Source of the DNA: Nostoc sp.
GTDB lineage: Bacteria > Cyanobacteriota > Cyanobacteriia > Cyanobacteriales > Nostocaceae
NCBI GenBank assembly: GCA_036918135.1
Contig: JBALDB010000018.1
Span: 1 to 64,000, forward strand
Direction of reading: 5' to 3'
Length of the DNA stretch: 64,000 nucleotides
Part shown: positions 1 through 64,000 of the stretch, piece after piece
How the letters are laid out: each line of letters opens with the position of its first letter
Position numbering within the stretch: the first letter of the stretch is position 1
Notes under the pieces: model-generated
The model's input: the letters and a program-made list of their open reading frames with translations, nothing else
Told to the model about the DNA's origin: nothing
The model's database searches: none
Position numbers and translations under genes: made by a program

Positions 1-38
1 CTAGAGTCGCAATAACCGCTCCTGCTATCAATGGTTAA
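1..38 (+). CDS. psbA: 3' end of photosystem II D1 protein gene (partial)
   Basis: Reads ...RVAITAPAING* ending TAA at 36-38, matching the cyanobacterial D1 C-terminal extension; followed by a terminator. Confidence 0.7.
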   Translation, partial: RVAITAPAING

Positions 39-61
39 TTATCAAGCTTAGTTAAATCAAG

Positions 62-90
62 AACGCTCTCCAAACACGGGGGGCGTTTTT
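62..90 (+). terminator. Rho-independent terminator
   Basis: AACGCTCTCC-loop-GGGGGGCGTT followed by a T-run. Confidence 0.75.
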
Positions 91-177
91 GTTTTTGTGG
101 ATTTTGATTATTCAAAAAGTTTCTTTTGCAAAAACTCTAGTTAAAATACATAAGCCTCACCCTTTTTCCTGACTATT

Positions 178-1266
178 ATGGGCAACACTTTTGGTCATCT
201 ATTTCGGATCGCTACTTTTGGCGAGTCTCACGGCGGTGGCGTGGGAGTTGTAATTGATGGTTGTCCTCCACAACTAGAAATTTCGGCACAAGAAATTCAA
301 GTAGAACTAGATAGAAGGCGTCCAGGACAAAGTAAAATTACGACTCCCCGGAAAGAAGCAGATATCTGCGAGATTTTATCAGGAGTATTTGAGGGCAAAA
401 CTTTGGGAACACCTATATCAATTTTGGTGCGAAACAAAGACACTCGTCCCCAAGACTACGACGAGATGTCCGAAAAGTATCGTCCTTCGCACGCGGATGC
501 AACTTATGATGCAAAATATGGCATTCGCAATTGGCAAGGTGGAGGTAGATCGTCAGCACGTGAGACAATTGGAAGAGTAGCAGCAGGTGCGATCGCTAAA
601 AAAATTCTCCGCCAAGTTGCTAATGTAGAAATTATCGCTTATGTCAAGCGCATCAAGGATTTAGAAGGTATAGTCGATCCAAATATTGTTACCTTAGAAG
701 AAGTGGAAAGCAACATCGTCCGCTGTCCTGATGCTGAATGCGCGGAACGAATGATTGAATTAATCGAGCAAATTGGTAGGCAAGGTGATTCTATTGGCGG
801 TGTAGTAGAATGTGTAGCGCGAAATGTACCTAAAGGTTTAGGCGAACCAGTATTTGATAAATTGGAAGCTGATATTGCTAAGGCTGTTATGTCTTTGCCT
901 GCTAGCAAAGGCTTTGAAATTGGTTCCGGTTTTGGCGGAACGCTGTTAACAGGAATTGAACATAATGATGAATTTTATATTGATGAAAATGGCGAGATTC
1001 GCACTGTAACCAATCGTTCTGGTGGTATTCAAGGGGGAATTTCCAACGGAGAAAATATTATTTTACGAGTTGCTTTTAAGCCAACAGCAACAATTAGAAA
1101 AGAGCAAAAAACAGTAACTCGTGAAGGCGAAGAAACGGTTTTAGCCGCAAAAGGAAGGCACGATCCTTGTGTATTACCGCGTGCAGTTCCGATGGTAGAA
1201 GCGATGGTGGCATTGGTGTTGTGCGACCATTTATTGCGGTATCACGGTCAGTGTAGGGTGCTGTAA
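178..1266 (+). CDS. aroC: chorismate synthase
   Basis: [21 protein letters not shown] and GRHDPC motifs. Confidence 0.98.
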
Positions 1267-1722
1267 AGTTACACAGTGGAACTCTTAATTTTTCAGATAG
1301 TTGCTAAAATTACAGCAGATTTTAAGAAGCGTGAAGTACATATCTTGGTTTGGCAGCTAGGCATAGAGGCTATTATGGTTCACCAATTCTGACGCCTTGG
1401 CAAGCTTCCTTGATTACTCATGAATTTCCCAATTCTGCTGTATTTTTATTTTAAAAGTGATATATAACAGAGCATTAAAAATATACTAATAAAGTTGTGG
1501 GTAATGCGTTACATTAGCTTTGATATTTTAAGTATGCAACTTGAAGACAAATTTGTTTATTACTTATGATAGTTACTAAGACTCATTACAATGAGGGAAA
1601 CTAGATAGAAGACATAGGTGAGGTAAACAGATTTAGTAGTTGAGGTTAAAAGCATGGACTCAACAGGTGAAGTTCTGATTGTGAACTCGTCCTCGTATCT
1701 TCCACTGCCCTTAAAAGAGTAT

Positions 1723-1893
1723 GCAATGAGTCGAGTAATTGTCTACTTTTATAGCAACGGTTGGGTTCCAATTAAATATTGTTCTTTGCAAAAGGCAATT
1801 TTGTTGTACTATAAAGCAAAATTAGAAGCTAAGGAAATTTTCTTATTTCCTGTTGATTTAGATCCGAATAAATTATCAACCTCTTTTAACTAA
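1723..1893 (+). CDS. small hypothetical protein
   Basis: Short ORF (MSRVIVYFYSNGWVP...), downstream hairpin at about 1939-1966; no family recognised. Confidence 0.4.
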   Translation, partial: AMSRVIVYFYSNGWVPIKYCSLQKAILLYYKAKLEAKEIFLFPVDLDPNKLSTSFN

Positions 1894-2833
1894 AATACAT
1901 TTAGGTCAATTTTATAAAAAACTTTGCCATAAGTTGGCTATAAAGGCGTACTTTTGTACGCCTTTACTGATATGTACTATAAACCTCTCTCCTCTTAGAA
2001 GAAGGCTTTGGAACCCTGATTTCCTTATTGACAAGGGGGATAAGAGGATTAAGTTCTGAGGTCTTTAGCGTTTTATAGAATAGTTTGCAAACATTCTCTA
2101 AGATGATGCATTAAAAGTCTTTGGTAAAGTATCAAAGGCGAAAAATTATGCCTTTTAAGCAAATGTCAATACATAAATAAATTATAACATAGTGCAGACT
2201 TATACACCCTTATATCTATATCTTGAGAGATAGATAGACTATAGCAGTTTTTATTTGTGCAAATTTCTGAACTTTGAGACAGTAAATTTCTGGAAATTAC
2301 ATTATCTCATGTGTAGAAAAATGTTAGTTGATATTATAAACCTGAAAGGTAATTTATGATTAGTCGAACTTTAGACTTGATTTTTATCGATAGCTTTGCC
2401 TTTATGATTAACAAAACGCTAGGTCTAATACTTAGTACTAAAATTTGCAACTATTCCTGGGAAGGAAAAACCAAGGAGGTATCTCAAACAGAACAGGTAG
2501 ATGCTCATCATCTACCTCAACTTTCAATGCCGCAAGACGTTGAACACGGGCATTAAAACTAAATAAACAGATGAATAGTTCAATAAATTACCCCATTGAT
2601 TCTAGCCAATGGGGTGGAGATATCTCAATTACAATTTTGTTAATTAATACATAGTTTTTAGTTATTTTTAAGTAGATAGCTATAATTAAATCTAAGATGT
2701 GATTGCAAGCGATCGCGCAGCGTCTCCTGAAGGAAAGCAATCCTAGAGAGTTTGCGATTGCTTTGCTCGCAATCACAGAACATATTATATTTATCTATGT
2801 CCATCAACTTCAAACTATTTTGTCATATAAATT

Positions 2834-2979
2834 ATACCAATTCAATTAATGATTGCAACATATCCTTGGTTAAAGACACGACGCCAGTCGCTACAACGGG
2901 GAAAATACGCTACGCGCTGGCTCATGAATCGCGTCTCTACAGATAATCTATTTGTCAGATTCTTTTTTCAAATTGGTAT
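2834..2979. repeat. dispersed MITE-like repeat, copy 1, with a nested insertion
   Basis: Ends ATACCAATT/AATTGGTAT; similar to 15012-15112 but with an extra segment at about 2881-2923. Confidence 0.7.
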
Positions 2980-3095
2980 TATTTCCTATTTTCTTTGATA
3001 GCCATATTTCTTGTAAAAAGCCTCTGCTTGTCCATTCTTGTTAGTCAACAAATAAACCGTTCAAGTGGTAATCTACGACGCACAAGTTTTAGTAA

Positions 3096-3743
3096 TTAAA
3101 CTAAACCTGAACGCAATGCAACTACCGCTGCTTGCACGCGATCGTCTACTGCTAATTTATTCATAATGCCCCGGACGTGAGTTTTGACGGTATTGGGACT
3201 GAGATACAGTTTTTGGGCAATCTCTGGGTTGCTCAATCCGTCTACCATCAATTTCAACACTTCTAATTCACGCCCTGATAAGTTGGCGGTGTTATTGGTG
3301 GGTGAGGACGGTTTAAGATTGTCAATTACTCGTCGGGCAATTTGCGGATCGAGATAAGCTGCACCATCAACTGCGGCTGCGATCGCATTTAATAATCGTT
3401 CCACACTTGCACCTTTAATGCAATATGCATCTGCACCGCTAGACAGTGCGGCAATAATTTCTGTCTCTGTTTGATGTGATGTTAGCATTACCACATGAGT
3501 TGCTGGTAAGGCTGTCTTAATTTGTTGTGTTGCTGCAATCCCATCTAATCGCGGTAACCCAATATCCATAACCACTACATCTGGTTTTAGTTGCAGTGCA
3601 GCTTGCACGCCCAAATAACCATCTTCGGCTTGTCCAACAATCTCCAAATCAGGATGAGCCATTAACGATTGCTCTAGTCCGAGTTGCATCATTGGATCGT
3701 CTTCGACAATTAATACTTTTAACATAAGTTTGTTATTTGTCAT
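3096..3743 (-). CDS. NarL/LuxR-family response regulator
   Basis: Receiver domain (VEDD, MDIGLP) plus LuxR HTH (LSGRELEVL...TVKTHV). Confidence 0.95.
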   Translation of the reverse strand: MTNNKLMLKVLIVEDDPMMQLGLEQSLMAHPDLEIVGQAEDGYLGVQAALQLKPDVVVMDIGLPRLDGIAATQQIKTALPATHVVMLTSHQTETEIIAALSSGADAYCIKGASVERLLNAIAAAVDGAAYLDPQIARRVIDNLKPSSPTNNTANLSGRELEVLKLMVDGLSNPEIAQKLYLSPNTVKTHVRGIMNKLAVDDRVQAAVVALRSGLV

Positions 3744-3764
3744 TAGTCATTAATGACAATTTTT

Positions 3765-4739
3765 TTACTCTTCCACGCGATAGCCTAACTCGGCTAAACT
3801 CACCCGCGATTGTCGCCATTTTGGCTCGACTTTCACGAATAGTTCTAAATAAACTTTGCCAGCAATTAATTTTTGGATTTGTTCGCGGGCTGCGCTACCA
3901 ATTGCTTTGAGCATCGACCCACCTTTACCAATGAGTATGCCTTTTTGGGAATCGCGCTCGACGTTGATGGTAGCTAGTACACGAGTAATGTTAGCAGTTT
4001 CTTCTACTTGGTCTATGGCGATCGCTACTGAATGGGGTACTTCTTCACGGGTCAAAAGTATAATTTGTTCTCGAATCAATTCTCCCATAATAAAGCGTTC
4101 TGGCTGGTCGGTTACCAAGTCGGGCGGATAATATAATGGCCCTATTTCTAAATGTTGTATTAATAATTCTTGCAGTTGTGGTAATCCTGCACTCGTCTTG
4201 GCTGAAAATTTGACAATTTCCCATTCATAGGACTTGGCCATCTGGGCGTAACTATCATCTAGAAACTGGGAATCATCGGGTTGTTGGTCGATTTTGTTCG
4301 CACCTATAATTACTGGTGTTTTGCTGCGACTGAGCAAATCAGCAATGTAGCGATCGCCTGCTCCACAAGCTACTGCTCCGTCTACCACAAACAGCACTAC
4401 ATCTACTGATTCAATGGCTATTTTGGCATTTTGCACCAATACTTCGCCTAATTGATGGTGGGGCTTATGAATTCCTGGTGTATCTACAAAAATTAACTGC
4501 GCCTCTGATGTAGTTAAAATTCCTCGCAAACGATTACGTGTGGTTTGCGCTACTGGTGATGTTATGGCTATTTTTTGTCCTACCAATTGATTCATCAAAG
4601 TAGATTTACCGACATTAGGACGACCTATAATGCCAATGAAACCTGATTTAAAGTCAGGAGGAGCCTCAGGGATTGTTACTTCTCCTGAAAAAGAGAAGGT
4701 GTAATCATCAATACTAGTCACCTTTTGCTCCACCTTCAT
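3765..4739 (-). CDS. era: GTPase Era
   Basis: GRPNVGKST, QTTRN, DTPG, NKID; KH domain with ILIGKGG. Confidence 0.97.
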   Translation of the reverse strand: MKVEQKVTSIDDYTFSFSGEVTIPEAPPDFKSGFIGIIGRPNVGKSTLMNQLVGQKIAITSPVAQTTRNRLRGILTTSEAQLIFVDTPGIHKPHHQLGEVLVQNAKIAIESVDVVLFVVDGAVACGAGDRYIADLLSRSKTPVIIGANKIDQQPDDSQFLDDSYAQMAKSYEWEIVKFSAKTSAGLPQLQELLIQHLEIGPLYYPPDLVTDQPERFIMGELIREQIILLTREEVPHSVAIAIDQVEETANITRVLATINVERDSQKGILIGKGGSMLKAIGSAAREQIQKLIAGKVYLELFVKVEPKWRQSRVSLAELGYRVEE

Positions 4740-5216
4740 ATTTTAGAGTTGGAATAACTTGGTTTTTTCTCAATCTGAAAACAGACATAGAATCACCCTA
4801 GCATTTTCGGGGATTACTTTTGTTGAGGTTTAATCTACTACTAGCTCCACACTCATATTTTACAGCTGGGGTAACTTAATTGTCAGAATTTAAGAGTCAG
4901 AATTTAGGAGCCTCGCTGGAGACTTTGTAAGCAAGGTGACAGAATAGTTGGAAAATCAACGGTGGTACGGGTGCTTGATTTTCTCCAAATTAAGAAGTTG
5001 AGGCTGCTAAATCTAATAAAAAACTATCTATTCTCAATTGTGAATGCTCAATTATAAGTTATGAATTCTTAAACTTAGTTTTTTATATACAAAACCAACA
5101 TAAAATTACTTTGGCATTTATAGGGAAAGCTTTTGCTTGGGTTTAATCTATTACTAACCCAAGCTGAAGTTTAATCGGCTACTAAATATATTTGGATCAA
5201 AATGTCAAGAAAAGAT

Positions 5217-6299
5217 ATGGGAGAACCCAAACGCATTGGAATTCTCACAAGTGGAGGAGATTGTTCTGGCTTAAATGCTGCGATTAGGGCTGTAGTAAAT
5301 TGTGCTGTGAATACTTACGGCTGGGAAGTGTTGGGAATTCACCAAGCGACTGTTGGATTAATGGCGCGTCCGCCACAGTTCACGAACTTGGAAATAGATC
5401 GAGTTGATTCGCTGTTAACTGCGGGTGGCACAATGTTGGGGACAACCAATAAAGGCGACCCTTTTGCTTTTCCAATAGCGGATGGAAGTGTATGCGATCG
5501 CTCCGAAGAAATCATAGCAGGTTACCACGAACTAGGTTTAGACGCTTTGATTGGTATTGGCGGCGATGGTAGTTTGGCAATTCTGCGCCGACTTGCACAA
5601 CAAGGTGGTATTAACTTAGTTGGGATTCCCAAAACCATTGATAATGATATTGGTATTACTGAACATGCCATCGGTTTTGATACAGCAGTAAATATTGCTA
5701 CGGAAGCGCTAGATCGGTTACATTTTACTGCTGCAAGTCATAGCCGAGTTATGATTTTGGAAGTAATGGGACGTGATGCAGGACACATAGCTATAGCTGC
5801 GGGAATTGCTGGCGGAGCAAATGTAATTTTAATTCCCGAAATTCCTTACACAGTCGAACACATTTGCCACAAAATCAAAGAACGCCAAGAGAAAGGCAAA
5901 AATTATTGTTTGATTATTGTTTCCGAAGCAGTTCGTACCCAAGATGGCGAAAACGTAACGATTACGAATCGCTTAGGTCAATCTCGATACGGTGGAATTG
6001 GTGAATATTTAGCGGATCGAATTATCCAGTGCATCGGTGTTGAAACGCGAGTCACCGTATTAGGACACATTCAACGGGGTGGGACTGCTTCACCACTCGA
6101 TAGATTAGTTGCAACAGCCTTTGGCGTAGCAGCGGTTAATCTGATAGCAGAGAGTAAATACGATCGGATGGTGACCTGGCAAAATCGCCAAGTATTAAGC
6201 GTACCAATTACAGAAGCGATCGCTCAATATAGCGCCGTCGATCCCAATGGTACTTTAGTTAAAACTGCTCGTGGTATGGGTATTTATTTGGGAGATTAG
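5217..6299 (+). CDS. pfkA: 6-phosphofructokinase
   Basis: ILTSGGDC, GGDGS, PKTIDND, EVMGR and LGHIQRGG motifs; alternative start at 5202. Confidence 0.96.
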   Translation: MGEPKRIGILTSGGDCSGLNAAIRAVVNCAVNTYGWEVLGIHQATVGLMARPPQFTNLEIDRVDSLLTAGGTMLGTTNKGDPFAFPIADGSVCDRSEEIIAGYHELGLDALIGIGGDGSLAILRRLAQQGGINLVGIPKTIDNDIGITEHAIGFDTAVNIATEALDRLHFTAASHSRVMILEVMGRDAGHIAIAAGIAGGANVILIPEIPYTVEHICHKIKERQEKGKNYCLIIVSEAVRTQDGENVTITNRLGQSRYGGIGEYLADRIIQCIGVETRVTVLGHIQRGGTASPLDRLVATAFGVAAVNLIAESKYDRMVTWQNRQVLSVPITEAIAQYSAVDPNGTLVKTARGMGIYLGD

Positions 6300-6400
6300 A
6301 TGGAGTAGGGACTGAGGACTGGGGAGATGGGGAAATAGAGAGACAAGGGACAAGCAGAATAACTCTTCACTCAACAGTCAACAGTCAACCGTCAATACTC

Positions 6401-7522
6401 TCAATTACTAAAACCAGGGATTAAACGCTTCAAAGCACGGATCGTAACATCGCTATAGCGTACTTCTCCGCACATAACCTTACTCATAACTTGGGGGGCA
6501 GAGGGGTGCTTGACACCAACTTTGTAGCCAATGTTGGGAAATCGATAGAATGCTCCAGCTAATTTTTGTGCCCAAGCCATCTCAGTACCCCACTGTTCGC
6601 TAATGGCTTGGCTGTATTTTTCTAAAGCGTTAAGATCGCCAGCTAGTGCTTCATTTATAGTTGCAGCTGCGAGCAAACCGCTAAAAATTGAAGGGCGAAT
6701 GCCCTCTGCTGTCATCGGATCGACTACACAAGCAGCTTCCCCAGCTAAAAGTGCATTTTGAGCGTGCAGCTTTTGATTACCATCCCAAATACAAAGGGGA
6801 TGACCATATTGCTTGCTAGTTTTGAGGTCTAAATTTAAAAATTTGGCGTATTCATCTAAAATCTTTTTAAAGTCCTGGGGTTGACGGCCAATAAATGCCC
6901 CCACACCTATTGAATAACCATCAGCTTTGGGGAAGTTCCAAAGATAGCCGTTTTTGACTAGACCAAACTCAAAATGAATTGTGGGTTGGTTTTCTGCAAT
7001 ACCAGGAACTTCTGCTTCCAAAGCTGCTGTTAACACCCGTTTACGTTCTTTGAAACCTAGCCATTTTGCCATCGAGCCTTTGGCACCATCAGCTGCGATT
7101 AAGTAGCGACCTGAAACTGGCTCATTAGCTGTGTTCACTTGCCAATAGTCATTTTGAAATTCAATACCAGTTACTTCAGTATTATCTTGGAGTTTAGCTC
7201 CTTGTTTCTGCGCTTGCTGGACTAAAAAATGGTCAAAAACATCTCGGCGCACCATCCAGATTGGTTCTTTTGTGGTGATTTTCGCTTCCACTGGGTCGCC
7301 TAGTTTCCAGGTAAAGCGAAGCAAGTCTGCTTTTAAAGAAATCGCTGGGCTAAAATCAAAGTCAAACCATTGAGCGATCGCTGGAGATACACCACCACCA
7401 CAAGGTTTATATCTTGGCAGGGATTGTTTTTCTAAAACTAATACTGAGCGACCCTGCTTAGCTAAATGATATGCTGCTGTTCCACCAGCTGGCCCAGCAC
7501 CGACAATGATGCAGTCATACAT
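6401..7522 (-). CDS. geranylgeranyl reductase-family FAD oxidoreductase
   Basis: GAGPAG, KPCGGG, AADG and GEAA..DPMTAEGI motifs. Confidence 0.9.
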   Translation of the reverse strand: MYDCIIVGAGPAGGTAAYHLAKQGRSVLVLEKQSLPRYKPCGGGVSPAIAQWFDFDFSPAISLKADLLRFTWKLGDPVEAKITTKEPIWMVRRDVFDHFLVQQAQKQGAKLQDNTEVTGIEFQNDYWQVNTANEPVSGRYLIAADGAKGSMAKWLGFKERKRVLTAALEAEVPGIAENQPTIHFEFGLVKNGYLWNFPKADGYSIGVGAFIGRQPQDFKKILDEYAKFLNLDLKTSKQYGHPLCIWDGNQKLHAQNALLAGEAACVVDPMTAEGIRPSIFSGLLAAATINEALAGDLNALEKYSQAISEQWGTEMAWAQKLAGAFYRFPNIGYKVGVKHPSAPQVMSKVMCGEVRYSDVTIRALKRLIPGFSN

Positions 7523-8057
7523 ATTGTTAAATTTTTGCTCCTCAATTAGTTTAAGGTAACGCGCCTACCAATACCTTCGCTAAGTCAAGGCATTTTTTGA
7601 TTTAGTGAAGGTATTAACTAAAATACAGAGTCGGTCGGTAAGTGGGAATTTATCGAGTCTACACCAAGGAGTCCAAACCTGAACCACCAACGAGGAAGGC
7701 GACAACCTCCAAATATCAAACTGAGTCTGATAGCTTGGTAGGTTGCAAAATCGAAGACTTATCTGACTCTCGCAAAACGATGATGTTGGGTTTCACTACA
7801 TTCAACCCAACCTACAAAATTTAGCTGGATTAGCCGAAGCGATTCCAATATTTTATAGACAATCAACAATAGCACGCAATAATTAAGATACTGCTTCTAA
7901 TCCACGGTTGAATATTATACAGTTGGTTGTGAATAAACCAAAAGGAATTTTGACATTAGAAGTGCTGGAAAGAGATTAGTAGTAATTCGTAGCTGTAAGA
8001 CAAAGGCTGAAGAATTTATTCATCATTCTTCAGCCTTTATGCTTTAGACTTTAAACT

Positions 8058-8606
8058 TTAAACAGTCGTTATGTCTTTTTCTTTTTCTGTCAGCAATTCA
8101 TCTATTTTAGCGGTGTACTTGTTTGTCAGTTTTTGCAGTTTGTCTTGCTGATCCCGTGCTTCATCTTCAGAAATTTCGGTGTTTTTTTCCTGTTTGCGAA
8201 TCGAGTCTATGGCATCACGACGAATGTTGCGAATGCTAACGCGACCTTCTTCAGCATATTTAGCAGCAAGTTTGACTAGTTCTTTACGACGATCGCTTGT
8301 CAAAGGCGGAATGTTCAGCCGAATTACCGAACCGTCGTTACTGGGTGTTAAACCTACATCGGAGAGGGAAATCGCCTTCTCAACAATGTTTAAGCTGCTG
8401 CGATCGTAGGGTTGAATCAGGATGGTTGTCGCATCTGGCGTACTAATATTTGCCAGTGATTTTAGGGGTGTAGGCGAACCATAATACTCCACCAAGACTT
8501 TATCTAATAAACTCGCATTGGCGCGACCAGTGCGAATTGTGTTAAAAGCTCGTTGAGTCGCCTCAACAGTTTTTTGCATCGTACTCTCAGCTTCAGCTAA
8601 TTTCAC
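8058..8606 (-). CDS. frr: ribosome recycling factor
   Basis: [20 protein letters not shown]; probable GTG start overlapping pyrH. Confidence 0.97.
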
Positions 8607-9321
8607 AAGAACCTCCCACAAGGGTGCCGATGGATTCTCCCATGACTGCTCGGTGGATGTTACCTCGCACCGTTAGGTCAAATACCAAAATTGGGATATT
8701 ATTTTCTTTACACAAGGCAATCGCAGTACTATCCATTACCCGTAAATCTTGGGCTAAAACGTGCGCGTAGGTAAGGGTGTTATAACGCTTGGCGTCAGGA
8801 TGAATATGAGGATCGGCATCGTATATTCCGTCTACCTTGGTGGCTTTAAAAATCACTTCGGCCTCAATTTCTGCCGCTCTTAATGCCGCTGTGGTATCTG
8901 TAGTAAAAAAGGGATTTCCAGAACCAGCGCCAAAAATTACCACCCGCCCTTTTTCAAGGTGACGGATGGCACGACGACGGATATACGGTTCTGCTAATTC
9001 TTGCATCGCGATCGCAGTTTGTACGCGCGTCTGCACTCCTATTCGCTCCAGCGAATCTTGCAGCGTCATGGCGTTCATTACCGTGGCAATCATTCCTATG
9101 TAGTCAGCGGTTGCCCTATCCATCCCCGCCGATGCTGCTTTGACGCCACGAAAAATATTGCCGCCGCCAACAACGATGGCGATTTGAGTTCCAGTGGCTA
9201 CCACCTCTTCTACTTCCTGGGCTATTCCTTTCACCACTTCTGGATCGATGCCATAGCCCATGTTGCCCATTAAAGCTTCACCGCTCAGTTTGAGTAAAAC
9301 CCGTCGGTAATTCGTTCCCAT
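8593..9321 (-). CDS. pyrH: UMP kinase
   Basis: [23 protein letters not shown] motifs; ATG at 9321. Confidence 0.97.
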
Positions 9322-9392
9322 GAAGTTACGCTTTATCAAAAAAGTTGCAATTGCCTCCAATTTAAGATAGCAGTTACAGGCACGATCTATGT

Positions 9393-9938
9393 CTAGTTGC
9401 GCCAAATCAATGTAGTACCTATTGGCTCTGTTTGTGGTATGGCTATTTGTTGACCCCCAAACAAACAGGCGATCGCAGTTCTCAAATAATCCTCTCTCAC
9501 AGATAAGGGATCTTGGGGGCGATCGTCAATTTGACCCTTGTAGCGTACTATACCTCTACTATCTATTAAAAAGGCCATTGGTGTTTTTGTCGCGCCAAAA
9601 CTGCGTGTCACATCTTGGGTTGGGTCCCACAAGTAAGGGAAGTTCAAGTCGTGACGTTGGGCAAAAGCTTTCATATTTTCAAAGCTTGAGCCTAAGTCGC
9701 CACCATTCATACCAATTAGTGTCAAGCCTTGTGGAGCAAATTCCGCTTGAATGTTTTTGAGTCTGTCTAGATACCACTCTACATAAGGACAGTGGTTAGA
9801 TATAAAAACGACGCCGACCGCACGGAACTTCTCAAGATAACGGCTAAGATGGTGTACTTGACCATCAATTCCTGGGAGTTCAAAATCTGGCGCGTAGCTG
9901 CCGATAGGAGTATCAATTGTTTCTAGTATATTCATCAT
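9393..9938 (-). CDS. thioredoxin-fold AhpC/TSA/redoxin protein
   Basis: [22 protein letters not shown]. Confidence 0.9.
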
Positions 9939-10600
9939 TATTCTGGCTCGCAGAACTAGGAACAAGAAAAATATTGTTAAATTCAGCGTCAGTTTCCAGT
10001 TGCAAACCACCTCTTAGCCGATGCCTCATGTTTAATAATTTTATAAATCAAGTTAGCGATCGTTAATTGTAAAACTACTGAATCTAGCGTTGATGTTAAT
10101 TTCATCACATCTATAATAGTATGTAACCTGTATATATTACTTGGTAAGTATTAGTGAATGTTACTAAATGTCAAGTATCATAAGTGGCATTGTTATTAAA
10201 GCAAAAATCTGATTCAGATGAAAGAAGCTTTGGTTTCTAATAGTTACATCATCTAAGTTGTGAGTAAATTAGCTCTATCAACAAGCTCAAAACTACCTAT
10301 GATAGATACAGCAGATTGCATAATGTTAGTATTAGACGCCTAGAAGCTTTCGTGGTGTATATCTAAGTTATTACCACAAAGGATTTAGTTTAAAAATCTC
10401 ATAAATTTTAGGTAAAATCAACAGAATTTTGCTGAACTTTGCTACAGAAAAACTGGTGTGCTGAATAAGAATATAAAATTTAAAAATAAATTCTTTTTAA
10501 CTCTTGCTCTCTGCACCTTTGTTACCTGTGCTTGAGACTAATTCATATTTCTACTCAGTAGTGCCGAAAATCTTTTACCCTTGCGTGAATTAAATTTCCC

Positions 10601-11515
10601 ATGACTACCTCAAGTTCAAAAACAGCACTTACATCTACAAAAACCTGGATTTGGCAAGGTTTCCCTATCTGCTATCAAACCCAAGGAACCACTGGGCCAG
10701 CTGTTGTTCTGGTGCATGGATTCGGCGCTTCTTGGTGGCACTGGCGAAAAAATATTCCTGTATTAGCAGAGAATTGCCGTGTTTATGCGATTGATTTGAT
10801 TGGTTTTGGGGCTTCAGCCAAACCCGAACCCGGTGAAAAAATTGCCTACACGCTAGAAACCTGGGGACAGCAAGTAGCAGATTTTTGCTGCGAAGTAGTG
10901 CGTGAGCCGACTTTTTTAGTTGGAAATTCTATTGGCTGCATTGTAGCCATGCAAGCAGCGGTGAGTCGGCCAGATATTGCTTTAGGAGTTGCTTTGCTCA
11001 ACTGTTCTCTACGGTTGTTGCACGATCGCAAACGGGTAACTTTACCTTGGATTCGTCGTGCAGGAGCGCCTTTACTGCAACGGGTGTTATCAATTAAACC
11101 AGTTGGCGAATTCTTTTTCAATCAAGTCGCCAAACCAAAAACAGTGCGAAAGATTCTACTCAAAGCTTATGCCAACGCAGAAGTAGTCACAGATGAATTG
11201 GTAGATATTCTCACTTCCCCAGCCAGCGATCCTGGTGCAGTGGCTGTGTTTCTGGCATTTACTTCTTATTCTACAGGGCCACTACCAGAAGACCTTCTAC
11301 CACAGTTACCCTGTCCGGCAATTATTTTGTGGGGAGCAGCCGACCCGTGGGAACCTATTAAATTAGGTAGAGAATTAGCTAACTTCCCACAAGTACAAAA
11401 GTTTATTCCTTTAGAAGGAGTGGGGCATTGTCCGCAAGATGAAGCGCCAGAGTTGGTTAATCCGATTTTACAAGATTGGATTTGCGAGCGATCGCAGTTA
11501 AAAGATTTAGCATAA
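10601..11515 (+). CDS. alpha/beta-fold hydrolase
   Basis: HGFGAS, GNSIG nucleophile elbow, GHCPQDE. Confidence 0.93.
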   Translation: MTTSSSKTALTSTKTWIWQGFPICYQTQGTTGPAVVLVHGFGASWWHWRKNIPVLAENCRVYAIDLIGFGASAKPEPGEKIAYTLETWGQQVADFCCEVVREPTFLVGNSIGCIVAMQAAVSRPDIALGVALLNCSLRLLHDRKRVTLPWIRRAGAPLLQRVLSIKPVGEFFFNQVAKPKTVRKILLKAYANAEVVTDELVDILTSPASDPGAVAVFLAFTSYSTGPLPEDLLPQLPCPAIILWGAADPWEPIKLGRELANFPQVQKFIPLEGVGHCPQDEAPELVNPILQDWICERSQLKDLA

Positions 11516-11603
11516 TTTGCATCAAGCAAACCTAAAATATTTTCAAAATGCATTTTGCAAATTAGTTTCTCTACTGAAATAAGTTGAATAAAAAATAGAA
11601 AGG

Positions 11604-11640
11604 TAGAAGCAAAAAAGTAGATACTACTTTTTTGCTTCTA
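11604..11640. terminator. bidirectional terminator-like inverted repeat
   Basis: TAGAAGCAAAAAAGTAG-ATA-CTACTTTTTTGCTTCTA between convergent genes. Confidence 0.65.
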
Positions 11641-11919
11641 GTCTATTGATTTTATGCAATAAGTTCTTCTTACAACAAATCCTTGAAGAATTCAGGATTT
11701 GTGAATTTGTTATTTTCAGACATAGTTTTTTTGCTCATAAAAGCGCTATTTTTTACAGTAATAAAAACTTTAAATGCTCTCCCTGCAAGCATAAGGAATC
11801 TTATGAAGTATTACTAACATTATTTTTGTGGACAGTAAAGTCGGCAGTTTTGCCTAATGGAGCCGCCAGTGGGGTGCGTTACGCTTCACTAAGGCAGCAA
11901 AGTTGAGTTTTGTTGAAAA

Positions 11920-12657
11920 TCAAAGCCGATTACTATAAAAGACTAACTGGCTTAAAAAGAAGGCAAGACCTGCACTTCCTAAAGGAACTGTTAAATTGTC
12001 GATACCCAGGAATGAAAAAGCTTCTAAAGCAGTAGCAATCAATGCTACTAACAGTGATATTGTCCAAGTTTGCCAACTATTTCCCTGAGTTGTGACTAAA
12101 ATCAAACTGCTGACAAGATAGCTAACAAGCATCATAGTCAAAGAGCCTTCCCAACTTTTTTCTGTACCAGAGACTTTGTACTTGTGTTTACCAAAACGCT
12201 GCCCGATTAAAGCTGCTAATCCATCTCCCCAAGTCATGACTAAAATTCCTAGTGCTGCGTACTGCGGTTGTTGAAAGTACCAGAACCAGGCAATTAAAAT
12301 ACCGATACTAACAGAGTAAAAAAATGTGCCTAAACTTTGGCGTCCAACGCTATTAATACCAGGAAGAATGGGAAATCGGTAAGATAGTAAAGTGATTGCA
12401 CTTGCTAAAATTGACGCTGTAATCCCGATGGTAGCAGGAATATCTAGCCACCAAGCAAGTAATATCACATTACCAGTGCCTATATGAACTATCTTGCGGA
12501 CAATTTCTGGTTCGCCATTAGCGAAGCGGTTTACCACCCATGCAATCAGGAGGACGAATAACACCCAAATTGCAGCGATGCCTACAGTGGGCTTTGGCAA
12601 CGCAATTTGCAGCCATAAAACTGGAATTGAGGTGAAGTTAGAAAATGTAATTAACAA
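11920..12657 (-). CDS. phytol/dolichol kinase-family membrane protein
   Basis: RKIVHIGTG, GDGLAALIG, KSWEGS and DNLTVP motifs. Confidence 0.9.
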   Translation of the reverse strand: MLITFSNFTSIPVLWLQIALPKPTVGIAAIWVLFVLLIAWVVNRFANGEPEIVRKIVHIGTGNVILLAWWLDIPATIGITASILASAITLLSYRFPILPGINSVGRQSLGTFFYSVSIGILIAWFWYFQQPQYAALGILVMTWGDGLAALIGQRFGKHKYKVSGTEKSWEGSLTMMLVSYLVSSLILVTTQGNSWQTWTISLLVALIATALEAFSFLGIDNLTVPLGSAGLAFFLSQLVFYSNRL

Positions 12658-12718
12658 AGATGCAATAAGATGAGAATTTTTACCTCTATAACTAATTTAT
12701 AAGATTTCGGTGACTGTA

Positions 12719-12943
12719 ATGAAACTATTATTAATTTGGCTGATTCGCGGCTACCGAATGTTTATCTCGCCATTGTTTCCTCCCAGTTGTCGTTTTCAAC
12801 CAACTTGTTCGATGTATGCCATTCAAGCCATTGAACGATTTGGAGTCTTACGTGGTAGCTGGATGGCAACCCGACGAATTTTGCGTTGTCATCCCTTTCA
12901 TCCAGGAGGTTATGACCCGGTACCGGAGGTCAAACAGGAGTAG
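12719..12943 (+). CDS. yidD: membrane protein insertion efficiency factor
   Basis: [10 protein letters not shown]...[17 protein letters not shown]. Confidence 0.95.
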
Positions 12944-13093
12944 TTGAGGAAATGGGGAGGCAGGGGGAGATATAACTAATGACCAATGACCAATGACAAA
13001 TGACAAATTGCGGGTATAGTCTTTTGGGGAGATGTCAACGGCTGGGGTTGTCATCTAGTTTGGGAAGGTCGAATAATCTAATTTAGACTGACC

Positions 13094-13318
13094 ATGATTA
13101 ATCCTACTGCTATTTATATACCCGACCCCGACCCACAAATTCCCAATCCTGAACCGAATCCGTTACCGAGTCCGGAACCTATACCGGGGCCTGCGCCAGA
13201 ACCAGTACCTGCTCCCATTCCCCAACCACTACCGGGGCCTGTACCAGAAACAGTACCTGCTCCCATTCCTCAAACAGTTCCAGGGACAATTCCCCAAACC
13301 ATACCGGAACCTGTTTGA
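13094..13318 (+). CDS. proline-rich repeat protein (hypothetical)
   Basis: ATG ORF of PEP/PAPIPQ repeats with varied codons. Confidence 0.6.
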   Translation: MINPTAIYIPDPDPQIPNPEPNPLPSPEPIPGPAPEPVPAPIPQPLPGPVPETVPAPIPQTVPGTIPQTIPEPV

Positions 13319-13356
13319 ATTACCTTGGTAATGTAATCCAAAATCTAAAATCCAAA

Positions 13357-14448
13357 ATGCTAAGAGCCGGAATTGTCGGACTTCCCAACGTCGGAAAATC
13401 TACTTTATTTAATGCTGTAGTTGCTAATGCTAAAGCAGAAGCAGCTAACTTCCCTTTTTGCACGATTGAACCGAATGTCGGCGTTGTCGCAGTACCGGAT
13501 GAGCGGTTAGGTGTTCTTGCTAAAATTGGCAGTTCAGTACAAGTTGTCCCGGCACGTGTTGAATTTGTAGATATTGCTGGTTTAGTTAAAGGTGCAAGTC
13601 AGGGTGAGGGACTAGGTAATCAATTCCTGTCCCACATCCGGGAAGTTGATGCGATCGTCCATGTAGTACGTTGTTTTGAAAATGATGATATCATCCACGT
13701 TGCCGGTTCTGTTGACCCAGCGCGAGATATTGAAATCATTAATTTAGAGTTAGGTTTATCAGATTTAGCACAAATCGAAAGGCGAATTGAGCGCACTCGC
13801 AAGCAAGCTCGCACCAGCAAAGATGCTCAGTTTGAAGTCACTGTTTTAGAGAAATTAGCTGCGGCTTTAAATGAAGGTAAATCAGTGCGTCAGGTGAGTT
13901 TGAATGAAGAAGAAGCAGAGATTATTAAAGGATTAGGACTACTGACTAATAAACCAATTATCTACGCCGCCAATGTATCTGAGGATGACTTGGCAACGGG
14001 TAATGATTTTGTGGAAAAAGTACGGCAAATTGCAGTAACAGAGAATGCTCAAGTTGTCATAGTTTCTGCTCAAGTTGAAGCTGAATTAGTTGAATTACCA
14101 GATGAAGATAAAGCTGATTTTCTCGCATCTTTAGGTGTGGAAGAAGGCGGTTTGAAATCATTAATTCGTGCTACCTACACCCTTTTAGGCTTGCGGACAT
14201 ATTTCACTTGCGGCCCGAAAGAAACTCGCGCTTGGACAATTCATGCAGGAATGTCTGCACCTCAAGCCGCAGGCGTAATCCACAGTGATTTTGAAAGAGG
14301 ATTTATCCGCGCTGAAACTGTCGCTTATAAAGACTTGGTAGCTACTGGTTCGATGAATGCTGCCAAGGAGAAAGGATTGGTTCGCAGTGAAGGTAAAGAG
14401 TATCTTGTGCAGGAAGGGGATGTAATGTTATTCCGCTTTAATGTGTAA
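13357..14448 (+). CDS. ychF: redox-regulated ATPase YchF
   Basis: GLPNVGKST, ANFPFCTIEPN, DIAGLVKGAS and C-terminal TGS domain. Confidence 0.97.
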   Translation: MLRAGIVGLPNVGKSTLFNAVVANAKAEAANFPFCTIEPNVGVVAVPDERLGVLAKIGSSVQVVPARVEFVDIAGLVKGASQGEGLGNQFLSHIREVDAIVHVVRCFENDDIIHVAGSVDPARDIEIINLELGLSDLAQIERRIERTRKQARTSKDAQFEVTVLEKLAAALNEGKSVRQVSLNEEEAEIIKGLGLLTNKPIIYAANVSEDDLATGNDFVEKVRQIAVTENAQVVIVSAQVEAELVELPDEDKADFLASLGVEEGGLKSLIRATYTLLGLRTYFTCGPKETRAWTIHAGMSAPQAAGVIHSDFERGFIRAETVAYKDLVATGSMNAAKEKGLVRSEGKEYLVQEGDVMLFRFNV

Positions 14449-14459
14449 GTGGGAGTAAT

Positions 14460-14628
14460 CCCTCTTTTGTCACTTTCGGCAGAGAATAATCTCAAACCCT
14501 TGTTTTTACGTTTTTTTGCAACAAGGTAATTTCAATGAAAAAATGGAGATGCGAGCGCTCAATTCTTGATTAAGTCTGAGTCTCAAGATCAGGTAATATT
14601 TTTCTCTCCCCAGAGTGACAAAAGAGGG
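14460..14628. mobile_element. MITE with terminal inverted repeats and 5-bp target duplication
   Basis: CCCTCTTTTGTCACT...AGTGACAAAAGAGGG flanked by GTAAT at 14455-14459 and 14629-14633. Confidence 0.8.
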
Positions 14629-15011
14629 GTAATGGTTAACCCCTGCAAAGTCAGAGCATCCCAATGTAAGCAAATCTACCATCTTGGTAGATAGTTATTG
14701 CCAATGCAGCGAAATGCAATGTTCGCCCTTGGTTTTTCCGAAGAGTAGTAATCGCAAAATCTGAGTATTGCGATTGCTTCTCTCTATTTCCTTACGCTTG
14801 CAATGGTAAAATATCGCACTACTGAAGTAAACGAATTATATAATCTAGCATGCAGTTTCTAGGCAATGGCAGTAATCAAGTGAGTTCCTATAGATATGGT
14901 GTAATTTAAAGCCTTTTCTCAATAGGAAAGATTGGTAGTAGTGCTAAAAATCTCCGCAATGGTGTTGCAATTCGTCGTCAGTCTGGGTCTGACTCTATTT
15001 GCATTAACTTG

Positions 15012-15112
15012 TACCAATTCAATTAATGGTTGCAATATATTCTTGGTTCAAGACGCGATTCATCGCGTCTCTACAAATAGTCTATTTGTTGCATTCTTCT
15101 TTTAAATTGGTA
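15012..15112. repeat. dispersed MITE-like repeat, copy 2
   Basis: TACCAATT...AATTGGTA ends; central GACGCGAT-TC-ATCGCGTC palindrome; similar to 2834-2979. Confidence 0.7.
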
Positions 15113-15740
15113 TTAAATACTTTAATTGAAAATTAGTTATATTTTTAATAATATATAAATTTAAGTCAAACATTTTAGTCTGTTAAAACTAGTCTCTGGT
15201 TAATTTACATTGACTAGAGGCTATTTCAGTATGGTTGTAAAATATACAGTATTTTGGCTAATATTTTATACCTTAAAATTTCTAATAGTTTTCAATTTTG
15301 AGCAAAACTTAAGGCAAACAACAGAAGATGTATTTGCAATCTCGTGCTAAATATTTATTTGTTTTAACCTTTTGCTAGCTATTTCTTAATATTACTGAGA
15401 TAAGTTGAGTTTGCTGAATAGTAATTAATACTAAGAAAAAATGTAGTTTTTTTGACTGTATACTTTATTTTTATGCTGAATATGCGATCGCCCAAAGCCT
15501 CAGTACACTCTACTGCCAGACTGTAAATTTTATCTTTGGAGTTAAATTTTTTTACTGTCAAGAAAAAATCGCATTCACATTCCCAAATATCAGCGCTGCT
15601 AGATTCTGACTAATAAAATCTACATCTATACTAATTTCAATTATTTAGGAAGCTACCTAGACGCCTATCGCGCCACCAATTCTTCAATAGGCGCTTTAAG
15701 TTAAATTAACTACAAAAAAAATCTCTGTAAATACACATTT

Positions 15741-18700
15741 ATGGCATCAACAATTCTTACTCATGGTGATATAGCGATCGCTGGTTATATCAATAACGGT
15801 AGCCCTGATTCTTTCTCTTTCGTTAACTTAGTACCTATTGGTTCAGGTACAGTCATTTACTTCACTGATAACGGCTGGACTGGTAGCGGATTCAGAGGTT
15901 CATCCGCAACTGATGGTGATGGCAATGAAAACCTGATTCGATTCACAGCTAATAATGATATTCCGGCTGGTACAGTTATCCGTAGCATTGATACATCTAC
16001 TAACTATACCTGGACGAAATCAGGACAAATTGGAACCACCAGTGCAGGTAGCTATAATGACCTTTCCTTAGGTCAAGGTGGTGACCAAATTGCCGCATTT
16101 CAATCTACCAATACCTCAAACCCGCTCAATTCCGGTTTCACAGCTATTTATCAAATTGATTATACAGGAGTATTTGAAAACGCTACAGATTCCAGTAGCG
16201 GTAACGTCATCCCCGGATTATCCCAGGCTGATAACACAGCTGTTATTACCAATACAAGTCCTGGCAATACTGCGAGTAATCCTGCTACCTACGCAGCGTT
16301 TAATCTCAACACACTCAGTAGTGGTACAAAGGCTCAATGGTTAGCGGCAATCAACAATCCAGCAAACTGGACATTTGGTAGTGCAACTAGTTTACCGACT
16401 GGCAACATTACTGTTTCTGGTGGTGCAGGTTCTCAACCAGACCTCAGTATTAGCTTGGCTGACTCGCCCGATCCGGTAATTGTAGGCAACCCCCTGACCT
16501 ACACTCTCACCGTGAATAATAACGGTACTGCTAACGCCAGTGGCATTTCAGTACAATATACCTTGCCTAGTGGGGTAACCTTTAATGGTACAACTGTTGC
16601 CAACGGCTTTACCGCTAGCCAATCTGCTGGTGTTGTAACCTTCTCTGGTGGCAGCATTAATGCTAGTGATACTGCTATCTTGACGGTTAGCGTTACCCCA
16701 AATTCCGCAGGGACTCTCACCAGTGGTACAGGAATTGTAGACCCCAACAACACCATTGCTGAGAGCAACGAAACCAACAATACTGCTGCTGGAATTACTA
16801 CCACAGTTAATAATGTAGCAGTAGGACAAGCGCCGACTATTCAACTAGACACAGCTACTACCACAGACCTTTTAGATGCAAACGGTGCTTTGCCTACCAC
16901 AGGAACGGGGGCAATCAGTGGCGTAATTGACAACGCCAACGACCCAGCAAAAACATTGGGCGTAAACTTTACCATCGCTGACCCGGATACTGCTGTAGGA
17001 AATTTGACCGTCATAGTTAACAGTAGTAATGCCGCAGTGGTTCCTAATGGAAACTTAACGCTAACTGGCACTGGAGATAGTCGCAATCTCAAAATCAATC
17101 CTGTAGGCGTTGGTAGTGCCAATATTACAGTCACCGTCAGTGATGGTAATAGTACTGCAAATTATGCGATCGCCTATGCTGCATCGGCGAATAATGGAAC
17201 TGCGACAACTCAATTTTTAACCGGTACGAGTGATGCTTCTACAGCTATTCCCATTGGTGGGACATTTTTCTTAGAAGCGGATGACGAAAATCAAGTTTTG
17301 CGCCTTTATGACTCTAGCAAATCGGGACTTCCGGTAACTGGTTTTGATTTTACAAACTCTTTAGGACTGACCCAGAGTGATGGTTCTGGGGTGTTGCGAG
17401 AAGTGGATCTCGAAGCTGCAACTGAAATAGGCGATCGCATTTTTTGGTTGGGGTCGCAAAGCAATAGCGATGATGGCAAGAATCGTCCTAACCGCGATCG
17501 CGTTTTTGCCACAGATGTTACTGGTACTGGAGCATCCACTACACTCAGCTATGTCGGTCGCTACGACTTTTTAAAGGAAGACATCATCAACTGGGATGTC
17601 ACCAACGGTCACGGCAAAGGTGCAAATTATTACGGCTTGGCTGCTAGTGCTGCAACTAATGTCGGGTCGAAGCAATCAAACGGCTACAATATTGAAGGCT
17701 TAGAAATTGCGCCGGACAACACTACAGCTTATATCGCCTTCCGCGCCCCCCAAGTTCCCCCCTCTAGACGCTCGAATGCACTTATCGTCCCCGTGACCAA
17801 CTTTGCTAGCCTGATATCTGCTAGCAGTGGTGGTACACAAGGCTCGGCACAATTTGGCGCTCCCATTGAATTAGATTTAGGCGGTCGCGGAATTCGGGAA
17901 ATTCGCAAGAATGCTAATAACCAGTATGTAATTATTGCTGGGCCAGCCGGAGACGCAGGAACAGCACCCAATGATTTTCGCCTTTACACTTGGGATGGCA
18001 ATCCCAACAGCCAACCACAATTACGTGCGGCTACATTTCCTGCCAGCTTCAACCCGGAAGGAATTATTACCATACCTAATAATTTAACAGATACATCTCA
18101 AATTCAATTTGTCAGCGATGATGGCAACACCGTTCTCTACAACGACGGCACAGCAACCAAAGATTTATCACAGAACAATTTCAAAAAATTCCGTAGCGAT
18201 CGCATTACTCTTGGCGGTGTAGTTCTCACCCCTCGGATTCACGACATCCAGGGTGCATCTCAAATCTCTCCATTAAACGGAAAAAATGTCGCTGACGTTC
18301 CAGGAATTGTCACAGTTATCAAATCTAATGGCTTCTATTTACAAGACCCCAATCCAGATAACGACGATCGCACCTCCGAAGCTGTTTTTGTTTTTACCTC
18401 ATCAGCCCCAACTGTGCAAGTGGGTGACTCAGTACTGGTTGGCGGTACTGTAACGGAGTTCCGTCCTGGTGGTGCTAGTGGTGCTAATAACTTGACAACC
18501 ACAGAAATTATTAGCCCCACAATTACCAAGCTGTCCAGTGGCAATGCTTTGCCAGCTGCTACTATTCTCGGTAATGGCGGCAAAACCATTCCCACCTCGG
18601 TAATCGATAATGATACCACTGGTAACATCGAAACTGGAACGACCACCTTTGACCCTGCCCAAGATGGCATTGATTTCTACGAAAGCTTAGAAGGAATGCT

Positions 18701-21287
18701 AGTACAGGTAAATAATCCTGTAGCAGTTAGCCCGACTAATTCTTTTGGGGAGATTTGGGTACTGGCGGATAATGGCGTTAATGCCACCGGACGCACAGCA
18801 CGCGGTGGTATCGAGATTAGCCCCAAAGATTTTAATCCAGAGCGTATCCAAATTGATGATAGCCTGTTTACCTCTGGTAGCTCACCTCAGGTGAATGTGG
18901 GTGCGACTTTCGGCACGATTACGGGTGTGGTGGATTATAGTTTCAGCAACTACGAAGTTCTGCCCACATCCGTGACTGTGACTTCCAACACGCTGACTAA
19001 GGAAGTCACTAATTTAACTCCCACCACCAACCAACTGACAGTTGCTACCTTTAACGTCGAAAATCTTGACCCTGGTGATGGTGCAACCAAGTTTAACAAC
19101 CTTGCCAGCCGCATTGTTAATAACCTCAAATCACCAGATATTATTGCTCTAGAAGAAATTCAAGACAATAATGGGCCGACGAATAATGGTGTAGTTGATG
19201 CTAGCACAACTTTCCAAACATTAATTCAGGCGATTGCTGCTGCTGGTGGCCCCACATACCAATATCGGGAAATTGACCCACAAAACAACCAAGATGGCGG
19301 TGAACCCGGTGGTAATATTCGCCAAGGTTTCTTATTCAATCCCGACCGAGTTCAGTTTGTAGACATCCCTGGTGGCGGTACTTTAACTAACACCACAGTC
19401 AGCAATGTTAATGGTGTGCCCACACTTTCTGCTAGTCCTGGTCGCATTGACCCCACCAACTCAGCTTTTACTACCAGTCGCAAACCTTTAGTTGGTGAAT
19501 TTACTTTTAACAGTAAAACTGTTTATATAGTCGGCAACCACTTTAATTCTAAGGGCGGCGACCAACCGCTATACGGGCCAAATCAACCGCCAACCCTCAG
19601 TAGCGAAACCCAGCGCCAGCAACAAGCTACGGTGGTGAAAAACTTTGTTCAGAGTATTTTAGCGATCGACCCCAATGCCAATGTAGCAGTAGTGGGCGAT
19701 TTAAATGACTTTGAGTTCTCCAACCCTGTCAGCATTTTAGAAAGCGCTGGACTGACTTCCCTGATTGAAACTCTGCCTCAAAACGAGCGCTACACCTACA
19801 ACTTTGAAGGTAACGCCCAAACTCTTGACCACGTTTTAGTCAGTAATGGCTTGCTCAACAAGCTGGATGGCTATGATGTAGTTCATATCAACTCAGAGTT
19901 TGCCGACCAGGATAGCGACCACGATCCCAGCCTAGCTCGGTTTAATCTACCTGCAAACCAAGCGCCAACAGCCGTAAATGATACAGTCAGCATTGCGGAA
20001 GACGCAACTACATCTAATCTCTACGCCACCTTGCTAAGTAACGATACTGACCCAGATGCTGGAGATACTAAAAACATCATTGCAGTTAACACCACAGGTA
20101 CAAAAGGCACAGTTTCTTTTAATCAGAACACTCAAAACCTAACTTACACTGCCTCAAGTTTTAACTCTCTATCCCAAGGACAGACAGCTAGCGATAGTTT
20201 TACTTACACGCTCAAAGACAGTCAGGGATTGCAGTCCACTGCCACCGTTAACGTCACCGTCACTGGCGTGAATGATGCTCCCACGGTGCAACCGCTTGAC
20301 GACCAAATCGTTGCTACTAACAAGTCCTTCTCTTTCAATGTCAGTAATAAATTCACTGACATCGACCAAGCTGATACCCTTACTTACAGTGCTACAGGTT
20401 TGCCTACTGGTTCTAGTATCGTTGCAAACACAGGTGTAATATCCGGCAAAATCACTCAAGCTGGCATTTTTGCAGTTACAGTCACCGCCGCTGATGGTAA
20501 AGGTGGCAATGTTAGCGATAGCTTTGACCTGACTGTTGCCAATAACAAGGCGACATCTGGCAACGACATTGTCTTTCTCGACCAACTTGTTGGGGTGAAT
20601 ACATTCAATGCCTTAGGTGGCAACGATCGCTTAATCGGCACTGATAACAATGAGACACTCAGTGGTGGTACAGGCAATGATTACATTGATGCCAAGGGCG
20701 GTAACGACTCCCTCTTGGGGAACGATGGCATTGACACACTTATTGGTGGAGCAGGTAATGACATCCTCGATGGTGGAGCTGGCAATGACAATCTCAATGC
20801 TGGACTTGACAATGACACACTTCTAGGAGGAGCCGGCAATGACAGCCTCGATGGTGGAGCCGGCAATGACAACCTTAATGGTGGAGTTGGCAATGACACA
20901 CTTTTAGGTGGGCTTGGCAATGACATTCTTTCTGGGGGTGGTGGCAAAGACCACCTGATTGGTTGGGGAGGCGGCACAAACGAAATTGACCAACTCAACG
21001 GCGCTCAAAGTGCAGATACTTACATTTTGGGTGATACCAATTCCGTTTTTTATGCCAATTCCGGTAATGGTGACTATGCCGATATTGTTAGCTTCAAAGC
21101 AAGCGATCGGATTCAGCTTAAAGGATCTGCTGACAATTACTTTTTAGGGTCAGCACCAGTTTCTGGATTTAGCAAGTCGGCTGTGAGCATTTTTGCCAAG
21201 AATGGGGCGCAATTAGAGTTAATTGGGGTTGTGGAAACCGGATTAAACCGCAATTTGGCAACAGATACTCGTTTCGTCTTTGTTTAA
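15741..21287 (+). CDS. large secreted nuclease: ExeM/NucH-like endonuclease/exonuclease/phosphatase with Ig/cadherin-like domains and RTX repeats
   Basis: [31 protein letters not shown] and SDHDP motifs; GGxGxD nonapeptides at the C-terminus. Confidence 0.85.
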
Positions 21288-21478
21288 AGCTGATTCAAGC
21301 GATCGCTCCTTACGGAAACTTAAGAGCGATCGCTTGGCTCACACAAAGGCGTAGAGTCACACAGAGTAAGGATTTATTGCGTCTTCTTTAGACCAATTAT
21401 CTACACCAATAGCCCTTAATTGAACGGTATTGCATTTGCTACTTCCAATTCTCCTGGAATCTACCTCAGAATTAAACT

Positions 21479-24400
21479 ATGGTAACTACAAGCACAATTC
21501 GCTTTTCCCAGTTCAATGCTTCCCTGAATCGGAACGCCGAAGGTCAATTAGTAACTGATTTATCTACTCCTGATAATGCTCAGGCAAAGGCGGTTGCGGA
21601 AATCATTCAGCGTAATAACTCAGATGTACTACTGATTAATGAGTTTGATTACTCACCACAGGCAGTTCAACTATTTAAACAAAATTACCTTACAGTTAGC
21701 CAGAATGGTACAACTCCCGTTGATTACCCTTACTTTTACATCGCTCCTTCCAATACGGGTATTGCCTCTGGGTTTGACTTGAATAATAACGGTACAGCCA
21801 TTACCACCCCAGGTACAGCTGGGTATGGTGATGATGCTTTAGGATTCGGTAATTTTCCCGGTCAATACGGAATGCTGCTGCTGTCCAAATATCCCATCGA
21901 TACAGCTAATATTCGGACTTTCCAAAACTTCCTTTGGAAGGATATGCCCAATGCTTTGCTTCCAGATGACCCGGCGACACCACAGGCAAATGATTGGTAT
22001 TCTCCGCAGGAACTAGCGGTTCTACGCCTCTCCTCTAAAAGTCATTGGGATGTACCTATCGAAGTGAACGGCAAGACAATTCATGTCCTTGCCAGCCATC
22101 CTACACCCCCAACCTTTGATGGTGCGGAAGACCGCAACGGCAAGCGCAACCACGACGAAATCCGTTTTTGGGCAGATTATATTACTCCTGGTAAAGGCAA
22201 TTACATCTATGATGATGAAGGTAAAACAGGCGGTATTGCTGCTGGTTCAAGCTTCGTAATTATGGGTGACCAGAATGGTGACCCGTTAGATGGTGATAGT
22301 TATGACTATGCTATTCGCCAATTGTTACAAAATTCTGGTATTAATACTAATGTCATTCCTACCAGTCTTGGTGGTTCTCAGCAAGCAGCTTTGCAGGGTG
22401 GTGCTAACGCTAACTATAAGGGTAATCCAGCTTTTGACACCGCAGACTTTGCTGATACTACTCCCGGAAACTTGCGGTCTGATTACGTGCTACCCTCCAC
22501 TGACATAACAATTGCTGACTCAGGAGTATTTTGGCCGCTAAATACTGACCCGACATTCTCCCCAGTAGGTGTTTTTCCGTTCCCCAGTTCCGATCATCGC
22601 TTAGTGTTTGCAGATGTGCAGACTGGGGCAACTCCAGCAGGTAAAACCATTCCTAATATAGGATTTGTTGGGCAAACTACTTTCGTTACTGGCTTTATTC
22701 CTGCTGGCGTAGCGGGAACTGTGAATGGGGTACAGACTCCGGTGGGTGGATTATCTGGTGTTACCTATGATGCAGCTAACAACCGCTACTACGCTATCTC
22801 AGACGATCGCTCCCTAGTCGCCCCTGCCCGTTTTTATACCTTTACTACCAGCGATTCTGGAGTGACTTTTACTAATGTCACTCCCCTAAAAGATACCAAC
22901 GGCAACTTTTTTGCAACCAACAGCCTGGACACAGAAGGTATTGCTTTAACAAACAACGGCACAGTCTTTATCTCTTCAGAAGGCGAGGTTAATCCTACTG
23001 CTGGTCGCGTTACTAATCCTTTTATTAAAGAGTTTTCGCTGACTACAGGGCAAGAAGTGCGATCGCTTTCTGTCCCCAGCAAATTCCTACCAGTAGTTCA
23101 GGACACTAACAGCGATGGTATTGTTGATGCAGGAGATACGCAGACATCAGGCGTATATAATAACTTAGCATTTGAAAGCCTCACCATTACACCCGACCAG
23201 AAAACATTATTCACCGCCACTGAAAACGCGTTGTCCGAAGATGGCTTAAAGGCTTCACTTACTAATGGCAGCCCTTCCAGGATTCTACAATACAATCTGG
23301 TGACTGGACAGCCAGAAAAAGAATACCTCTACATCACCGATGCCATTCCCGAAGCACCAAACCCAAGCACAGGTTCCGCTGACAATGGTTTGGCGGATTT
23401 ATTAGCAATAGATAATCGTGGTACTTTCCTGGCATTAGAACGCTCCTTTGCCCAAGGTGTAGGCAATACCATCAAAATCTACGAGGTTTCTTTGCAAGGT
23501 GCAACTGACATTAGTTTCGACGATTCTCTCAATAATTTGAGTGCTGAACAACTAGCAGCGATTAAACCCGCCCAAAAGCATCTGCTGTTGAATTTAACGG
23601 ATTTAAATCTGCCCACTGATGCAAATCACCCGATTACGGGAGTAGATAATATAGAAGGTCTTGCCTTCGGCCCTAAACTAGCAGATGGTCGTCAGTCCAT
23701 TGTACTGGTGAGTGACAACAACTTTAGCAGCAGCCAATATACTCAAATCCTCACTTTAGGTGCAGACTTAGTTCCTACTGCTGCACCTACAGTAGAAACC
23801 CGTCCCGATTTGTTTGACGATGAAGATCCAGCACTACCAGTTGTAGATCGAGATGCTGATGCTGATGACCCTGCCATTTATGTTAATGCCACAAATGCTG
23901 CTGATAGTTTAGTATTAACCTCAGTCAAAAATGCTGGATTGCGAGTTTATGACTTGTCTGGTAATTTGTTGCAAACAGTTAATCCTGGTGGTATTCGCTA
24001 CAACAACATTGATTTGCAATACGGTTTTAAATTAGGCAATCAATCTATCGATATTGCCGTAGCTAGCGATCGCCAAAATGATAAACTAGCAATCTTCAAA
24101 ATTAATCCCAATCCCACCACTCCCGGTCAGTATTTGGAAGATATCACCGATAGCAATATTGGTACTATTTTCCAAGGATTGCCTTTTCAACCTCCCTATT
24201 CTGCATCCACTCGCAGTTCTTACGGACTTGCTTTATACCGTAGCCCCGAAACTAATGATTACTATGTCTTTACCACTCGTCGCCAAACTGGAGACATAGC
24301 TCAGTTCAAGCTAATTGACAAAGGTAATGGCCAAATTGGAGCAGAACTGGTGCGCGAGTTCACCATCCCCTCGCCCACCGCAGCCGGACGTTCTCCCCAA

Positions 24401-26926
24401 ACAGAGGGTATGGTAGTTGACCAAGAAACCGGCTTTCTCTACATAGCTCAAGAAGATGTCGGCATCTGGAAATTCAACGCCGAACCAGACGGTGGCAAAA
24501 CAGGTAAACTAATTGACCGCGTGCGTTTTGAAGGTGGTTCTCACCTCACTGATGACGCTGAAGGGTTGACCATTTACTACGGTAAAAACGGCACAGGCTA
24601 CCTGCTAGCATCCAGCCAAGGCGATAGTACCTTTGTTGCCTACACTCGTGAAGGTAATAACGAATACGTGGGTAACTTTGCTATTGGTAACAACGGTTCG
24701 ATTGATAGCGTCCAAGAGTCAGATGGTGCCGATGTAACTAACGTGCCACTAGGGCCTAATTTCCCATTTGGTTTATTTGTTACTCAAGATGGGTCTAATG
24801 AACCTGCCAAAAACATTGATGGCGAAAACGTCAACTCGAACTTTAAGCTAGTGCCTTGGGAAAATATAGCCAATACCTTCCCCAATTCTTTAAATATCGA
24901 TACCACTAGTTACGATCCTCGCAATCCCGTTGCTCAACCCAAGTTGACTATCTATGACTTTGACAACCTACCCAAATTAGGCACCACCTCCAAAGGTCAA
25001 GATATTTTCTTGGGTGGTTTTTCTGGGTTGTATTTCCAAGGAATTGCCGCTAATGGCAACCTGAAATTTGTCACCAACACAGACCGCGGCCCCAATGGAG
25101 ATGCTGATGGAGTCAAAAGACCATTTTTATTACCCAACTTCCAGCCAGAAATAGTCAGCTTTGAACTCAATCGCACCACAGGTGAAATCACCATCACCAA
25201 CAGAACAAAGCTATTTCGCCAAGATGGCACAACGCCATTAACGGGACTACCAAACTTGCAAGCTGGGGCAAATGGCACAGCTTACACAGATGAAATTGCT
25301 GTTGACTTAAACAATAATGTTCTTCCTAACGATCCTTTGGGCGCAGACTTAGAGGGAATTGCAGTTGCACAAAATGGTGACTACTGGATGGTGGATGAGT
25401 ACCGTCCAGCAATTTATCACTTTGATAGTAATGGTAAACTAATTGACCGCTTTATTCCTCAAGGAACTGCCACTGCACCCAACCCAGACCAACCTGCCGG
25501 AACTTTTGGTACTGAGGTATTGCCAGCAGTTTATGCCCAACGCCGCAATAACCGAGGATTTGAAGCTGTAGCACTCCAAGGTAATAAATTATATGCCTTT
25601 ATTCAGAGTGCGATCGATAATCCAGATGTCCCCAATGACGCAAGTTCTAAAGCTTCTCTCAACCTGCGAATTCTAGAATTTGATATTGCCAGCAAGCAGG
25701 TAACAGGAGAGTATTTGTATCGCTTACAAGGTCTACCAGGAACCGATAAGATTGGTGATGCTGTTTCTTTAGGTAACGGCAAATTTGCAGTAGTTGAAAG
25801 AGACGACAATGGTACATCTGCTGGCAATAAACTAATTTACCAAATTAATTTAGCCGGAGCGACCAACATCAATAACCCTGCTAACTTTACTTTGCCAGCA
25901 GGTAAAACTATTGAACAATTGACCTCTACGGAGTTAGCTGCTGCCAATGTTACCCCTGTAACCAAAAGTTTGATTGCTAATGCTGCTCAGTTGGGTTACA
26001 CGGGAGTCGAAAAATTAGAAGGTTTAGCACTGGTAGCACCCAACACCTTAGCTTTGATTAACGACAACGACTTTAATGTTACTGGTAATACTCCTGCTGA
26101 GAAACTGGGTATTCTGGAATTACCCAATAACCTCACACCTGAGCCTACTTTCCCAGGCAACTTTGGTTCTAGCAACAGCGATAATGTAACAGTTGAGCCA
26201 GGAAATACATTCTTCGCGGGTGATGGTGCAGACTTTGTAGAAGGTACTAAAGGCAACACAATCGAAGCTGGAAACGGTGATGACACCGTACTCGTAGGCA
26301 GTGATTCTTCAGTATCCGGGGGAGAAGGTGACGACCAAATATTTATTGGTCAAAACGGTTCGGCTAAAAATACCAAAGTTGATGGTGGCAATGGTAATGA
26401 TGTTATTACCGTGGTGGAAACTGGTGGTAGTAATAATTTATTTGGAGCCGCTGGTAATGATACTCTTACAGTCGTTGAAGGTTCTCGTCAATGCTTATTC
26501 GGTGGAGATGGCAACGACACCCTCACCAGTAACAGCAGCAATAACCGTCTGTATGGTGGTTCTGGTGATGATAAACTCTTTTCCAATGTTAATGACTCGT
26601 TGTTTGGTGGCGATGGAGATGATGTACTATTTGCTGGTCAAGCAGGTGGTAATCGCCTGAGTGGTGGTGCTGGTGCTGACCAGTTTTGGATTGCCAATGG
26701 TAGTTTACCAACTAGCAAGAACATTGTGACTGATTTTACAATTGGTATTGACAAAATTTGGCTTGGTGGTATTGGTATCACTCAATTTAGTGGTTTAACT
26801 TTATTGCAACAGGGTAATGATACTTTGGTCAAAACCGGAAATACAGAGTTGGCTTCATTGGTTGGAATTAAATCGACTAGCCTCACAGCCAATGATTTCG
26901 TTTTCTCGGCTAGTGTTGTGGCTTAA
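21479..26926 (+). CDS. multidomain phytase: EEP domain, phytase-like domains, beta-propeller phytase and RTX tail
   Basis: SSKSHWD, HPTPP and SDHR (EEP); [14 protein letters not shown] and ESDG (beta-propeller phytase); SDNNF and NDNDF (phytase-like). Confidence 0.88.
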
Positions 26927-27142
26927 TTTGTTCGCCTAGCTTCTCATCAAAAAGTCTTTTGTAGGGACGTATAGCTGTATGTCCCTACAGCCTATTTGTT
27001 TGATAGGAAAGTTGTTAATGCGATCGCTTAGTTTCCTATTCAACGTTTTATTCCCTACTTTACTATTAGCAAAAGCTTGAACAAATTCAAGATATAAAAG
27101 TATTAATTTTTATCTTAAACTGCATTTTAGACTTAAATATGA

Positions 27143-27550
27143 CTATTTTGTATTTGGTAAGTACTTAGCTATATTACCCAGTATAAACGCCACCAGTTTT
27201 TTGACATTTTGGTGCTTTTTAATATAGCTTGCAGCTATAGGGCCAATACGATAATAATCACTAATGGGTGCGTTAAGCCTTGATGGATTGATTGCGGCGA
27301 TGACTATACCTGGAGGTACGAGTACTGAGGTCTCTTTTCGGATACAAACTCTTGCTCGTTCTAAAAGTGGAGCGATCGCTTTTTCAAATTCTATGCAAGT
27401 GATTTCAACATCCAAATCAATCCCTTTTCCGTCTTTAGTTGCAAAATAATGTTGCTTTACGAGCAGCATCTGGGAAATTAGCAAGTACTGAAATCACTAC
27501 ATCTTCAATTGGCTGTCCTAACGCTTCTTCAGCATTTTCTTTCAACTTGT
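27143..27550 (-). pseudogene. remnant of an Hsp70/DnaK-family gene with a CFI-box-CTERM-like tail
   Basis: Fragments KLKENAEEALGQPIEDVVISV and IDLDVEITCIEFEKAIAPLLER (Hsp70-like), then YYRIGPIAASYI; most of the gene is missing. Confidence 0.6.
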
Positions 27551-27573
27551 AAAAAATCGCAGAAGTTCACTAT

Positions 27574-27663
27574 TTAGCAGCAGATTATCAAGGCAAGTTA
27601 GAGCCAACTTCAGCAGTTCTATCAATTAGAAGTAGATGCTCTGTTTACAAATTTCCCAGATAT
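27574..27663 (+). pseudogene. degenerate copy of a GDPD-coding segment
   Basis: Aligns with 31358-31449 with indels. Confidence 0.75.
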
Positions 27664-27881
27664 CAAGGATGCTGCAAAGCGTCTACAATGGTTCACCTTT
27701 GGTGTTCCCATAGGTTAGCCCCCGCTACGACAGGCTACGTTTCGCATTTGTTATATATGTAAAGAAATATTTTTATTTATTAATAAATGCATCAAATCTA
27801 ATACTTAAAAAATTTTTTATCCCGTAAATAGGCATAAATTTTCTATCAACATATTAGGTAAAAGATTACAAGTCAAGATTT

Positions 27882-27911
27882 CTTAACCAATCCACAATTT
27901 TTTCACAACTT
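27882..27911 (+). promoter_or_regulatory. weak Pho-box-like tandem repeat
   Basis: CTTAACCA-atc-CACAATTT-ttt-CACAACTT, 11-bp period, upstream of the alkaline phosphatase gene. Confidence 0.45.
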
Positions 27912-28144
27912 TAACTCTGTAAGTTAATTAGTATGTAATTCTCATTATTAATTTTGATACTTAAATGTTCTAGTAATAAGTCAATTGTAGTGGTGGTTGA
28001 CATTTAATAGTTCAGACTCACAACTTACCAGTCAATTACATCTTTGAAGCCAAAAACTATTAACTTTACCCTCACCAAATGACTTTGATGATTCCACTGG
28101 AGCGAAGACCATTTCAATAATTAGACACAGGGAGATTCTCTTTC

Positions 28145-31100
28145 ATGGCTAAGAACGTCATCATTATGATTGGAGATGGTATGGGCTGGGAAATGGCTCG
28201 TGCTGCATCAATCTATAAAGAGATTCAAAATGGAAAGACAGGTGCTAATCTAAGCGATTTTTATACACAAGGTAAGGGTCAAGGACTTAACTTTCAAACA
28301 CTCCAAGGCTATGGTTTGGTAACCACCTATGGGACAACGATCGCTGATAGTAATGGAGTTTTTAGCACTGCTAATTCGGCTGTTGACGGTACTAACCCCA
28401 TTACAGGAGAAAGTCCAGTTCGCCCTGGTTTCACCTTTAATCCAACTTTCAACCCAGGTAATACCCCCACAGGCGGTGCAAAAGTCAGTCATGGTGCTGT
28501 TGGTAACCTCGTAGGTTACGATCCTACCAAAGGTGGTGTTAATCCTTGGACTCCGGGTAATGACCCCGAATATATTAAGTACAGCTATCCTGACTCTGCA
28601 AACACAGCTACAACTCTCTACACTGGGGTCAAGAGCTATAACAACGCCATTGCTGTTGATATTTTCGAGAATCCTCTAGAAACAATTCTCAAAACTGCGA
28701 ACGAAGTTGGTAAATCTACTGGTTTGGTAACTTCAGTTCCCATCGACCATGCCACACCCGCAGCAGCAGCAGCCAACGTCAACCGTCGCAGCAAGTACGA
28801 TGATGACTATCCGGCATTAGACAACATCCTGCAACAGCAACTCCGTGTTTATCAACCAACAGTATTACTTGGTGGTGGACACCCACTTTCAGCTCCTGGA
28901 GACTTACTACCAAACGGAGTTGAGCCGAATCGCAGTAATGAATTCATTCGTCAATCTACTTACACAGAACTTAGCACTAAACCAACTAATAACATCTACG
29001 ATTACACCTTTTTGGAGCGGGGTGAGAATGCTGCACAGAAACTAGCTCAAACGGCGGCGACACTCGATCCCGAAAAAGGCGATCGCCTCTTGGGTCTGTA
29101 CGGCGCTCGTGGTCAAAATGGTAACTTGCCTGTAAGTTCTGCCAACGGCGACTACAGTACCACTGGTTTAGATATGTTCAGCGTTTTCGCTAACCAAGGT
29201 GATAACGCCAAAGTAGACACCAAGCGTCCCCTACTTCCTGGAGAAACGGATGCATCTTTCATCGCCAAAGAAACTAACGAAAACCCAACCCTCAATAACT
29301 TGACAAACGCTGCATTAGATGTATTAGGTAAAGACCCCGATGGTTTCTGGTTGATGGTTGAAGGTGGCGATATTGATTGGTCTGCCCATGATAACAACAT
29401 GGACAACCTAATCGGTACTGTATTGGACTTTGATAAAGCAGTCGGTTCTACCATTGACTGGATCGAAAAAAATGGTGGTTGGGAAGAAAACCAACTCATC
29501 GTTACAGCTGACCACGATCACTATCTGACTCTCAACGGTGATTTTCCGACTTTAGTACAAAATCAAGATGCTCAAGCGTTAACCGATCTCGATACCCCAG
29601 CAGAAGTTGGACATTACTGGGGGTCAGATCCCACCGTCAAGTATGGTTGGGGAAGTCACACCAACCGTCCTGTACCTGTTTACTATCAAGGCGCTGGTTC
29701 TGAAGTGCTAAATAGCTTGGTGGGTCAAGGTTATAACGCCTACCGTTCTAATATTCCCGGAATTGCAGGTTTAAATGACCAAACCCACATTTACCAGACG
29801 ATGTTTGCTTCAATAGTGCCAAAAGTTGAGTTAGTCGGTTTTGCCTCTTTACCCGCTGATACTTTTAGTGATGGGCCACCTTCTGGTAAAGATGTTTCAG
29901 CTAATGGTAGAACAGGGCCTTTCCCAGGACAGCCAATTCAAGGCTTTAGCGGTGTCCAATTTGCTAACAGCAACTCTTTTTACTTCTTGTCAGACAATGG
30001 TTACGGTAGCAAAGACAATAGTGAAGACTTTCTGCTGCGAATCAATCGTCTAAATCCGAATTTTAAAGGAACAGAAAACGGCGACGGCAACGTTAAAGTT
30101 TTAGACTACATTCAACTGTCTGATCCTAACCACAAAGTTCCTTTCCAAATCGTCAATGAAGGCACTACCAATAGATTACTAACTGGTGCTGACTTTGATG
30201 TGGAGTCATTTGTCTTTGATAAAGACGGCACAATCTGGGTGGGAGATGAGTTTGGCCCTTATCTACTACATTTTGATGTTACTGGTAAGTTATTAGAAGC
30301 TCCCATCGCTACACCTGACCATTTCAAAACTTTAGATGGAGAAGCACCTAAAGTTATTGGTCACAGAGGTGCAAGTGGCTATCGTCCAGAACACACCTTA
30401 GAGTCTTATAAGCAAGCAATTGAACGCGGCGCTGACTTTATTGAGCCTGATTTGGTAGTAACCAAAGATGGTGTGTTGATTGCTCGTCACGAGCCTGCTT
30501 TAGCAGTTTTGAATGCTGATGGTACTGTTAATTTCAACAATACAACCACAGATGTTTACAAGCATCCAGAGTTTGCCGATCGCAAAAAAACAGTAAGCTT
30601 AGATGGCAACACAATTACAGGTTGGTTTGCTGAAGATTTCACCTTAGCTGAAATCAAAACTCTACGAGCAGAAGAACGTTTACCTTTCCGCGATCATTCC
30701 TTTGACGATAAATTTGAGATTCCCACCCTCACGGAAATCATCAATTTGGTTAAAGATGTGGAAGCCAAGACAGGTAAAAAGATTGGTATCTACCCGGAAA
30801 CTAAGCATCCGACCTATTTTGCTGATGAGGCCACCTATGTAGGCACTACAGACAAAATACACAGAAATATCAGTCAGTTACTCATTGATACACTCAAAGC
30901 AAATAACTTTACTGACCCCAGTCGCATCTTCATCCAGTCCTTTGAAGTGAGTAACCTCAAAGAACTGCACGATCGCATTATGCCTGCGGCAGGTGTAGAT
31001 ATTCCACTTGTGCAACTTTTAGATGCCAGTGATATTGATATCAACGGCAAGATTATCGAAAGTCAGCCTTATGATTTGAAAGTCAGTGGTGATACTCGCA

Positions 31101-32917
31101 CTTATGGCGACTTGCGAACTCCAGAAGGCTTGGCTGAAGTTGCCACTTATGCTGATGGCATTGGCCCTTGGAAGCGGATGATTGTTAGTGTCAAAGGTAC
31201 TGATGTCAATGGCGATGGCAAAGCAGATGATGTCAATGGAGATGGAGCAGTTAATGATGCTGACAAAACAACATTACCTCCCAGTACCTTAGTTCAAGAT
31301 GCTCACAATGCAGGCTTGCAGGTTCACCCTTACACCTTCCGGGCGGAAGATCAATACTTAGCAGCAGATTACAAAGGTAAGCTAGAGTCTGAAATTCAGC
31401 AGTTCTATCAATTAGGGGTAGATGCACTCTTCTCAGATTTCCCAGATATTGCGGATAAAGTACGGGATAAACTTAGAGACGATCCTGAATATAATGTAGT
31501 GCGATCGCCACAAAACCCCGATGTACTCTCAGGAGATACTTTTGCTAACTTAGCTAGCTCCAAAGGTTTTGAAGGCGGAGCAATCAACGCCAGCAAAACC
31601 AAGCTCTATATGCTGCTAGAAGGCACAGTTCAAGGCGATACTCCTAGTGCTTTGCGGATTAACGAATTTGATTTAGCCAGTCACAAGTATACTGATAGAA
31701 AACTTTACTATAGACTGGACAATCCCTCAAATTCAATCGGAGATTTAGCAGTCATTAATGACAATGAGTACCTTGTAATTGAGCGGGACAACAATCAAGG
31801 AGCTGCGGCTAAATTCAAGAGAATCTACAAAATAGACTTGTCTAAAACAGATTCTAATGGCTATGTAGCCAAACAAGAAGTTGCAGACTTGTTAAATATC
31901 CAAGACCCCAATGACCTGAATGGCGATGGCAAAACTAAATTTGACTTCCCCTTTCAAACAATTGAAAATGTCTTAGTTGTTGACAAAAATACCATTTTGG
32001 TTGCCAATGACAACAACTATCCTTTCTCAACAGGTCGTCCAGGGAACGATCCTCAAAATCCAGTTATAGACAACGACGAAATTCTGCTTTTGAAGTTGGA
32101 GAAGCCGCTTAATCTTGCTCCTGGCTTAGGTCAACCTCAAGCTGAAGAAATTAATTTTGGCTCCCCTAACAGCGATACTATTACCGCTGAGCCAAATCAA
32201 ACTTTATTTACAGGTGATGGAGCAGACTTTGTAGAAGGTACTACAGGTAACACAATCCAGACTGGGAATGGTGAAGATACGGTACTAGTTGGCAGCGATT
32301 CTTCAGTGTCCACAGCAGACGGTGATGACAGTATCTTTGTCGGTCAAAATGGTGCTGCTAGTAACACAACTGCCGATAGTGGCAATGGTGATGACCAAGT
32401 TACTGTAGTGGAAGCCAATGGTAGTAATAATCTATTTGGGGCAGCAGGTAATGATACTTTGACAGTAGTTGAAGGTACTGGTCAACTGTCCTTTGGTGGT
32501 TCAGGTAAGGATACCCTTAAGAGTGAAGGTAGCAACAACCGTTTATATGGTGGTTCTGGAGATGACAAACTTTTCTCTAGTGTCAATGACTCGTTGTTTG
32601 GTGGCGATGGTGATGATGTGCTATTTGCTGGTCAAGATGGCGGTAATCGCCTAACTGGTGGTGCTGGTGCTGACCAGTTTTGGGTTGCTAACGCCAGTCT
32701 GCCAACTAGTAAGAACATTGTGACTGACTTTGCGATCGGTGTTGACAAAATTGGACTTGGTGGTATTGGTGTCACTCAATTTAGTGCCTTAACTCTATTG
32801 CAACAAGGTAGTGATACTTTGGTGAAAATCGGAAATACACAGTTGGCTTCATTGGTTGGAGTTACATCAACTAGCCTTACAGCAAATGACTTTGTTTTTG
32901 CTGCTAGTGTAGTTTAG
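28145..32917 (+). CDS. alkaline phosphatase fused to phytase-like and glycerophosphodiester phosphodiesterase domains, RTX tail
   Basis: [32 protein letters not shown] and TADH (PhoA); IGHRGASG...PEHT...EPDL (GDPD). Confidence 0.9.
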
Positions 32918-33055
32918 CTCGAAGTGATTACAGTTTAAATTCAACATTCAAAATTAATTAAGCTGTAATGATTTTGCGATTGTGAGGGAGTATTACTCCC
33001 TTGCTTTTTATATCTGTGAGAAATTGATTTACAAGATGTTTGTAAAGTCTAAAAT

Positions 33056-33085
33056 TTTAACTTGTTCATAACTTTCCTTAAACTT
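33056..33085 (+). promoter_or_regulatory. Pho box (SphR/PhoB-type) candidate
   Basis: TTTAACTT-gtt-CATAACTT-tcc-TTAAACTT: three 8-mers with 3-bp spacers resembling PyTTAAPyPy(T/A). Confidence 0.65.
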
Positions 33086-33317
33086 TGAACAACTATCTTT
33101 TGAAACACTGACCAGAGTTACATTCATTTAATTGTCTGCACTAAATTGTGTGGATAATAAGCATTTTTCACCAAATACTACTCAGGTTTTTGTAAACAAT
33201 AATTTTTGCTTGATTTAAGTGTAATTAATTACCTAGTCTTCAGACACAAAACTGCTGCGTAGGCGTAGCCAGCTGTAGGCATCGCTCGTAGCTTACAATA
33301 TTTAAGGAGTAGTCGGC

Positions 33318-35993
33318 ATGGCTGATACAAACGGCAACGGTAGAAATGTCATTATTTTTGTGGCGGATGGATTGCGTAATGGTTCTGTAAACCCGACTGA
33401 CGCCCCAACTTTATATAGCATCCGCCAGCAGGGAGTTAATTTTACTAACAGTCATTCGCTATTTCCGACATTTACCACTCCGAATGCTTCGGCGATCGCC
33501 ACAGGACATTATCTTGGAGATACAGGTGACTTTAGCAATACTGTCTACACTGGTTTTCCTGTTCCTAATGCTAACGGCAGTGTCACACCATTCATCGAAA
33601 ATGATGCAGTTCTCGGAGATATTGACGAAAAGTTTCCTGGAAACAACTTTCTTGATGAAGAGTCACTGCTATCCTATGCACGGGCGCAAGGCTTCAATAC
33701 CGCTGCAATTGGTAAGCTAGGGCCAGTTGCCATCCAAGATGTCACACAAGTAAACCGAGATAGCGGCACTGATAGCAATATTCCCACCCCAGATACTGTA
33801 ATTATCGACGATCGCACAGGTGCAGCAGCTAATCCGGTAACAGGTTCACCTCAAGCTGTACCACTCGATCCTGATATAGCAGCTCGTCTAGAAGCAGTTG
33901 GCCTACCCACTACAACTCCTGGTAGAGGGGCAAATGGTAATTCTGGCAATAACACAACTCCTGGAACTACAGTTGCCAATGTTGACCAGCAACAGTTCTT
34001 TATCGATGCCACTACCAAGGCAGTTCTCCCGAAGTTTCAGACAGAGGATAAACCATTCGTATTGGTTTACTGGTCAAGAGACCCTGACGGAACTCAACAC
34101 AATCAAGGTGATAGCTTAAACAGTTTGACACCGGGCATCAATGGTGATACTTCCAAAGCTGGAATCAAGAATGCTGACAATAACTTAAAGCAGCTTCTTG
34201 ATTACCTCAAAAGTACAGGTTTGGACAAAACTACAGATGTCTTTATTACTGCTGACCACGGTTTTTCCACCATCAGCAAACAAGTTACTGATAACCAAGG
34301 CACAACAACAAATAGTTATGCTGCAACTCAAACCTACGCTGGTGTCAATCCTGGATTTCTACCACCAGGTTTTGTTGCGATTGATTTGGCTCACGATTTA
34401 AATCTACCTTTATACGATCCTGATAAAAATACAGTCACTCCTTTAGACATCGATAACATTCAGTATGCTGCTGTTGATGCAACACAAGGTCAACGCCCGA
34501 CAGCTGGGAATGGTGTAATTGGCGGTAGCGGTCAGGTAATTGATGGCCACCTCGACTCAGCCACAAAGGTAGTTGTAGCTGCTAACGGTGGTTCGGATCT
34601 GATTTATTTGCCCAATGGTAATGCTGACCTAGCCAAACAGGTAGTGAATTTGCTTTCGCAAAAAGACTACATCAGTGGTATTTTCGTAGATGACGCCTAT
34701 GGAAACATTCCAGGTGCTTTACCACTAAGTGCGATCGGGCTAAAAGGTAATGCTCAAACACCCGTTCCAGCGATTGTAATCAACTTCAAAACCTTTAGTA
34801 CCGACCCAAATAACCCAAACAACCCTCAAGCTGAGGTAGAGATTGCTGACACAGGCTTACAACAAGGGCAAGGGATGCATGGCAGTTTTGGTCGGGGCGA
34901 TACCTTCAATAACATGGAGGCTATTGGCCCTGATTTCAAATCAGGTTATGTAGACTATGCACCTGTCAGTAATGCTGACGTAACACCCACACTCGCTAAG
35001 ATTTTGGGTTTGAATATTCCTAGTAATGGCGATTTGAAAGGTCGTGCCATCACAGAGGCATTAGTGGGAGGGCCTGATTCAGTCTCCTTCACCCAAGGAA
35101 CCTTGACTTCAGAAGAAGCTGCTAACGGTCAAACAACAATTCTCAACTATCAGAGTGTAGGTAATACTCAGTACTTTACAGCAGCAGGGTTTGCCGATCG
35201 CACTGTTGGACTATCAACATTAGATGTTGATTTTGGTACTACAAGTAGCGATGATGTCACCCTCAAGTCAAACCAAACCTTATTCACAGGCGACGGAGCA
35301 GACTTTGTAGAAGGTACTACAGGTAACACAATCCAGACTGGCAATGGTGATGACACTGTATTGGTAGGCAGTAACTCTTCAGTATCCGCAGGAGACGGAG
35401 ATGATAATGTCTTTATTGGTCAAAATGGTGCTGCTAGCAATACCAGCGCTGATGGTGGCAATGGTGATGACCAAATCACAGTAATCGAAGCCAATGGTAG
35501 TAATAACCTATTTGGAGGCGCAGGTGCTGATACTCTGACAGTAGTTGAAGGTTCGCGTCAATTATCCTTTGGTGGTTCAGGTAAGGATACCCTCAAGAGT
35601 GAAGGTAGCAATAACCGTTTGTATGGTGGTTCTGGAGATGACAAACTCTTCTCTGGTGTCAATGACTTGTTGTTTGGTGGCGATGGCGATGATGTGCTAT
35701 TTGCTGGTCAAGGAGGTGGTAATAGCCTCAGTGGCGGTACTGGTGCAGACCAGTTTTGGATAGCCAATGGCAGTTTACCAACTAGCAACAACACCATTTC
35801 TGACTTCAGCATCGGTGTTGACAAAATTGGACTTGGTGGTATTGGTGTCACTCAATTTAGTGCCTTAACTCTATTGCAACAAGGTAGTGACACTTTAGTG
35901 AAAATCGGAAATACACAGTTGGCTTCATTAGTTGGAATTACCTCAACTAGCCTTACAGCAAATGACTTTGTTTTTGCTGCTAGTGTGATTTAG
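33318..35993 (+). CDS. alkaline phosphatase-superfamily nucleotide pyrophosphatase/phosphodiesterase with RTX tail
   Basis: [15 protein letters not shown] (catalytic Thr), DPDGTQH, TADHG, GMHG. Confidence 0.88.
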
Positions 35994-36274
35994 CCAAAAG
36001 ATGATTACAGCTTAAATTCAATATTCCAAATTAACTAATGCTGTAATGATTTTGCTTATACGAGGGAGTGATACTCCTTCGCTTTTTATATGAGCAACGT
36101 GAAACCCAACATGGATAAGGATGTTGGGTTTTCTAATTGTGGAGTGGGTGTCTCAGTTGTCTGGAACAAAAGACGGGTAAGATACCTACCCCACAAGATT
36201 AGATAATTTATTTGTTGGAAGTCCTTAATACTTACTCTCATAACCTACGCTAATCCGTATTTGTTCAAAAAATT

Positions 36275-36323
36275 TGTAGTATCTCCTTGACAATATGTAT
36301 TTTATATATTACAAATGTAGTAT
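36275..36323 (+). promoter_or_regulatory. promoter with two TGTAGTAT operator boxes
   Basis: TGTAGTAT at 36275-36282 and 36316-36323 flanking TTGACA (36287-36292) and TACAAA 17 bp downstream. Confidence 0.65.
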
Positions 36324-36365
36324 GAGAACAAAAGCTTTTCTAAAAGGCTAAGGCAAAACATCTCA

Positions 36366-36385
36366 GAACCTAGAAAACCGAATAG
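36366..36385 (+). promoter_or_regulatory. rrn-type boxA antitermination-like element
   Basis: GAACCTAGAAAACCGAATAG resembles the cyanobacterial rRNA ITS boxA (GAACCTTGAAAA) and following motif; small hairpin upstream. Confidence 0.6.
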
Positions 36386-36401
36386 CAAGTTACGACTTTT
36401 T

Positions 36402-36482
36402 GGGGTCGCGATTGGTGTTCGACTGCTCCGAAACCAACAAACGGACGGTAGCAGGATTCGGGTTCAATTCCCGACGACTCCA
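36402..36482 (+). ncRNA. mini-tmRNA (tRNA-like domain only, no tag reading frame)
   Basis: GGGGTCG/CGACTCC-A acceptor with G3.U70; tmRNA-type D region TGGTGTTCGAC; T arm TCGGG-TTCAATT-CCCGA; short helix 2. Confidence 0.8.
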
Positions 36483-36499
36483 CTGACTTCTACTTGTTT

Positions 36500-36706
36500 G
36501 GGTCTGTAACTCTAATGGTAGAGCGCCCAGATTCACTTGTGCTCTGACAGAAAAAGCTTACATACTTGCTCAAAGGTAGAGCGATCGTCTCTAAAACGAT
36601 AAGTGCAGGTTCAATTCCTGCGGTGTAACCACAGCTTTTTCAACTCGCACGAAGTGTGAGTGCAACTCTCACAGGGAAGGTATCGGTTCAATTCCGATCA
36701 GATCCA
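36500..36706 (+). ncRNA. handle RNA 1: Ala-identity tRNA shell whose anticodon arm holds a handle carrying a second tRNA-like body (CUA anticodon)
   Basis: Outer GGGTCTG/CAGATCC-A with D and T arms; handle 36539-36650; inner cloverleaf 36558-36631. Confidence 0.8.
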
Positions 36707-36732
36707 CTAAATAATTTGTAATTCGTAATTAA

Positions 36733-36948
<216 letters not shown>

Positions 36949-36961
36949 AATATTTAGTTAA

Positions 36962-37141
36962 CCATGCCCTAACAGAAGAAGCATACATACACATTCATAA
37001 CGATCCTAAGGTAGTAAAATTCGAGCGATCAAACTAGCGAAGTATGATTTATAAATTTTTTGCAGATTTAGCATACGTGCCCACTGCCAATAGTTGGTAA
37101 GAGCGATCGTAAGCTGTAAAAAGCTTCTTAAACTTGTACGG
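36962..37141 (+). ncRNA. handle RNA 2: circularly permuted 23S rRNA domain IV (H67-H71) mimic
   Basis: Handle motifs at both ends; ATAACGATCCTAAGGTAGTAAAATTC (36997-37022) resembles 23S 1916-1941; 37078-37112 resembles truncated H68 plus the H69 5' strand. Confidence 0.75.
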
Positions 37142-37156
37142 ATTAATTGAAGAATT

Positions 37157-37300
37157 AATTCCGCGCCCTGACTTGTAAAGCATACAAACATATATCCGGT
37201 AACGGAATACAGGTTCGATTCCTGTCGCTCCCTTTGATGGGAGCGTAGCCAAATTGGTAAAGGCAACTGTGAAAACTGCTTTGCTAACTTGTGCGGAATT
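37157..37300 (+). ncRNA. handle RNA 3: YrlA-like RNA with a circularly permuted class II tRNA domain
   Basis: Order: variable arm, T arm, acceptor stem CGCTCCC-tttgat-GGGAGCG closed by a loop, D arm; enclosed by the handle. Confidence 0.85.
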
Positions 37301-37361
37301 TCAATTATTTAAAATAGTAGTGTTTAGAGCAAGCCTTAGTGATTTTTCAAAACTAAAACTT

Positions 37362-37491
<130 letters not shown>

Positions 37492-37649
37492 TATAAATAT
37501 TAGATTTGGCAAAATTTTGATTGAGTGGAGGAAACTTATGCTCAAAGCTTTTAAAGACAGATTTTAAATAAAAAATCTTAATTTTAAAGCTATTAACTGG
37601 AATTAAAAACAATACTATTTATTGCAATTTAATATGATTTGAGGCTGCT

Positions 37650-38030
37650 ATGTCTGTGAACACTCTAGAAATTTTAGAGCAAATCAAGTCTCTAAATGTC
37701 AATGAAACCGCTCAATTAGTAAAGCAGATTGAAGCAACTTTCAATGTCGATATATCCACACCTAAATTCCTTAAGATTGACAAGCGAGATGAGGATGAAA
37801 CTCAACCGCAGATTCAAACGGAATTTGATGTCTTGTTGGTATCGGTTCCAACAGAGAAAAAGATTGCCTTACTCAAGGTCATCCGGACGGTGACTGGACT
37901 GGGACTCAAAGAAGCAAAAGACTTTGTAGAATCCCTGCCTCAAGTAGTTCAAGCAGGACTGAATCAAGAAGCGGCTGAAATTCTTAAGCAGCAGCTAGAG
38001 GAAACAGGAGCAGTTGTTTCTCTGATGTAA
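37650..38030 (+). CDS. rplL: ribosomal protein L7/L12 paralogue
   Basis: QTEFDVLL, KKIALLKVIRTVTGLGLKEAKDFVES; not next to rplJ; atypical charged hinge. Confidence 0.9.
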   Translation: MSVNTLEILEQIKSLNVNETAQLVKQIEATFNVDISTPKFLKIDKRDEDETQPQIQTEFDVLLVSVPTEKKIALLKVIRTVTGLGLKEAKDFVESLPQVVQAGLNQEAAEILKQQLEETGAVVSLM

Positions 38031-38095
38031 CAGAATTAGTCAAACAGGGAGTGTTGACTGCTGAGTTACGAATTCTCACTATCTTCCCAATCCTT

Positions 38096-38207
38096 GGCAG
38101 TTGTTGCTGCGCCCCGATAGCAGAAGCTTACATAACTCTGCATAAGTTATACACGATGCTTCTACAACTTGCGTGGTGACTGTATCGCCCCGCGTGCAAC
38201 ATCTGCC
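38096..38207 (+). ncRNA. handle RNA 5: minimal version with a lone anticodon-like stem-loop
   Basis: Handle 38107-38176; cargo ATAACT-CTGCATA-AGTTAT; outer helix GGCAG.TGTTGC/GCAACA.CTGCC. Confidence 0.75.
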
Positions 38208-38223
38208 TCCTCATCCATCATAA

Positions 38224-39672
<1,449 letters not shown>

Positions 39673-39807
39673 AGTACATCAGGGTGCGTTATGGTTACTC
39701 ATCACGCATCCCGATCTTATTCCATCATATATCCTCACTTTTATTGATTTACAAAGTTATAGTAAATTCTGTAAATTTAACTTATTATTAACTAATTCAA
39801 TTTGTTA

Positions 39808-40914
39808 CTAAACACCAAATAGGTACTTAGCAATGCTTTTATTTTTCATCAGAATGAATACAGCTAACCAACTCATGATAAAAGTGGGTAGAGAAAATGC
39901 TAATTGAGAAATAAAAGTTACTTCATCTAATAACTGAGGTTGAGTTTTCTTCAGATAAATCTCCATAAAATTAATTCCAAATAGGTGTATCAAGTAAATT
40001 CCAAAAGAACATAATGCTAAATTTCTTATGACGCTGTTTGGTTTTAAGTAATTCGATAAAACAATACCGTATAATAAAAGAGAATATCCCAGAAAAACTT
40101 CCCGAAAACCAGTAAGTATTGGGTTACTATAAACGTCAGCAATAAGAAATAAACCTAATAACAAGTAAGCATATACGAGTTTCACACGCAACAATGAAAA
40201 GTTGGTTTTAAGAAGTAAATACCTTAAAGTCATTGCAATAAAAAAGTAAGGTAAACACCTCAATAACCATGCTACTTCTATAGATATAAACCTCAAAAAC
40301 TCATTTTTAGAAGGCTCGTAATTCACTAGATTAAATAAATTATTAAAAGCTATATCGTTATGTAAATCTACTGTATTTCCAGTAATTAAAAGCAGGTTGT
40401 AGAGGATGAGGCTCAACAGAGACAAACTAGCTAATATTTTAAGTCCAATTTTCGGTTTTGCGAAGTAATTTGCAAATATTATGAGCGAAGTACCTACTAG
40501 CAATAGCGGTAAATAGTATAATTGATATGATGCTTTTCCATAAAATATAATTAAAAAAGGATCTCCTAATAGATGATTTAATTCTTCTTTTTGATTTGAT
40601 GCTGAAAACATAATTATTTTGGCAATCAGATAAATAACTGTCCAAACTATATATGGTATTAGGAGACGCCGACATCTTGCTTTCCAATAAGTTAATGAAA
40701 AGTCAGCATTCGACTTACAAATCATGAAGTAGAAAGATGCAGCTAAGAAAAAGGGAACAGCAAAACTAAATAGATATTGTATCTCTTGGGAAAAGTAACT
40801 TGCACGATCCCGATTTGGATCGGCTGAATGTAGTAAGACAACTGCGTATGCCGCGATTCCTCGGCACAAATCAACACCCGATAGCCTTGGTTTTGCCTCT
40901 ATTTTTGACTGCAT
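39808..40914 (-). CDS. acyltransferase family 3 membrane protein
   Basis: DLCRGIAAYAVVLLH, FAVPFF, RRLLIPY, SFGIYLIH; AT-rich. Confidence 0.9.
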   Translation of the reverse strand: MQSKIEAKPRLSGVDLCRGIAAYAVVLLHSADPNRDRASYFSQEIQYLFSFAVPFFLAASFYFMICKSNADFSLTYWKARCRRLLIPYIVWTVIYLIAKIIMFSASNQKEELNHLLGDPFLIIFYGKASYQLYYLPLLLVGTSLIIFANYFAKPKIGLKILASLSLLSLILYNLLLITGNTVDLHNDIAFNNLFNLVNYEPSKNEFLRFISIEVAWLLRCLPYFFIAMTLRYLLLKTNFSLLRVKLVYAYLLLGLFLIADVYSNPILTGFREVFLGYSLLLYGIVLSNYLKPNSVIRNLALCSFGIYLIHLFGINFMEIYLKKTQPQLLDEVTFISQLAFSLPTFIMSWLAVFILMKNKSIAKYLFGV

Positions 40915-40976
40915 TGTTAGTATTAAAGTAGATTTTTTGAAAAAATAAAGTATTCAAGTGGTTTTTTGTTTATAGA

Positions 40977-41119
40977 TAGGACTTATGCACTTTACACATT
41001 GACTATCATGTGGATGGTAGGCTCGTTAAGCTAAAAGTCTTGCCCTGCCTCGTTCCCAGATTCTGCCTTGTAACGATAGGTAAGCCACAGTTGTTATCTC
41101 TGTGAATGCATAAGTCCTA
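40977..41119. repeat. MITE-like element with 13-bp inverted ends
   Basis: TAGGACTTATGCA ... TGCATAAGTCCTA. Confidence 0.6.
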
Positions 41120-41240
41120 ATAAAGTTAACCAATTAATATTAGAAATACCATACCATATAAAACCCGATTTGATTTATGAAAACATCATGAGACTAAAAA
41201 GCCCGTTTTATCTAAAATCTTATTCAAAAATTAAATATGA

Positions 41241-41549
<309 letters not shown>

Positions 41550-41707
41550 TGAAATCATTCTGCGTATGCAGATAAAGGTTTTGATGCTCTGAGTAATTTA
41601 GCTTTTTTGTCTTTGTTGAAATAAGGCTGTAAATTAAAGGGTTTAAGATCCGCTTTGTAGGCATAACTAGCAGCCAAAATATTTACCGGAAAGTAACAAG
41701 TGTTAAT

Positions 41708-41725
41708 TGTAGTATAATGTAGTAT
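41708..41725 (+). promoter_or_regulatory. tandem TGTAGTAT boxes overlapping a TATAAT -10 element
   Basis: TGTAGTATaaTGTAGTAT; TATAAT at 41713-41718, just upstream of handle RNA 6. Confidence 0.7.
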
Positions 41726-41735
41726 TAGAATCTCA

Positions 41736-41938
41736 TGCGTGCCCCAACTCGTGGAGCCTACATATTAGTACGAGAGGAAGGTAACACTGCCGAATGCAGT
41801 GGGCGTTAGTGAACGGGGAGTGCGAAGAACCTGGAAAGTGGGCTTAGAAGTAGCCATCTTTGAAAGAGTGTGTAACAACTCACCAGCGGAGTCCCTCTAG
41901 TAACTGAGAAAACGCAATGCTCCACCAACTTGCACGCA
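41736..41938 (+). ncRNA. handle RNA 6: sarcin-ricin loop plus GTPase-associated centre (H42-H44) mimic
   Basis: AGTACGAGAGGA at 41767-41778; 41830-41887 colinear with 23S 1051-1108; handle TGCGTGC/GCACGCA. Confidence 0.85.
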
Positions 41939-41976
41939 GAATTATACAGTAATCTTAAATTATTCGTTAGAACCAA

Positions 41977-42010
41977 GATACCCGACTTCTTTTGAAAAGT
42001 TGGGTATCTA
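41977..42010. terminator. hairpin between RNA 6 and the convergent gene
   Basis: AGATACCCGACTT...AAGTTGGGTATCT inverted repeat. Confidence 0.6.
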
Positions 42011-42030
42011 AACCCTACTGAGCGATAAAA

Positions 42031-42423
42031 TTAAAGTTTACTTTCAGTCTTTGACTTTAATACCTGTATCGCTTTGAATCCTTCTATAGTCTGACCTAAA
42101 AATATCATGGGAATAATCAAGCCAAACGGTTTACCTGTTTGAATCGTATTGTAAATGCCAGTTAACGCATTTAGCGACATCAATCCTACTGCAATACCTA
42201 GTGCAATTTTTGATTTACGTTGTACAAAAAAACCTAGAACTAGATAGAGTAAACCAAAACCTAAAAACCCAATTCCTAATATTAGATAATCAGGCAATCG
42301 ATTACCAACGATAAAGAATATTATGCTTAGGAAAATACTCAAAATTCCAATTGCGTAAACTGCACGATAAGCAGATGCTAACTTTTTTCTGGACTCTGAC
42401 ATCTGTTGTATTTCGGTAGTCAT
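42031..42423 (-). CDS. small integral membrane protein
   Basis: Four hydrophobic segments. Confidence 0.75.
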   Translation of the reverse strand: MTTEIQQMSESRKKLASAYRAVYAIGILSIFLSIIFFIVGNRLPDYLILGIGFLGFGLLYLVLGFFVQRKSKIALGIAVGLMSLNALTGIYNTIQTGKPFGLIIPMIFLGQTIEGFKAIQVLKSKTESKL

Positions 42424-42551
42424 GCTTTTTCTATTTTTTGGGTTTATTGAGAGTAAATAATGTAGAAGCTATAGAACTTAAAAGATATATTTTTTATATA
42501 CTTAAATTTATAAATTTGCTTATGTAATTTTGCTTAAAAAAACGATAATTT

Positions 42552-43382
42552 ATGACTGACATCCGTAAGCTAATCAACCAAATTGCTAGCGCAGAAGCAC
42601 AGTTGTGTAATACTCAATTTCTTGCGCCTTGTGTAAAAGGTGGACGAGTTCGCACACGAGTAGTAGGGATGGTCTATACCTTCACACCAAAGCCGAATAA
42701 ATTTGAAGGTTGGGGTATTTTTCAGCCGGTGGATGAGAAGATAGCAATGGTTGTGGAAGAGGCAGATTTACCTCAAATTGCCGAATACCTGCAACACTTT
42801 CCCCAAATACGGCTGCGGCTAGCATACCAACTGCGGGGACAAAGTTGGTTAGCATACCCCGTGAATGAAGCAGATATACGTCAACGGTTGCAGGTGGTTA
42901 AACCGATCGCCATTCATCTAGTAACTGAAAGTATTATTTTTGACCAAATCATCGCCCGTTGGAATGGACAGTCCTGCTGGTTTGAGGAAATCGATCATCG
43001 TACCGATCCGGCTATTGTTGAAACTCTGCAATCAGCTGTTAAGCAACTGATTCCCGTTGAAGAATTGCAATTTAAAGGCATAACGCCAGAAATTCGCACA
43101 GTCTATGAATTAGCAACACGGCAAATTGAAGGCTTTGGGCAACCCCAACAGGATGAAAAGCGATTGAGAAAGGCATTGCAGATGGGTGGCGGTGAATTAA
43201 AGCAGTTTCACGATCGCGGTGATTACTGGACAGTGGACTGGACAACTGCTGATGGTGTTCGCCACAGTAGTGCGATCGCCAAAACTGACTTGACTGTAAT
43301 CAGTTCTGGTATTTGCCTAAGTGGATACGATCGCAACTTTGACTTGCAATCGTTAGTTGGTGTAATGGAACAACAAGAGTAG
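42552..43382 (+). CDS. hypothetical protein with C-terminal SGICLSG motif, directly upstream of ThiF
   Basis: 276-aa ORF, 24 bp upstream of the ThiF gene; family not recognised. Confidence 0.85.
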   Translation: MTDIRKLINQIASAEAQLCNTQFLAPCVKGGRVRTRVVGMVYTFTPKPNKFEGWGIFQPVDEKIAMVVEEADLPQIAEYLQHFPQIRLRLAYQLRGQSWLAYPVNEADIRQRLQVVKPIAIHLVTESIIFDQIIARWNGQSCWFEEIDHRTDPAIVETLQSAVKQLIPVEELQFKGITPEIRTVYELATRQIEGFGQPQQDEKRLRKALQMGGGELKQFHDRGDYWTVDWTTADGVRHSSAIAKTDLTVISSGICLSGYDRNFDLQSLVGVMEQQE

Positions 43383-43406
43383 TAAGTGTATTAATTACGA
43401 ATTATT

Positions 43407-44045
43407 ATGAGTATCTTTTTTCACGAACAGCTTTACCGCAGCAATGCTGTGATGGCAAAGTTGAAAAACTATCCTGTAACAATTTGTGGGGCGGGGGCGT
43501 TAGGGGCTAATATTGCTGAGAATATGGCTCGGTCTGGTTTTGATAAACTGACAGTAATCGATTGCGATCGCATTGAGGAGCGTAATCTTTCCACCCAGCC
43601 TTACTACCGTTCCGATGTTGGAGCATTCAAAGCAAAAATATTGGCAAACAATTTATACCGAGCAATTGGTACTAAAGTTGATGCTAAAACCAAAGAATTG
43701 ACATCAGCAAATGTCAATCAACTACTCCAAGATAGTCAATTAATTATTGATGCTTTTGACAATAGCGTAGCACGTCAATTAGTAAAAGATTATGCCACTC
43801 AATTTAGCATTCCTTGTCTTCATGCTGGGCTAGCAGTTGATTATGCAGAGGTAATTTGGAATGATGTTTATCGCGTTCCTTCTGAGGTTAATGATGATGT
43901 TTGTGATTATCCTTTGGCACGAAACTTAGTAATATTAACCGTTGCTGTAGTATCGGAAGCGATTGTTTCATTTATTGCCACAACAGAACGGCGTAACTTC
44001 ACCATCACTTTGAAGGATTTGACTGTTCAACCTTTGTTTTTGTAG
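43407..44045 (+). CDS. ThiF/MoeB/E1-like adenylyltransferase
   Basis: GAGALG, D.DRIEERNLSTQ, KA, IIDAFDN..AR; lacks CxxC zinc pairs. Confidence 0.92.
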   Translation: MSIFFHEQLYRSNAVMAKLKNYPVTICGAGALGANIAENMARSGFDKLTVIDCDRIEERNLSTQPYYRSDVGAFKAKILANNLYRAIGTKVDAKTKELTSANVNQLLQDSQLIIDAFDNSVARQLVKDYATQFSIPCLHAGLAVDYAEVIWNDVYRVPSEVNDDVCDYPLARNLVILTVAVVSEAIVSFIATTERRNFTITLKDLTVQPLFL

Positions 44046-44127
44046 ATGGCGATCGCAGAATTTGTAATAAGCTGGAAAAGCTAAACCATTAACAGCGAAA
44101 ATGAGCAAATTATGAGCCTTAAAACCA

Positions 44128-44358
44128 GTGCCTAAGAAAATTAGAGAACTGAAGGCAATGGTAGCAAAAGTTGGATATATTCTTCAGCCAGGTCGAGGAA
44201 AAGGAAGTCATACGTATTGGAAACATCCGTTATTACCTGAAGAACCTCTGACTATTCCAGGTAAGGAGGGAGATGATGCTCCGCTATATTTGGAGAAGAA
44301 CATTCAACGGGTTCTCAAAAGGTTGGAAGAGTTTGAAAGCGATGAAGGTGAATCATAA
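44128..44358 (+). CDS. hicA: HicA toxin (mRNA interferase)
   Basis: GKGSH motif, 76 aa. Confidence 0.9.
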   Translation: MPKKIRELKAMVAKVGYILQPGRGKGSHTYWKHPLLPEEPLTIPGKEGDDAPLYLEKNIQRVLKRLEEFESDEGES

Positions 44359-44589
44359 ATGAGTTATTACTACAGCATGGTGATTCAGTGGTCAGAGGAC
44401 GATCGACTATTCTTAGTGCATTTGCCAGAGTTCCCCTGGCAGGAGTTTCATACGCATGGCAAAACTTACGAAGAAGCTGCCAAAAATGGGCAGGAAGTAA
44501 TTGAGGCGTTTGTTGAGATGCTGCAAGAAGAGGGAAAACCACTACCAGAACCCAGAATGCTTCCTAGACGACCATTACAGGTTGCTTAG
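44359..44589 (+). CDS. hicB: HicB antitoxin
   Basis: WSEDD...LPEF...THGKTYEEA...GKPLPEP. Confidence 0.9.
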   Translation: MSYYYSMVIQWSEDDRLFLVHLPEFPWQEFHTHGKTYEEAAKNGQEVIEAFVEMLQEEGKPLPEPRMLPRRPLQVA

Positions 44590-44604
44590 TCAATCTGATT
44601 AATG

Positions 44605-45339
44605 CTAAAGCATTTTTTCTAAAAACTGCTTAGCGCGATCGCATTTAGGATTCTGGAAAAACTCACTCGGAGCTGTATCTTCTGCTAAAATTCCTTGGTC
44701 GAGGAACATAATTCGATTGGCAACTTCTCTGGCAAAACCCATTTCATGGGTAACAATCGCCATTGTCATACCAGATAAGGCTAAAGCTTTCATCACTTCC
44801 AGCACATCTTTGACCATTTCTGGATCTAAAGCAGAGGTGGGTTCATCGAACAAAATCATCTGTGGTTCCATTGCTAACGCGCGGGCGATCGCTACTCGCT
44901 GTTTTTGTCCCCCCGATAGTTTGGACGGGTAGACATGGGCTTTTGGCTCTAAACCTACTTTTGCCAGCAATTCTAAACCATGTTGCTGGGCTTTTTGCTG
45001 AGCTATTTTCTTCACCTTGATGGGCGCGTAGGTGACATTTTGCAGCACCGTCATGTGGGGAAACAAATTAAAATGTTGAAATACCATCACCAAATGCTGG
45101 CGAACTTTAGCAATGTTTGCTTTCGGATTAGTGATTTCTTGTTCTTGAAAATAGACTCTTCCTCTGGTGGGTTGTTCTAGCAAATTCATGCATCGCAAAA
45201 AGGTAGACTTACCGGAACCTGAAGGGCCTAATATGGCAACCACTTCACCCCGATTAATCTCAGTGGAAATATCTTTGAGTACGTCGAGTTGACCAAAGGA
45301 TTTACACAAAAATTCCGTGCGAATTATTGCATTACTCAC
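44605..45339 (-). CDS. polar amino acid ABC transporter ATPase
   Basis: [28 protein letters not shown]. Confidence 0.95.
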
Positions 45340-46822
45340 TTTGCCGTAATCTCCTTTCTAAAGTAGATGCACCGAAGGTCAAACCCATGACCAAAACATA
45401 ATAAATTAATCCTGCAAACAGTAAGGGTTCAAAATAAATATATTTATTTGCACCAACGATTTGGGCACTGCGTAATATTTCTACCACACCAATTGTTGAC
45501 ACCAGGGCGGAATCTTTCAACAGTCCAATAGTTTCATTTACTAATGCTGGTAGAATGTTCTTCAATGCTTGGGGCAAAATCACATCCCACATCATCAACC
45601 AATAGGGAACACCCATAGACATCGCCGCTTCACTTTGCCCTTTATCTACTGCTTGAATCCCACCCCTGATGGTTTCCGACATATAAGCGCCAGAATTCAA
45701 GGTAAAAGTTAACACCCCTGCCTCCAATGCCGAAATCTTATAGCCTGTAAGCTGGGGTGTTGCGTAGTAAACCAACGCCAATTGTAACAGCAAGGGTGTG
45801 CCTCGAAAGATAGAAGTGTAAGCATTAGCAACCCACGTCAGCGGCTTAATCCCGATAATTTTAGATAGAGAGAGTATTGTTCCCCAGATTAAACCCAATG
45901 TTACGGATAATAGCGTAAACAACAAAGTTAAAGGGATGCCCCGCAGAATAAAGGGAATATCTGGAAATATTCTCCTGATGTCAAAATTTAATCCTTTTTT
46001 GGCAGGAGTTGAGGATGTAGTATCGGTGATAATATTCTCAGAAAACCACTTATTTACTAATTGATTTAATCTGCCATTCTCCTTCATTTGTTGCAAGACT
46101 TTGTTAAAAGGTTCGACAAAAGCAGAATTTTTGGGAAAAGCGATCGCCGATCCACTTGCTTCTTCTGAAGGGATAATATTAAATTCTAAATCTGGATTGG
46201 CTTGGGCAAATCCTTTAGCAACGGTATCCTCAACAATTGCCGCATCAATTCGCCCAGATTTAATTTCTTGAACTACTTCGGGAACTTTATTAAGTTGCTT
46301 TATTTGAATGCCTGTAACTTTTTGAGCAATTTTTTTCGCATTTTGCTCCTGTATAGTTCCTAGTTGTACCCCAACTTTTTTTCCCGATAAATCTTGTGGC
46401 TGCTTGAGATTGCTACCCTTAACAGCAACAATCGTATCTTTGGCTTCATAATAAATAATTGAAAAATCAACATTTTTCTGACGTTCTGGAGTTGGAGTCA
46501 TCCCCGCCATTACAAAGTCTGCTCGATTTGCTTGGAGTGCAGGAATTAAGCCATTAAAATCCGATTCCATAATTTGAAGTTTAAACCCTAGTTTTTGAGC
46601 AAGGGTTTTGGCAATATCTATATCAAAGCCAACAATTTGACTTTCACCTGTTTTAGTATCGTAAAATTCATAAGGCGGATAATCTGGTGAAGTAATCATC
46701 GTTAGCGTGTCTTTCCCTAAAGATGAAGCAGCTTTGAGAGACTCGCTATATCCTGTGATAATATTGATTGCTACTATTAGTGCAAAGAATATCGTTAATA
46801 GCCATACTCTTGTTTTTTTCAC
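45332..46822 (-). CDS. polar amino acid ABC transporter, fused binding protein and permease
   Basis: SBP family 3 (YPPYE, GFDID) plus permease (RGTPLL, EAA loop). Confidence 0.93.
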
Positions 46823-47015
46823 GGGCTTGAGAATTATTTAATGGATTTGACAATTATATAAATCCACTCTCATTTTGCCAGGATTCTAACAATTACGATT
46901 TCTGTACGACCTTAACGAAAAAATATCATAGAGACGTTGCATTGCAACGTCTCTACATCTGTTGGAATAGCTTAAGATAGCTGTATCTTCCCGTCTACAC
47001 ACATAGCCGAGTGAA

Positions 47016-47540
47016 CTACTCGCTTTCATTCATCCGTTGTACGCTCCAAAAATGTTCTGCAAATGCAACGGCGGGGTGAATTGGAGCTTTAGGCTTGGTT
47101 TTGAGTACCATAGATGCTTCATGAGGTAAGCGATCGCTCTTAGTTGAGTTACACTTCTCGCAGGCAGTTACAACGTTATCCCAACTATGCTGTCCACCTT
47201 TGGAACGAGGAATCACATGGTCAAGGGTTAAACGCTTACCGCTACCACAGTATTGACAAGTATGATTATCGCGCTTGAGTACTTCACGACGATTTACAGG
47301 AGGTACTTTCCAGTGTCGTTCTGGATTACCCGTTGTCAAACGAATGTGTTCCGGAACTTGTAGTACAATACTGGGCGAGCGGACTTCCCACTGCTTTGTA
47401 CTGCCAAAATTCAATGATTCTGCTTGACCAGTAACTAACAGTACTATTGCTCGTTTGATGTTGATACGTGCCAATGGTAAGTAGTTCTTGGAGAAGACTA
47501 CCACCGAATTTTGTAGTATGTGTGGCTGCTGAACTTGCAT
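47016..47540 (-). CDS. HNH endonuclease
   Basis: RDNHTCQYCG..LTLDHVIPRSKGG..WDNVVTACEKCNSTK; ATG at 47540 with GAGGAG RBS. Confidence 0.93.
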   Translation of the reverse strand: MQVQQPHILQNSVVVFSKNYLPLARINIKRAIVLLVTGQAESLNFGSTKQWEVRSPSIVLQVPEHIRLTTGNPERHWKVPPVNRREVLKRDNHTCQYCGSGKRLTLDHVIPRSKGGQHSWDNVVTACEKCNSTKSDRLPHEASMVLKTKPKAPIHPAVAFAEHFWSVQRMNESE

Positions 47541-47556
47541 GGATAAAGAGCTCCTC

Positions 47557-47596
47557 AAAAAAATAACCCCCACTTCTGGTTATCAGCAGCGGGGGT
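47557..47596 (-). terminator. terminator/attenuator immediately upstream of the HNH RBS
   Basis: ACCCCCGCT...AGTGGGGGT-TATTTTTTT on the minus strand. Confidence 0.75.
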
Positions 47597-47835
47597 CAGG
47601 TAGTTGATACTTTTTGCCTGTTTATAGGTGCTATCAAACAGTTGCACCTCCCGCTGTGGATTATTCGATCCCAATTGACCACTAGAGCGATCGTGAAAAT
47701 ACTTTCACTTGCAGATTTAACCCCCAATAACCAATACGTCCTCTCAAACGCACGCGCACCAGGTGTTCTGCCTGTACCCTTGCTCGGTTGACAATGCATC
47801 ATGCTATTAATGGTTGAAGAGAATCTGGTTATCAT
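47596..47835 (-). CDS. putative leader ORF
   Basis: 79-aa ORF whose TGA abuts the terminator stem. Confidence 0.4.
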   Translation of the reverse strand: MITRFSSTINSMMHCQPSKGTGRTPGARAFERTYWLLGVKSASESIFTIALVVNWDRIIHSGRCNCLIAPINRQKVSTT

Positions 47836-47843
47836 CGAATTTC

Positions 47844-47860
47844 TGTAGTATTTGTAGTTT
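47844..47860. promoter_or_regulatory. TGTAGTAT/TGTAGTTT boxes upstream of the HNH unit
   Basis: Same motif as at 36275, 36316, 41708 and 41718. Confidence 0.6.
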
Positions 47861-48159
47861 AAATTTATTGTATAATACAACTTGTAATATTAATTTGTCT
47901 AGTGCCAATATTTCTAGAGGATGACGACAGATAATCTGCCGAATATCCAAAGCTTGAACAGCATATTCTCTAATTATGACACTTTCACAGCCATTAGTTG
48001 CCCCAAATGAATTTTCTGTAAAGATATCAGCTCGAGTTTATCCAATTAATGAGGACGGTATTAACTGTACCGATGAATGGGACTATTGGTATTAAATTTA
48101 GTAACCTAGAAAAGTAGATGTTTATATTTCCAGATAGAGCCACTCGACTATCAGTCTAA

Positions 48160-50274
<2,115 letters not shown>

Positions 50275-50622
50275 GGTTTTGAGGCAGGGAGCAGGAGGCA
50301 GGAGGTAGAAACTTTTTATCTGTGATAAATCTGTCCTGGATTATGTACCTCACTTACTTGCAATCTGCTGTAATTCTTAAATCATAACTACCTTGGTGAT
50401 AAATCTCATTGAGTAATAGGTTTAAGTTGATAATTGATTCAGGTTCGGCAGTTCTTAGCGGCACTATAAATTCAGGAATCTCATCTGGCAAATTAAATCA
50501 CTAAAGTTGAGCCTTTGGACGATTTTCATAATGATTCGGTTGAGTACCGATTTTTTATCTACACTACTATCGAAAATGTCAAAAATCTATGATATTTGAT
50601 TTATTCAGTTAGGAAATCAGCA

Positions 50623-51927
50623 GTGCTACCAAATAACCGTACTCCCGCAAACCAAAATCAACGCTGGAAATTTTTACAACTTTTTGGAATAGTAAGACGT
50701 AATCCTTTTTTGATTTCAAGGTGGATTTTACGCTGGATAGTATTGGGGACTGTTTGTGGTCTATTTGCTGGTTTGTACTGGAATGTTTTAGAAATAATAA
50801 CTCACCAGTTAGAAAGGTTTGAGGGTGTGAGTCTGCTAATAGTTATGCCAATAGCTGGATTAATTATTGGCTTGGTAATTCATTTTTTAGGCAATCCTGG
50901 GGAAATTGCTGTGATTGTCGATAATATCCATTTCCGTGGCGGACGTTTGGATACACGAAAAAATCCGGCGATGATTCTCACTTCTTTGGTTAGTATCGCT
51001 GCTGGGGGTAGTGCAGGGCCAGAAGCCCCATTAGTACAGGTTACAGGTTCTTTTGGTACATGGGTAGGCGATCGCCTTCGTCTGGAGGGCGAAGACTTGA
51101 GATCCACGACTTTAGCAGCAATGGCGGCTGGCTTTACCGCCTTGTTTGGCGCACCATTAGGTGGGGCGATGTTTGCTCTAGAAATTCTTCACCATCAGCA
51201 TGTCGTTGAATACTACGAAGCTTTAATGCCCGCCATTGTTTCTAGTTGCGCTAGTTATTTAGTATTTGCTTCCATTGCCCATTTAGGAATTGCCCCCACC
51301 TGGCATTTTCCTCAATACAGTTTACAGAACATCGATGATTTTGCTTTGGCTGTCGTGTTCGGAATCATCGGCGCTGTTGCAGGCTGGATTTTTATGTTTA
51401 TTTTTCGCGGCTGTGACAGACTGTTAGCCATGCTTCCTGGGCCTGTTTATGTTCGTACTACATTAGCAGGATTAGGCTTAGGTACTTTAGCAACCTTCTT
51501 ACCCCTAACGCGCTATTTCGGACATGAAGAATTAGAGTCAGTCCTAAATGCTAATTTTTCAGTTGTTTTTCTGTTAATTTTAGCTTTGGGTAAGATGGCA
51601 TCTATCAGCATTACAGTTACCGGTGGGTGGCGGGGTGGTTTCATTATTCCCTTATTTTTTATCGGTGCTTGTATTGGTAAAGCAGTCGCAATTTTAATTC
51701 CGGGGCTGAATCCTGCACTAGCTATGATTTGTACAATGGCAGCTATCAATGCAGCAGTGACACGCACACCCATAAGTACGACTTTGTTGTTAGCAAAATT
51801 AGCTAATTTTAGTCCGATTACGCCAATTCTTTTTGCTAGTTTGATTGGATTTTTTCTCGCACCAAAAGTCCCCTTTATAGCTTCTCAACTTAAATCGGAG
51901 CAATCTCTTGAAGAGATACAAAGTTAA
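50623..51927 (+). CDS. voltage-gated chloride channel (CLC) family protein
   Basis: GSAGPEAP, GWRGGFIIP; probable GTG start. Confidence 0.9.
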   Translation: MLPNNRTPANQNQRWKFLQLFGIVRRNPFLISRWILRWIVLGTVCGLFAGLYWNVLEIITHQLERFEGVSLLIVMPIAGLIIGLVIHFLGNPGEIAVIVDNIHFRGGRLDTRKNPAMILTSLVSIAAGGSAGPEAPLVQVTGSFGTWVGDRLRLEGEDLRSTTLAAMAAGFTALFGAPLGGAMFALEILHHQHVVEYYEALMPAIVSSCASYLVFASIAHLGIAPTWHFPQYSLQNIDDFALAVVFGIIGAVAGWIFMFIFRGCDRLLAMLPGPVYVRTTLAGLGLGTLATFLPLTRYFGHEELESVLNANFSVVFLLILALGKMASISITVTGGWRGGFIIPLFFIGACIGKAVAILIPGLNPALAMICTMAAINAAVTRTPISTTLLLAKLANFSPITPILFASLIGFFLAPKVPFIASQLKSEQSLEEIQS

Positions 51928-51947
51928 AAAACTTTATCAAAAAATAT

Positions 51948-52128
51948 ATTTACGTTAATTCCGATTTAAGGCGATCGGTAAAGTATTAAATAGAATGTTC
52001 GGAACACATTTTACTGTTTCCATTAGTTCCAATTTAAAGCAATCGGTAAAGAATCGCTATCGTAGTCTACTAACAACCACGCGTGTGGGAGTGTTTCCAT
52101 TAATTCCGATTTAAAGCAATCGGTAAAG
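51948..52128 (-). CRISPR. orphan mini CRISPR array: 3 repeats, 2 spacers
   Basis: 36-bp repeat CTTTACCGATTGCTTTAAATCGGAATTAATGGAAAC (minus strand) at 52093-52128, 52016-52051 and a degenerate copy at 51948-51983; spacers 41 and 32 bp. Confidence 0.85.
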
Positions 52129-52416
52129 AGTTCATTCAGGAGCCTTTGCCCCATAAGGCTTTCAGCCACCAAATCGACACACCTCTGAAAAAGATTATAT
52201 ATCTTGTGCAAAATTAAGTAAAATACATACCTCAAACCCTTGTCCTGTAAGGCATCAACACACCTCAATGAAGAATATAGGGTTTTGGGGATTCGATGAG
52301 GTGTGTAGATGAAAATCAGAAGAAGATTTTACCGATAGAGTTGGGTAAATTTTGGTATTTTTGGTAGTATTCTACGTAGCATCAATTTTACGAAAAAACT
52401 CTCAAGTGCCTTTTTC

Positions 52417-53211
52417 ATGAAAAGAAGACAATTTCTTGGCTTCCTTGGTATAGCAGTTGCTGGATTACTCCTAGCAATTGGTTTACCGTTAGTTACTCCT
52501 TCTCCTGTAATTGCCCAGTCAAACAACATACTTGTGTCAGCCGCCGCTAGCTTAAAAGATGCGATGGAAGAAATTAAGCCTCTGTACCAACAAAGTAAAT
52601 CAGATGTAAATATTACTTATAATTTTGGGGCTTCTGGTGCTTTGCAGCAACAGATTGAGCAAGGTGCGCCAGCAGATGTTTTTATTTCGGCTGGTAAAAA
52701 ACAAGTCGATGCTTTAGAACAAAAAGGACTGCTTTTACCAGGCACTCGTACTAATCTAGCAAATAACCGTCTGGTTTTGATAGTACCTAACAATGTTGTG
52801 GGTATTAGTAGCTTCTACAATTTAACAGATAGCAAGATTAAGAAAGTTGCGATGGGTGAACCCAGGAGTGTACCTGCAGGGCAATATGGGGAGCAAGTCT
52901 TAAAGAAATTGAATCTTTACGATCGCCTCAAACCAAAATTAGTGTTTGCTAATAATGTGCGTCAAGTCTTAGCAGCAGTAGAAACTGGTAATGCTGATGC
53001 TGGTCTAGTTTATGCTACTGATGCCAAAATCTCCAATAAAGTAAAAGTTGTAGTTGCTGCTGATGATAAATTTCACTCACCGATAGTCTATCCGATGGCT
53101 GTCCTCAAAAGCAGTAAAAATCCTGCTGCTGCTAAGGAGTTTGTCCAGTTTTTATCTGGCGCTCAAGCTAAAGATATACTCAAAAAATATGGGTTTCTTG
53201 TGTCTAAATAG
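52417..53211 (+). CDS. modA: molybdate ABC transporter substrate-binding protein
   Basis: AAASL, FGASG.L.QQI..GAPADVF, VPAG.Y, VYATDA. Confidence 0.95.
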   Translation: MKRRQFLGFLGIAVAGLLLAIGLPLVTPSPVIAQSNNILVSAAASLKDAMEEIKPLYQQSKSDVNITYNFGASGALQQQIEQGAPADVFISAGKKQVDALEQKGLLLPGTRTNLANNRLVLIVPNNVVGISSFYNLTDSKIKKVAMGEPRSVPAGQYGEQVLKKLNLYDRLKPKLVFANNVRQVLAAVETGNADAGLVYATDAKISNKVKVVVAADDKFHSPIVYPMAVLKSSKNPAAAKEFVQFLSGAQAKDILKKYGFLVSK

Positions 53212-53657
53212 CTAGCAGCTTGTTGGATAAATCTTAGTGGTTCATCACAAAAATTTTGATAAGTTTGTAGTCAGCACTTTAGTGCTTAAATACTTCCCAA
53301 CATAAAGTTCTCACTAGAAACGCATTTAACTTACAAAATCAATGAGATGAACCACTAATACCGCAGTGAAGTCATGTATTCAAAAGTCAAAAAGCTTATG
53401 TTGTCAGCTTTTCCCTGATTGTGAATGGTATCTCTATTTACACGATGCTGTAATACTGGCGCTACTCATAATTCGTAATTCCACAATCAATTTTAAAATT
53501 GCTATTAATACCTTTGCCAAATCAAAAAATATTTTGATTCAGAGGTTGGGTTCAGCAAAGCGAAACCTAATGTATAAAAACATGGCAAAATATTCTAATA
53601 TCAGAACTAATTGTTAACCTAAGCTATAAAAGTGAATTTCTAACTTAGGCTAATTAT

Positions 53658-54215
53658 TTAAGAAGCTGTAGACTGCAATTTTTCTAATCGTGCTAGTACT
53701 TCTGAACTATGAATGTTTGGGTTAACTTTGACAAAAGTCTCGCGCAAGATGCCTTGAGGATCGATGATAAAACTGTGGCGCATAGATAAGAAACTGAGCC
53801 ACGAACCGTAAGCTTTACTTACTAAACCATCAGTGTCAGCCAATAGCGGGTATTTTAGTCCCTCTGAATCACAAAATTTAGCGTGGGAATCAATGTCATC
53901 AGCACTGACACCGAGAATTTGCGTCTTTTTTTGGAGATACTGGGGTAAATCTTCTTGAAAACGACGAGCTTCTATAGTGCAACCAGAGGTAAAGTCTTTA
54001 GGATAAAAGTACAAAACTACCCACTTACCGCGAAAGTTAGAGAGGGAGATTTTGCCATCACCAGTGTTAGTTGGCAAAGTAAACTCCGGTGCAGGTTGAT
54101 TAATTGCAGGAAGTTTACCACCAAGAGCATCAGCAGCAGGGGTAAAATTTAGCCAACTAATAATAGAAATACAGCTGGCAAATAATATACACAAAAAAGT
54201 GCGACGGGAAATCAT
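53658..54215 (-). CDS. peroxiredoxin Q/BCP family
   Basis: YFYPKDFTSGCTIEA, FCDSEGL; N-terminal signal-like segment. Confidence 0.92.
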   Translation of the reverse strand: MISRRTFLCILFASCISIISWLNFTPAADALGGKLPAINQPAPEFTLPTNTGDGKISLSNFRGKWVVLYFYPKDFTSGCTIEARRFQEDLPQYLQKKTQILGVSADDIDSHAKFCDSEGLKYPLLADTDGLVSKAYGSWLSFLSMRHSFIIDPQGILRETFVKVNPNIHSSEVLARLEKLQSTAS

Positions 54216-54272
54216 GGTACAAACCAAAATCACAACTTTACACAAGTTTACAATTTTTAGTTAATACTAATC

Positions 54273-54515
54273 TTATTCTGACTCAGATTGGGGAGGAATA
54301 TCTGTGCTTTCGATGTATTGGCTATCTAGGAGAAAGGCTCCTCTTGTGAAGCGAATACCCCAATATCCACCGGGTCTACGGTCAATAACTATACCTTCTT
54401 CACCAATGTGAATCACATCGGGAGGACGTAGCATGGGCATAGGTTCAGCAGTTTTGACGTAGGGTGGTAATGCTACAACACGGACTTTACTACCAATAGC
54501 AAATTCTTTAGACAT
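54273..54515 (-). CDS. sipA: NblS-interacting protein SipA
   Basis: PPYVKTAEPMPMLRPPD motif, SH3-like size. Confidence 0.85.
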   Translation of the reverse strand: MSKEFAIGSKVRVVALPPYVKTAEPMPMLRPPDVIHIGEEGIVIDRRPGGYWGIRFTRGAFLLDSQYIESTDIPPQSESE

Positions 54516-54969
54516 CTTGTTTGTATTTTGCAAATAATTTTTGGAAATGATATATATAGAGCATTACGGTTAATTTTAAGCCGTCTTTGATTTAGATTTG
54601 ACCAATGAACTAGTACTTCATCTGACTAAAATCTAAAAAAATTTCATTAGTAATAACAAAAAGACCAGCCTCCCACAGCTGGCCTAAAAGATATTTTTTT
54701 GCGTTGTCTTCTCAAGAGAGTTAAAACCCAATTGCGCGTTCCTAAAATGCAACGGGCAACTTTTCTTAACAATATTGTAACAGCCAACACAGATTTTTCA
54801 GAAATTTTCATCAAAAAAAGATATAGACAAAACTTAAAAGCCTCTATCTATAAGGAGAATTCGGTACGACGCAGGGTAGAAATAGGGAGTAGGGAGCCAG
54901 TGCGTTGGACGGGTTCCCGGCTTGGAGCAACTAGCGTTCAATACTCAACACTCTCTATTTACCCAATGA

Positions 54970-56697
54970 CTAATGACTAATGACTAATTGTGGTTTTCCC
55001 CAAAGGATGGTCTCTTGCTTATAAATGGCAATTCCTGGTTTTGCTCCTTTGGGTTTGTAGACGTGTTTTAGCTGAGTGTATACTACTGGCACTTGGTCAC
55101 TCTGACGGGCGCGACTGTAGTAAGCAGCAAGATTAGCTACAAATTGTAAATCAGCTTCTTCTGCAACAGCACCGGGTTCAAGACGTAGTAGCACATGGCT
55201 ACCTGGAATTTCTTGAGCGTGAAACCATAGGTCATAATCCCCAGCTACACGAAAAGTCAATTGGTCATTTTGGCGATTGTTACGACCGATCAAAACTTCA
55301 AAGCCACTAGGAGTAAGGTAATGATAAAAGTTACTTGTAGAGGCTTCATTGTTGGTGCGATCGCGGTATTCTGGATCTTCGAGATACTTTTGCCCAATCA
55401 GTTCTTCGCGGATTTCTTCTAAAGCTTGCAAATCTTGTGCTGTTTGGTAGTTGTCTATTTGGTCGATCGCAGCTTGTACTTGTTCCAAATAGTCTATTTC
55501 TGTCTGCGCTTCTAAAAGTAGCGGTTCTACAGCAGAACGAGCGCGTTTGAGTTTTTGGTGCTGTTTGTAAAGACTTTGGGCATTTTGGACGGCGTTTTTA
55601 TCTGGTTGGAGAGCGATCGCTATTGGCTGATTAGTCTCAAAATCTGGGATAATTATTTCTTTCATCCCTGGTTCCCAGTTTTGCAGGTGAGCCATTAATA
55701 AATCTGCTTTTTGCCGATACTCATCAGCTCGATCTGATTGCTGCAAGCGTGTCTTAAAAGTTTGAGCTTTATTGTGTAATTTCCCCAAAATATTATTTAA
55801 TTTCTGACTCAACTGATGGCGCAATTGAGAAAATAACTGTTGATTGAGTTGGTCAGTGTAGTAACGGTTGAGTAATTCTTGAATGTCTTTAACGCTTTCC
55901 ACTCCACCCCAACCCATTACTGTATAGCCGTCTTTTGTCCAAGCGGGTTGAAATTTCCCAGAATCCAAGGTTTGCAGCCATTCTTGCCAATGCTCAAACA
56001 ATCTTTGCCAATCCTCTGGTTTGAGTGTATCGGTGGATGTTTCTGGTAGAATATTTGCTGCTAAGAGCATTGATTCTAACAATGCTGCACTCAAACCACT
56101 ATAACTTTTGAGTAATTGCCGCTTGATTGCTCCTGGTACTAAGCTTACGCGTTCTTGCCAGCGTTGTTGAGATTCGCTCAAATTGGGGATAGTCCCAATA
56201 AGTTTTGGTGGTGTTTCGTAAGGTTGTCCGGTTTGGATAGGACGGACACTAGATTGTTGCTGACTGACTTGATGGGCAGCAGTAATAATTATATTGCTAG
56301 CGTCAGTGAGAATGACGTTGCTATACTTGCCCATAATTTCTGCATAGACATGATATAGGGCGTTTTCTCCGGGACGCCGAGCAAATTGTAAATCAATAAC
56401 CCGTTCCCAAGGAGCGATCGCTTCAATTGCTACTAAAGCCAAACCAGCCAATTGGTGTATCAGTTGTTGGCTAAAAGTGAAGGTATCGGGAATTCGCGGT
56501 GGCGGATCGGTGATGCAAATATGTGCAGCTTGAGGATGCCAAGAAATCTCTAGCCAACCCCGTTGTTTCAAGGTGCGTAATGCTATGGCAATAGTGTAGC
56601 GATCGCGCTGATAAACTTGCTCTAAGCGTGATGGTAGCCAGCTTGCACGAATTTCGCTACAAGCAGCTGTGAGAGTGGTAAAGTCAACTGGTTGCAA
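54970..56697 (-). CDS. rqcH: RqcH/FbpA (NFACT) ribosome quality-control protein
   Basis: EIMGKYSNVIL, NAQ..YK...K, GRNNRQND, WFHAQEIPGSHV. Confidence 0.92.
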   Translation of the reverse strand: MQPVDFTTLTAACSEIRASWLPSRLEQVYQRDRYTIAIALRTLKQRGWLEISWHPQAAHICITDPPPRIPDTFTFSQQLIHQLAGLALVAIEAIAPWERVIDLQFARRPGENALYHVYAEIMGKYSNVILTDASNIIITAAHQVSQQQSSVRPIQTGQPYETPPKLIGTIPNLSESQQRWQERVSLVPGAIKRQLLKSYSGLSAALLESMLLAANILPETSTDTLKPEDWQRLFEHWQEWLQTLDSGKFQPAWTKDGYTVMGWGGVESVKDIQELLNRYYTDQLNQQLFSQLRHQLSQKLNNILGKLHNKAQTFKTRLQQSDRADEYRQKADLLMAHLQNWEPGMKEIIIPDFETNQPIAIALQPDKNAVQNAQSLYKQHQKLKRARSAVEPLLLEAQTEIDYLEQVQAAIDQIDNYQTAQDLQALEEIREELIGQKYLEDPEYRDRTNNEASTSNFYHYLTPSGFEVLIGRNNRQNDQLTFRVAGDYDLWFHAQEIPGSHVLLRLEPGAVAEEADLQFVANLAAYYSRARQSDQVPVVYTQLKHVYKPKGAKPGIAIYKQETILWGKPQLVISH

Positions 56698-57112
56698 AGC
56701 GATTAGTTATTAACATTCAAATGGTAGCGATCGCTATGCTTTTATTTTCGTTTAGTCAAAGCATAGCACACCTCAACTATCATAGCGGTTTTAGCAGTCC
56801 TAAATGATTTGTGAAATAATTTTCTCGAGTCAAGATTGGTTATTTGTCATTAGTCCTTTGTTATTTAAAATAACTAAGGACAACAAAAATATTTTTCATT
56901 TTCTCGTTCAGAATTTCTATATTAAGGTTAATTTGTCAATTAATTTATAAATATAACGGTGTGGAAAAACAAAACTATGTTAATAAAAATAAAATAGGCT
57001 TAAACCTTCTTTCTCCAGCAATAGCTGCCGACGCTTGCAGACTCGCTAACGCTGCACTATCCTGCCTCATCCCAACAATAAATATTCACACCGACCTACT
57101 TATGCAAATGTA

Positions 57113-57164
57113 TAGGGTGAGTGATTTATACTAATTAAACCAATAGTATAAATCACTCACCCTA
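57113..57164. terminator. 21-bp perfect inverted repeat downstream of the glycosyltransferase
   Basis: TAGGGTGAGTGATTTATACTA ... TAGTATAAATCACTCACCCTA. Confidence 0.65.
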
Positions 57165-57264
57165 AAAAATATTTACAATAAATAATGATGACTAAGGAAC
57201 TAGGAAAAGAAAATTATTGCTGACTTCGAGTTACCCATTCACCATTATCTCTAACGCAAGAGAA

Positions 57265-58638
57265 TTATTTAGCTACCAAAACTGGCTGTTTTGCTTGTGA
57301 ATGCATTAATTCGGCAGTTGAATGCACTAATTCTTTTGCTGTTGATTGCACTAATTCGGCTGCTGAGTGTACTAATTCTTTTGCTGTTGATGCTACTGGT
57401 TGTGGCTGCGACAATTGAATGTAAAGTTCACTCAGTTGATTAGCGACGCCATCCCAACTAAATTTAGTTTCAACGCGCTTTCTACCAGCTTTGCCGAGTT
57501 TGTCTCGCCATTCTGGATTCAACGAAATTCTGTCGATCGCATTTGCGAAAGCAGTTACATCTTGCGCTGGTGCTAATAAACCAGTTTCTTCGTTAACTAC
57601 AGTAAACTGAAGTCCACCAACATCACTAGCTACCACTGGTGTACCGCTAGCCATCGCTTCAATTGCCACGAGTCCAAACGGCTCGTAGTGACTGGGAACA
57701 ACGCAAACATCAGCTGCTCCGTAATAAGTTGGTAAAACATCTTGACTTAAACGACCGGCAAAGGTGGTGAAATCACTCATCCCTAATTCGTTAACGATTT
57801 GCTCAATGCGATCGCGCTCAATTCCGTCGCTGTTACCTGGAGTACTACCACCACCAATAATTAACCGCACTTTGTTGGACTCGCGCACTTTAGACTCACT
57901 TACTGCACGCACTAAGGTTTCTATCCCTTTACGTTGATCGAAACGACCGACATATAATATAACTTTGGTTTCTGGATCGATTCCCAGTTCTAATCTGGCT
58001 GCATCTCGTCCAATCGAACCAAATCTCTGAATATCTGTACCGCAGGGAATAATATCAATATTGCCTTTTTTGGAAACAAGCGATCGCATATGTTCTTTTT
58101 CCTGGGGACTCGTTGCTACAATTCGCTCTGCTGTCTCCAACACTTGTTTTTCCACTGCCAATCGCTGACTGGCAATCTGGGGAATATTCTCTATAGTGTT
58201 ATATTTTACTGCTCCTAAAGAGTGGTAGGTGTGAACCTGTTTAACTCCTTGGATTCTCTTCAACTCCATTCCTACCCAGCTGGAAAGCCAGTAGTTGGTG
58301 TGAACTAACTGGTAGGTAATACCATTTTTTCCTTGAAATTTGAGAAAATTATCTATAAATTCTGGTAAATATCCAAAAATATTATCTCGTGGCACAAACT
58401 CCAAGGGGCCTGCTTTTAAACGAATCGTTCGACAATTCTCGCTATGCTGAACGATTGAGTCTTGCTCCAAACTTACTTTGCGGGTAAACATATCAACTTT
58501 CCATCCTATATGCGCTAGTGCTTCACCCACATGGCGCACGTAAACATTTTGTCCCCCAGCTTCTTCTTTCCCTATTTCAATAGCTGGGTCTCCGTGAACG
58601 GAAATCAAGGCAATACGTTTTTCGGTGGTAGAGTTCAT
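57265..58638 (-). CDS. GT4 glycosyltransferase, probable sucrose-phosphate synthase
   Basis: ISVHGDP...EAGGQNVYV, HTNYWLS, EPFGLVAIEAMASG. Confidence 0.85.
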   Translation of the reverse strand: MNSTTEKRIALISVHGDPAIEIGKEEAGGQNVYVRHVGEALAHIGWKVDMFTRKVSLEQDSIVQHSENCRTIRLKAGPLEFVPRDNIFGYLPEFIDNFLKFQGKNGITYQLVHTNYWLSSWVGMELKRIQGVKQVHTYHSLGAVKYNTIENIPQIASQRLAVEKQVLETAERIVATSPQEKEHMRSLVSKKGNIDIIPCGTDIQRFGSIGRDAARLELGIDPETKVILYVGRFDQRKGIETLVRAVSESKVRESNKVRLIIGGGSTPGNSDGIERDRIEQIVNELGMSDFTTFAGRLSQDVLPTYYGAADVCVVPSHYEPFGLVAIEAMASGTPVVASDVGGLQFTVVNEETGLLAPAQDVTAFANAIDRISLNPEWRDKLGKAGRKRVETKFSWDGVANQLSELYIQLSQPQPVASTAKELVHSAAELVQSTAKELVHSTAELMHSQAKQPVLVAK

Positions 58639-59598
58639 AGTTTGTGTGTTGCGAATTGTAACAAAGTTTTAGCCGATTCCAAGTTGGCGTATATTGAGAG
58701 TACGCTGACCTGATTTATTGAAGAACTTTAATTAATGTTGAGTTTAATTTACTATATCTAATATTTTTTTACATCTTCTGCCAGAAATAGGCTTTAAGAT
58801 TAAGTATTAGATATTTAATTATTTCTCTAGAAATATCTAATTAATATATAGAATACTTATAAGCAGTGAAATTCTATTCTTTATTTTCTTGATAGAAAGC
58901 TAATTCCGTAGAGTTGGGTAAGTACAACAGCTAAGTGATGCTGGATGAACTCAGTATGATTTAAGGAAAAATCGCAAACAACTCAACTCTCCCAGTCTTA
59001 CTCATATAATTAGTTTTATTTTATACCTTTCATAATCGTAATTCCCTAGATTAGGACAATGTTGATTGTTCAAAGCAGTGAAGCAACTAGGCACTTTGCT
59101 GTAGTGCGAAAATTAGAGGTAGAAGAACTAACTAAAATTTAGTATCACTAGGTCAAATTAAAAATGCTTATGAGGTTAATAGTTCAATAATTTGTGGCAG
59201 GCTTTATAAAGAGAAATATAATAGCTGTATTGTTGCTGTGTTTTACTAGTTCATTTAAATAAGGGGTCTTTACGACGGACTCTCGCTAAGCGACTGTAGT
59301 TAAAAACTGGTTAAACAGAAAACATTTACTTTTCTATTGTCAATCATGGTTGAAACAACATACACGCGCTGTAGTTATTTCATAGTAAGTTTTATTTGGA
59401 GTACGGTTCGATAAATTGTGCTTTAATAAATAGCTATAGCAACAGACAAACCCAAATGCATGGGGTTTGCACCATAGCACTTACAAAATTATCTGCAAGC
59501 AGTTTTTAATTAAGCAGTTAGAGAAGAATTGACAATTAAAAATTAAAAATCAAAAAAATAATTCTGATTTTTAATTTTTAATTTCTCTCCCTTAAGGA

Positions 59599-60096
59599 TT
59601 AATTCGTAGTTTGTGCAGCTAGCATTTGTTTGAGCTTTTCTAATTCTGAAGCCCAACGGGGATCTGGACGAATAGCATCTGACTCTGTAGTCGTGGTGCT
59701 TTCACGAGAACCTCCGCCACCGCCCCGACGAGGCTTCTTAGAGCCTTTCTCACGACGGCTACCTTCTTTATTAGTGTTAGGAGTAGGGTTATTACTAGCA
59801 ACATTAACTGCTTTAGGAGCTTGCTCCTCGCCCTCCTCACCTTTTGTACGAGGTAATGCCTTCTCTAGCTTGATGGGAGTGTCTTTGAACATCTGACCAT
59901 TATACTTTTCAATTATTTGGTCAGCTTGTTCGTCATTATTGACCGTCAGAAAACCAAAACCACGGCATTTGCCAGTTTTGCGGTCTTTAATTAATTTAGT
60001 AGTTACAGCATCACCTTCAGCTGCAAAAACTGCTTGTAGATCTTGACGATCGATTTCTTCTTTGGGCAAATTACCTATATATAGGCGAACGGACAT
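59599..60096 (-). CDS. RRM RNA-binding protein (long, Rbp3-like class)
   Basis: RNP2 LYIGNL, RNP1 RGFGFL, C-terminal PDPRWA. Confidence 0.92.
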   Translation of the reverse strand: MSVRLYIGNLPKEEIDRQDLQAVFAAEGDAVTTKLIKDRKTGKCRGFGFLTVNNDEQADQIIEKYNGQMFKDTPIKLEKALPRTKGEEGEEQAPKAVNVASNNPTPNTNKEGSRREKGSKKPRRGGGGGSRESTTTTESDAIRPDPRWASELEKLKQMLAAQTTN

Positions 60097-60685
60097 GAAC
60101 TATACCTCCAACAGATGAATGAACATGGCAAGGTGAGAAAACCATTACTTGGCTTTGGCTTTTAAATAGATGCTATTGACAAACACTGCCACCAACCAAT
60201 TTTTTTGTTCCAAACTATCAACCTTTACAATACAGTTTTTCGTTGGGATCAAGCTTAATAAATCCAAAGGCTCAAACTACAATGAGCTAATAACACCTTA
60301 ATTCTAAGAATTGTAAATTTAATAGCCTACTGTCTGCCAAAGTACACGCTTTCTTCAATGCCCTTTTTCGCAGAATAAAATACCATTCTTTACATTACCA
60401 CGGTATTTTCTACCTAGCTAGTTTAGCGCATACATTTTCGACTTTAGTATTATTGTATCGTAGCATAAAACACATTTTTTCTTCAAGGCAGGATTTCTGG
60501 AAACAAAAACCAGCCAGTGGCTGGTTAATTTGCTGCTGTGTTGGGAGGATGAAAAGGTATGGAAAGGGGAAAAAGCATCCGAATTCATCACAAAGCGATG
60601 AGGCTGAGTTATGTCGGTTGCTATTGTTTGTGTAAATAAATGTAACACTAGGGAATAAAACCTGCAACTTTTGTTTACATTTCGG

Positions 60686-60770
60686 TTTGTCCTTTGTCCT
60701 TTGTCCTTTGTCATTTGTTCTCGATCCAAAGCAAATAACTAATGACTAATAACCAATGACCAATGACTAA
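60686..60770. repeat. STRR heptamer tandem repeats
   Basis: TTTGTCC x3 and TGAC(C/T)AA runs; also at about 12977-13007 and 54966-54987. Confidence 0.8.
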
Positions 60771-63010
60771 CCAGTGAGAAAAATATATGCACCCCAAGCT
60801 TGTGCTGCAACTGCTAAAGCAGTAGACCAAATGGGATGAGGGCTGTGAATGGTTTTACCAGTTTGAGTTTCCAGCGTTTGGATATCGATCCAAGGTGTTG
60901 CTCCTCGCCGGAACCAACCTGTGACAATAATTTGCCGACCAATCAAATCCTGGTGATTGAGTGATTGTCCCAGCCAAGAAACGTGGTGTAATTTTACTAA
61001 GCCTGCGCTTGATTGTAAGATTAAGTCTTGGGCTAAAGAGTTGCTAGTACCTTGACGACCTAATAATTTGCCTACAAGACGCACGCTGATGCTGTCGATG
61101 GGTAAGGCAGAAGGGTCAGCTAATAAGTTGGGCAGGCAATCATCAGTTTGCACAGTGGCAGATTTAATATCGGGGAAGAAAGAATTAATCCGGATCACTG
61201 TACCGATGCTAAAGCCAATCAAAAGGCAGCCTGTAATGAAAGACCAATCTTCATAGATCCACTTGAGATTTAAAAATCGAAAAGCGAACGCTAATTGCCA
61301 CGTTAGCCAAACCAAACCAGCAAACAAAAACCCTAAAGGAATTCCTAACCAGGGAGCAATTTGTAATAAGAAAGACTGACGCTTAACTTTTAATGCTTGT
61401 TGGCTAGGGAAATGTAATTCGGTATCTAGATGCCAGCGATCGCCTATTTGGCAGAGGCGTTGGATGCGATCGCCCACCAGAGGATGGCTATTATTAATCG
61501 TAAACCATCGGCGATAGGGATTAACAATATCCCATTTCAAAAAGGATTCAAAAGAGAGATTACTGGCAATAGTGCCTAAAGAAAGACTTTGTTGGTGGCT
61601 AACTGGTGCGACGATATTTAAGCTTTCCAACTGCCAACTAGTGTGTTCTTGTTTTTGGATATCAGCTGCTATTCCAATAGCAATTTTGAGTAAAGCCCGA
61701 ATTAGAGCATTGGGATTACCAGTAACCTCGGCTGCAACGCGATCGCTATAATAATGCCGCAACCGCGACAACCACAATCCAGTCCCAGTCAGCAAACACC
61801 AAACTCCATAAATCAGACTAGCTACAATTGTCACAGGAGTGCGCCAAATTTTGCCTGATATGCCATCGCCCAACTTTGATACTTGCTCGTATACCTTATA
61901 AGTTGGTAGTGTCACCAGCAACAACAAAGACATGACTATAAAATCCCAGTAAGCAATATGCCCTAGCTGGGTGGCGTAAACGATCGCAATTTCATCATCT
62001 GCTAGTTGTTCTAACAACCCTTGACTGACTACAATCCTTGCGTTACGTGGTAAACTACCATAACTAAGAATAATTGGTGCAGTCATTGGCAAAATTCGCA
62101 GTTTGGGTAACGGCCAGTGCCGTTGTTGGCAACAACGTTGTAGCACCCGAACCGCTTCTCGACTATGAGCATTCAATACATCTTTGGTAAATTCTCGTTG
62201 ACCATAGAAGTTTGCTAGTAGCAGATCTAGTAACCAAGGTGATACTCCCATCAAAATTACCAACACGATTAGCAACAATCGCGTTGGGTCATTGTATAAA
62301 AATTGTAATGGTTCTACATAGGGAAGTTTATCTAAAGCCTGGTTGATGAATCCCAATATTAACTTGAGGATTTCTCGGATCGCCCAAAACAGGGCGATGA
62401 ATGTTCCTGCTGCTAACAGCCGCAAGGGGATTAATTTTGGCTTACGTAGGGGTTGCCATGCCCTGGCGCGTTGTGCTTGTCGCCAATAAATAACGCCGAA
62501 TAGTTTGGCTTGGGTACGGGTGACAGAACCCATGAAGCCGTTGAGAGGCGGCGAAGGTGGAGGTGGTGTGACAGTAGCTTTGAGTTTAGCTAGTGGCACC
62601 ATCGTTGGGACGTTGTGGCTGTTGGTCGATGTTAGTAGTTCGTCTTTCGGTTTCTCCTCTGATGCCGGAGTATCTGGGGGTGAATTCTCAAAGGCAACAA
62701 ATCCAGTTTCGACATTTTTTGATTCTGTTTCAGGTTTTTTACGTTTTGTCAAATGTTCGAGAGCGCGTGTTGCCCACTCTTGAACTTGGGGATTGTTACT
62801 CTCGATCAAACTTTGGGAAAAAGCGATCGCTTTGGAGACTTCGCCAGTGCGGGCATAAGCCATCACTAAACCAACCCTTGCTTGTAAATTAGCAGTCGCA
62901 TTAGTTTCGCTGCTAGCAAGAGGTTCTAACTGAACGATCGCTGTTTGATAATTTCCCTGCTTGAGGGCAACTAAACCAGCCTCCAAAGACGATTTGGCAT
63001 GTGAAGGCAT
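60767..63010 (-). CDS. M48/HtpX-like membrane protein with N-terminal TPR; HExxH degenerate
   Basis: IVVSQGLL..L.DDE, ATQLGHI in place of AHELGH, SDRVAA..TGNP, SHP...RI. Confidence 0.85.
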   Translation of the reverse strand: MPSHAKSSLEAGLVALKQGNYQTAIVQLEPLASSETNATANLQARVGLVMAYARTGEVSKAIAFSQSLIESNNPQVQEWATRALEHLTKRKKPETESKNVETGFVAFENSPPDTPASEEKPKDELLTSTNSHNVPTMVPLAKLKATVTPPPPSPPLNGFMGSVTRTQAKLFGVIYWRQAQRARAWQPLRKPKLIPLRLLAAGTFIALFWAIREILKLILGFINQALDKLPYVEPLQFLYNDPTRLLLIVLVILMGVSPWLLDLLLANFYGQREFTKDVLNAHSREAVRVLQRCCQQRHWPLPKLRILPMTAPIILSYGSLPRNARIVVSQGLLEQLADDEIAIVYATQLGHIAYWDFIVMSLLLLVTLPTYKVYEQVSKLGDGISGKIWRTPVTIVASLIYGVWCLLTGTGLWLSRLRHYYSDRVAAEVTGNPNALIRALLKIAIGIAADIQKQEHTSWQLESLNIVAPVSHQQSLSLGTIASNLSFESFLKWDIVNPYRRWFTINNSHPLVGDRIQRLCQIGDRWHLDTELHFPSQQALKVKRQSFLLQIAPWLGIPLGFLFAGLVWLTWQLAFAFRFLNLKWIYEDWSFITGCLLIGFSIGTVIRINSFFPDIKSATVQTDDCLPNLLADPSALPIDSISVRLVGKLLGRQGTSNSLAQDLILQSSAGLVKLHHVSWLGQSLNHQDLIGRQIIVTGWFRRGATPWIDIQTLETQTGKTIHSPHPIWSTALAVAAQAWGAYIFLTG

Positions 63011-63367
63011 ACAGATTCTGGCACTCCAATCTCTTCTAAACGATCCACGTCTGGGCAAAAGCGCGAACTTCAGATGCCGTGGAAATCAACTGTGCCCAGC
63101 TAAGTCCAACCTGCGAATAAAGAAGTCAGAATTCAGGAGTTAGAATTCAGCAGCAAACCCCTAGACTGCCAAAGCTCTCGTCAAGAGTCAGAATTAAATT
63201 CTGTACTACTGGCGGATGCATTAAGTGAGTTAAGACCCGATCGAATTTTTAATTTGGTTCTCTTCAATCAGTTAAAGACTGGGACTTTCACTCTCTCGAA
63301 AAGTTCAGCTTGCAGCAAGCCTTGGCTGTAACTTTTAGCTGATTAATTCTGAATTCTGTATTTTTCT

Positions 63368-64000
63368 TCATTCCTCCACTGGTTGTTGACTAGAAAATAC
63401 TGGGGCGATCGCGCTTAATTTCAACTCTGCATGGTCACTCTCTAACTGTTGACAATTCCATTCATTCCGGAATAGCAACACTGGGCGTCCCATACTGTCT
63501 TTGACTGTAGTGGTATTGAATAAACGTCCCACCTGATTTAATGCTTCCCAACCACCTTCAACCCAACGGGCGACACTGTAGGGTAATAAATCTAGTATGG
63601 TTTCTACACCATACTCATTTTGTAAGCGAAACTGCACCACCTCAAATTGCAACTGACCCACCGCCGCTAAAATTGGATCGCGCTTGGCTTCATCAGTTGA
63701 ATACATAATTTGCACAGCACCTTCTTCGCGCAATTCCGCAACACCTTTTTGGAATTGCTTAAACTTCGAGGGGTTGGGGTTCCTGAGAGTTGCAAACAGT
63801 TCCGGCGAAAAATACGGAATGCCTTCATATTCCAGCTTTTGCCCCGTGTAAATTGTATCCCCGATCGCAAAAACACCGGGATTGTTCAAACCGATCACAT
63901 CGCCGGGATAAGCCTCATCAATCGATTCCCTCTCCTGAGCAAAGAGTTTTTGCGGACGGGAAAGACGGACAAATTTACCAGTGCGAGCGTGATTCACCAT
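63368..64000 (-). CDS. prfC: peptide chain release factor 3, C-terminal part
   Basis: [31 protein letters not shown]. Confidence 0.95.

Follow-up and report, generated by a model that had tools for sequence, protein, structure and literature searches.

An 81-nt element of Nostoc sp. was confirmed, by comparison of its copies across genomes, as a real RNA gene under selection. Judged by its sequence anatomy it is a TLD-only tmRNA and not a standard one, the mRNA domain being exchanged for a short stem. The RNA type is known; the cellular and regulatory setting of the host copy is new. Until now, tag-less tmRNAs have been regarded as rarities and the phage member as an inhibitor aimed at the host; it is unexpected to find a copy that the host keeps, that is controlled by a stress operator and that has a homologue in a model operon. 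The element, referred to below as the mini-tmRNA, lies at 36402-36482 (+) of the window, the 64,000-nt stretch of DNA analysed here, and is built as follows.

36402-36408/36475-36481, +: acceptor stem, 7 bp, with G3.U70 formed by G36404 and U36479
36409-36422, +: D-loop region, with its TTCGAC end at 36418-36423
36423-36430/36446-36454, +: P2-like stem, 8 bp, one bulge
36431-36433, +: A bulge
36434-36444, +: mini hairpin, 2 bp, with a conserved 7-nt loop
36455-36457, +: connector, reading GGAT
36458-36474, +: T arm, 5-bp stem and TTCAATT loop
36482, +: discriminator A

The hallmarks that the first-pass annotation had listed (a GGGG start, G3.U70, TTCGAC, and GGAT before the T arm) are all present, and the TLD has the features of a standard tmRNA: a 7-bp acceptor, G3.U70, A73, a T arm and a D loop without anticodon arm. 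The gene does not encode CCA; CTG comes next. Resume codon, tag ORF and pseudoknots are absent, the interval from TTCGAC to GGAT being only 30 nt long and base-paired. A short helix had been proposed for this interval and is found there, but it is not a plain one, consisting of a stem, an A-rich bulge and a 2-bp hairpin. Similarly, the D-loop region does end in TTCGAC as described, but it is less clearly stemless than had been thought, since RNAfold can pair three of its bases. The predicted fold is that of a TLD (-31.6 kcal/mol, z -2.41), with 3 of 200 shuffles equally stable. In an E-value search of positions 36000-48500 (12.5 kb) with cmscan, the standard tmRNA model RF00023 matched the element at 43.2 bits (E 1.4e-14); the alignment spans model positions 1-374, with 22 nt in place of 314 model positions. 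This score is below the gathering score of the model (47 bits), which explains why neither the whole-window Rfam gathering scan nor ARAGORN called the element.

Conservation was examined among cyanobacteria. In the best 30 loci from 151 related genomes, the element is present at exactly 81 nt in 24 and carries a T-loop insertion in three, while three others keep the operon without the RNA. Within the genus, 54 of 101 genomes contain the core pattern and 47 show no match, the reversed control giving 0; a covariance model made from 19 copies found the mini-tmRNA in 23 of 151 family-drawn genomes, representing 13 of 68 genera. Identity to the window copy over 23 loci is 95% for the element and 69% for its leader; in the next gene it is 92% at codon positions 1 and 2 and 79% at third positions. 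The comparison of homologous loci that had been suggested thus came out in favour of conservation, the element (95%) exceeding third codon positions of the next gene (79%). The 38 distinct insertion-free cyanobacterial versions are all 81 nt long and form a gap-free alignment of 81 columns, in which 98.2% of the cells are paired and G3.U70 and A73 are kept in 38 of 38. Nine of the 21 pairs show changes on both sides (three in the acceptor, four in P2 and two in the T stem). The covariation score was 0.216, whereas shuffles gave 0.077 and slid pairs no more than 0.071; the aligned sequences are related, and the shuffle counts are therefore not probabilities.

Some variation was seen as well. 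At least nine copies carry a palindromic T-loop insertion (7 of 57 by script, plus L024 and L187), the loci with the repeat being L009, L023, L024, L043, L049, L186, L187, L192 and L193. A small palindromic repeat occupies the same T-loop place in the mini-tmRNA and in many tRNAs of trn arrays. A few copies are degenerate (L185 and L195, for example), and the A of TTCGAC is altered in some. The connector also departs from the usual form: full-length tmRNA 3' ends have GGAC in 46 of 46 cases among the matches listed in a genome scan, as opposed to GGAT in the mini-tmRNA.

The host genome contains one smpB gene and an intact ssrA of 388 nt (C56:134802-135189; tag ANNIVKFARREALVAA). A blastn search of this genome with the mini-tmRNA returned only the element itself and no match to ssrA. 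The best 81-nt deletion product that can be made from the host ssrA agrees with the mini-tmRNA at 46 of 81 positions, as against 57 of 81 for the TLD-only tmRNA of phage DS6A, and the last 29 nt match ssrA at 16 of 29. A recent deletion copy of the host ssrA is ruled out by these three results; the idea of a non-conserved deletion derivative, raised in the first-pass annotation, fails equally in view of the 46/81 agreement with ssrA and the 95% conservation over 23 loci. That annotation had also read the element as a TLD with both ends present and fused, unlike the 3'-only fragments left by integrases. This reading holds: both ends align to RF00023, and no integrase was found among the neighbours scanned. 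With two ends kept, no near-identity to ssrA and no neighbouring integrase, an integrase-type remnant of ssrA is ruled out. The same applies to a permuted two-piece tmRNA (RF04321), for which the match reached only 16.5 bits (E 7) and the order is 5' then 3', and to a tRNA-Ala, there being neither an ARAGORN or RF00005 call at the element nor an anticodon arm. YrlA Y RNAs combine a T-acceptor-D order with the Ro-binding motif GNCGAAN0-1G (PMC4201824). This motif is absent from the 81 nt, so that a YrlA identity (RF02553) is ruled out also; a weak match to that model lies elsewhere (37208-37264). A prophage location is disfavoured by the flat GC and by flanking ORFs that look like housekeeping genes; we take them to be such from names recognised in their translations, 12 ORFs having been scanned against Pfam.

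Relatives were found in phages. A phage collection contained no close match to the window element. A generic pattern scan of IMG/VR gave at least 120 viral loci, with 90 distinct elements among the matches listed. Seven of seven acceptor pairs, G3.U70, A73 and five of five T-stem pairs were present in 120 of the 120 viral loci listed, taking the best of four 5' registers; the pattern itself held G3 and three T-stem pairs, but not the 3' acceptor strand, U70 or A73. Alanine identity is thus kept in all 38 cyanobacterial versions and in all 120 viral loci among the matches listed. Among the 90 distinct viral elements listed, 72 are 77-81 nt long, 12 have the GGAT connector, and most consist of a stem, an A-rich bulge and a small hairpin. 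No smpB or Ro gene was found in the flanks of the 120 viral loci listed (flank length 1.5 kb at 80 loci and 0.3 kb at the other 40). A partner gene common to the phages was sought and rejected, as a PHROGs scan of ORFs around 63 of the viral loci (128 out of 302) gave ordinary structural, lysis and replication genes. Cultured Streptomyces phages carry unannotated look-alikes by blastn. A match in Gordonia phage Sixama (MN484601.1, L198:1114-1533) was ruled out as a mini-tmRNA; it is apparently a full-length tmRNA gene, unannotated, beside a Ro-like gene.

A looser scan of GTDB gave at least 119 loci, comprising 46 normal tmRNA 3' ends, 43 cyanobacterial mini forms, 19 other mini forms and 11 unclear cases; because many matches are normal tmRNA 3' ends, the phyla in this list are not the range of the family. 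Ten non-cyanobacterial genomes with a mini form were tested for full-length tmRNA, and eight have one as well; the mini form is therefore an accessory gene. A genome with a mini form 0.6 kb from smpB and no full-length match (G299) was considered as a case of a sole tmRNA, an interpretation that is unsupported: the genome is incomplete (0.5 Mb), and a long tmRNA is present in 23 of 25 relatives. Accessory mini forms of 62-85 nt in chromosome-looking surroundings were seen in MAGs of Saccharibacteria (L214, L253, L266, L275, L234) and Poribacteria (L268, L270, L272). Four of the Saccharibacteria copies are near a TrmB-like regulator gene, and one mini form is 0.6 kb from smpB. At two loci (L213, L249) a Tpt1/KptA RNA 2'-phosphotransferase gene adjoins the mini-tmRNA, which fits an RNA-repair neighbourhood.

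The closest known RNA is the TLD-only tmRNA of DS6A (JN698994.1, 28478-28557; PMC4131195, PMC11915505), which has 80 nt to the 81 of Nostoc, fused ends and G3.U70. Like it, the Nostoc RNA has 5' and 3' tRNA-like segments in the standard order, a short closed P2 stem and no CDS. Both RNAs combine a stem, an A-rich bulge and a CC..GG mini hairpin, are identical at the 57 of 81 positions mentioned above, and the DS6A acceptor stem is that of most Nostoc copies. Unlike the DS6A gene, however, the Nostoc gene is chromosomal, lies among housekeeping genes and is conserved across a bacterial genus; its hairpin loop is a conserved 7-mer and its connector is GGAT; and the Nostoc type has a host stress operator and is linked to Ro60 and Y-like RNA genes or to trn arrays. 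The CDS-less tmRNAs of mitochondria and of Mallomonadaceae plastids likewise have no tag frame, and have been proposed to aid with incomplete mRNAs together with SmpB (PMC11915505). They are not described as second copies, whereas the Nostoc mini-tmRNA coexists with a 388-nt ssrA; moreover, the mitochondrial ones are mostly permuted, and the Nostoc one is not. The same survey counted 9 standard-form and 72 permuted tag-less tmRNAs among 97,179 sequences, the named CDS-less cases being plastids, DS6A, a mitochondrion and two possibly tag-less bacterial groups, Nasuia and 9FT-COMBO-53-11 (PMC11915505). A cyanobacterial copy may be among the nine standard-form sequences. No report of a cyanobacterial or host-regulated tag-less tmRNA was found in the full-text literature searched, which was mostly open-access. 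With standard tmRNA (RF00023) the mini-tmRNA has in common the acceptor, the D-loop motif, P2a and the T arm, but not the pseudoknots, the resume codon or the tag.

The region ahead of the mini-tmRNA contains the following candidate regulatory features.

36061-36081, upstream of the mini-tmRNA: terminator-like hairpin of the previous gene
36275-36282, +: further TrcR half-site
36287-36315, +: probable promoter, recognised by eye (-35 TTGACA at 36287-36292, 17 nt, -10-like TACAAA at 36310-36315)
36306-36323, +: TrcR-type operator, inverted pair ATATTACA-AA-TGTAGTAT across the -10 box
36366-36384, +: leader motif common to the leader of the genome's own trn array (C18:36366 and C2:44006 among 20 loose matches)

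The leader motif is presumably boxA-like. A mechanical promoter scan did not list the proposed promoter at 36287, because the -10 box is without its last T. The putative operator is one of 11 sites in the genome within two mismatches of the perfect dyad; two of the others precede genes that we take, from their translations, to be trcR and rtcB. The published TrcR site is ATACTACACTTGTATTAC, which fits the inverted pair at 36306-36323, and the -10 box of trcR itself is TACACT (PMC10272220). As in the TrcR regulon, the predicted operator motif overlaps the -10 box; no direct-repeat pair of TGTAGTAT at 3-4 nt spacing was found at the mini-tmRNA promoter. Of 30 cyanobacterial loci, 24 have a box in the 700 nt upstream, as scored with a loose motif and no control. 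TrcR binding and derepression under ribosome stress have been reported for promoters elsewhere, one of them the trn promoter that lies ahead of the homologue in Anabaena PCC 7120 (PMC8421152, PMC10272220); the operator motif is common to the Nostoc locus and to the TrcR regulon and trn operon of that strain.

When 30 cyanobacterial loci were inspected with 3-kb flanks, 19 were found to adjoin genes of the Ro60 operon described below, seven were in tRNA arrays and four were in neither setting. Both settings, whether on chromosome or plasmid, have TrcR-type boxes. In the array subtype the central 17 nt are kept and the acceptor, P2 and T stems covary. The trn array of the window genome does not contain a mini-tmRNA. 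The homologue of PCC 7120 lies on plasmid delta (NC_003273.1, 51739-51819, minus strand) between the genes for tRNA-Glu(UUC) and tRNA-Tyr(GUA), and is unannotated as judged from the PLSDB table (which lists no RNA genes), ARAGORN and the published papers. The trn operon of this strain gives one transcript, cut to products of 70-100 nt, and is induced 100-1000-fold by ribosome antibiotics (PMC8421152); RelE/MazF/VapC RNases are induced alongside it under these drugs. The word tmRNA does not occur in the main text and supplementary file of PMC8421152 or in the main text of PMC10272220, and the Ro60 operon is not among the tabled strongly derepressed genes of the TrcR regulon.

Expression of the mini-tmRNA is weakly supported. 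In two of four RNA runs (X1 and X6, from two studies) a contig extends over a homologue and into the next RNA, a weak hint because ends and strand are not shown and the contigs may derive from DNA in the library; the X1 homologue carries a T-loop insertion. Among the pieces listed for runs X4 and X9 none covers the element, and none of 24 runs contains half of the window.

From its position, the mini-tmRNA heads what looks like a translation-stress operon, with the following members downstream.

36500-36706, +: second RNA, a tRNA-Ala-like shell with G3.U70 and a Y-RNA-like insert replacing the anticodon loop
36748-36948, +: 66-aa conserved protein ending YG, with no Pfam or NCBIfam family
37074-37294 (approximate ends), +: YrlA-like RNA, in the order T arm, closed acceptor, D arm
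37365-37487, +: Y-RNA-like terminal stem around a tRNA-like unit (37389-37462), with 71.5% similarity to the second RNA's insert
37650-38030, +: second L7/L12 gene (paralogue; PF00542 E 1.5e-23, TIGR00855 above cut-off)
38100-38177 (approximate ends), +: short Y-RNA-like stem, with terminal motifs as in the neighbouring Y-like RNAs
38239-39672, +: putative Ro60/Rsr-family protein, 477 aa (TROVE + vWA), missed by Pfam TROVE

The insert of the second RNA is about 145 nt long and harbours a nested tRNA-like unit (36558-36630) with a CUA (amber-reading) loop; the shell resembles a tRNA-Ala(UGC) from a trn array (L031). Nested CUA-loop units occur within trn arrays of relatives as well. The 66-aa protein may be ubiquitin-like. 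The YrlA-like RNA includes the RF02553 match at 37208-37264 (24.1 bits, E 0.19), which is far under the gathering score of 69, and the other L7/L12 copy of the genome is on contig C27. The 477-aa protein is, according to profile and structural model, a Ro60. Its single sequence and a 15-sequence profile gave weak Ro60 matches only, but a profile of 74 homologues matched human RO60 (E 8e-18) and Rsr (E 1.2e-7), and the predicted structure (pLDDT 88.9) placed Ro60/TROVE proteins at all of the top 11 Foldseek ranks (TM 0.60-0.70). The subfamily is large (1288 representatives at E<=0.001) and is unrecognised by Pfam TROVE and NCBIfam. In some cyanobacteria (L031, L035) the Ro60 operon follows directly after the trn array. 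As in the Rsr/YrlA loci (PMC4201824), a Ro60 orthologue and several tRNA-like RNAs are encoded within 4 kb on the same strand; unlike in those loci, the mini-tmRNA is no Y RNA, and its neighbours include nested tRNA units and a 23S rRNA fragment.

Regarding function, the first-pass annotation had proposed a sponge, a decoy, tag-free rescue or an alanine donor, and these are indeed the candidates to be weighed. The reading that we place first, at somewhat under an even chance, is that the RNA is alanylated, is bound by SmpB and goes into non-stop ribosomes, where it would add alanine but no tag. A polycistronic transcript with the mini-tmRNA in first place would arise from a TrcR-repressed promoter, as suggested by the operator; in print this has been shown only for the trn operon of PCC 7120, which contains a homologue. 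tRNA-processing enzymes would trim it and CCA would be added; the invariance of G3.U70 and A73 suggests charging with alanine, and the kept D-loop and connector motifs suggest binding by the single host SmpB and by EF-Tu. The RNA could then enter ribosomes stalled on stop-less mRNA, where the peptide would move to the alanine and translocation would follow. The trapped tRNA would thereby be freed and the broken mRNA ejected, as cited for an engineered TLD with SmpB in vitro; this combination makes polyalanine without template (Shimizu and Ueda 2006, cited in PMC3929946 and PMC2481249). The last step is the weakest: with no resume codon, more alanines might be added until a full-length tmRNA, drop-off or subunit splitting intervenes. 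Because it has no stop codon, a TLD cannot by itself release the ribosome, and it must therefore be assumed that full tmRNA takes over later or that drop-off or splitting occurs. On balance, the mini-tmRNA would be a message-free helper that shifts rescue from "tag and degrade" to short alanine tails and competes with ssrA for SmpB. An RqcH/NFACT-family gene (55351-56685, minus strand) is located 19 kb from the mini-tmRNA; such a gene might serve for back-up release, but could already supply alanine tails.

The main rival is an RNA that binds SmpB (perhaps EF-Tu) off the ribosome and damps trans-translation in stress or infection without productive transfer, a possibility that we regard as rather improbable. 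The sole published function of an RNA of this natural type, as cited, speaks for it and against the reading placed first: a DS6A-like molecule strongly inhibits E. coli tmRNA, whether chargeable or not, perhaps via SmpB titration (Mao et al. 2009, cited in PMC4131195 and PMC11915505). The absence of smpB from the flanks of the 120 viral loci listed, which means that the host protein must be used, and the presence of a full-length tmRNA beside the mini form, seen here and in eight of ten further genomes tested that have a mini form, point the same way. Yet a pure sponge does not explain why the alanine identity pair is invariant, because inhibition needed no charging, and a gene kept by the host under a host stress repressor is hard to read as anti-host. 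Switching rescue off also looks costly: Synechocystis without tmRNA is more sensitive to ribosome antibiotics (cited in PMC5222879), and the host genome has no ArfB-type protein, its only two PF00472 genes encoding 369 and 371 aa. Productive use was ranked first on these grounds, namely that alanine identity is invariant, that the host apparently induces the RNA when non-stop complexes should peak, that the genome is without ArfB and that loss of cyanobacterial tmRNA sensitises to the same drugs. Since the mini-tmRNA must compete for SmpB, inhibition and productive use are both possible for one RNA. Connector bases contact SmpB, and the GGAT connector may weaken that binding; this, the changes in TTCGAC, the patchy presence, the losses and the T-loop insertions all count against productive use.

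The patchiness (54 of 101), the loss from otherwise intact operons, the T-loop insertions, the degenerate copies L185 and L195 and the abundance of the family in phages would also suit an RNA that came with a phage-derived tRNA array and is now neutral or slowly decaying, kept by linkage alone. This is unlikely, given an identity of 95% for the element against 69% for the leader and 79% for third codon positions (23 loci), the 81 gap-free columns, the compensatory changes in acceptor, P2 and T stems, and the occurrence in two separate settings, chromosomal or plasmid, each with TrcR-type boxes. Still less probable is a translation look-alike that, along with the tRNA-like, Y-like and 23S-fragment RNAs, absorbs ribotoxins or is held by Ro60 without any role for SmpB. 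Several mimic RNAs and a Ro60 gene are indeed encoded in the operon, and toxin RNases are co-induced with the trn operon, but the element has no GNCGAA motif (PMC4201824), no terminal stem like that of its neighbours and no anticodon or message to cut; it keeps the tmRNA-specific TCGA motif, and of 30 cyanobacterial loci seven belong to trn arrays and four more have no Ro gene or array within 3 kb. An alanine donor acting off the ribosome, for example for the pair of the small YG-ending protein and ThiF or for another transferase of the operon, seems very improbable: it would account for an invariant alanine identity in an RNA that has no anticodon, G3.U70 recurs in the next RNA and a ThiF-like gene is near, but no aminoacyl transferase was found in the locus, no neighbour gene is common to the phage members, and the tmRNA-specific motifs would be needless.

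Should tag-free alanine addition be correct, a broader picture can be drawn, which is possible though on balance doubtful. Bacteria would have a stress-induced, message-free branch of trans-translation, in which SmpB carries a natural, alanine-charged TLD-only RNA that clears non-stop mRNA, frees tRNA from intact 70S ribosomes and leaves untemplated alanine tails. In Nostocales this branch would be part of a TrcR-controlled kit of translation look-alikes, together with a spare L7/L12 and with RNAs, tethered by Ro60, that contain tRNA units and a 23S rRNA fragment; it may contribute to the phenotype of the trn operon deletion in PCC 7120. That a free-living bacterium with an intact ssrA keeps the mini-tmRNA behind its own stress operator makes a purely anti-host role insufficient. 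The cellular role of a message-less tmRNA was posed as a question in PMC11915505, and the copy in the inducible trn operon of the genetically tractable PCC 7120 makes function directly testable. The published deletion of this operon probably also removed the mini-tmRNA, its end points being assumed to span it.

The 23S rRNA fragment belongs to a second unit farther downstream, separated from the first by an acyltransferase gene on the opposite strand. A partial duplicate of the Ro60 gene (41241-41552, +; about 55 codons from the middle of the gene) lies just before the second promoter.

41708 and 41718, +: two TGTAGTAT boxes, ahead of a Y-RNA-like RNA
about 41736-41940, +: Y-RNA-like RNA with 23S rRNA fragment, conserved in L035, L043 and L049
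42552-43382, +: uncharacterised 276-aa protein, often linked to the operon in relatives
43407-44045, +: ThiF/E1-like protein, often linked to the operon in relatives

The fragment (56 nt, 41831-41886) corresponds to positions 1093-1148 of the 23S rRNA model, at 51 bits and above gathering; we take this to be the L11-binding region. A spare L7/L12 gene is present in the operon, and the RNA may act as a tether or decoy, either for L11 and stalk proteins or for drugs of the thiostrepton type. The genome has the fragment once more, as a stand-alone intergenic copy (C56:190538-190587, minus strand; 84% over 50 nt), and a similar 23S motif was seen in a viral locus (L077), where a phage tRNA cluster includes a mini-tmRNA. 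The ThiF gene is followed by a HicA/HicB pair (44128-44589, +), and an HNH gene at 47016-47573 (minus strand) resembles one that precedes trn arrays in relatives.

Follow-up and report, generated by a model that had tools for sequence, protein, structure and literature searches.

Y RNAs tether Ro60 to partners, and some of them mimic tRNA. Bacterial Y RNAs of the YrlA type are also the subject of a 2018 preprint by Wang and colleagues (10.1101/312249). YrlA of M. smegmatis is cleaved by RNase P and receives CCA, according to Chen et al. 2014 (PMC4201824), and the Y RNA motif given in that paper reads GNCGAAN0-1G. The RNA described here combines features of Y RNA and tmRNA in a design for which no description was found in the literature searched. 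Positions 36500-36706 of the window (the whole stretch of Nostoc sp. DNA that was analysed, 64,000 nucleotides) form a conserved cyanobacterial RNA gene of 207 bases, in which a Y-like RNA is held within an alanine-tRNA-like shell with alanine-type ends. The Y RNA design is thereby inverted, with free ends that form an alanine-identity acceptor and a Ro60-type stem in the place of the anticodon, and this combination of shell and handle, its alanine identity pair unchanged, is found across two cyanobacterial orders.

Anatomy and fold of the proposed composite RNA

The two ends of the element display the landmarks of a tRNA (Table 1): the acceptor has 7 bp, the T stem has 5 bp and a TTCRANY loop, and the D arm contains GG. 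Reading the acceptor strands as paired gives G3:U70, with A73 at 36706. The anticodon loop of this shell is replaced by a three-way junction of handle stem, tRNA-like module, and small hairpin. The lower stem of the handle (CACTTGTGC/GCACGAAGTG) has a bulged G in the GCACGAAGTG strand, kept in 50/51 copies, the upper stem is formed by GAAAAAGCT/AGCTTTTTC, and the 5' strand reads GYGC-CCYRAYN-G.

Table 1. Coordinates of the proposed composite RNA and of neighbouring features in the window.
Feature	Position	Strand	Description and basis
Promoter-like element	36287..36322	+	TTGACA 36287-36292, 17 nt, TACAAA 36310-36315
Element (a), 84-nt mini tmRNA-like tRNA-like domain	36402..36485	+	14 nt upstream of shell
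Outer shell, 5' half	36500..36530	+	acceptor 36500-36506, U8 A9, D arm, 5' strand of anticodon-like stem
Outer acceptor, 5' strand	36500-36506	+	GGGTCTG; pairs with 36699-36705 CAGATCC (7 bp)
Shell D arm	36509-36524	+	sequence reading
Anticodon-like stem CCC(A)G / C(A)GGG	36526-36530 with 36672-36676	+	sequence reading
Handle, 5' strand	36534..36558	+	lower stem CACTTGTGC 36534-36542, internal loop TCTGACA 36543-36549, upper stem GAAAAAGCT 36550-36558
Inner tRNA-like module	36559..36632	+	cloverleaf 36559-36628, then CCAC; ARAGORN and Rfam
Handle, 3' strand	36633..36656	+	upper stem AGCTTTTTC 36633-36641, internal loop AACTC 36642-36646, lower stem GCACGAAGTG 36647-36656
Extra hairpin TGAG-TGCAACT-CTCA	36657..36671	+	extendable by a G-C pair, one base each side, (G)TGAG-TGCAACT-CTCA(C) 36656-36672
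Outer shell, 3' half	36672..36706	+	stem 3' strand 36672-36676, 5-nt variable loop, T arm, acceptor 36699-36705, A73
Shell T arm	36682-36698	+	ATCGG-TTCAATT-CCGAT; sequence reading
66-aa ORF	36748..36948	+	ends ...RPEAVYG; directly downstream of shell; conserved
Element (c), handle RNA with permuted YrlA-type tRNA-like domain	37158..37299	+	Rfam YrlA; handle read from sequence
Element (d), handle with tRNA-like module, no outer shell	37363..37490	+	ARAGORN tRNA(gcg) 37389-37463
Element (e), handle capped by plain hairpin	38104..38179	+	GYGC-CCYRAYN / AACTT-GYRC motif; sequence reading
477-aa Ro60/Rsr-like protein	38239..39672	+	TROVE-like ring and vWA domain with MIDAS residues
Element (f), handle RNA with payload resembling two 23S rRNA sites	41737..41937	+	Rfam LSU and 13-mer

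The nested anatomy of shell, handle, inner cloverleaf, and hairpin, as proposed in the initial annotation, is borne out by the sequence, by folding, and by covariation. The minimum free energy fold (z = -3.3) recovers the inner cloverleaf as well as the acceptor and T arm of the outer shell, and equal folding was reached in 0 of 200 shuffles. RNAalifold, applied to a MAFFT alignment of 29 copies, independently predicted every helix of the shell (acceptor, D arm, CCC/GGG stem, and T arm) together with handle and hairpin, along with a further closing of the shell D loop; the inner acceptor was absent from this prediction. All copies have U at shell position 14, while A14 is the usual base of tRNAs, and given this substitution together with the predicted D-loop closure, the shell core may not adopt a faithful L shape. 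An alternative helix in the minimum free energy fold of the window's copy (AGAGCGC/GTGCTCT) was rejected: relatives have C in place of its T44, and the helix is not kept.

The ARAGORN search suggested at the outset went against a simple tRNA reading of the shell, which was not called either without introns or with introns of 0-300 nt allowed. Similarly, no Rfam match spanned the whole of 36500-36706, and the tRNA model RF00005 did not recognise the shell. A complete cloverleaf with a 7-nt anticodon loop is lacking in the outer shell, and the tRNA call concerns the inner module only, at 36559-36628 (ARAGORN tRNA(cta); Rfam tRNA, 49.8 bits). After A73 no CCA is encoded, and the trailer reads CTA. 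Within the inner module, the anticodon loop is the most variable part of the whole element (22 variants in 51 copies, entropy 0.86 bits), and it is therefore not a decoding tRNA. The tRNA within the handle, as first described, is real in the window, but its presence is optional, since shell and handle are kept with only a hairpin at the tip in four copies that belong to another order.

Conservation, boundaries, and degenerate copies

The element was detected in 28/36 genomes of the same genus, and 24 of the 151 genomes of the family hold copies scoring at least 214 bits across all 209 model positions; at least 214 bits were also reached by 75/80 loci fetched by pattern. Conservation begins exactly at G1 and drops past A73, between variable flanks. 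Upstream of position -3, columns have entropies of 1.2-1.9 bits; the values then fall to 0.53 (-3), 0.14 (-2), and 0.00 (-1), average 0.19 inside the element, and rise again downstream, after A73. Position -1 is T (U) in 51/51 copies, and position -2 is T in 50/51. The best-conserved parts are the two shell halves (0.00-0.09), with the acceptor strands at 0.00 and 0.02. The initial annotation had named a lack of conservation of these halves around the handle in relatives as evidence against its reading; on the conservation side, both halves are retained.

Some loci with a closely related Ro60-like gene (e.g., genomes G099, G156, and G192) are missing the element, and it was not found at 20 loci of a second clade, in which the Ro60-like protein is 72-81% identical. 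Upstream of those 20 genes, a strict finder that required a perfect 7-bp acceptor and a T arm returned no divergent shell with G3:U70. Apparent “full-length” model matches of 55-90 bits in this second clade were rejected as handle-plus-tRNA modules with forced flanks. Degenerate copies with a replaced 5' half occur in G178, G137, and G129, and at least those of G178 and G137 adjoin broken Ro60-like genes. Modules composed of handle plus tRNA are present in several copies per genome, some of them in tRNA gene arrays distant from the Ro60-like gene.

Covariation and the alanine-type acceptor

Across 77 distinct copies, 95.6% of cells were paired, compared to 30-50% in slid controls, and 17 pairs were changed on both sides, compared to 3.3 +/- 1.4 in shuffles (0/500 shuffles reached 17). 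Most helices covary: the pairs changed on both sides include 2 in the junction-closing stem, 1 in the outer T stem, 3 in the hairpin, and 7 in the handle (5 in its lower and 2 in its upper stem). The three hairpin pairs are swapped for other standard pairs in a Vacuolonema copy (L138), and in the T stem, one copy has G-C instead of A-U at pair 49:65, and pair 50:64 is U-A or U-G. By stem, 100% of cells were paired in the acceptor, 99.5% in the T stem, and 89.6% in the D stem. The acceptor is invariant in 77/77 copies of this wider set, which was mostly pattern-fetched on one shell half, so that this half is invariant by selection, and the same invariant acceptor is seen in 50/50 distinct copies of the covariance-model set, which was not pattern-fetched. 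Because the outer acceptor never varies, it offers no covariation, and its pairing is predicted from perfect complementarity and conservation.

The G3:U70 pair is never repaired: it stays G:U in 77/77 distinct copies and is never G-C or A-U, in contrast to another stem pair that drifts between G-C (49), G-U (27), and A-U (1). A73 is present in 76/77 copies, the exception (L186) being G. Elsewhere in the same genome, G3:U70 is found in tRNA-Ala (3 clear cases among 70 ARAGORN tRNAs) and in tmRNA. The tmRNA likeness of the shell proved stronger than first noted, with acceptor, discriminator, and CTA trailer identical to those of the host-genome tmRNA (GGGTCCG/CGGATCC-A-CTA) bar one compensated pair. 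Features of an AlaRS substrate (G3:U70, A73, and G2:C71) are present on the acceptor end, at the level of sequence only.

Linkage to a Ro60-like protein

The gene 1.5 kb downstream of the shell encodes a 477-aa Ro60 paralog that databases name merely a vWA or hypothetical protein. Pfam detects its vWA domain only and not TROVE, and phmmer links it to a “TROVE domain-containing protein” in the PDB (9l5y, E 4.2e-4). A profile built from 31 homologs matches Ro60 (9nen, E 2.7e-16; 1yvp, 1.6e-12), 9l5y (2.6e-10), and Rsr (2nvo, 1.1e-6), and 7/31 homologs match Pfam vWA_Ro60. The 533-aa Ro given for Nostoc in a 2014 survey (PMC4201824) is a different protein, and a TROVE match above the Pfam cut-off lies elsewhere in the same genome. 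Among the 24 family genomes with the element, 20 have a full-length Ro60-like gene 0.5-2.6 kb downstream on the same strand; in the other four, the gene is in two frames, truncated, on another contig, or not found (one case each). The linkage extends outside the family, to G466 and G566. Taken together with a handle motif (GYGC-CCYRAYN / AACTT-GYRC) shared across the locus by five RNAs, (b) to (f), the Ro60/Rsr-like profile of this neighbour fits the Y-like reading put forward initially.

Upstream and downstream elements of the locus

Upstream of the shell, the promoter-like element overlaps an inverted repeat (TATTACA-AA-TGTAGTA, 36307-36322). TTGACA-N17-TACA(T/A)(T/A) and TACTACA..TGTAGTA were present upstream in 6/8 relatives inspected; of the other two, L063 has the repeat alone (sequence cut at its start) and L021 neither. 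A consensus scan did not list the window's promoter-like element because its -10 ends in A. Between this element and the shell, element (a) has its own acceptor (GGGGTCG/CGACTCC) with G3:U70 and A73, matches the Rfam tmRNA model at 43.2 bits (E 2.3e-15), under the gathering score of 47, and folds with z = -2.8. A strict structural search located it upstream of 24/51 copies, with pair 5:68 covarying (T-A or C-G) and G3:U70 retained; in other relatives it is absent or its T loop is interrupted. RNA-seq contigs of a relative (3 runs, one study) include, in X1 and X2, one contig that joins element (a) to 36498-36626/36634. None of these contigs covers about 36635-36738, and the next ones begin at 36739-36749; as contigs from one study, they do not inform on transcript ends or levels, either by their bridging or by their gap.

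The 66-aa ORF was recovered by tblastn at 53/55 loci (full length at 52) and at 18/18 further loci. Its AlphaFold model (pLDDT 87) has only weak PDB matches, to ubiquitin-like folds (E about 0.2, TM about 0.5), with nothing found by Foldseek at E <= 0.001 and only unnamed cyanobacterial clusters in a protein atlas. Among the other handle RNAs, element (c) matches Rfam YrlA at 37208-37264 (24.1 bits, E 0.031), under the gathering score of 69, and element (d) scores 85 bits with covariance model R1, over model positions 36-159 only. Element (f) has an Rfam LSU match of 51 bits at 41831-41886 (model positions 1093-1148), and in relatives its 13-mer (41766-41778) is confined to two places, beside the Ro60-like gene and in 23S rRNA at about 250 nt from the 3' end. 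The payload of this handle RNA resembles two 23S rRNA sites, the sarcin-ricin-loop position and the GTPase-associated centre. An L7/L12 paralog is encoded in about half of the loci. PADLOC returned no match for the Ro60-like protein, the L12 paralog, the 66-aa ORF, or a 276-aa ORF; its only match was for the ThiF-like protein, to E1-E2 models.

Proposed role and alternative explanations

We consider it about an even chance (probability roughly 0.5) that 36500-36706 is a single composite non-coding RNA of the Ro60-like (TROVE plus vWA) system, with tRNA-type maturation and an acceptor end that mimics the alanine type. The RNA would be transcribed from the conserved upstream promoter, in the window genome together with element (a), and its ends would pair into a tRNA-like minihelix of acceptor and T arm with a D arm. 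Because of this pairing, it could be matured like a tRNA, with RNase P cutting at G1, RNase Z cutting after A73, and the CCA-adding enzyme completing the 3' end. The handle, with its stem and internal loop the long arm of the three-way junction, is a putative binding site for the neighbouring Ro60-like protein, and its tip would hold an exchangeable module, which is a tRNA-like domain in the window but a plain hairpin in the copies from another order. The shell could then mimic the acceptor end of tmRNA or tRNA-Ala, being either alanylated by AlaRS or read by a factor that recognises acceptor ends, and would thereby tie the Ro60-like particle to the translation apparatus. We thus infer that the RNA is one transcript that is processed, receives CCA, is bound by protein at its handle, and becomes charged; for charging in vivo, we put the odds slightly below even.

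The shell might instead serve only for processing and stability, with RNase P and RNase Z freeing a Y-like RNA with protected ends from a long operon transcript, in which case the RNA would never be charged and its alanine-type features would go back to an ancestral tRNA-like domain. Precedents are tRNA punctuation and mascRNA-type processing, and the element is indeed placed between a promoter with leader and a conserved ORF with no terminator-like site between them, its conservation starting at G1 and preceded by U at -1. M. smegmatis YrlA is also processed by RNase P without known charging (PMC4201824). Any helix would suffice for processing, however, whereas none of the seven acceptor pairs ever varies and the G:U is kept in every copy while other helices drift; nor would processing need a match to the genome's own tmRNA acceptor. 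We therefore regard a shell devoted to processing as rather unlikely.

A second cut at the inner module, by RNase P on its 5' side and a 3' nuclease at the ACCA end, would release a free tRNA-like RNA and leave shell and handle as a base-paired two-piece RNA (cf. two-piece tmRNAs), or yield fragments with separate fates. Like a paired leader and trailer, the handle runs directly up to position 1 of the inner module, the module scores as a tRNA with both ARAGORN and Rfam, and an ACCAC tail (A at 36628 followed by CCAC) is encoded in 49/51 copies. Encoded CCA is known to block RNase Z, however, and the inner acceptor is weak, with a non-standard 1:72 pair in 41/50 copies, one bulged base, and no RNAalifold support. 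The core design is moreover independent of excision, since the copies from another order without an inner tRNA retain shell and handle, and we find such a second cut improbable. Alternatively, the arrangement could be a relic or accident, in which a mobile Y-like module split a tRNA- or tmRNA-like gene and left the shell halves without a role. The multiple handle-plus-tRNA modules per genome, including those in tRNA arrays away from the Ro60-like gene, and the loss of the 5' half in some copies are in line with such mobility. This origin is nevertheless disfavoured, and in our view highly improbable, given that both halves are better conserved than any other part, far below the entropy of their flanks, and persist in two orders, where the closing stem and the T stem have undergone compensatory changes.

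If the composite RNA is processed and charged as we propose, it would join tmRNA as the second natural class of RNA that accepts alanine while carrying a non-tRNA payload and would provide, if true, a direct physical connection from the Ro60 particle to the translation apparatus. With a defined size, defined ends, and one diagnostic base pair, this RNA family is readily testable. In a broader and more speculative scenario, which we hold to be unlikely, the Ro60-like particle would use a common handle to present mimics of the translation machinery, serving either as a dock for translation GTPases or as a bait or decoy for toxins, phage factors, and similar enzymes directed against tRNA, tmRNA, or rRNA. 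The mimics may include the alanine/tmRNA-type acceptor, tRNA-like domains with fast-changing anticodon loops, the mini tmRNA-like domain, the 23S-like RNA, and the L7/L12 paralog. Damage or binding may then be converted into a response by the vWA domain, together with the cluster's E1-like enzyme and small ubiquitin-like protein, and the shell may be truly alanylated so as to resemble a live aminoacyl-tRNA.

Comparison with known systems

No description of a Y RNA in a tRNA-like shell, or of a Ro60 paralog of 477 aa, was found in the literature searched. Like the tRNA genes of cyanobacteria that carry group I introns, the locus presents a tRNA-shaped gene broken in the anticodon region, but removal of the insert (about 145 nt) would leave no anticodon loop. 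Intron families were also absent from Rfam matches down to E = 10 across 35800-37800, in agreement with the initial view that the insert is neither a group I nor a group II intron.

With YrlA (RF02553), the element shares its nature as a non-coding RNA beside a Ro60-family gene, in which a stem for the protein is combined with a tRNA-like domain that has T and D arms. In YrlA, the two ends of the RNA itself make up the Ro-binding stem, and the tRNA-like domain lies distally and has its acceptor closed, an arrangement seen here in element (c). In the shell RNA, by contrast, the ends form an open 7-bp alanine-type acceptor, and the handle is internal, branches off at the place of the anticodon loop, and bears a motif that differs from that of Y RNAs. 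Rfam found no YrlA match on 36500-36706, and the partner of the shell RNA is the divergent 477-aa paralog rather than a Ro with a Pfam-detectable TROVE domain.

The likeness to tmRNA (RF00023) lies in the acceptor/T-arm domain, G3:U70, A73, and a large payload on the anticodon side. tmRNA is not known to have a D stem, whereas the shell has a true one; the tag reading frame and pseudoknots are absent from the shell RNA, whose payload is a putative protein-binding stem and no message, and neither Rfam nor the ARAGORN tmRNA search reported a tmRNA on 36500-36706. Compared to tRNA-Ala, the shell RNA is set apart by its length of 207 nt, the lack of an anticodon loop, and U at position 14. With tRNA-Ala and its minihelix it shares G1:C72, G2:C71, G3:U70, and A73, on a 7-bp acceptor stacked upon a 5-bp T stem with a TTCAAT(C/T) loop, and an alanine minihelix reportedly suffices for AlaRS, as Francklyn and Schimmel are said to have found in 1989.

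Anatomy and structural support

The initial annotation described a tRNA inside a handle inside an alanine-type tRNA shell, and direct reading of the sequence found every feature it had listed (Table). In this matryoshka RNA, element (b) of the cluster, the anticodon loop of an outer tRNA-like shell gives way to the handle, a long stem with an internal loop, which encloses an inner tRNA-like module and is followed by an extra hairpin; the 7-bp outer helix of the shell carries G3:U70 and the discriminator A73. The ARAGORN check proposed with that annotation bore out its inner part only: the inner module was called as tRNA(cta), and matched by Rfam at 49.8 bits, while the outer shell drew no call from ARAGORN or Rfam and stayed uncalled by ARAGORN with introns allowed. 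The MFE fold includes the outer acceptor, outer T arm and inner cloverleaf (z = -3.3), and RNAalifold on a MAFFT alignment returned the same nested fold minus the weak inner acceptor.

Table. Features of the matryoshka RNA and of the surrounding cluster
Feature	Position	Strand	Description	Basis
Conserved promoter	36287-36322		overlapped by inverted repeat TACTACA-N2-TGTAGTA	
Element (a), mini tmRNA-like tRNA-like domain	36402-36485		84 nt; 14 bases upstream of shell	Rfam tmRNA
Element (b), matryoshka RNA	36500-36706		shell, handle, inner tRNA-like module	
Outer acceptor, 5' strand	positions 1-7 of 36500-36706	+	GGGTCTG; then TA, D arm	sequence reading
Anticodon-like stem, 5' strand	after D arm in 36500-36706	+	CCCAG, then short linker	sequence reading
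Handle, 5' strand	within 36500-36706	+	CACTTGTGC, internal loop TCTGACA, GAAAAAGCT	sequence reading
Inner tRNA-like sequence	within 36500-36706	+	70 nt, then ACCAC	sequence reading
Inner anticodon loop	36589-36595			
Handle, 3' strand	within 36500-36706	+	AGCTTTTTC, internal loop AACTC, GCACGAAGTG with one bulged G	
Extra hairpin	3' of handle, within 36500-36706	+	TGAG-TGCAACT-CTCA	sequence reading
Shell 3' half	within 36500-36706	+	CAGGG, 5-nt variable loop, T arm ATCGG-TTCAATT-CCGAT	
Outer acceptor, 3' strand	3' end of 36500-36706	+	CAGATCC, then A	sequence reading
66-aa ORF	36748-36948		directly 3' of shell	
Element (c), YrlA-type RNA	37158-37299		24.1 bits, E 0.031	
Element (d)	37363-37490		handle plus tRNA-like module	
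Second L7/L12 gene	37650-38030		inside Ro60-like cluster	TIGR00855
Element (e)	38104-38179		handle plus hairpin	
Ro60-like gene	38239-39672		477-aa protein	Pfam vWA only
Second Ro60-like gene fragment	41331-41585		residues 249-333, 68% identical, one TGA; between acyltransferase gene and element (f)	
TGTAGTA-like motif	41700-41736		precedes element (f)	
Element (f)	41737-41937		handle plus rRNA-like payload	
276-aa protein and 212-aa ThiF/E1-like adenylyltransferase	42552-44045		no family match for the 276-aa protein	
TROVE frame	own genome (G000), contig C32:93600-95400		590-aa open frame	Pfam TROVE

Across 77 distinct copies, most of them fetched by a pattern on one shell half, standard pairs occupy 95.6% of cells, against 30-50% in slid controls. 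Seventeen pairs change on both sides, compared with 3.3 +/- 1.4 in shuffles, and 0 of 500 shuffles equalled this number. The covarying pairs fall in the handle (lower stem 5, upper stem 2), the junction-closing stem (2), the extra hairpin (3), the outer T stem (1) and, within the inner module, the D stem (1) and anticodon stem (3).

Column entropy was calculated over 51 copies found by covariance model rather than by sequence pattern. The 17 columns that precede position -3 carry 1.2-1.9 bits. Position -3 (C) has 0.53, position -2 (T) 0.14 and position -1 (T) 0.00; the acceptor strands stay at 0.00 and 0.02, the average inside the element is 0.19, and entropy climbs again downstream of A73. 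Given this drop from variable upstream columns, the first shell base marks the start of the conserved block.

Distribution

The whole element is present in 28 of 36 same-genus genomes (identity 88-98%), and a covariance model of 63 pairs recovered copies that span all 209 positions and score at least 214 bits in 24 of 151 family genomes, the own genome included, from many genera. A 24-nt pattern from the 5' half led to 103 places in species-representative genomes, and 75 of the 80 loci fetched carry a complete copy scoring 214 bits or more; the titles of the records behind these places name Nostoc, Anabaena, Scytonema, Tolypothrix, Cuspidothrix, Sphaerospermopsis, Aulosira, Desmonostoc, Amazonocrinis, Vacuolonema and a Leptolyngbyaceae MAG. 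A 21-nt 3'-half pattern matched in 14 of the 401 genomes of the phylum searched (own included), two of which belong to another family of another order. Four short copies of ~165 nt outside the family (two in genome G274, one in G466, one at Vacuolonema locus L138) keep shell, handle and hairpin, which are the core of the element; since a plain hairpin occupies the site of the inner tRNA in these copies, the latter is an exchangeable tip. The element is absent from some closely related loci, and was not found in the inspected loci of a second clade of Ro60-like loci. Handle-plus-tRNA modules and shell copies also occur in or beside long tRNA gene arrays far from the Ro60-like gene (L067 on G065:C24, L068 on G184:C291, L226/L227 in G274), some of these handle RNAs being followed by a 3' half resembling the mini tmRNA-like domain.

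Association with a Ro60-like gene

A profile of 31 homologs of the 477-aa protein (27-62% identical) matched human Ro60 (2.7e-16), Xenopus Ro (1.6e-12), a "TROVE domain-containing protein" (2.6e-10) and D. radiodurans Rsr (1.1e-6). Pfam vWA_Ro60 is matched by 7/31 family members, and public names are only "vWA domain-containing" or "hypothetical". Among the 24 element-bearing family genomes, 20 have an intact Ro60-like gene that follows on the same strand at a distance of 0.5-2.6 kb; in the remaining four, the gene is in two frames, reduced to a truncated piece, on another contig, or not found (one each). The linkage extends to two genomes outside the family (G466 and G566). Five RNAs of the cluster, (b) to (f), share the handle motif, namely a lower stem ending GYGC, a loop CCYRAYN opposite AACTY, and an upper stem; it differs from the Y RNA motif described in the literature.

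Elsewhere in the genome, an open frame on contig C32 matches Pfam TROVE over the curated cut-off (35.3 and 27.2 bits), adjoined by a weak T-arm-like RNA match. Because of this frame, the genome may have two Ro60 systems. In the supplement of a 2014 survey (PMC4201824), Nostoc punctiforme and others have a 533-aa Ro with YrlA next to it; the 477-aa paralog and the RNAs that go with it form a set distinct from this surveyed pair.

An alanine- and tmRNA-type acceptor end

G3:U70 remains a wobble in all 77 copies, whereas another stem pair is G-C in 49, G-U in 27 and A-U in 1; A73 is kept in 76/77. The genome's true tmRNA (128.6 bits) has the acceptor GGGTCCG/CGGATCC, A73 and trailer CTA, one compensated pair away from the shell (GGGTCTG/CAGATCC, A73, CTA). 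Element (a) matches Rfam tmRNA at 43.2 bits (E 2.3e-15), below the gathering score, with an acceptor bearing G3:U70 and A73, a T arm and the UUCGAC motif; where a tmRNA has its message part, it has a short closed stem. A strict search placed it upstream of 24 of 51 shell copies, with pair 5:68 covarying and G3:U70 kept; in other genomes the promoter runs directly into the shell. In some relatives its T loop holds a ~22-nt insertion.

Other parts of the cluster

The 66-aa ORF, conserved directly after the shell in 53/55 and 18/18 loci, ends in a C-terminal YG, and its model (pLDDT 87) weakly resembles ubiquitin-like folds (E about 0.2). The L7/L12 paralog shares 50% identity with the other L12 of the genome (contig C27); of 18 related loci examined, 8 carry it, including one from another order. 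The payload of RNA (f) holds two rRNA-like pieces. One, 56 nt long, matches the structure of 23S helices 43/44, the GTPase-associated centre (Rfam LSU, 51 bits). The other is a 13-mer, TAGTACGAGAGGA, confined in two relatives to 23S rRNA, where it lies ~250 nt from the 3' end, and to a site beside the Ro60-like gene. This 23S position is the sarcin-ricin loop. The genes for the 276-aa and ThiF/E1-like proteins lie downstream of the Ro60-like gene in 4/4 family genomes tested, and neither turned up in G466, the single genome tested from another order. Together, the 66-aa ORF, L7/L12 paralog, rRNA-mimic RNA and 276-aa/ThiF pair suggest a particle displaying mimics of translation machinery. The repeat at the promoter looks like an operator site.

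Proposed function and alternatives

Most likely, the whole element is one RNA with tRNA-type maturation, Ro60-like binding and an exchangeable tip. It would be transcribed as one piece, and the shell would direct cleavage by RNase P and RNase Z and CCA addition, supplying an alanine/tmRNA-type acceptor end, while the Ro60-like protein would bind the handle with its exchangeable tRNA-like module. Several points count against this reading: shell position 14 is a U, standard tools do not recognise the shell, the handle motif departs from that published for Y RNAs, the element is missing from the loci noted above, and degenerate copies exist, at least two adjoining broken genes. Contigs from one RNA study yielded no usable transcript evidence. 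An alanine minihelix with G3:U70 suffices for AlaRS, so charging of an RNA with finished ends would be plausible in biochemical terms; we put charging at slightly under even odds (about 0.45). A shell serving as processing scaffold only is the less probable, though conceivable, reading. That the inner module is secondarily excised, leaving two pieces, seems distinctly improbable, and it is very hard to believe that the shell is a relic.

The anticodon loop of the inner module is the least conserved stretch of an otherwise almost invariant RNA (0.86 bits; 22 variants in 51 copies, 6-nt loops among them), and CTCTAAA, with anticodon CUA, occurs in 23 of these copies, so the module is not a conserved suppressor tRNA; the variability may reflect diversifying selection or a lack of constraint. 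The outer acceptor is unchanged in 77/77 copies, an invariance that lends its pairing no covariation support but shows strong sequence constraint; in the covariance-model set (50 distinct copies) its pairing is 100%, with a single U-A to U-G change.

Comparison with known RNAs

Among the papers covered by full-text search, none describes an RNA of this kind or the 477-aa Ro60 paralog. The matryoshka RNA fails the defining tests of the Y RNA, tmRNA and tRNA families. It would work like a Y RNA, as a Ro60-linked modular tRNA mimic, and is built like a tmRNA, in which an acceptor domain of alanine type is joined to a payload.

Follow-up and report, generated by a model that had tools for sequence, protein, structure and literature searches.

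A circularly permuted copy of the 23S rRNA helix 69 junction in a Y-RNA-like unit beside a Ro-like gene of Nostoc

Particles of Ro proteins and Y RNAs are widespread in bacteria, but very few species have had the partners of these particles identified. To our knowledge, the modules carried by Y RNAs were previously known to mimic tRNA only. Mimicry of rRNA in ribosomal-protein leaders is reportedly treated in a 2018 review by Meyer. In the literature outside most subscription journals, tRNA-mimicking bacterial Y RNAs and rRNA-mimicking leaders are both described, and we found no rRNA-mimicking Y RNA there. The closest described RNAs are those of the YrlA type (RF02553). According to the available part of PMC4201824, Rsr acts in 23S rRNA maturation and a Y RNA tethers a nuclease. 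The Nostoc locus reported here resembles the YrlA-type systems in that part of PMC4201824: a Ro60/Rsr-like gene adjoins the RNA, and there are often several RNAs per locus. The ends of the RNA pair to give an extended stem in which an asymmetric internal loop separates an outer from an inner stem, the far end is a module imitating a translation RNA, and an AACUUG-type motif that is also present in the Rfam YrlA consensus lies in the 3' strand. The Nostoc RNA differs in its cargo, which copies 23S rRNA rather than tRNA, and in its handle, which has no match to the Rfam YrlA stem.

The window, a stretch of 64,000 nucleotides, is DNA of a Nostoc-type cyanobacterium. Positions 36300-38200 hold an array of short genes with common ends, which we call the handle. 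Its 5' halves were located at 36539, 36964, 37165, 37369 and 38109 (n=5), each with a matching 3' half. A strict handle pattern, which missed one side of the units at 36539 and 41737, found no handles outside the array locus. The element under study is the second handle-flanked unit of the array, at about 36961-37142 on the + strand (~180 nt), and every sequence feature described in the original prediction was found where it had been placed. From its 5' end, the handle consists of an outer stem, P1 (36961-36967, pairing with 37136-37142 in RNAalifold and weakened by an A.C and an A.A in the Nostoc strain), the 5' side of an internal loop (36968-36975, with a motif kept in 5/5 of the 5' handle copies of the array) and an inner stem, P2 (36976-36982, pairing with 37123-37129). 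P2 varies in its letters among array units and retains its pairing. An inner handle or linker segment with a conserved ACAUAC-type motif, common to all array units, follows at 36983-36996. The 3' half of the handle (37113-37142) contains a linker, the P2 3' strand (37123-37129), an AACUUG-type internal loop and the P1 3' strand (37136-37142).

The other units of the array carry cargos of a more familiar kind. That of the first unit is tRNA-shaped (36559-36628, anticodon CUA), as is another at 37389-37462, and the cargo at 37208-37264 is a permuted tRNA-like RNA with a match of 24 bits to the Rfam YrlA model. A tRNA-like domain of tmRNA lies ahead of the array at 36402-36485 (43 bits). Neighbouring units resemble YrlA in having a T arm, a closed acceptor and a D arm, and units in diverse homologous loci matched Rfam YrlA at 31-40 bits, some over the full length of the model, compared with a gathering score of 69. 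The 23S-like unit itself gave no YrlA match, either in 36990-37115 at E<=10 or in a scan of 35900-43000, where the match of the neighbouring unit stayed at 24 bits, below the cut-off of 69. Neither ARAGORN nor the Rfam tRNA model found anything in the 23S-like unit. The element is thus set apart from YrlA by both the Rfam score and the missing tRNA-like module, and is otherwise Y-RNA-like. The arrays also differ from YrlA systems in holding near-canonical tRNA-shaped cargos and a bL12 paralogue, and in being accompanied by a divergent, shorter Ro protein of 477 aa.

The ORF for this protein (38239-39672, + strand) lies 1.1 kb downstream of the element and encodes a Ro60/Rsr-like protein, the presumed handle binder, with a TROVE ring and a vWA domain bearing a MIDAS DxSxS motif. 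Pfam detected the vWA domain only, and phmmer gave a weak match to TROVE proteins. A profile built from the protein family matched human RO60 (E 5.9e-16), Xenopus Ro (1.2e-12) and D. radiodurans Rsr (1.5e-6). When the AF2 model of the protein (pLDDT 91.7) was searched with Foldseek, Ro60, Rsr and TROVE proteins made up the best 12 matches listed (ranks 1-13), over the full length and with TM scores of 0.63-0.71. The protein is 80-93% identical over many cyanobacterial genera. By analogy, the handle is best interpreted as the stem of a Y RNA. The YrlA-like layout, the shared motif, the YrlA-like neighbouring units and the Y-RNA literature, as far as the available part of PMC4201824 goes, suggest that the Ro-like ring binds it.

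To compare the cargo with rRNA, 23S of a genome of the same genus (G001) served as the reference, since the Nostoc assembly itself lacks a complete 23S. The 5' cargo (36997-37022) corresponds to the last three bases of the H69 loop, the 3' strand of H69 and the junction strand that leads up to H70, and was identical to reference positions 1906-1931 at 23/26 positions. We take these to be approximately E. coli positions 1916-1941 (an offset of +10). The original assignment of the 5' cargo to 23S 1916-1941 (23/26) was upheld against the same-genus 23S; its local alignment to 23S had a z of 6.6 and was reached by 0/1000 dinucleotide shuffles. A 5'-cargo profile built on 30 homologues was run against a search space of the complete 7.66-Mb genome plus four 23S copies. 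The four 23S copies ranked right behind the element at E 0.0011, and the next match had an E of 0.67. A coincidence with the HIP1 repeat, which had been named as a possible source of part of the match, did not hold up: the HIP1-like octamer GCGATCGT is mostly confined to the Nostoc strain and is incidental, because most homologues show the 23S-like letters at this site.

The 3' cargo was weaker by sequence. Its segment at 37077-37090, which comprises a junction strand and the 5' side of both the H68 base and the stub, was identical to 23S 1819-1832 at 10 of 14 positions. Its end at 37094-37112, with the H68 3' strand, the junction, the H69 5' strand and two loop bases, matched 23S 1884-1903 at 13/20. 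Aligned on its own to full 23S, the 3' cargo was not significant, 78/1000 shuffles scoring as high; when the target was limited to the 110 nt immediately preceding the first 23S match, 12/5000 did so. A profile of the 3' cargo did not recover 23S among the 25 best genome matches, and in 13/30 homologues its best 23S alignment lay elsewhere. The permuted order scored 50.5 against 23S and the native order 37.0, and when the 5' cargo was kept and the 3' cargo shuffled, 0/2000 sequences reached the permuted score. The permuted alignment that the original prediction had proposed as a check is therefore significant. Rfam cmscan of 36990-37115 returned no match at E<=10, the LSU model (RF02541) included, and in 18 diverse loci the element had no Rfam LSU match at E<=0.01; this is expected for an element that is permuted and trimmed. 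Across homologues, the best 23S alignment of the whole RNA ran from 1899/1906 to 1924/1931 in 30/30, and 29/30 homologues outscored 300/300 shuffles.

Unguided folding of the alignment by RNAalifold yielded the outer stem of the handle and four further helices, namely a 6-bp stem that joins the two ends of the cargo, a hairpin and a helix of 5 bp each, and a stub of 6 bp. Set against the secondary structure that Rfam gives for domain IV of 23S, the RNAalifold helices match the H69 stem, H67 and the H68 base. The 23S-like structure, with the pairs of the H68 base included, was then scored on two alignments. On A1, made with MAFFT, 96.2% of cells were paired, and 14 pairs had double changes compared with 5.8±1.5 in column shuffles (0/500). 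On the wider A2 (30 sequences), 94.4% of cells were paired, and double changes occurred in 28/45 pairs compared with 15.5±2.0 in shuffles (0/500); slid controls on A2 were 29-41% paired. Relatedness among the sequences inflates these covariation counts, and A2, having been fitted to the model, leans its way; A1 agrees with A2. In the handle, double changes were seen in 4/6 pairs of P1 in A2 (columns 2-8/219-225), with covariation in A1 too (columns 6-12/196-202), and in 4/7 pairs of P2.

Within the cargo, the H69-like stem pairs 37000-37005, the equivalent of the H69 3' strand, with 37105-37110; it was found by RNAalifold and has double changes in 4/6 pairs (A2). The original reading of this stem as rebuilt, with G.U replaced by A-U and C-G by U-A, is right when judged against the same-genus 23S. 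The H67-like helix (37042-37046 with 37072-37076, spanning 37042-37076) carries an AU-rich cap hairpin (37052-37058 with 37064-37070). RNAalifold recovered it independently and it covaries, which bears out the helix and cap that had been described. H68, likewise said to be cut to a stub, was returned by RNAalifold and covariation as a remnant of 5 bp with a 3-nt loop (37086-37098). In the stub, 100% of cells were paired and two distal pairs covaried. The pairs of the H68 base and stub include 37079-37104, 37080-37103, 37084-37101 and 37085-37100. Pair 37080-37103 in the H68 base is C-G in 16 and U-A in 14 sequences of A2, with zero breaks. Compared with 23S, the H68 base has one G-C flipped to C-G and retains the neighbouring U-A and the bulge. 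An RNAalifold pairing of alignment columns 88-90 with 131-133 was dropped for the 23S-like pairing 133-163, because the latter had 10 double changes and no breaks and the rival pairing changes on one side only. The place of H70/H71 is taken by a 5-bp hairpin with a GCGA loop at 37020-37033, with one C.A mismatch in the Nostoc strain. In this hairpin 99.3% of cells were paired and 3/5 pairs had double changes, and its loop is mostly of the GNRA type across homologues. A UUC/GAA pairing resembling H70 had also been considered and was dropped, as distant homologues back the local tetraloop hairpin.

These results support the conclusion that the element copies the 23S junction of H67, the H68 base and H69 in circularly permuted order, with the structure preserved and the opening at the H69 loop. 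The original prediction of a permuted mimic of H67-H71 stands for H67, the H68 base and H69 and fails for H70/H71, where the tetraloop hairpin is found instead. Its call for homologue covariation was answered by H69 and H67 pairings that are present and maintained, as part of the 28/45 pairs with double changes (15.5±2.0 in shuffles). As far as letters and predicted pairs reach, the element is a mimic at the level of sequence and secondary structure. It shares with 23S domain IV (RF02541) the H69 stem, the junction strands, the H68 base with its U-A pair and bulge, and an H67-like helix. It differs in that the order is permuted, H68 is 5 bp, H67 is capped, H70/H71 gives way to a tetraloop hairpin and, in the clade of the Nostoc element, the H69 loop gives way to the handle. 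The element measures about 115 nt, compared with about 150 nt for H67-H71 of domain IV.

Conservation was assessed at three levels. Among 201 family genomes searched at the DNA level, 45 had matches at E<=0.01, full-length in 32; 30 of the full-length copies (the Nostoc genome included) were 80-89% identical and two were 69% identical. A covariance model built from the 32 full-length family sequences then found a full-length copy at E<=1e-10 in 18 of 151 genomes of the order, in at least 11 families. With the same model, the element was not found outside the order in a phylum sample of 151 genomes. The element also lies upstream of the rsr-like gene, on the same strand, in 44/80 Nostocales loci; these 80 loci were fetched through the neighbouring Ro-like protein and represent close Nostocales only, so that the diversity comes from the covariance-model searches.

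The searches also turned up an alternative architecture, in which the complete H69 loop sequence is kept. It is seen in nine homologues of other families (L122, L123, L154-L158, L161 and L162). Aligned to 23S from 1899/1901, they were identical at 25/31 to 30/33 positions, with 27-28/28 in six. In these loop-keeping homologues the 3' strand breaks the third H69 pair (7/30 cells unpaired), and MFE folds contained a local upper H69 hairpin in 3/9. Their letters fit an upper H69 hairpin above a 3-bp lower stem, and the handle would enter through the 5' strand of H69. The proposal that the handle replaces the H69 loop thus describes the clade of the Nostoc element and does not extend to these nine homologues, which keep the loop.

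A second 23S-like unit was found in the window. The sixth handle unit, at 41737-41940, copies the sarcin-ricin loop region (SRL; 14/14, 23S 2643-2656) and H43/H44 (27/31, 23S 1086-1116), the latter with an Rfam LSU match of 51 bits. Since this sister unit copies SRL and H43/H44, rRNA mimicry is a recurrent feature here. The array also contains a bL12 paralogue (37650-38030), which lies about 500 nt downstream of the element and is 50% identical to a second copy on contig C27. Directly upstream of the element lies a conserved ORF of 66 aa (36748-36948, + strand), which precedes the element in 32/32 close and 16/18 diverse loci and heads the operon in distant relatives. It has an invariant C-terminus with a final Gly and matched no Pfam or NCBIfam family. 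Foldseek with its model returned weak ubiquitin-like matches only (E>=0.2), and a ubiquitin-like nature is a guess from that model. RNA-library contigs from a relative of about 90% identity span both 36739-37313 and 37342-37492, with word depths of 69-789; this signal, from three runs of one study on one relative, indicates presence and not ends, strand or level, and falls short of proof of transcription or processing. Positions 37554-37619 and 37950-38147 were without cover, from which no inference was drawn.

The promoters of the arrays point to a link with translational stress. In Anabaena PCC 7120, the available text of PMC10272220 gives TGTAGTAT as the sequence where footprinting placed TrcR, at the trn operon's -10 box, and reports that TrcR also represses rtcB, rsgA and rimK and that translation inhibitors relieve the repression. 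In the window, TGTAGTAT occurs doubled before both arrays, at 36276/36317 and at 41709/41719. The first pair belongs to a candidate array promoter (36275-36324, + strand) with the two TrcR-operator-like motifs on either side of a TTGACA. Pairs of the 7-mer core on the same strand and at most 60 nt apart occurred 8 times in the 7.66-Mb genome, the two array sites being the sole exact doubles. In 23/46 homologous loci the motif stands no more than 400 nt ahead of the first ORF, doubled in 13, and it also precedes one copy of rtcB. TrcR would thus be expected to control the array through these candidate promoters, as judged from the operator matches. No trcR-like ORF was recognised in 46800-48300. 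The text and searchable supplements of PMC10272220, as available, mention no vWA, TROVE, Y RNA or array, and work on the cyanobacterial tRNA operon mentions no vWA, TROVE or Y RNA. The arrangement resembles the Salmonella rsr-yrlBA-rtcBA RNA-repair operon, in which, by the available part of PMC7790460, Ro, Y RNA and RtcB seem to be co-regulated upon damage to the translation machinery. Unlike in that operon, as the same part describes it, the Ro array and rtcB are linked here by a common operator rather than by one operon.

Taken together, we think it somewhat probable that the element is the gene of a Y-RNA-like ncRNA of ~180 nt, whose handle docks the Ro-like ring and whose cargo, the permuted domain IV junction, presents a 23S-like surface. 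The two halves of the handle pair into a conserved bipartite stem, on which the ring would dock, as with Y RNAs. The cargo would offer its 23S-like surface to a ligand of that region of the 50S interface and so join the ligand to the ring. Candidate ligands would be a domain-IV-binding factor, a modification enzyme or the 30S platform (bridges B2a-c). The array would be switched on together with rtcB as TrcR repression lifts in translational stress, and the element would presumably function during such stress as a Ro-tethered surrogate of rRNA. Many 50S contacts could not be copied, because H70/H71 and most of H68 are absent.

The same surface could instead act as a decoy or sensor. The cargo would then bait a ribotoxic nuclease or an antibiotic that binds H69, and the Ro-like ring would hold, report or dispose of the decoy once it is damaged or has bound the drug, sparing the ribosomes. 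We regard this as possible and rather doubtful. The cargos of the arrays (tRNA-like RNAs, the tRNA-like domain of tmRNA, SRL with H43/44, and the H69 junction) would suit it, being of types that are classic targets of ribotoxins and translation inhibitors. So would array promoters with the operator of a regulon that is induced by translation inhibitors and includes rtcB. The H69 loop and H70, however, are the parts most often attacked or bound by drugs, and in the clade of the Nostoc element the handle takes the place of the H69 loop and H70 is absent. Linkage to a nuclease, toxin or resistance gene was also not seen in the loci examined.

It is unlikely, in our judgement, that the module is a substrate mimic that titrates or recruits the enzymes modifying or processing H69-H71 and thereby couples Ro to 23S maturation or decay, much as tRNA enzymes act on the tRNA mimics of YrlA-type RNAs. 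This would fit the nine homologues from other families that keep the whole H69 hairpin loop, the loop being the modified part in E. coli. A role of Rsr in 23S maturation and a nuclease tethered by a Y RNA, as described in the available part of PMC4201824, would provide an analogy. In the clade of the Nostoc element, however, the loop bases to be modified are missing, and the proposal overlaps with the preferred reading of a Ro-docked 23S-like surface rather than being clearly separate from it.

The bL12 paralogue about 500 nt downstream raises the question of an autoregulatory leader that mimics rRNA and controls this gene or the small ORF upstream. Mimicry of rRNA in leaders is a known principle, and like the element, ribosomal-protein leaders are short RNAs copying an rRNA site. 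Those leaders, however, are cis-acting parts of mRNAs that copy the site of a single ribosomal protein, whereas the element is stand-alone, flanked by a handle and beside Ro. The 23S interface junction that it copies is largely protein-free in the ribosome, and we know of no binding of bL12 to domain IV. The element shares its enclosing handle with the tRNA-like units, has two further units between itself and the bL12 paralogue, overlaps no ribosome-binding site and lies downstream of the small ORF. It is also kept at loci, for example L037, that showed no bL12 paralogue in the stretch examined. A leader is therefore very improbable; handle, position, conservation and covariation speak against it, as they do against a chance likeness. 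That the element is a chance likeness or a decaying rRNA pseudogene fragment, helped along by a HIP1-like palindrome, could appeal to the missing Rfam match, the weak sequence of the 3' half and the HIP1-like octamer of the Nostoc strain, yet this scarcely credible reading is refuted by conservation over the full length (69-89% identity in the family and at least 11 families) and by compensatory changes, with the 23S match at the identical place in 30/30 homologues and the HIP1-like letters missing from most of them.

A broader and speculative proposal, which we hold with considerable doubt, extends the preferred reading of a Ro-docked rRNA surrogate to the whole locus. The arrays might encode a set of Ro-tethered ribosome surrogates, namely the H69 junction, SRL and the GTPase-associated centre together with a bL12 paralogue of their own, and shapes of tRNA and tmRNA. 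Under translational stress, on relief from TrcR, these might engage the 30S subunit, translation factors, or ribosome-directed toxins or drugs off the ribosome, and the Ro-like ring and RtcB might triage or repair the translation machinery. The element itself would then be a pseudo-50S interface docking on the 30S platform.

The element extends bacterial Y RNAs from mimics of transfer RNA to mimics of the ribosome. A single operon supplies naturally occurring copies of defined ribosome sites (the H69 junction; SRL and H43/44), together with a dedicated bL12 paralogue and an operator that links it to a known regulon of translational stress including rtcB. The minimal domain IV junction fold, backed by covariation, could serve structural work and studies of antibiotic binding. 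The function of bacterial Ro becomes a matter of testable pairings between each module and the ligand of the ribosome site it copies, in tractable Nostoc strains.

Several units of the array resemble tRNA or tmRNA. A miniature tRNA-like domain of tmRNA, which does not include the mRNA-like part, was found at 36402-36485 on the plus strand with a candidate promoter directly 5' of it; its Rfam tmRNA score of 43.2 bits (E = 8e-15) lies under the gathering score of 47. Immediately downstream, the plus-strand stretch 36498-36712 seems on visual inspection to be nested: acceptor, D arm and T arm (36498-36535 and 36655-36712) form an outer frame of tRNA type, in which the handle, the conserved bipartite stem with internal loop common to the array units, appears to take the place of the anticodon arm and to enclose a second tRNA-shaped RNA (36559-36628) with anticodon CUA. 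The fifth handle unit (38109-38180, +) lies directly upstream of the Ro-like gene, has a cargo of only about 25 nt between the handle strands and showed no family match.

A sixth handle-flanked unit was identified further downstream (41737-41940, +), again with cargo matching 23S rRNA: 14/14 positions against the sarcin-ricin loop region and 27/31 against H43/H44 of the GTPase-associated centre (Rfam LSU, 51 bits). The same LSU fragment match was present in G004, a genome of the same genus. Directly upstream of this unit, part of the Ro-like gene recurs (41241-41552, +; 93% DNA identity to 38989-39167), which suggests that the locus has been partly duplicated.

Motifs resembling the operator of TrcR, the repressor of the Anabaena translational-stress regulon, precede both arrays and one rtcB copy (G000:C46, in the source genome). 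These TGTAGTAT motifs occur at 36276/36317, 41709/41719, 47510-47520 and 47838-47860; the doubled motif at 41709/41719 lies 5' of the sixth unit, and others are close to the minus-strand gene of an HNH endonuclease (47016-47573). The TrcR regulon, as published, likewise includes HNH genes (PMC10272220).

Protein genes also accompany the RNA units. The array encloses a bL12 paralogue (37650-38030, +) that has both L12 domains of Pfam, N and C, and scores 101.6 bits against TIGR00855. It showed 50% identity to a second copy at G000:C27:9354-9734. Within the limited flanks covered, it was also seen at 15 of 32 close loci and at 5 of 17 others from the diverse set. The model of a conserved 66-aa ORF (36748-36948, +), with an invariant C-terminal ...RPEAVYG, weakly resembles a ubiquitin-like fold. 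Six kb 3' of it (region 42552-44045, +) lie two further genes: one is ThiF/E1-like (43407-44045, +; Pfam ThiF, E = 1.1e-28), the other a 276-aa ORF without family. Together the three possibly form a small-modifier system.

In two homologous loci, L127 (G275:C30; 14 tRNA matches and one tRNA-Sec) and L152 (G354:C32; 10 tRNA matches), handle units stand beside long arrays of canonical-scoring tRNAs (34-76 bits), reminiscent of cyanobacterial stress-induced trn L-arrays. The complete H69 loop sequence was kept in L122, L123, L154-L158, L161 and L162 (approximately 1501-1690 in each). In these loci the handle seems to interrupt the H69 stem on its 5' strand and so to create a three-way junction; a single RNA family would then have two permutation points.

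What the first reader, a model, noticed from the sequence alone, without database searches (positions are those of the whole stretch)
37650..38030. Orphan L7/L12 paralogue in the same locus as a stalk-base RNA mimic
Seen: a full rplL-like gene without rplJ. The C-terminal factor-binding domain is conserved, but the Ala-rich hinge is replaced by TPKFLKIDKRDEDETQPQ. Known: L12 recruits translational GTPases through L10 bound to H42-44. Inference: with RNA 6 it could assemble a ribosome-free GTPase-activating or sequestering particle, or it may remodel stalks under stress.
Basis: partly seen in the sequence, partly recalled or inferred. Interest (0 to 1): 0.74.

Follow-up and report, generated by a model that had tools for sequence, protein, structure and literature searches.

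The report
Optional stress L12 in Ro60-RNA module
Some cyanobacteria carry a second, altered copy of the ribosomal stalk protein L12 inside a probably stress-induced gene module that also encodes a Ro60-like protein and RNAs imitating tRNA and the ribosome's factor-binding centre; the copy is real and conserved, but the module often does without it.

Summary
Observation confirmed. 37650-38030 encodes a full 126-aa L7/L12, 50% identical to the housekeeping rplL, which lies with the only rplJ and rplK on another contig. The factor-binding residues are kept, the hinge is charged and hydrophobic instead of Ala/Gly-rich, and the family is under purifying selection (dN/dS 0.14). It forms its own cyanobacterial clade. 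It sits in a module headed by TrcR boxes, encoding a Ro60-fold protein, an E1-like enzyme and Y-RNA-like wrappers carrying tRNA, tmRNA and SRL+H42-44 mimics. Among 401 genomes, 39 hold the RNA and 4 the paralogue. Other copies of the module carry extra EF-Tu or EF-Ts. Best reading (0.5): an optional stress-induced stalk subunit loaded through housekeeping L10. A ribosome-free GTPase-centre particle stays possible (0.25). No binding or expression was shown. Five look-ups of earlier scan notes returned nothing related.

The parts
37650..38030 (+). L7/L12 paralogue, 126 aa: N-terminal dimerisation helices 3-13 and 17-30, altered hinge about 35-56, canonical C-terminal domain 59-125
36275..36323 (+). 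Two TGTAGTAT TrcR-type boxes (36275, 36316) around a TTGACA word at 36287; inferred repressed promoter of the RNA/L12/Ro60 unit
   Evidence: motif from PMC10272220; enrichment; the sigma-70 scan did not list this promoter
36402..36485 (+). Miniature tmRNA-like tRNA domain without a reading frame
   Evidence: Rfam tmRNA 43.2 bits, below the gathering score of 47; E=9.9e-15
36538..36650 (+). tRNA-like cargo inside a Y-RNA-like wrapper stem
36748..36948 (+). Conserved 66-aa ORF ending in Gly; 'ubiquitin-like' is my inference from size, C-terminus and the E1-like neighbour (no family hit)
   Evidence: no hit; present in 93 of 106 Ro60 loci
37076..37486 (+). Three further wrapped RNAs: 37076-37140; 37162-37296 (weak YrlA hit, E=0.14); 37368-37486 (tRNA-like)
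38108..38176 (+). Short wrapped RNA between the L12 gene and the Ro60 gene; also present in most loci that lack L12
38239..39672 (+). Ro60-fold (TROVE-like + vWA) protein, 477 aa; core gene of the module
   Evidence: profile hit to human Ro60 E=1.8e-18, phage Ro60 and Rsr; model pLDDT 93; Foldseek ranks 1-12 are Ro60/Rsr, TM 0.63-0.69
41708..41725 (+). Tandem TGTAGTAT boxes overlapping a TATAAT word; inferred own promoter of the stalk-base RNA
41738..41936 (+). 'RNA 6': wrapper stem carrying an SRL word (41767-41778) and an H42 kink-turn/H43/H44 mimic
42552..43382 (+). Conserved 276-aa protein of no known family, part of the module
43407..44045 (+). ThiF/E1-like enzyme, part of the module
   Evidence: PF00899 E=1.1e-28; 75 of 106 loci

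Best explanation
The gene is an optional spare stalk subunit of a translation-stress module. Shown: an old cyanobacterial duplicate of rplL, kept next to a Ro60-like gene, with intact dimerisation and factor-binding domains and a shorter, charged hinge. Inferred: when translation stalls, TrcR repression lifts and the paralogue is made together with the RNAs and Ro60. It dimerises and loads onto the C-terminal helix of housekeeping L10, because no other L10 exists. The main pool of L10 is ribosomes, so it yields mixed or replaced stalks that keep recruiting GTPases, outside the L10-leader feedback that governs rplJL. The new hinge changes the reach or mobility of the C-terminal domain rather than abolishing function. 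Any L10 bound to RNA 6 could carry it too, but that is not required.
For: Factor-site residues K71, K76, R79, K87, E88 and K90 are all kept in 117 of 120 homologues. They align to the E. coli V66-K70/L80/E82 region named in PMC5887453 (passage; alignment). N-terminal hydrophobic positions I8, L15, L23, I27, F31 and V33 are invariant in 23 paralogues and 28 housekeeping copies. dN/dS is 0.14 for the N-terminal domain, 0.11 for the C-terminal domain and 0.25 for the hinge (30 genes). TGTAGTAT lies upstream in 83 of 94 loci and 28 of 33 paralogue loci, against about 0.01 expected per stretch. A likely trcR with the published motif is in this genome. Other copies of the module carry extra EF-Tu (3 of 106 loci, one directly behind the paralogue), EF-Ts (1), Tpt1/KptA, an RNA ligase or nucleotidyltransferases. 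Presence changes 8-11 times on the Ro60 tree. A phage L12 joined E. coli 70S ribosomes (10.1101/174177, passages).
Against: Expression and ribosome binding were not shown. Paralogue-specific substitutions lie in the N-terminal domain (T20, T30, D34, S36), and position 18 is Asn here but Leu in 27 of 28 housekeeping copies; these could weaken L10 binding. The hinge is conserved in pattern (S-x-P, hydrophobic run, acidic run), which may mean a binding motif rather than a plain linker. All 9 context-bearing copies found from the L12 side lie next to the Ro60 gene, which a purely ribosomal role does not by itself require. The opposite-strand control for the TrcR box was not empty (29 of 94), and the upstream box pair differs from the published tandem signature.
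Confidence: 0.5

Rival explanations
1. Dedicated subunit of a ribosome-free GTPase-centre particle: Ro60 holds the wrapper of RNA 6, L10 and L11 bind its H42-44 mimic, and paralogue dimers recruit EF-G or EF-Tu to the SRL mimic as a sponge, decoy or GTPase activator. Housekeeping L12 would fill in where the paralogue is lost.
For: RNA 6 keeps the kink-turn pattern (A96, A159, C91 and G160 in 34 of 34; G95 in 31, G158 in 32). 38 pairs are 97.6% paired, 7 with double changes, 0 of 500 shuffles as high. Its SRL word occurs in all four 23S genes of a relative. L10 recognises a kink-turn (PMC10931766, passage). All 4 paralogue genomes of the 401 sample hold the RNA. One genome with the RNA cut to a 3' fragment has R79L in the paralogue (a single case).
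Against: No enrichment: 19/22 against 36/44 loci (p=0.74), and 4/4 against 34/45 Ro60-positive genomes (p=0.56). The RNA has its own boxes and is often far from the operon. Two draft genomes have an intact paralogue and no RNA hit beyond 23S-like matches. No L10 was found in any Ro60 locus.
Confidence: 0.25
2. Free or Ro60-tethered adaptor/decoy that does not use L10: the new hinge is a docking motif (for Ro60, the small ubiquitin-like protein or another partner), and the conserved C-terminal domain soaks up GTPases or stalk-targeting toxins.
For: Constant position directly upstream of the Ro60 gene; conserved hinge pattern under selection; N-terminal substitutions.
Against: The N-terminal domain is conserved about as strongly as the C-terminal one. 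Ro60, the small protein and E1 persist without the paralogue in 63 of 96 loci.
Confidence: 0.15
3. Brake: the paralogue enters stalks, but its shorter, less flexible hinge makes it a poor activator, which slows elongation during stress.
For: The hinge is about 23 residues against 27, with Ala+Gly 0.02 against 0.46. The flexible hinge is essential for activity (PMC6753160, passage).
Against: The model leaves the hinge disordered (pLDDT under 60). The TrcR regulon is described as supporting translation and survival. Co-located EF-Tu and EF-Ts copies suggest support rather than inhibition.
Confidence: 0.07
4. Decaying, functionless duplicate.
For: Patchy presence; one truncated copy (L093) and one copy with an internal stop (L151).
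Against: dN/dS 0.14; about 120 full-length homologues listed; one clade across several families.
Confidence: 0.03

Closest known systems
Housekeeping bL12 (rplL, TIGR00855)
   Same: Both domains, the factor-binding residues, the length; passes the NCBIfam cut-off.
   Different: Outside the rplKAJL cluster and its L10 leader; Ala/Gly-poor hinge; own clade; patchy; behind TrcR-type boxes.
Condition-specific r-protein paralogues (bL31B/YkgM, YtiA; PMC10931766 passage)
   Same: A divergent second copy under a repressor, which would replace the main copy under a stress.
   Different: Those swap zinc-binding for zinc-free forms under Zur. Here the protein is the multi-copy stalk, the regulator is TrcR-type and the change is in the hinge.
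Phage-encoded L7/L12 (10.1101/174177, passages)
   Same: An extra L12 outside the operon, shown there to enter 70S ribosomes.
   Different: This clade was not found in viral contigs (best 42%), phage records or plasmids; it nests among cyanobacterial L12s.
TrcR regulon and trn L-array of Anabaena PCC 7120 (PMC10272220, PMC8421152; passages and one section)
   Same: TGTAGTAT boxes, silent spare translation parts, RNA-repair neighbours.
   Different: No rplL or L12 occurs in either main text, and no Ro60-like gene is named in the TrcR table; supplements were not read.
Bacterial Ro60/Rsr with Y RNAs (YrlA/YrlB; PMC4201824, passages)
   Same: Ro60-fold protein next to small RNAs with a terminal stem and tRNA-mimic cargo.
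   Different: Divergent Ro60 family without a Pfam TROVE hit; many wrappers with different cargo, including an rRNA GTPase-centre mimic; the published 5' Ro-binding motif is not at the 5' ends; ribosomal protein and E1-like genes are attached.

Membership tests
bL12 (L7/L12) | C-terminal factor-binding domain | tested here: met
   PF00542 83.3 bits against cut-off 25.9; fold in the model; key residues kept in 117 of 120
bL12 (L7/L12) | N-terminal dimerisation domain | tested here: met
   PF16320 38 bits against cut-off 25; invariant hydrophobic positions
bL12 (L7/L12) | Flexible Ala/Gly-rich hinge | tested here: not met
   Ala+Gly 0.02 (32 paralogues) against 0.46 (28 housekeeping). Still modelled as disordered, so composition fails and flexibility is open.
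bL12 (L7/L12) | Binds L10 and sits on the 50S subunit | not testable with these tools
   Needs pull-down or gradients
Housekeeping rplL | Encoded behind rplJ under the L10 leader | tested here: not met
   The C27 copy has this context; no L10 in any Ro60 locus
TrcR regulon | TGTAGTAT-type box at the promoter and trcR in the genome | tested here: met
   trcR is identified by context and the published motif, not by a reference sequence
TrcR regulon | Derepression in a trcR mutant or under translation stress | not testable with these tools
   No expression data in hand
Ro60/Rsr (neighbour gene) | HEAT-repeat ring plus vWA domain | tested here: met
Y RNA / YrlA (neighbour RNAs) | 5' GNCGAAN0-1G Ro-binding motif; YrlA model above its gathering score | tested here: not met
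   Motif absent from 7 of 8 RNAs and only internal in RNA 6; best YrlA score 24.1 against 69. 'Y-like' describes architecture, not membership.
L10-binding RNA site (RNA 6) | H42 kink-turn with H43/H44 | tested here: met
   By sequence pattern and covariation only; binding itself not tested

The most novel reading that the evidence does not exclude
The module builds a ribosome-free copy of the GTPase-associated centre. A Ro60-held RNA displays the sarcin-ricin loop and H42-44, and binds L11 and L10. The paralogue is its dedicated stalk, whose altered hinge positions translational GTPases on the mimic, so that it activates, sequesters or shields them, or decoys ribotoxins and thiopeptides, during translation stress.
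Probability: 0.2. Interest if true: 0.9.

Novelty: new variant of a known kind. Interest (0 to 1): 0.58.

Why it matters
Ribosomal protein genes are rarely duplicated (PMC3353972, passages), and the well-studied divergent pairs concern zinc. A conserved, probably repressor-controlled bL12 with an intact factor site and a rewritten hinge is a natural variant for asking what the hinge sequence does and whether bacteria remodel the multi-copy stalk under stress. It also points to a larger find: a Ro60-like module whose RNAs mimic tRNA, tmRNA and the SRL/stalk base, and which takes on spare L12, EF-Tu or EF-Ts. That module, more than the L12 gene, deserves follow-up.

Tried and rejected
Complex prediction of L10(120-176) with two copies of paralogue residues 1-40: no answer (0.18 against a mark of 0.32); not evidence either way. 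RNA runs: no RNA holder listed; not evidence. The sigma-70 scan did not list the presumed promoter. RNA 6 folded alone is not more stable than shuffles (z -0.61); support comes from the alignment. The short wrapped RNA just behind the L12 gene was considered as a specific partner and rejected, because it is present in most loci with and without L12. Linkage to the extra EF-Tu was rejected: 1 of 3 EF-Tu loci has the paralogue. Second L12-like hits in G027 and G028 are C-terminal-domain-only proteins. No viral or plasmid origin was found. Paper searches listed no description of this paralogue or of an SRL/GAC-mimic RNA beside Ro60. A 2016 survey of RNA-repair systems that I recall discussing Ro-like proteins was not held and may describe the protein module; supplements of the TrcR, L-array and r-protein census papers were not read. 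The two earlier scan notes returned were unrelated.

Full report
Observation. Window 37650-38030 (+) is a 126-aa ORF that hits both Pfam L12 domains and passes the TIGR00855 cut-off. The genome holds two L12 genes. The other, 50% identical, lies on contig C27 behind rplK-rplA-rplJ with an L10 leader; L10, L11 and EF-Tu are single-copy. The finding is real.

The protein. The homologue search gave 217 hits at E<=1e-20; the best 120 were listed, 124-136 aa long, and those with names are annotated as L7/L12 of Nostoc, Calothrix, Tolypothrix, Aulosira and other filamentous cyanobacteria. In a tree of 48 rows, 25 paralogues form one side of a branch (support 82/90, not starred) against 17 housekeeping cyanobacterial and 6 other L12s; the outgroup attaches among the housekeeping rows. 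Six basic/acidic residues of the factor-binding surface are all present in 117 of the 120 hits. They map by alignment to the E. coli region named in PMC5887453 (passage); the exact residue numbering for K65, R73, K81 and K84 is recalled. The hinge has Ala+Gly 0.02 in 32 paralogues from loci and 0.07 in 44 of 45 distant hits, against 0.46 in 28 housekeeping copies, and is about 23 against 27 residues long. A pattern of S-x-P, a hydrophobic run and an acidic run recurs. My pairwise Nei-Gojobori script on 30 genes gives dN/dS 0.14 overall, 0.14 N-terminal, 0.11 C-terminal and 0.25 in the hinge (316 of 435 pairs usable there). The AlphaFold model has the expected domains and a low-confidence hinge (mean pLDDT 68). 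N-terminal hydrophobic positions are shared with housekeeping L12, but T20, T30, D34 and S36 are paralogue-specific and position 18 varies.

The module. The next gene (38239-39672) is a Ro60 relative: a 64-sequence profile hits human Ro60 at E=1.8e-18, and the model's first twelve Foldseek ranks are Ro60/Rsr. Around it lie a conserved 66-aa ORF, a 276-aa ORF and a ThiF/E1-like gene (93, 78 and 75 of 106 loci). There are also several RNAs that share a terminal wrapper stem and carry different cargo: a miniature tmRNA-like domain, tRNA-like folds, and 'RNA 6' at 41738-41936. RNA 6 matches Rfam LSU 1093-1148 and runs parallel to real 23S through the H42 kink-turn region. It keeps the tandem G-A pattern and covaries (38 pairs, 97.6% paired, 7 pairs with double changes; the structure was drawn from these sequences, so this leans in its favour). 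It carries a 12-mer found in all four 23S genes of relative G013 just past model position 2660, where the SRL lies (the SRL label is recalled). The RNAs do not pass Y RNA membership tests. TGTAGTAT, the TrcR-type site of PMC10272220 (passages), stands twice before the RNA/L12/Ro60 unit and twice before RNA 6. It lies within 800 nt upstream of the small ORF in 83 of 94 loci (opposite strand 29 of 94; genome background 224 sites in 7.66 Mb). A likely trcR with the published motif is on C2. TrcR-type repeats mark genes induced by translation stress (PMC8421152, passages). Induction of this locus is inferred, not shown.

Of 80 Ro60 loci from named genomes, 66 span the module: 19 have paralogue and RNA 6, 3 the paralogue only, 36 the RNA only, 8 neither (one truncated paralogue counted as present). 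The 14 partial loci were dropped (2 both, 4 paralogue only, 4 RNA only, 4 neither). Fisher p=0.74; kin are not independent. In a draw of 401 cyanobacterial genomes (same settings and family tallies in the three searches), the Ro60 gene was found in 49 (a few are fragments), RNA 6 in 39 (38 of them Ro60-positive by comparing the lists) and the paralogue in 4. That cut-off misses very divergent or decayed copies such as those of G032 and G234. All 4 have RNA 6, as expected from the base rate (p=0.56). Of 10 paralogue-bearing genomes checked whole, 7 hold a full or nearly full RNA 6, often on another contig; one holds a 3' fragment and two only 23S-like hits (draft assemblies). By contrast, all 9 copies found from the L12 side with enough context lie just upstream of the Ro60 gene. 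On a Ro60 tree of 96 loci, presence needs 11 changes, at least 8 forced by well-supported branches, which reads most simply as early presence and repeated loss. So the paralogue belongs to the Ro60 module as an optional part and is not specially tied to RNA 6. Other copies of the module carry a second EF-Tu (3 loci, in G314 directly behind the paralogue), EF-Ts (1), Tpt1/KptA, an RNA ligase or nucleotidyltransferases. No Ro60 locus carries L10.

Mechanism. L12 reaches RNA only through L10 (PMC4592705, passage), and only housekeeping L10 exists, so the simplest route is loading onto L10. I put 0.5 on a stress-induced alternative stalk subunit that works mainly on ribosomes, and 0.25 on a dedicated subunit of a Ro60-RNA 6-L10/L11 particle. 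A free or Ro60-docked adaptor gets 0.15, a brake 0.07, and decay 0.03. The first two are compatible: RNA 6 looks able to bind L10, and housekeeping L12 could serve on it where the paralogue is lost. A further inference is that RNA 6, by drawing off L10(L12)n, would relieve the L10-leader feedback (PMC10931766, passage), whereas the paralogue escapes that feedback altogether.

Comparison and novelty. It works like a condition-specific r-protein paralogue (bL31B type) or a phage L12. It is a bL12 family member by both domains, but not a housekeeping rplL. Nine paper searches listed no description of it. I saw passages only of the papers cited (plus one whole section of PMC10272220) and no supplements, and a relevant survey of RNA-repair systems was not held. 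NCBI names the proteins simply L7/L12. Verdict: a new variant of a known kind, interest 0.58. The ribosome-free GTPase-centre reading has probability 0.2 and would merit 0.9.

Noticed in passing
window 36275-41936: Divergent Ro60-like gene with several wrapper RNAs carrying tRNA, tmRNA-domain and SRL+H42-44 mimics; RNA 6 tracks the Ro60 gene in 38 of 39 genomes. Probably the more novel element of the locus.
   Followed up: partly
G000:C56:190538-190733 (-): Second, degenerate H43-44-like stretch behind a tandem TrcR-type box elsewhere in the same genome.
   Followed up: no
G000:C2:19976-20360: Likely trcR gene with the published autoregulatory motif upstream.
   Followed up: partly
L148:6636-7865, L152:3964-5190, L154:14286-15512, L033:6944-7606: Second EF-Tu (74-79% identical to this genome's EF-Tu) and EF-Ts copies inside or beside the Ro60 module of other cyanobacteria.
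   Followed up: partly
window 41331-41585: Partial duplicate of the Ro60 gene (residues 249-333) just upstream of the RNA 6 promoter.
   Followed up: no
L137:6972-7694 and 71 other loci: A 241-aa protein of no Pfam family lies between the small ORF and Ro60 in 72 of 106 loci but was not found in this genome.
   Followed up: no
window 36748-36948, 42552-44045: Small Gly-ending ORF, 276-aa unknown and E1-like enzyme suggest a ubiquitin-like conjugation arm of the module; substrate unknown.
   Followed up: no
L130:7469-7846 (G432): Paralogue with R79L in a genome whose RNA 6 is reduced to a 3' fragment; a single case.
   Followed up: no
L097, L113, L121, L140: Two RNA 6 copies in one locus; in three of these one copy has a different 3' end.
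   Followed up: no
window 47016-47851: HNH gene with nearby TGTAGTAT words, resembling the TrcR-regulated HNH genes of Anabaena; a hicA/hicB-like pair lies at 44128-44589.
   Followed up: no
L034:8504-8905, L035:8715-9200: Proteins with only an L12 C-terminal domain behind an unrelated N-terminus in two other cyanobacteria.
   Followed up: no

Follow-up and report, generated by a model that had tools for sequence, protein, structure and literature searches.

A conserved small RNA of cyanobacteria that joins likenesses of the sarcin-ricin loop and of helices 42–44 of 23S rRNA

The sarcin-ricin loop (SRL) and the GTPase-associated centre (GAC, helices H42–H44) are the two rRNA elements touched by every translational GTPase. 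H42–H44 is also the natural binding site of ribosomal proteins L10 and L11, and ricin- and sarcin-type toxins and thiopeptide antibiotics act on these two elements. As laboratory constructs, the 58-nt L11-binding domain (E. coli 23S 1051–1108) and SRL oligonucleotides fold, and bind ligands, on their own in vitro. The cyanobacterial RNA considered here holds the same two minimal domains; it differs from the laboratory fragments in that both are joined in one natural, conserved molecule. Short extra-ribosomal RNAs that copy an rRNA protein-binding site are also known as the mRNA leaders of ribosomal-protein operons (PMC7247131 is an example), which act in cis on those operons and have one site each. 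The cyanobacterial RNA, by contrast, is mostly unlinked to an mRNA and combines two rRNA sites that are far apart, and its closing stem is common to tRNA-like RNAs. A literature search (covering the tRNA-array papers discussed below by their main texts) found no prior description of a small RNA with SRL and H42–H44, and to our knowledge no natural conserved small RNA uniting minimal copies of the two has been described.

A described system with closer overall resemblance is that of the bacterial Y RNAs of the YrlA type and their Ro60/Rsr partner (RF02553; PMC4201824). As presented in the sections of that paper that were consulted, the ends of the non-coding RNA form a long stem with a conserved motif, the RNAs are encoded in an array next to a Ro-type gene, and a module mimics an RNA of the translation apparatus, all of which has its counterpart here. 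The module of YrlA, however, copies tRNA and the cyanobacterial one rRNA (SRL and H42–H44); Y RNAs are quoted there as 80–130 nt long against ~200 nt; the cyanobacterial stem motif is GCGTGNCCYAAC... / ...AACTTGCACGC and not the published GNCGAAN0-1G; and the candidate partner protein is not matched by Pfam TROVE. The divergent Ro60 of Thermus phage phiLo binds the nearby-encoded Y-like RNAs Yrl1 and Yrl2 (9l5y, 9kop; PMC12135203), and the likeness of the cyanobacterial protein to it extends over the helical part and the vWA domain. The consulted part of that paper reports no rRNA mimicry for the phiLo RNAs, and the phiLo particle is reported to engage PNPase.

The remaining relevant system is that of the long tRNA arrays of cyanobacteria and the TrcR regulon. 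The sequence protected by TrcR, 5′-TGTAGTAT-3′, overlaps the trn operon's −10 box (PMC10272220), and two tandem repeats with 2–3 nt spacing over the −10 box and transcription start confer regulation (PMC8421152). The latter paper also has the trn operon induced by ribosome-targeting antibiotics, tRNA arrays aiding survival and an HNH endonuclease at the edge of an array; the RNA ligase RtcB belongs to the TrcR regulon. What the consulted parts describe are tRNA and protein genes. In the main texts of the two papers ‘23S’, ‘VWA’ and ‘ThiF’ are absent, and so is the L12 protein (there is no ‘L12’ in PMC8421152, and in PMC10272220 it occurs solely in gene names, all1284). The present locus is like this regulon in its tandem TGTAGTAT over a likely −10 box and in the proposed theme of impaired translation.

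In the window, that is the whole 64,000-nt stretch of Nostoc DNA that was analysed, the RNA gene is at 41736–41938 on the + strand, with the 5′ end of the RNA probably near 41732 and its 3′ end near 41938–41946. It is without annotation in the one annotated RefSeq record examined. RNA-library contigs of relatives (matching through conserved parts, at most 13% of the sampled words, with no start, end, strand or level to be read from them for this strain) include one that begins 4 nt before 41736 and two short ones, of 179 and 165 nt, that correspond solely to 41750–41928 and 41762–41925. These short contigs are a weak hint of a discrete transcript of ~200 nt. The best explanation of the locus is a gene for a stable non-coding RNA of that size belonging to a conserved cyanobacterial family.

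The ends of the RNA pair, as those of Y RNAs do, into a long stem. Its 5′ strand (41736–41757) comprises P1 (41736–41742), an internal loop that begins CCCAAC, and P2 (41751–41757); its 3′ strand (41919–41938) comprises P2 (41919–41925), the motif AACTTGCACG (41927–41936) and P1 (41932–41938). P1 has 6 pairs and P2 7, three of them compensatory in each (6/13), and 92–93% of cells are paired. Inside this stem come the SRL-like hairpin and then, as the earlier note had it, a further hairpin: P4 at 41785–41801, a spacer with compensatory changes in 5/5 pairs. In the element at 41803–41815, the 5′ strand of P5 (41803–41807, pairing with 41911–41915; 4/6 pairs compensatory) is followed by GAACG. 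Together with TAGTAAC (41898–41904), this looks like a second loop-E or bulged-G motif, a reading made by eye from the AGUA/GAA signature. A K-turn between P5 and the base of H42, also considered by eye, was dropped as the position needing a conserved A varies, and a tertiary contact in which GGGCG->GCGCG would accompany CTGAG->CTCAG was dropped as inconsistent across alignment rows. The single-sequence minimum free energy fold is no better than that of shuffles (z −1.08), which is uninformative, so the structural case rests on covariation.

The SRL 12-mer, AGTACGAGAGGA, occurs once in the window, on the + strand at 41767–41778 where it had been reported, against 0.01 expected from shuffles, and it is identical in 92 of 92 family copies. 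It is set in a hairpin (41763–41783, +) whose GAGA loop is closed by C41771–G41776. The motif AGUACGAGAGGA with its GAGA tetraloop is likewise invariant in all 92, and the flanking stem is 94% paired. Identity to H95 of E. coli and of cyanobacteria extends for 13–14 nt; the flanking stem is unlike that of real H95. The bulged-G motif is predicted here from sequence.

The H42–H43–H44 mimic is at 41816–41897 (+), with a 58-nt core at 41830–41887. The core is gapless with E. coli 23S 1051–1108 at exactly 41/58 identities (reference, E. coli rrlH), the count previously made by eye. The Rfam bacterial LSU model matches 41831–41886 on the + strand with 51 bits (gathering 50), E 2.8e-12 and model positions 1093–1148; a permissive, E-value-mode Rfam scan of 41000–42600 was without the LSU match and gave no family besides one chance sRNA match. 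BLAST against large-subunit rRNA, which had been suggested as a check, takes the likeness to E. coli 1036–1114 (56/79, one gap) and to cyanobacterial 23S (53/68). As E. coli 1036–1114 is reached, the stretch spans H42–H44 and not just H43/44. The two compensations described earlier are both present: CCAG/CUGG to CUGG/CCAG at 1052–1055/1104–1107, and C1092–G1099 to U–A, the latter in 91 of 92 family members. At the top of H42 3/4 pairs are compensatory, one pair at its base varies between A-U, G-C and G-U, and the H43 and H44 helices are kept across the family.

Several features of the GAC fold are retained: helices 8–11 are kept and covary, the H44 loop is conserved, and the equivalents of 1072, 1092 and 1099 co-change from C, C and G to U, U and A in 89–91 of the 92 copies. 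In 23S rRNA, positions 1072/(1092–1099) form the base triple of the centre. The equivalents of A1067 and A1095, reported earlier as kept, are both A in the window; across the family this holds mostly for A1095 (A in 86/92) but not for A1067, which is A in 75 copies, G in 13 and C in 4. The H43 loop varies across the family at the A1067 equivalent and at neighbouring positions, so the mimic is under less than the full constraint of the real factor and L11 site. The variability of A1067 argues against a strict copy of the contact with thiostrepton and the L11 N-domain. A second look-alike in the same genome, of the GAC only, is in the leader of an AAA+ ATPase gene.

Full or near-full copies are found by BLAST in about 90 of 301 genomes of the order, with 69–92% identity. 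An exact-pattern scan of 185,579 species genomes gives at least 119 loci; among the 80 matches listed, all have cyanobacterial titles except one Actinomycetota-labelled MAG and two entries termed ‘uncultured bacterium’. The family is widespread in filamentous cyanobacteria, also on plasmids, and its copies are conserved over many cyanobacterial families; in a divergent copy both modules are kept and the connector differs. Going by the titles of matching records, culturable carriers include Calothrix brevissima NIES-22, Nostoc sp. NIES-4103 and Dolichospermum flos-aquae CCAP 1403/13F. RNAalifold on 30 copies yields 49 pairs, 13 of them compensatory. Scored on 92 copies, a 53-pair structure is 96.0% paired and has 23 pairs changed on both sides, values that 0/500 shuffles reach and against which slid controls are 36–54% paired. 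Covariation among homologues, another proposed check, is thus found. There is next to no chance that the locus is a functionless remnant of 23S rRNA, be it a decayed fragment or a chimeric pseudogene, even though there is local likeness to 23S and the assembly of this genome has no 23S gene for comparison. Colinearity with 23S does not go beyond single helices: solely H95 (13–14 nt) and H42–H44 (~79 nt) match, in reversed order and 50 nt apart rather than ~1,600, and the sequence around each module is not that of real rRNA. The same architecture, with its 23/53 compensatory pairs, is kept in many families. This spread, the covariation and the invariant 12-mer refute the debris reading and, with the co-change of the triple, they uphold the main contention of the earlier note, that a structural copy of two rRNA elements is under selection.

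Two tandem TGTAGTAT boxes (41708–41715 and 41718–41725, +) are 2 nt apart and overlap a likely −10 element, TAGTAT, at 41720–41725. Both are exact and match the published TrcR site and its arrangement, the RNA gene being a candidate member of the TrcR regulon. There are 8 such boxes in the window against 1.8 expected; a box of this type is upstream in 30/79 loci, and stand-alone copies of the RNA, the window copy included, carry the tandem pair. An own TATAAT promoter and a downstream hairpin had been claimed. TATAAT is indeed present at 41713–41718, but a consensus scan for promoters and terminators gives nothing on the + strand, and judged from its boxes the promoter would belong to the TrcR-operator type and not be a plain TATAAT. 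Downstream there is an inverted repeat at 41976–42009, which has 13-nt arms and is without a T run.

At 15 of 20 other loci sampled, the RNA stands among the genes of a long tRNA array and in their orientation. The window copy is not in such an array, with just two tRNA-like genes within 5 kb; an HNH endonuclease gene (47016–47573, −) is of a type that cyanobacterial long tRNA arrays have at their edge, and its homologs are at the array edge in two of the loci, L047 and L052. No Anabaena 7120 plasmid is among the matches of the plasmid search and the trn operon is on a megaplasmid, so the trn operon that has been studied is probably without the RNA.

The candidate protein partner is encoded at 38239–39672 (+). 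It is a 477-aa Ro60-like protein with a helical N-terminal part and a vWA domain (Pfam), whose DxSGS motif, here DKSGSM, is that of a MIDAS. With phmmer it matches the Thermus phage Ro60 homolog 9l5y over residues 25–391 (E 4.2e-4, a weak 22.7 bits), and the phage homolog provides its sole PDB matches with E<1. Pfam TROVE does not match it, and a 7-sequence profile of Ro-like proteins found nothing among PDB sequences; the Ro60 link, as read from these comparisons, is weak. The Ro-like protein is present in 87 of 90 RNA-bearing genomes, and neither is present in 184 of 301; the protein is without BLAST-detectable RNA in 27 genomes and the RNA without the protein in 3, counts that overstate the association since related genomes are not independent. 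For comparison, canonical Pfam TROVE is in 16/90 RNA-bearing genomes (odds ratio 0.75). Adjacency to a Ro60-like gene and inheritance with it, as for Y RNAs, are both seen. The RNA adjoins the Ro-like gene in the window, in four further genomes (G132, G258, G201 and G078) and in others; in most genomes the RNA copy is in a tRNA array, some kb or more away. This points to a divergent Ro-like family, annotated just as ‘vWA domain protein’, with its own set of RNAs.

The same closing stem flanks tRNA-like RNAs at 36529–36651 and 37360–37485, and the motifs GCYTACATAY and AACTYGYRCG are common to the RNA and the tRNA-like RNAs of the locus. AACTYGYRCG occurs 7 times in the window against 0.7 expected (5 of these in the locus, on the + strand) and 44 times in 20 context loci against 4.8. 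Its occurrences gather shortly before the Ro-like gene and in the same orientation, as is seen in 8 further loci. In the window an array of Y-like RNAs with these stem motifs (36275–37490, +) stands behind TGTAGTAT boxes at 36275 and 36316. Its elements, all on the + strand, are one like the tRNA-like domain of tmRNA (36402–36485; Rfam tmRNA 43.2, below gathering), a tRNA-like one with CUA (36558–36630), a short one that ends at 37140, a YrlA-like one (37208–37264; Rfam YrlA 24.1 bits, gathering 69) and a tRNA-like one with GCG (37389–37463). Since its stem is common to these tRNA-like and tmRNA-like neighbours, the ~200-nt RNA is read as a Y-RNA-type molecule.

By sequence the ~200-nt RNA is itself no YrlA. 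Rfam YrlA (RF02553) and Y_RNA have no match at 41000–42600 with E up to 10, and near its 5′ end the RNA has GCGTGNCCYAAC instead of the published Ro-binding motif GNCGAAN0-1G; with a divergent Ro-like protein as partner, a different stem motif is expected. A canonical TROVE gene on another contig of the genome comes with YrlA-like RNAs of its own (37.6 bits, E 1.2e-5), which carry the published GNCGAA-type motif and are without AACTYGYRCG. The Ro-like protein is proposed to bind the ~200-nt RNA at the 5′ strand of its closing stem. Alternatively, the stem that this RNA has in common with its tRNA-like neighbours could mark transcripts for processing instead of being a site at which protein binds.

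Besides the Ro-like protein, the RNA co-occurs with an L7/L12 paralog, a protein of several predicted OB folds and a ThiF-like protein. The first of these is the L7/L12 paralog (37650–38030, +; Pfam, and TIGR00855 with 101.6 bits), whose alignment shows the N-terminal dimerisation and L10-binding domain and the C-terminal factor-binding domain kept and the hinge different; a genuine rplA-rplJ-rplL cluster is elsewhere in the genome. Two or more L12 matches are found in 57/301 genomes, 49 of which have the Ro-like protein (~43% of the 114 that do), and in at least 23 genomes the paralog gene is 0.2–2.6 kb from the Ro-like gene. A complex prediction for the Ro-like protein with two copies of the paralog scores 0.17 (mark 0.32), which is evidence neither way. 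The gene for the second (42552–43382, +) encodes a 276-aa protein of no Pfam family, predicted to have a central OB fold flanked by further beta domains. Its AF2 model has pLDDT 94.4 (50 from 16 close sequences); Foldseek relates the model to Unr cold-shock domains and RNase II, and VIA-align relates residues 83–151 to S17/IF1-type OB folds with Z ~7. Pfam on 105 relatives gives no family beyond 3 stray single matches, and a protein atlas search gave nothing. The 276-aa protein is found in 111 of the 114 genomes with the Ro-like protein and in 85 of the 90 that bear the RNA. It forms an operon with a 212-aa ThiF/E1-like adenylyltransferase (43407–44045, +); PADLOC reports generic E1 and HNH matches at the locus and nothing else.

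The reading preferred here, with a probability of roughly 0.55, is that the RNA resembles Y RNAs, is induced by stress and presents a factor-docking site in miniature, as tether or decoy. The paired ends form the long stem with its conserved internal loop, on which the SRL and H42–H44 modules are carried; the stem would bind the co-inherited Ro60-like (helical plus vWA) protein, with the modules acting as bait or tether. Stand-alone copies are probably under TrcR repression until impaired translation induces them, and copies in arrays are probably co-transcribed with the tRNAs and then cut out. In the particle a miniature factor-binding site would lie free. Stalk proteins (L10/L11 and the L12 paralog) and translational GTPases could be held there; alternatively, the site could capture agents directed against the SRL or the GAC. 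Either action would modulate or protect translation during stress. A more specific form is possible, though doubtful. It is a mini GTPase-associated centre with a ring of the Ro-like protein on the stem, H42–H44 binding L10/L11 and the L12 paralog, and the SRL alongside; it would dock translational GTPases off the ribosome, perhaps triggering GTP hydrolysis, or lure SRL- or GAC-directed toxins. If this mini-centre exists, Y-type RNAs would be a general platform that displays functional sites of tRNA, tmRNA and rRNA. The RNA would give a simple natural system for what the SRL and H42–H44 do without the rest of the ribosome, would extend bacterial Y-RNA mimicry from tRNA to rRNA, and would add to the long tRNA arrays, and to the TrcR response to translation stress, a member other than tRNA.

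The RNA might also act without the Ro-like protein, as a free-standing decoy that titrates ribotoxin-type nucleases or glycosidases, rRNA-modifying toxins or thiopeptide-type antibiotics, the stem serving for stability or for excision from arrays. This is unlikely, attractive as it is that an exact toxin-target 12-mer is invariant in 92/92, that the arrays in which the RNA lies at 15/20 loci respond to ribosome-targeting antibiotics by induction, promote survival (PMC8421152, in the part consulted) and could by the same logic supply spare copies of targets, and that RtcB is named in the TrcR regulon. The A1067 equivalent, conserved in just 75/92, is unexpected for a thiopeptide decoy; at the copy number of an sRNA the decoy would compete with thousands of ribosomes; and the co-occurrence with the Ro-like protein (87/90) and the 276-aa protein (85/90) would be left unexplained. 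Distinctly less probable is a stalk-like particle nucleated by the RNA with L10, L11 and the L12 paralog, which would bind or sequester translational GTPases, the Ro-like protein having no direct part. H42–H44 naturally binds L10 and L11, the covariation of the base triple keeps the tertiary fold, and the paralog retains both its domains and is in the same island in at least 23 genomes. However, fewer than half of the genomes with the partner genes of the RNA contain the paralog, it adjoins the Ro-like gene and not the RNA, and no L10 or L11 paralog is seen in the island.

Very unlikely, finally, is a cis-acting 5′ leader of the 276-aa/ThiF operon, in which the rRNA mimic would serve feedback control with a ribosomal protein, or the OB-fold protein itself, as ligand, in the manner of ribosomal-protein leaders. 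In genome G258 and on plasmid pAfl69 the RNA precedes the 276-aa gene by ~95 nt, with both on the same strand, in G201 it is 440 nt upstream, and the position of the GAC-only look-alike in a gene leader would fit. These arrangements are outweighed by the 15/20 loci with the RNA in a tRNA array far from the operon, by G227, in which RNA and operon are ~280 kb apart, by the opposite-strand gene that separates the two in the window and in G132, and by the short RNA-library contigs, which consist of the RNA alone.

In the window the RNA follows a broken Ro-like fragment, a duplicate of residues ~249–333 with one TGA (41331–41585, +) directly upstream of it, and an acyltransferase gene is between the intact Ro-like gene and the RNA. 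The trio of RNA, 276-aa protein and ThiF, in that order, is also found on plasmid pAfl69 of Dolichospermum.

The SRL/GAC RNA is read here, with a probability of roughly 0.55, as a Y-RNA-type molecule whose synthesis would respond to impaired translation and whose stem would bind the Ro-like protein. Its SRL + H42-44 module, putatively presenting a copy of the site where factors dock on the ribosome, would act as a tether or decoy; the targets might be stalk proteins including the island's L12 paralog, translational GTPases, or toxins directed at the SRL or GAC. Ro-associated modular RNAs mimicking RNAs of translation are a known kind, among which we place it. In the literature searched, no counterpart of the module, no RNA joining SRL and GAC and no rRNA-mimicking Y-type RNA was found described. 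The analysis shows the family, its structure, the likeness to rRNA, the gene linkage and the operator-like boxes; the binding steps, the induction and the physiological role are inferred from these.

The window's 64 kb contain AGTACGAGAGGA, the SRL 12-mer from which the earlier note set out, a single time (forward strand, 41767-41778; shuffles expect 0.01), and it is unchanged in 92/92 copies of the RNA. The SRL part shares 13-14 exact bases with rRNA; its flanking stem is unlike real H95. For the GAC-like part, the references were E. coli rrlH and two cyanobacterial 23S genes, a 23S gene being absent from the assembly of the window's genome. The gapless match of 41830-41887 to E. coli 23S 1051-1108 that had been claimed was reproduced by a position-by-position count of 41/58. 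BLAST widened the likeness to E. coli 1036-1114 (56/79, one gap) and gave 53/68 with a cyanobacterial 23S; since it extends beyond the 58-nt core, the copied element is the whole H42-H43-H44 arm. With 51 bits (gathering 50, E 2.8e-12), 41831-41886 also aligns to positions 1093-1148 of the Rfam model for bacterial LSU rRNA, a match that a subsequent evalue-mode scan of 41000-42600 with looser settings did not list.

Most positions of the core that are conserved in the three reference genes are retained. Where the copies depart from rRNA, C1072 to U (89/92), C1092 to U (91/92) and G1099 to A (91/92) are replaced together. These bases presumably form the base triple of the L11-binding domain, with U/U-A as an isosteric alternative; if so, the tertiary fold, beyond the helices, is preserved. 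Both A1067 and A1095 had been said to be kept in the window's copy. Across the family the H44 loop is conserved, with A in 86 of the 92 at the A1095 equivalent; the A1067 equivalent is A in 75, G in 13 and C in 4, and within the same unconserved H43 loop the 1068 and 1070 equivalents vary too. A divergent copy in one genome (G269) keeps both modules with a different connector between them.

RNAalifold predicted 49 pairs from 30 copies, 13 with compensatory changes. A 53-pair structure, drawn by hand and scored on 92 distinct copies, has standard pairs in 96.0% of cells, and covariation, proposed earlier as a check, was found as changes on both sides at 23 of the 53 pairs. No shuffle of 500 matched any measure, and sliding partners by 1-3 columns lowers pairing to 36-54%. 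On the forward strand, P1 (41736-41742 with 41932-41938) is followed, across a conserved internal loop, by P2 (41751-41757 with 41919-41925), the SRL hairpin (41763-41783) and a spacer hairpin (41785-41801); the latter is the hairpin noted earlier after the SRL, with compensatory changes at 5/5 pairs. P5 (41803-41807 with 41911-41915) leads to an H42-like helix, in whose base one pair varies among A-U, G-C and G-U and in whose top 3/4 pairs are compensatory, and then to H43 and H44. GAACG and TAGTAAC stand opposite each other where P5 gives way to the base of H42, by eye the putative signature of a second loop-E/bulged-G motif.

Selection rather than rRNA debris had been proposed, and a conserved gene family with covarying base pairs in about 90 of 301 genomes of the same order accords with it. 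BLAST of 41725-41945 finds full or near-full copies there, in many families, at 69-92% identity; its other matches are the real 23S H43/44 region. An exact-pattern scan of all bacteria and archaea, one genome per species, gave at least 119 loci, and the 80 matches listed carry cyanobacterial titles (for example Nostoc, Microcoleus, Calothrix, Tolypothrix, Okeania, Leptolyngbya, Crinalium) except for a MAG with the label Actinomycetota and two that are called 'uncultured bacterium'. The spread is patchy (2/17 in the window's own family), which fits a mobile island. Two plasmids carry the RNA, Dolichospermum flos-aquae pAfl69, with no annotated feature under it, and a Kovacikia plasmid whose record is entirely unannotated. 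On the 69-kb pAfl69 (NZ_CP051207.1; locus L185, 2366-4352) the RNA, 276-aa protein and ThiF form a trio that adjoins an IS1634 transposase; an HNH endonuclease lies further along, which the PLSDB resistance predictor labels lincosamide nucleotidyltransferase, apparently a mislabel.

The genes for the L12 paralog and the Ro-like, 276-aa and ThiF-like proteins lie on the RNA's strand. The L7/L12 paralog (37650-38030) has both Pfam domains (TIGR00855, 101.6 bits), and the genome carries its genuine rplA-rplJ-rplL cluster on a different contig; such paralogs retain N- and C-terminal domains with a different, charged hinge. The Ro-like protein, of 477 aa and with a vWA domain (38239-39672), is publicly named 'vWA domain-containing' or 'hypothetical', nothing more. 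Its sole PDB matches at E<1 are to the Thermus phage phiLo Ro60 homolog (E 4.2e-4, residues 25-391), a HEAT + vWA ring reported to bind two Y-like RNAs (PMC12135203); Pfam TROVE did not match it, nor did a small profile of Ro-like proteins match PDB. Beyond the RNA come the 276-aa protein (42552-43382), in no known family, and a ThiF/E1-like protein (43407-44045). The 276-aa model from a deep alignment (pLDDT 94.4) retrieves cold-shock and S1-type proteins in Foldseek, and VIA-align puts residues 83-151 at Z ~7 to OB folds; with modest confidence it is read as a multi-OB-fold protein, probably RNA-binding. Directly 5′ of the RNA, at 41241-41585, is a partial, broken copy of the Ro-like gene that spans residues ~249-333 and contains one TGA, and an acyltransferase gene on the opposite strand (39808-40914) separates it from the intact gene; together they suggest a rearrangement that split an ancestral order, Ro-like gene then RNA. 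An additional AACTTGCACG motif sits within the acyltransferase region (40797-40806). The gap separating the RNA from the 276-aa gene holds, in the window and in G132, a predicted membrane protein of 130 aa (42031-42423, reverse strand; 67% identical in G132) with weak matches to YtpI and a 2TM effector model.

Upstream on the same strand is a small-RNA array (36275-37490), whose elements all share the extended enclosing stem of the SRL/GAC RNA. It holds a miniature tmRNA-like tRNA domain (36402-36485; Rfam tmRNA 43.2 bits, gathering 47), two tRNA-like elements called by ARAGORN as tRNA(CUA) (36558-36630) and tRNA(GCG) (37389-37463), and a weak YrlA match (37208-37264, 24.1 bits). GCYTACATAY occurs three times in the window against 0.58 expected; the two tRNA-like RNAs have one each, as does the SRL/GAC RNA. 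AACTYGYRCG occurs seven times against 0.7, five of them at the 3′ ends of array RNAs and the SRL/GAC RNA; 20 context loci of other genomes have 44 against 4.8 expected, with clusters directly 5′ of the Ro-like gene and in its orientation in L039, L040, L046, L047, L048, L052, L054 and L056. The tmRNA-like domain has acceptor stem, T arm and a UUCGAC-type D-loop analogue and misses the mRNA part; with it the array would include a third type of translation-RNA mimic. Genes with the amber-reading CUA anticodon, labelled tRNA-Pyl by ARAGORN, recur in relatives' tRNA arrays (L040 4603-4677, L046 17830-17903), and those of the window, because enclosed in the extended Y-like stem, may be mimics and not working suppressor tRNAs.

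The same genome has a canonical TROVE/Ro60 gene (590-aa frame) on contig C32, 92923-96696 (L183/L184), adjoined by two tandem YrlA-like RNAs that score below gathering (37.6 bits, E 1.2e-5). Both carry tRNA-like arms and a GNCGAA-type motif, the published YrlA motif (PMC4201824), and AACTYGYRCG is absent; the genome thus seems to house two distinct Ro-type systems and a dedicated set of RNAs for each. Chen et al. 2014 report few YrlA RNAs in cyanobacteria (PMC4201824); their search began with TROVE-annotated proteins and so would miss the Ro-like family.

Across the 301 genomes, in which counts are descriptive since related genomes are not independent, 90 bear the RNA and 114 the Ro-like protein; 87 have both, 3 the RNA alone, 27 the protein alone and 184 neither. 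The control, canonical Pfam TROVE, is in 63 genomes and 16/90 RNA-bearing ones (odds ratio 0.75, p 0.44). Among 57 genomes with at least two L12 matches 49 have the Ro-like protein, and in 23 genomes the L12 paralog lies 0.2-2.6 kb from its gene. The 276-aa protein is in 85/90 RNA-bearing genomes; 115 genomes have that protein, 111 of them with the Ro-like protein. Of the rival readings, a decoy independent of the Ro-like protein is unlikely and a stalk-like particle formed without Ro distinctly improbable; a cis-leader of the downstream 276-aa/ThiF operon, a very doubtful reading, fits only the minority of loci with the operon directly 3′ of the RNA.

The Y-RNA-type reading with stress-linked synthesis draws on the setting. 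In 15/20 context loci a long tRNA array (5 to 34 genes within 8 kb, same strand) surrounds the RNA, usually placed between tRNA-Arg and tRNA-Ala-His-Ser; in the other five, as in the window, it is solitary and close to the Ro-like gene or 276-aa/ThiF operon. The Anabaena 7120 trn operon, as described, is normally silent, and ribosome-targeting antibiotics raise its expression 100- to 1000-fold; it favours survival, has a conserved HNH endonuclease gene at its edge and owes its regulation to 9-nt repeats in tandem across the −10 box and transcription start site (PMC8421152). Its repressor is TrcR, whose trn site, TGTAGTAT, overlaps the −10 box of the promoter and whose regulon includes rtcB, rsgA, rimK and an AAA ATPase (all0263) (PMC10272220). 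The main texts of both papers contain no '23S', 'VWA' or 'ThiF' and mention no L12 protein. The studied operon is on a megaplasmid and no Anabaena 7120 plasmid was among the matches of a plasmid search with the RNA, so it probably lacks the SRL/GAC RNA.

The window has eight TGTAGTAT against 1.8 expected, among them two exact tandem operator-like boxes, 2 nt apart, at 41708-41725; another two, at 36275 and 36316, precede the Y-like array. With a candidate −10 at 41720-41725, transcription would start near 41732; a relative's RNA-library contig, a weak hint, starts 4 nt before 41736. Among 79 loci the box is upstream of the RNA in 30, AAGGAGG ~60 nt upstream in 40, both in 1 and neither in 10. 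This perfect Shine-Dalgarno-like element, conserved before array-embedded copies (L064-L143, e.g. L070, L080, L105), is in many loci followed by a very short open frame and hardly ever coincides with the TGTAGTAT promoter; a role as a stalling-sensitive leader or as anti-Shine-Dalgarno bait is conceivable. On contig C56 of the window's genome a second H43/44-like element without SRL (190538-190587, reverse strand; L008 8539-8588) is 84% identical to 41825-41874. Behind a promoter-like TTTGTAGTATACTATAAT and ~150 nt upstream of a 400-aa AAA+ ATPase ORF (L008 7189-8391), it could be an rRNA-mimic mRNA leader.
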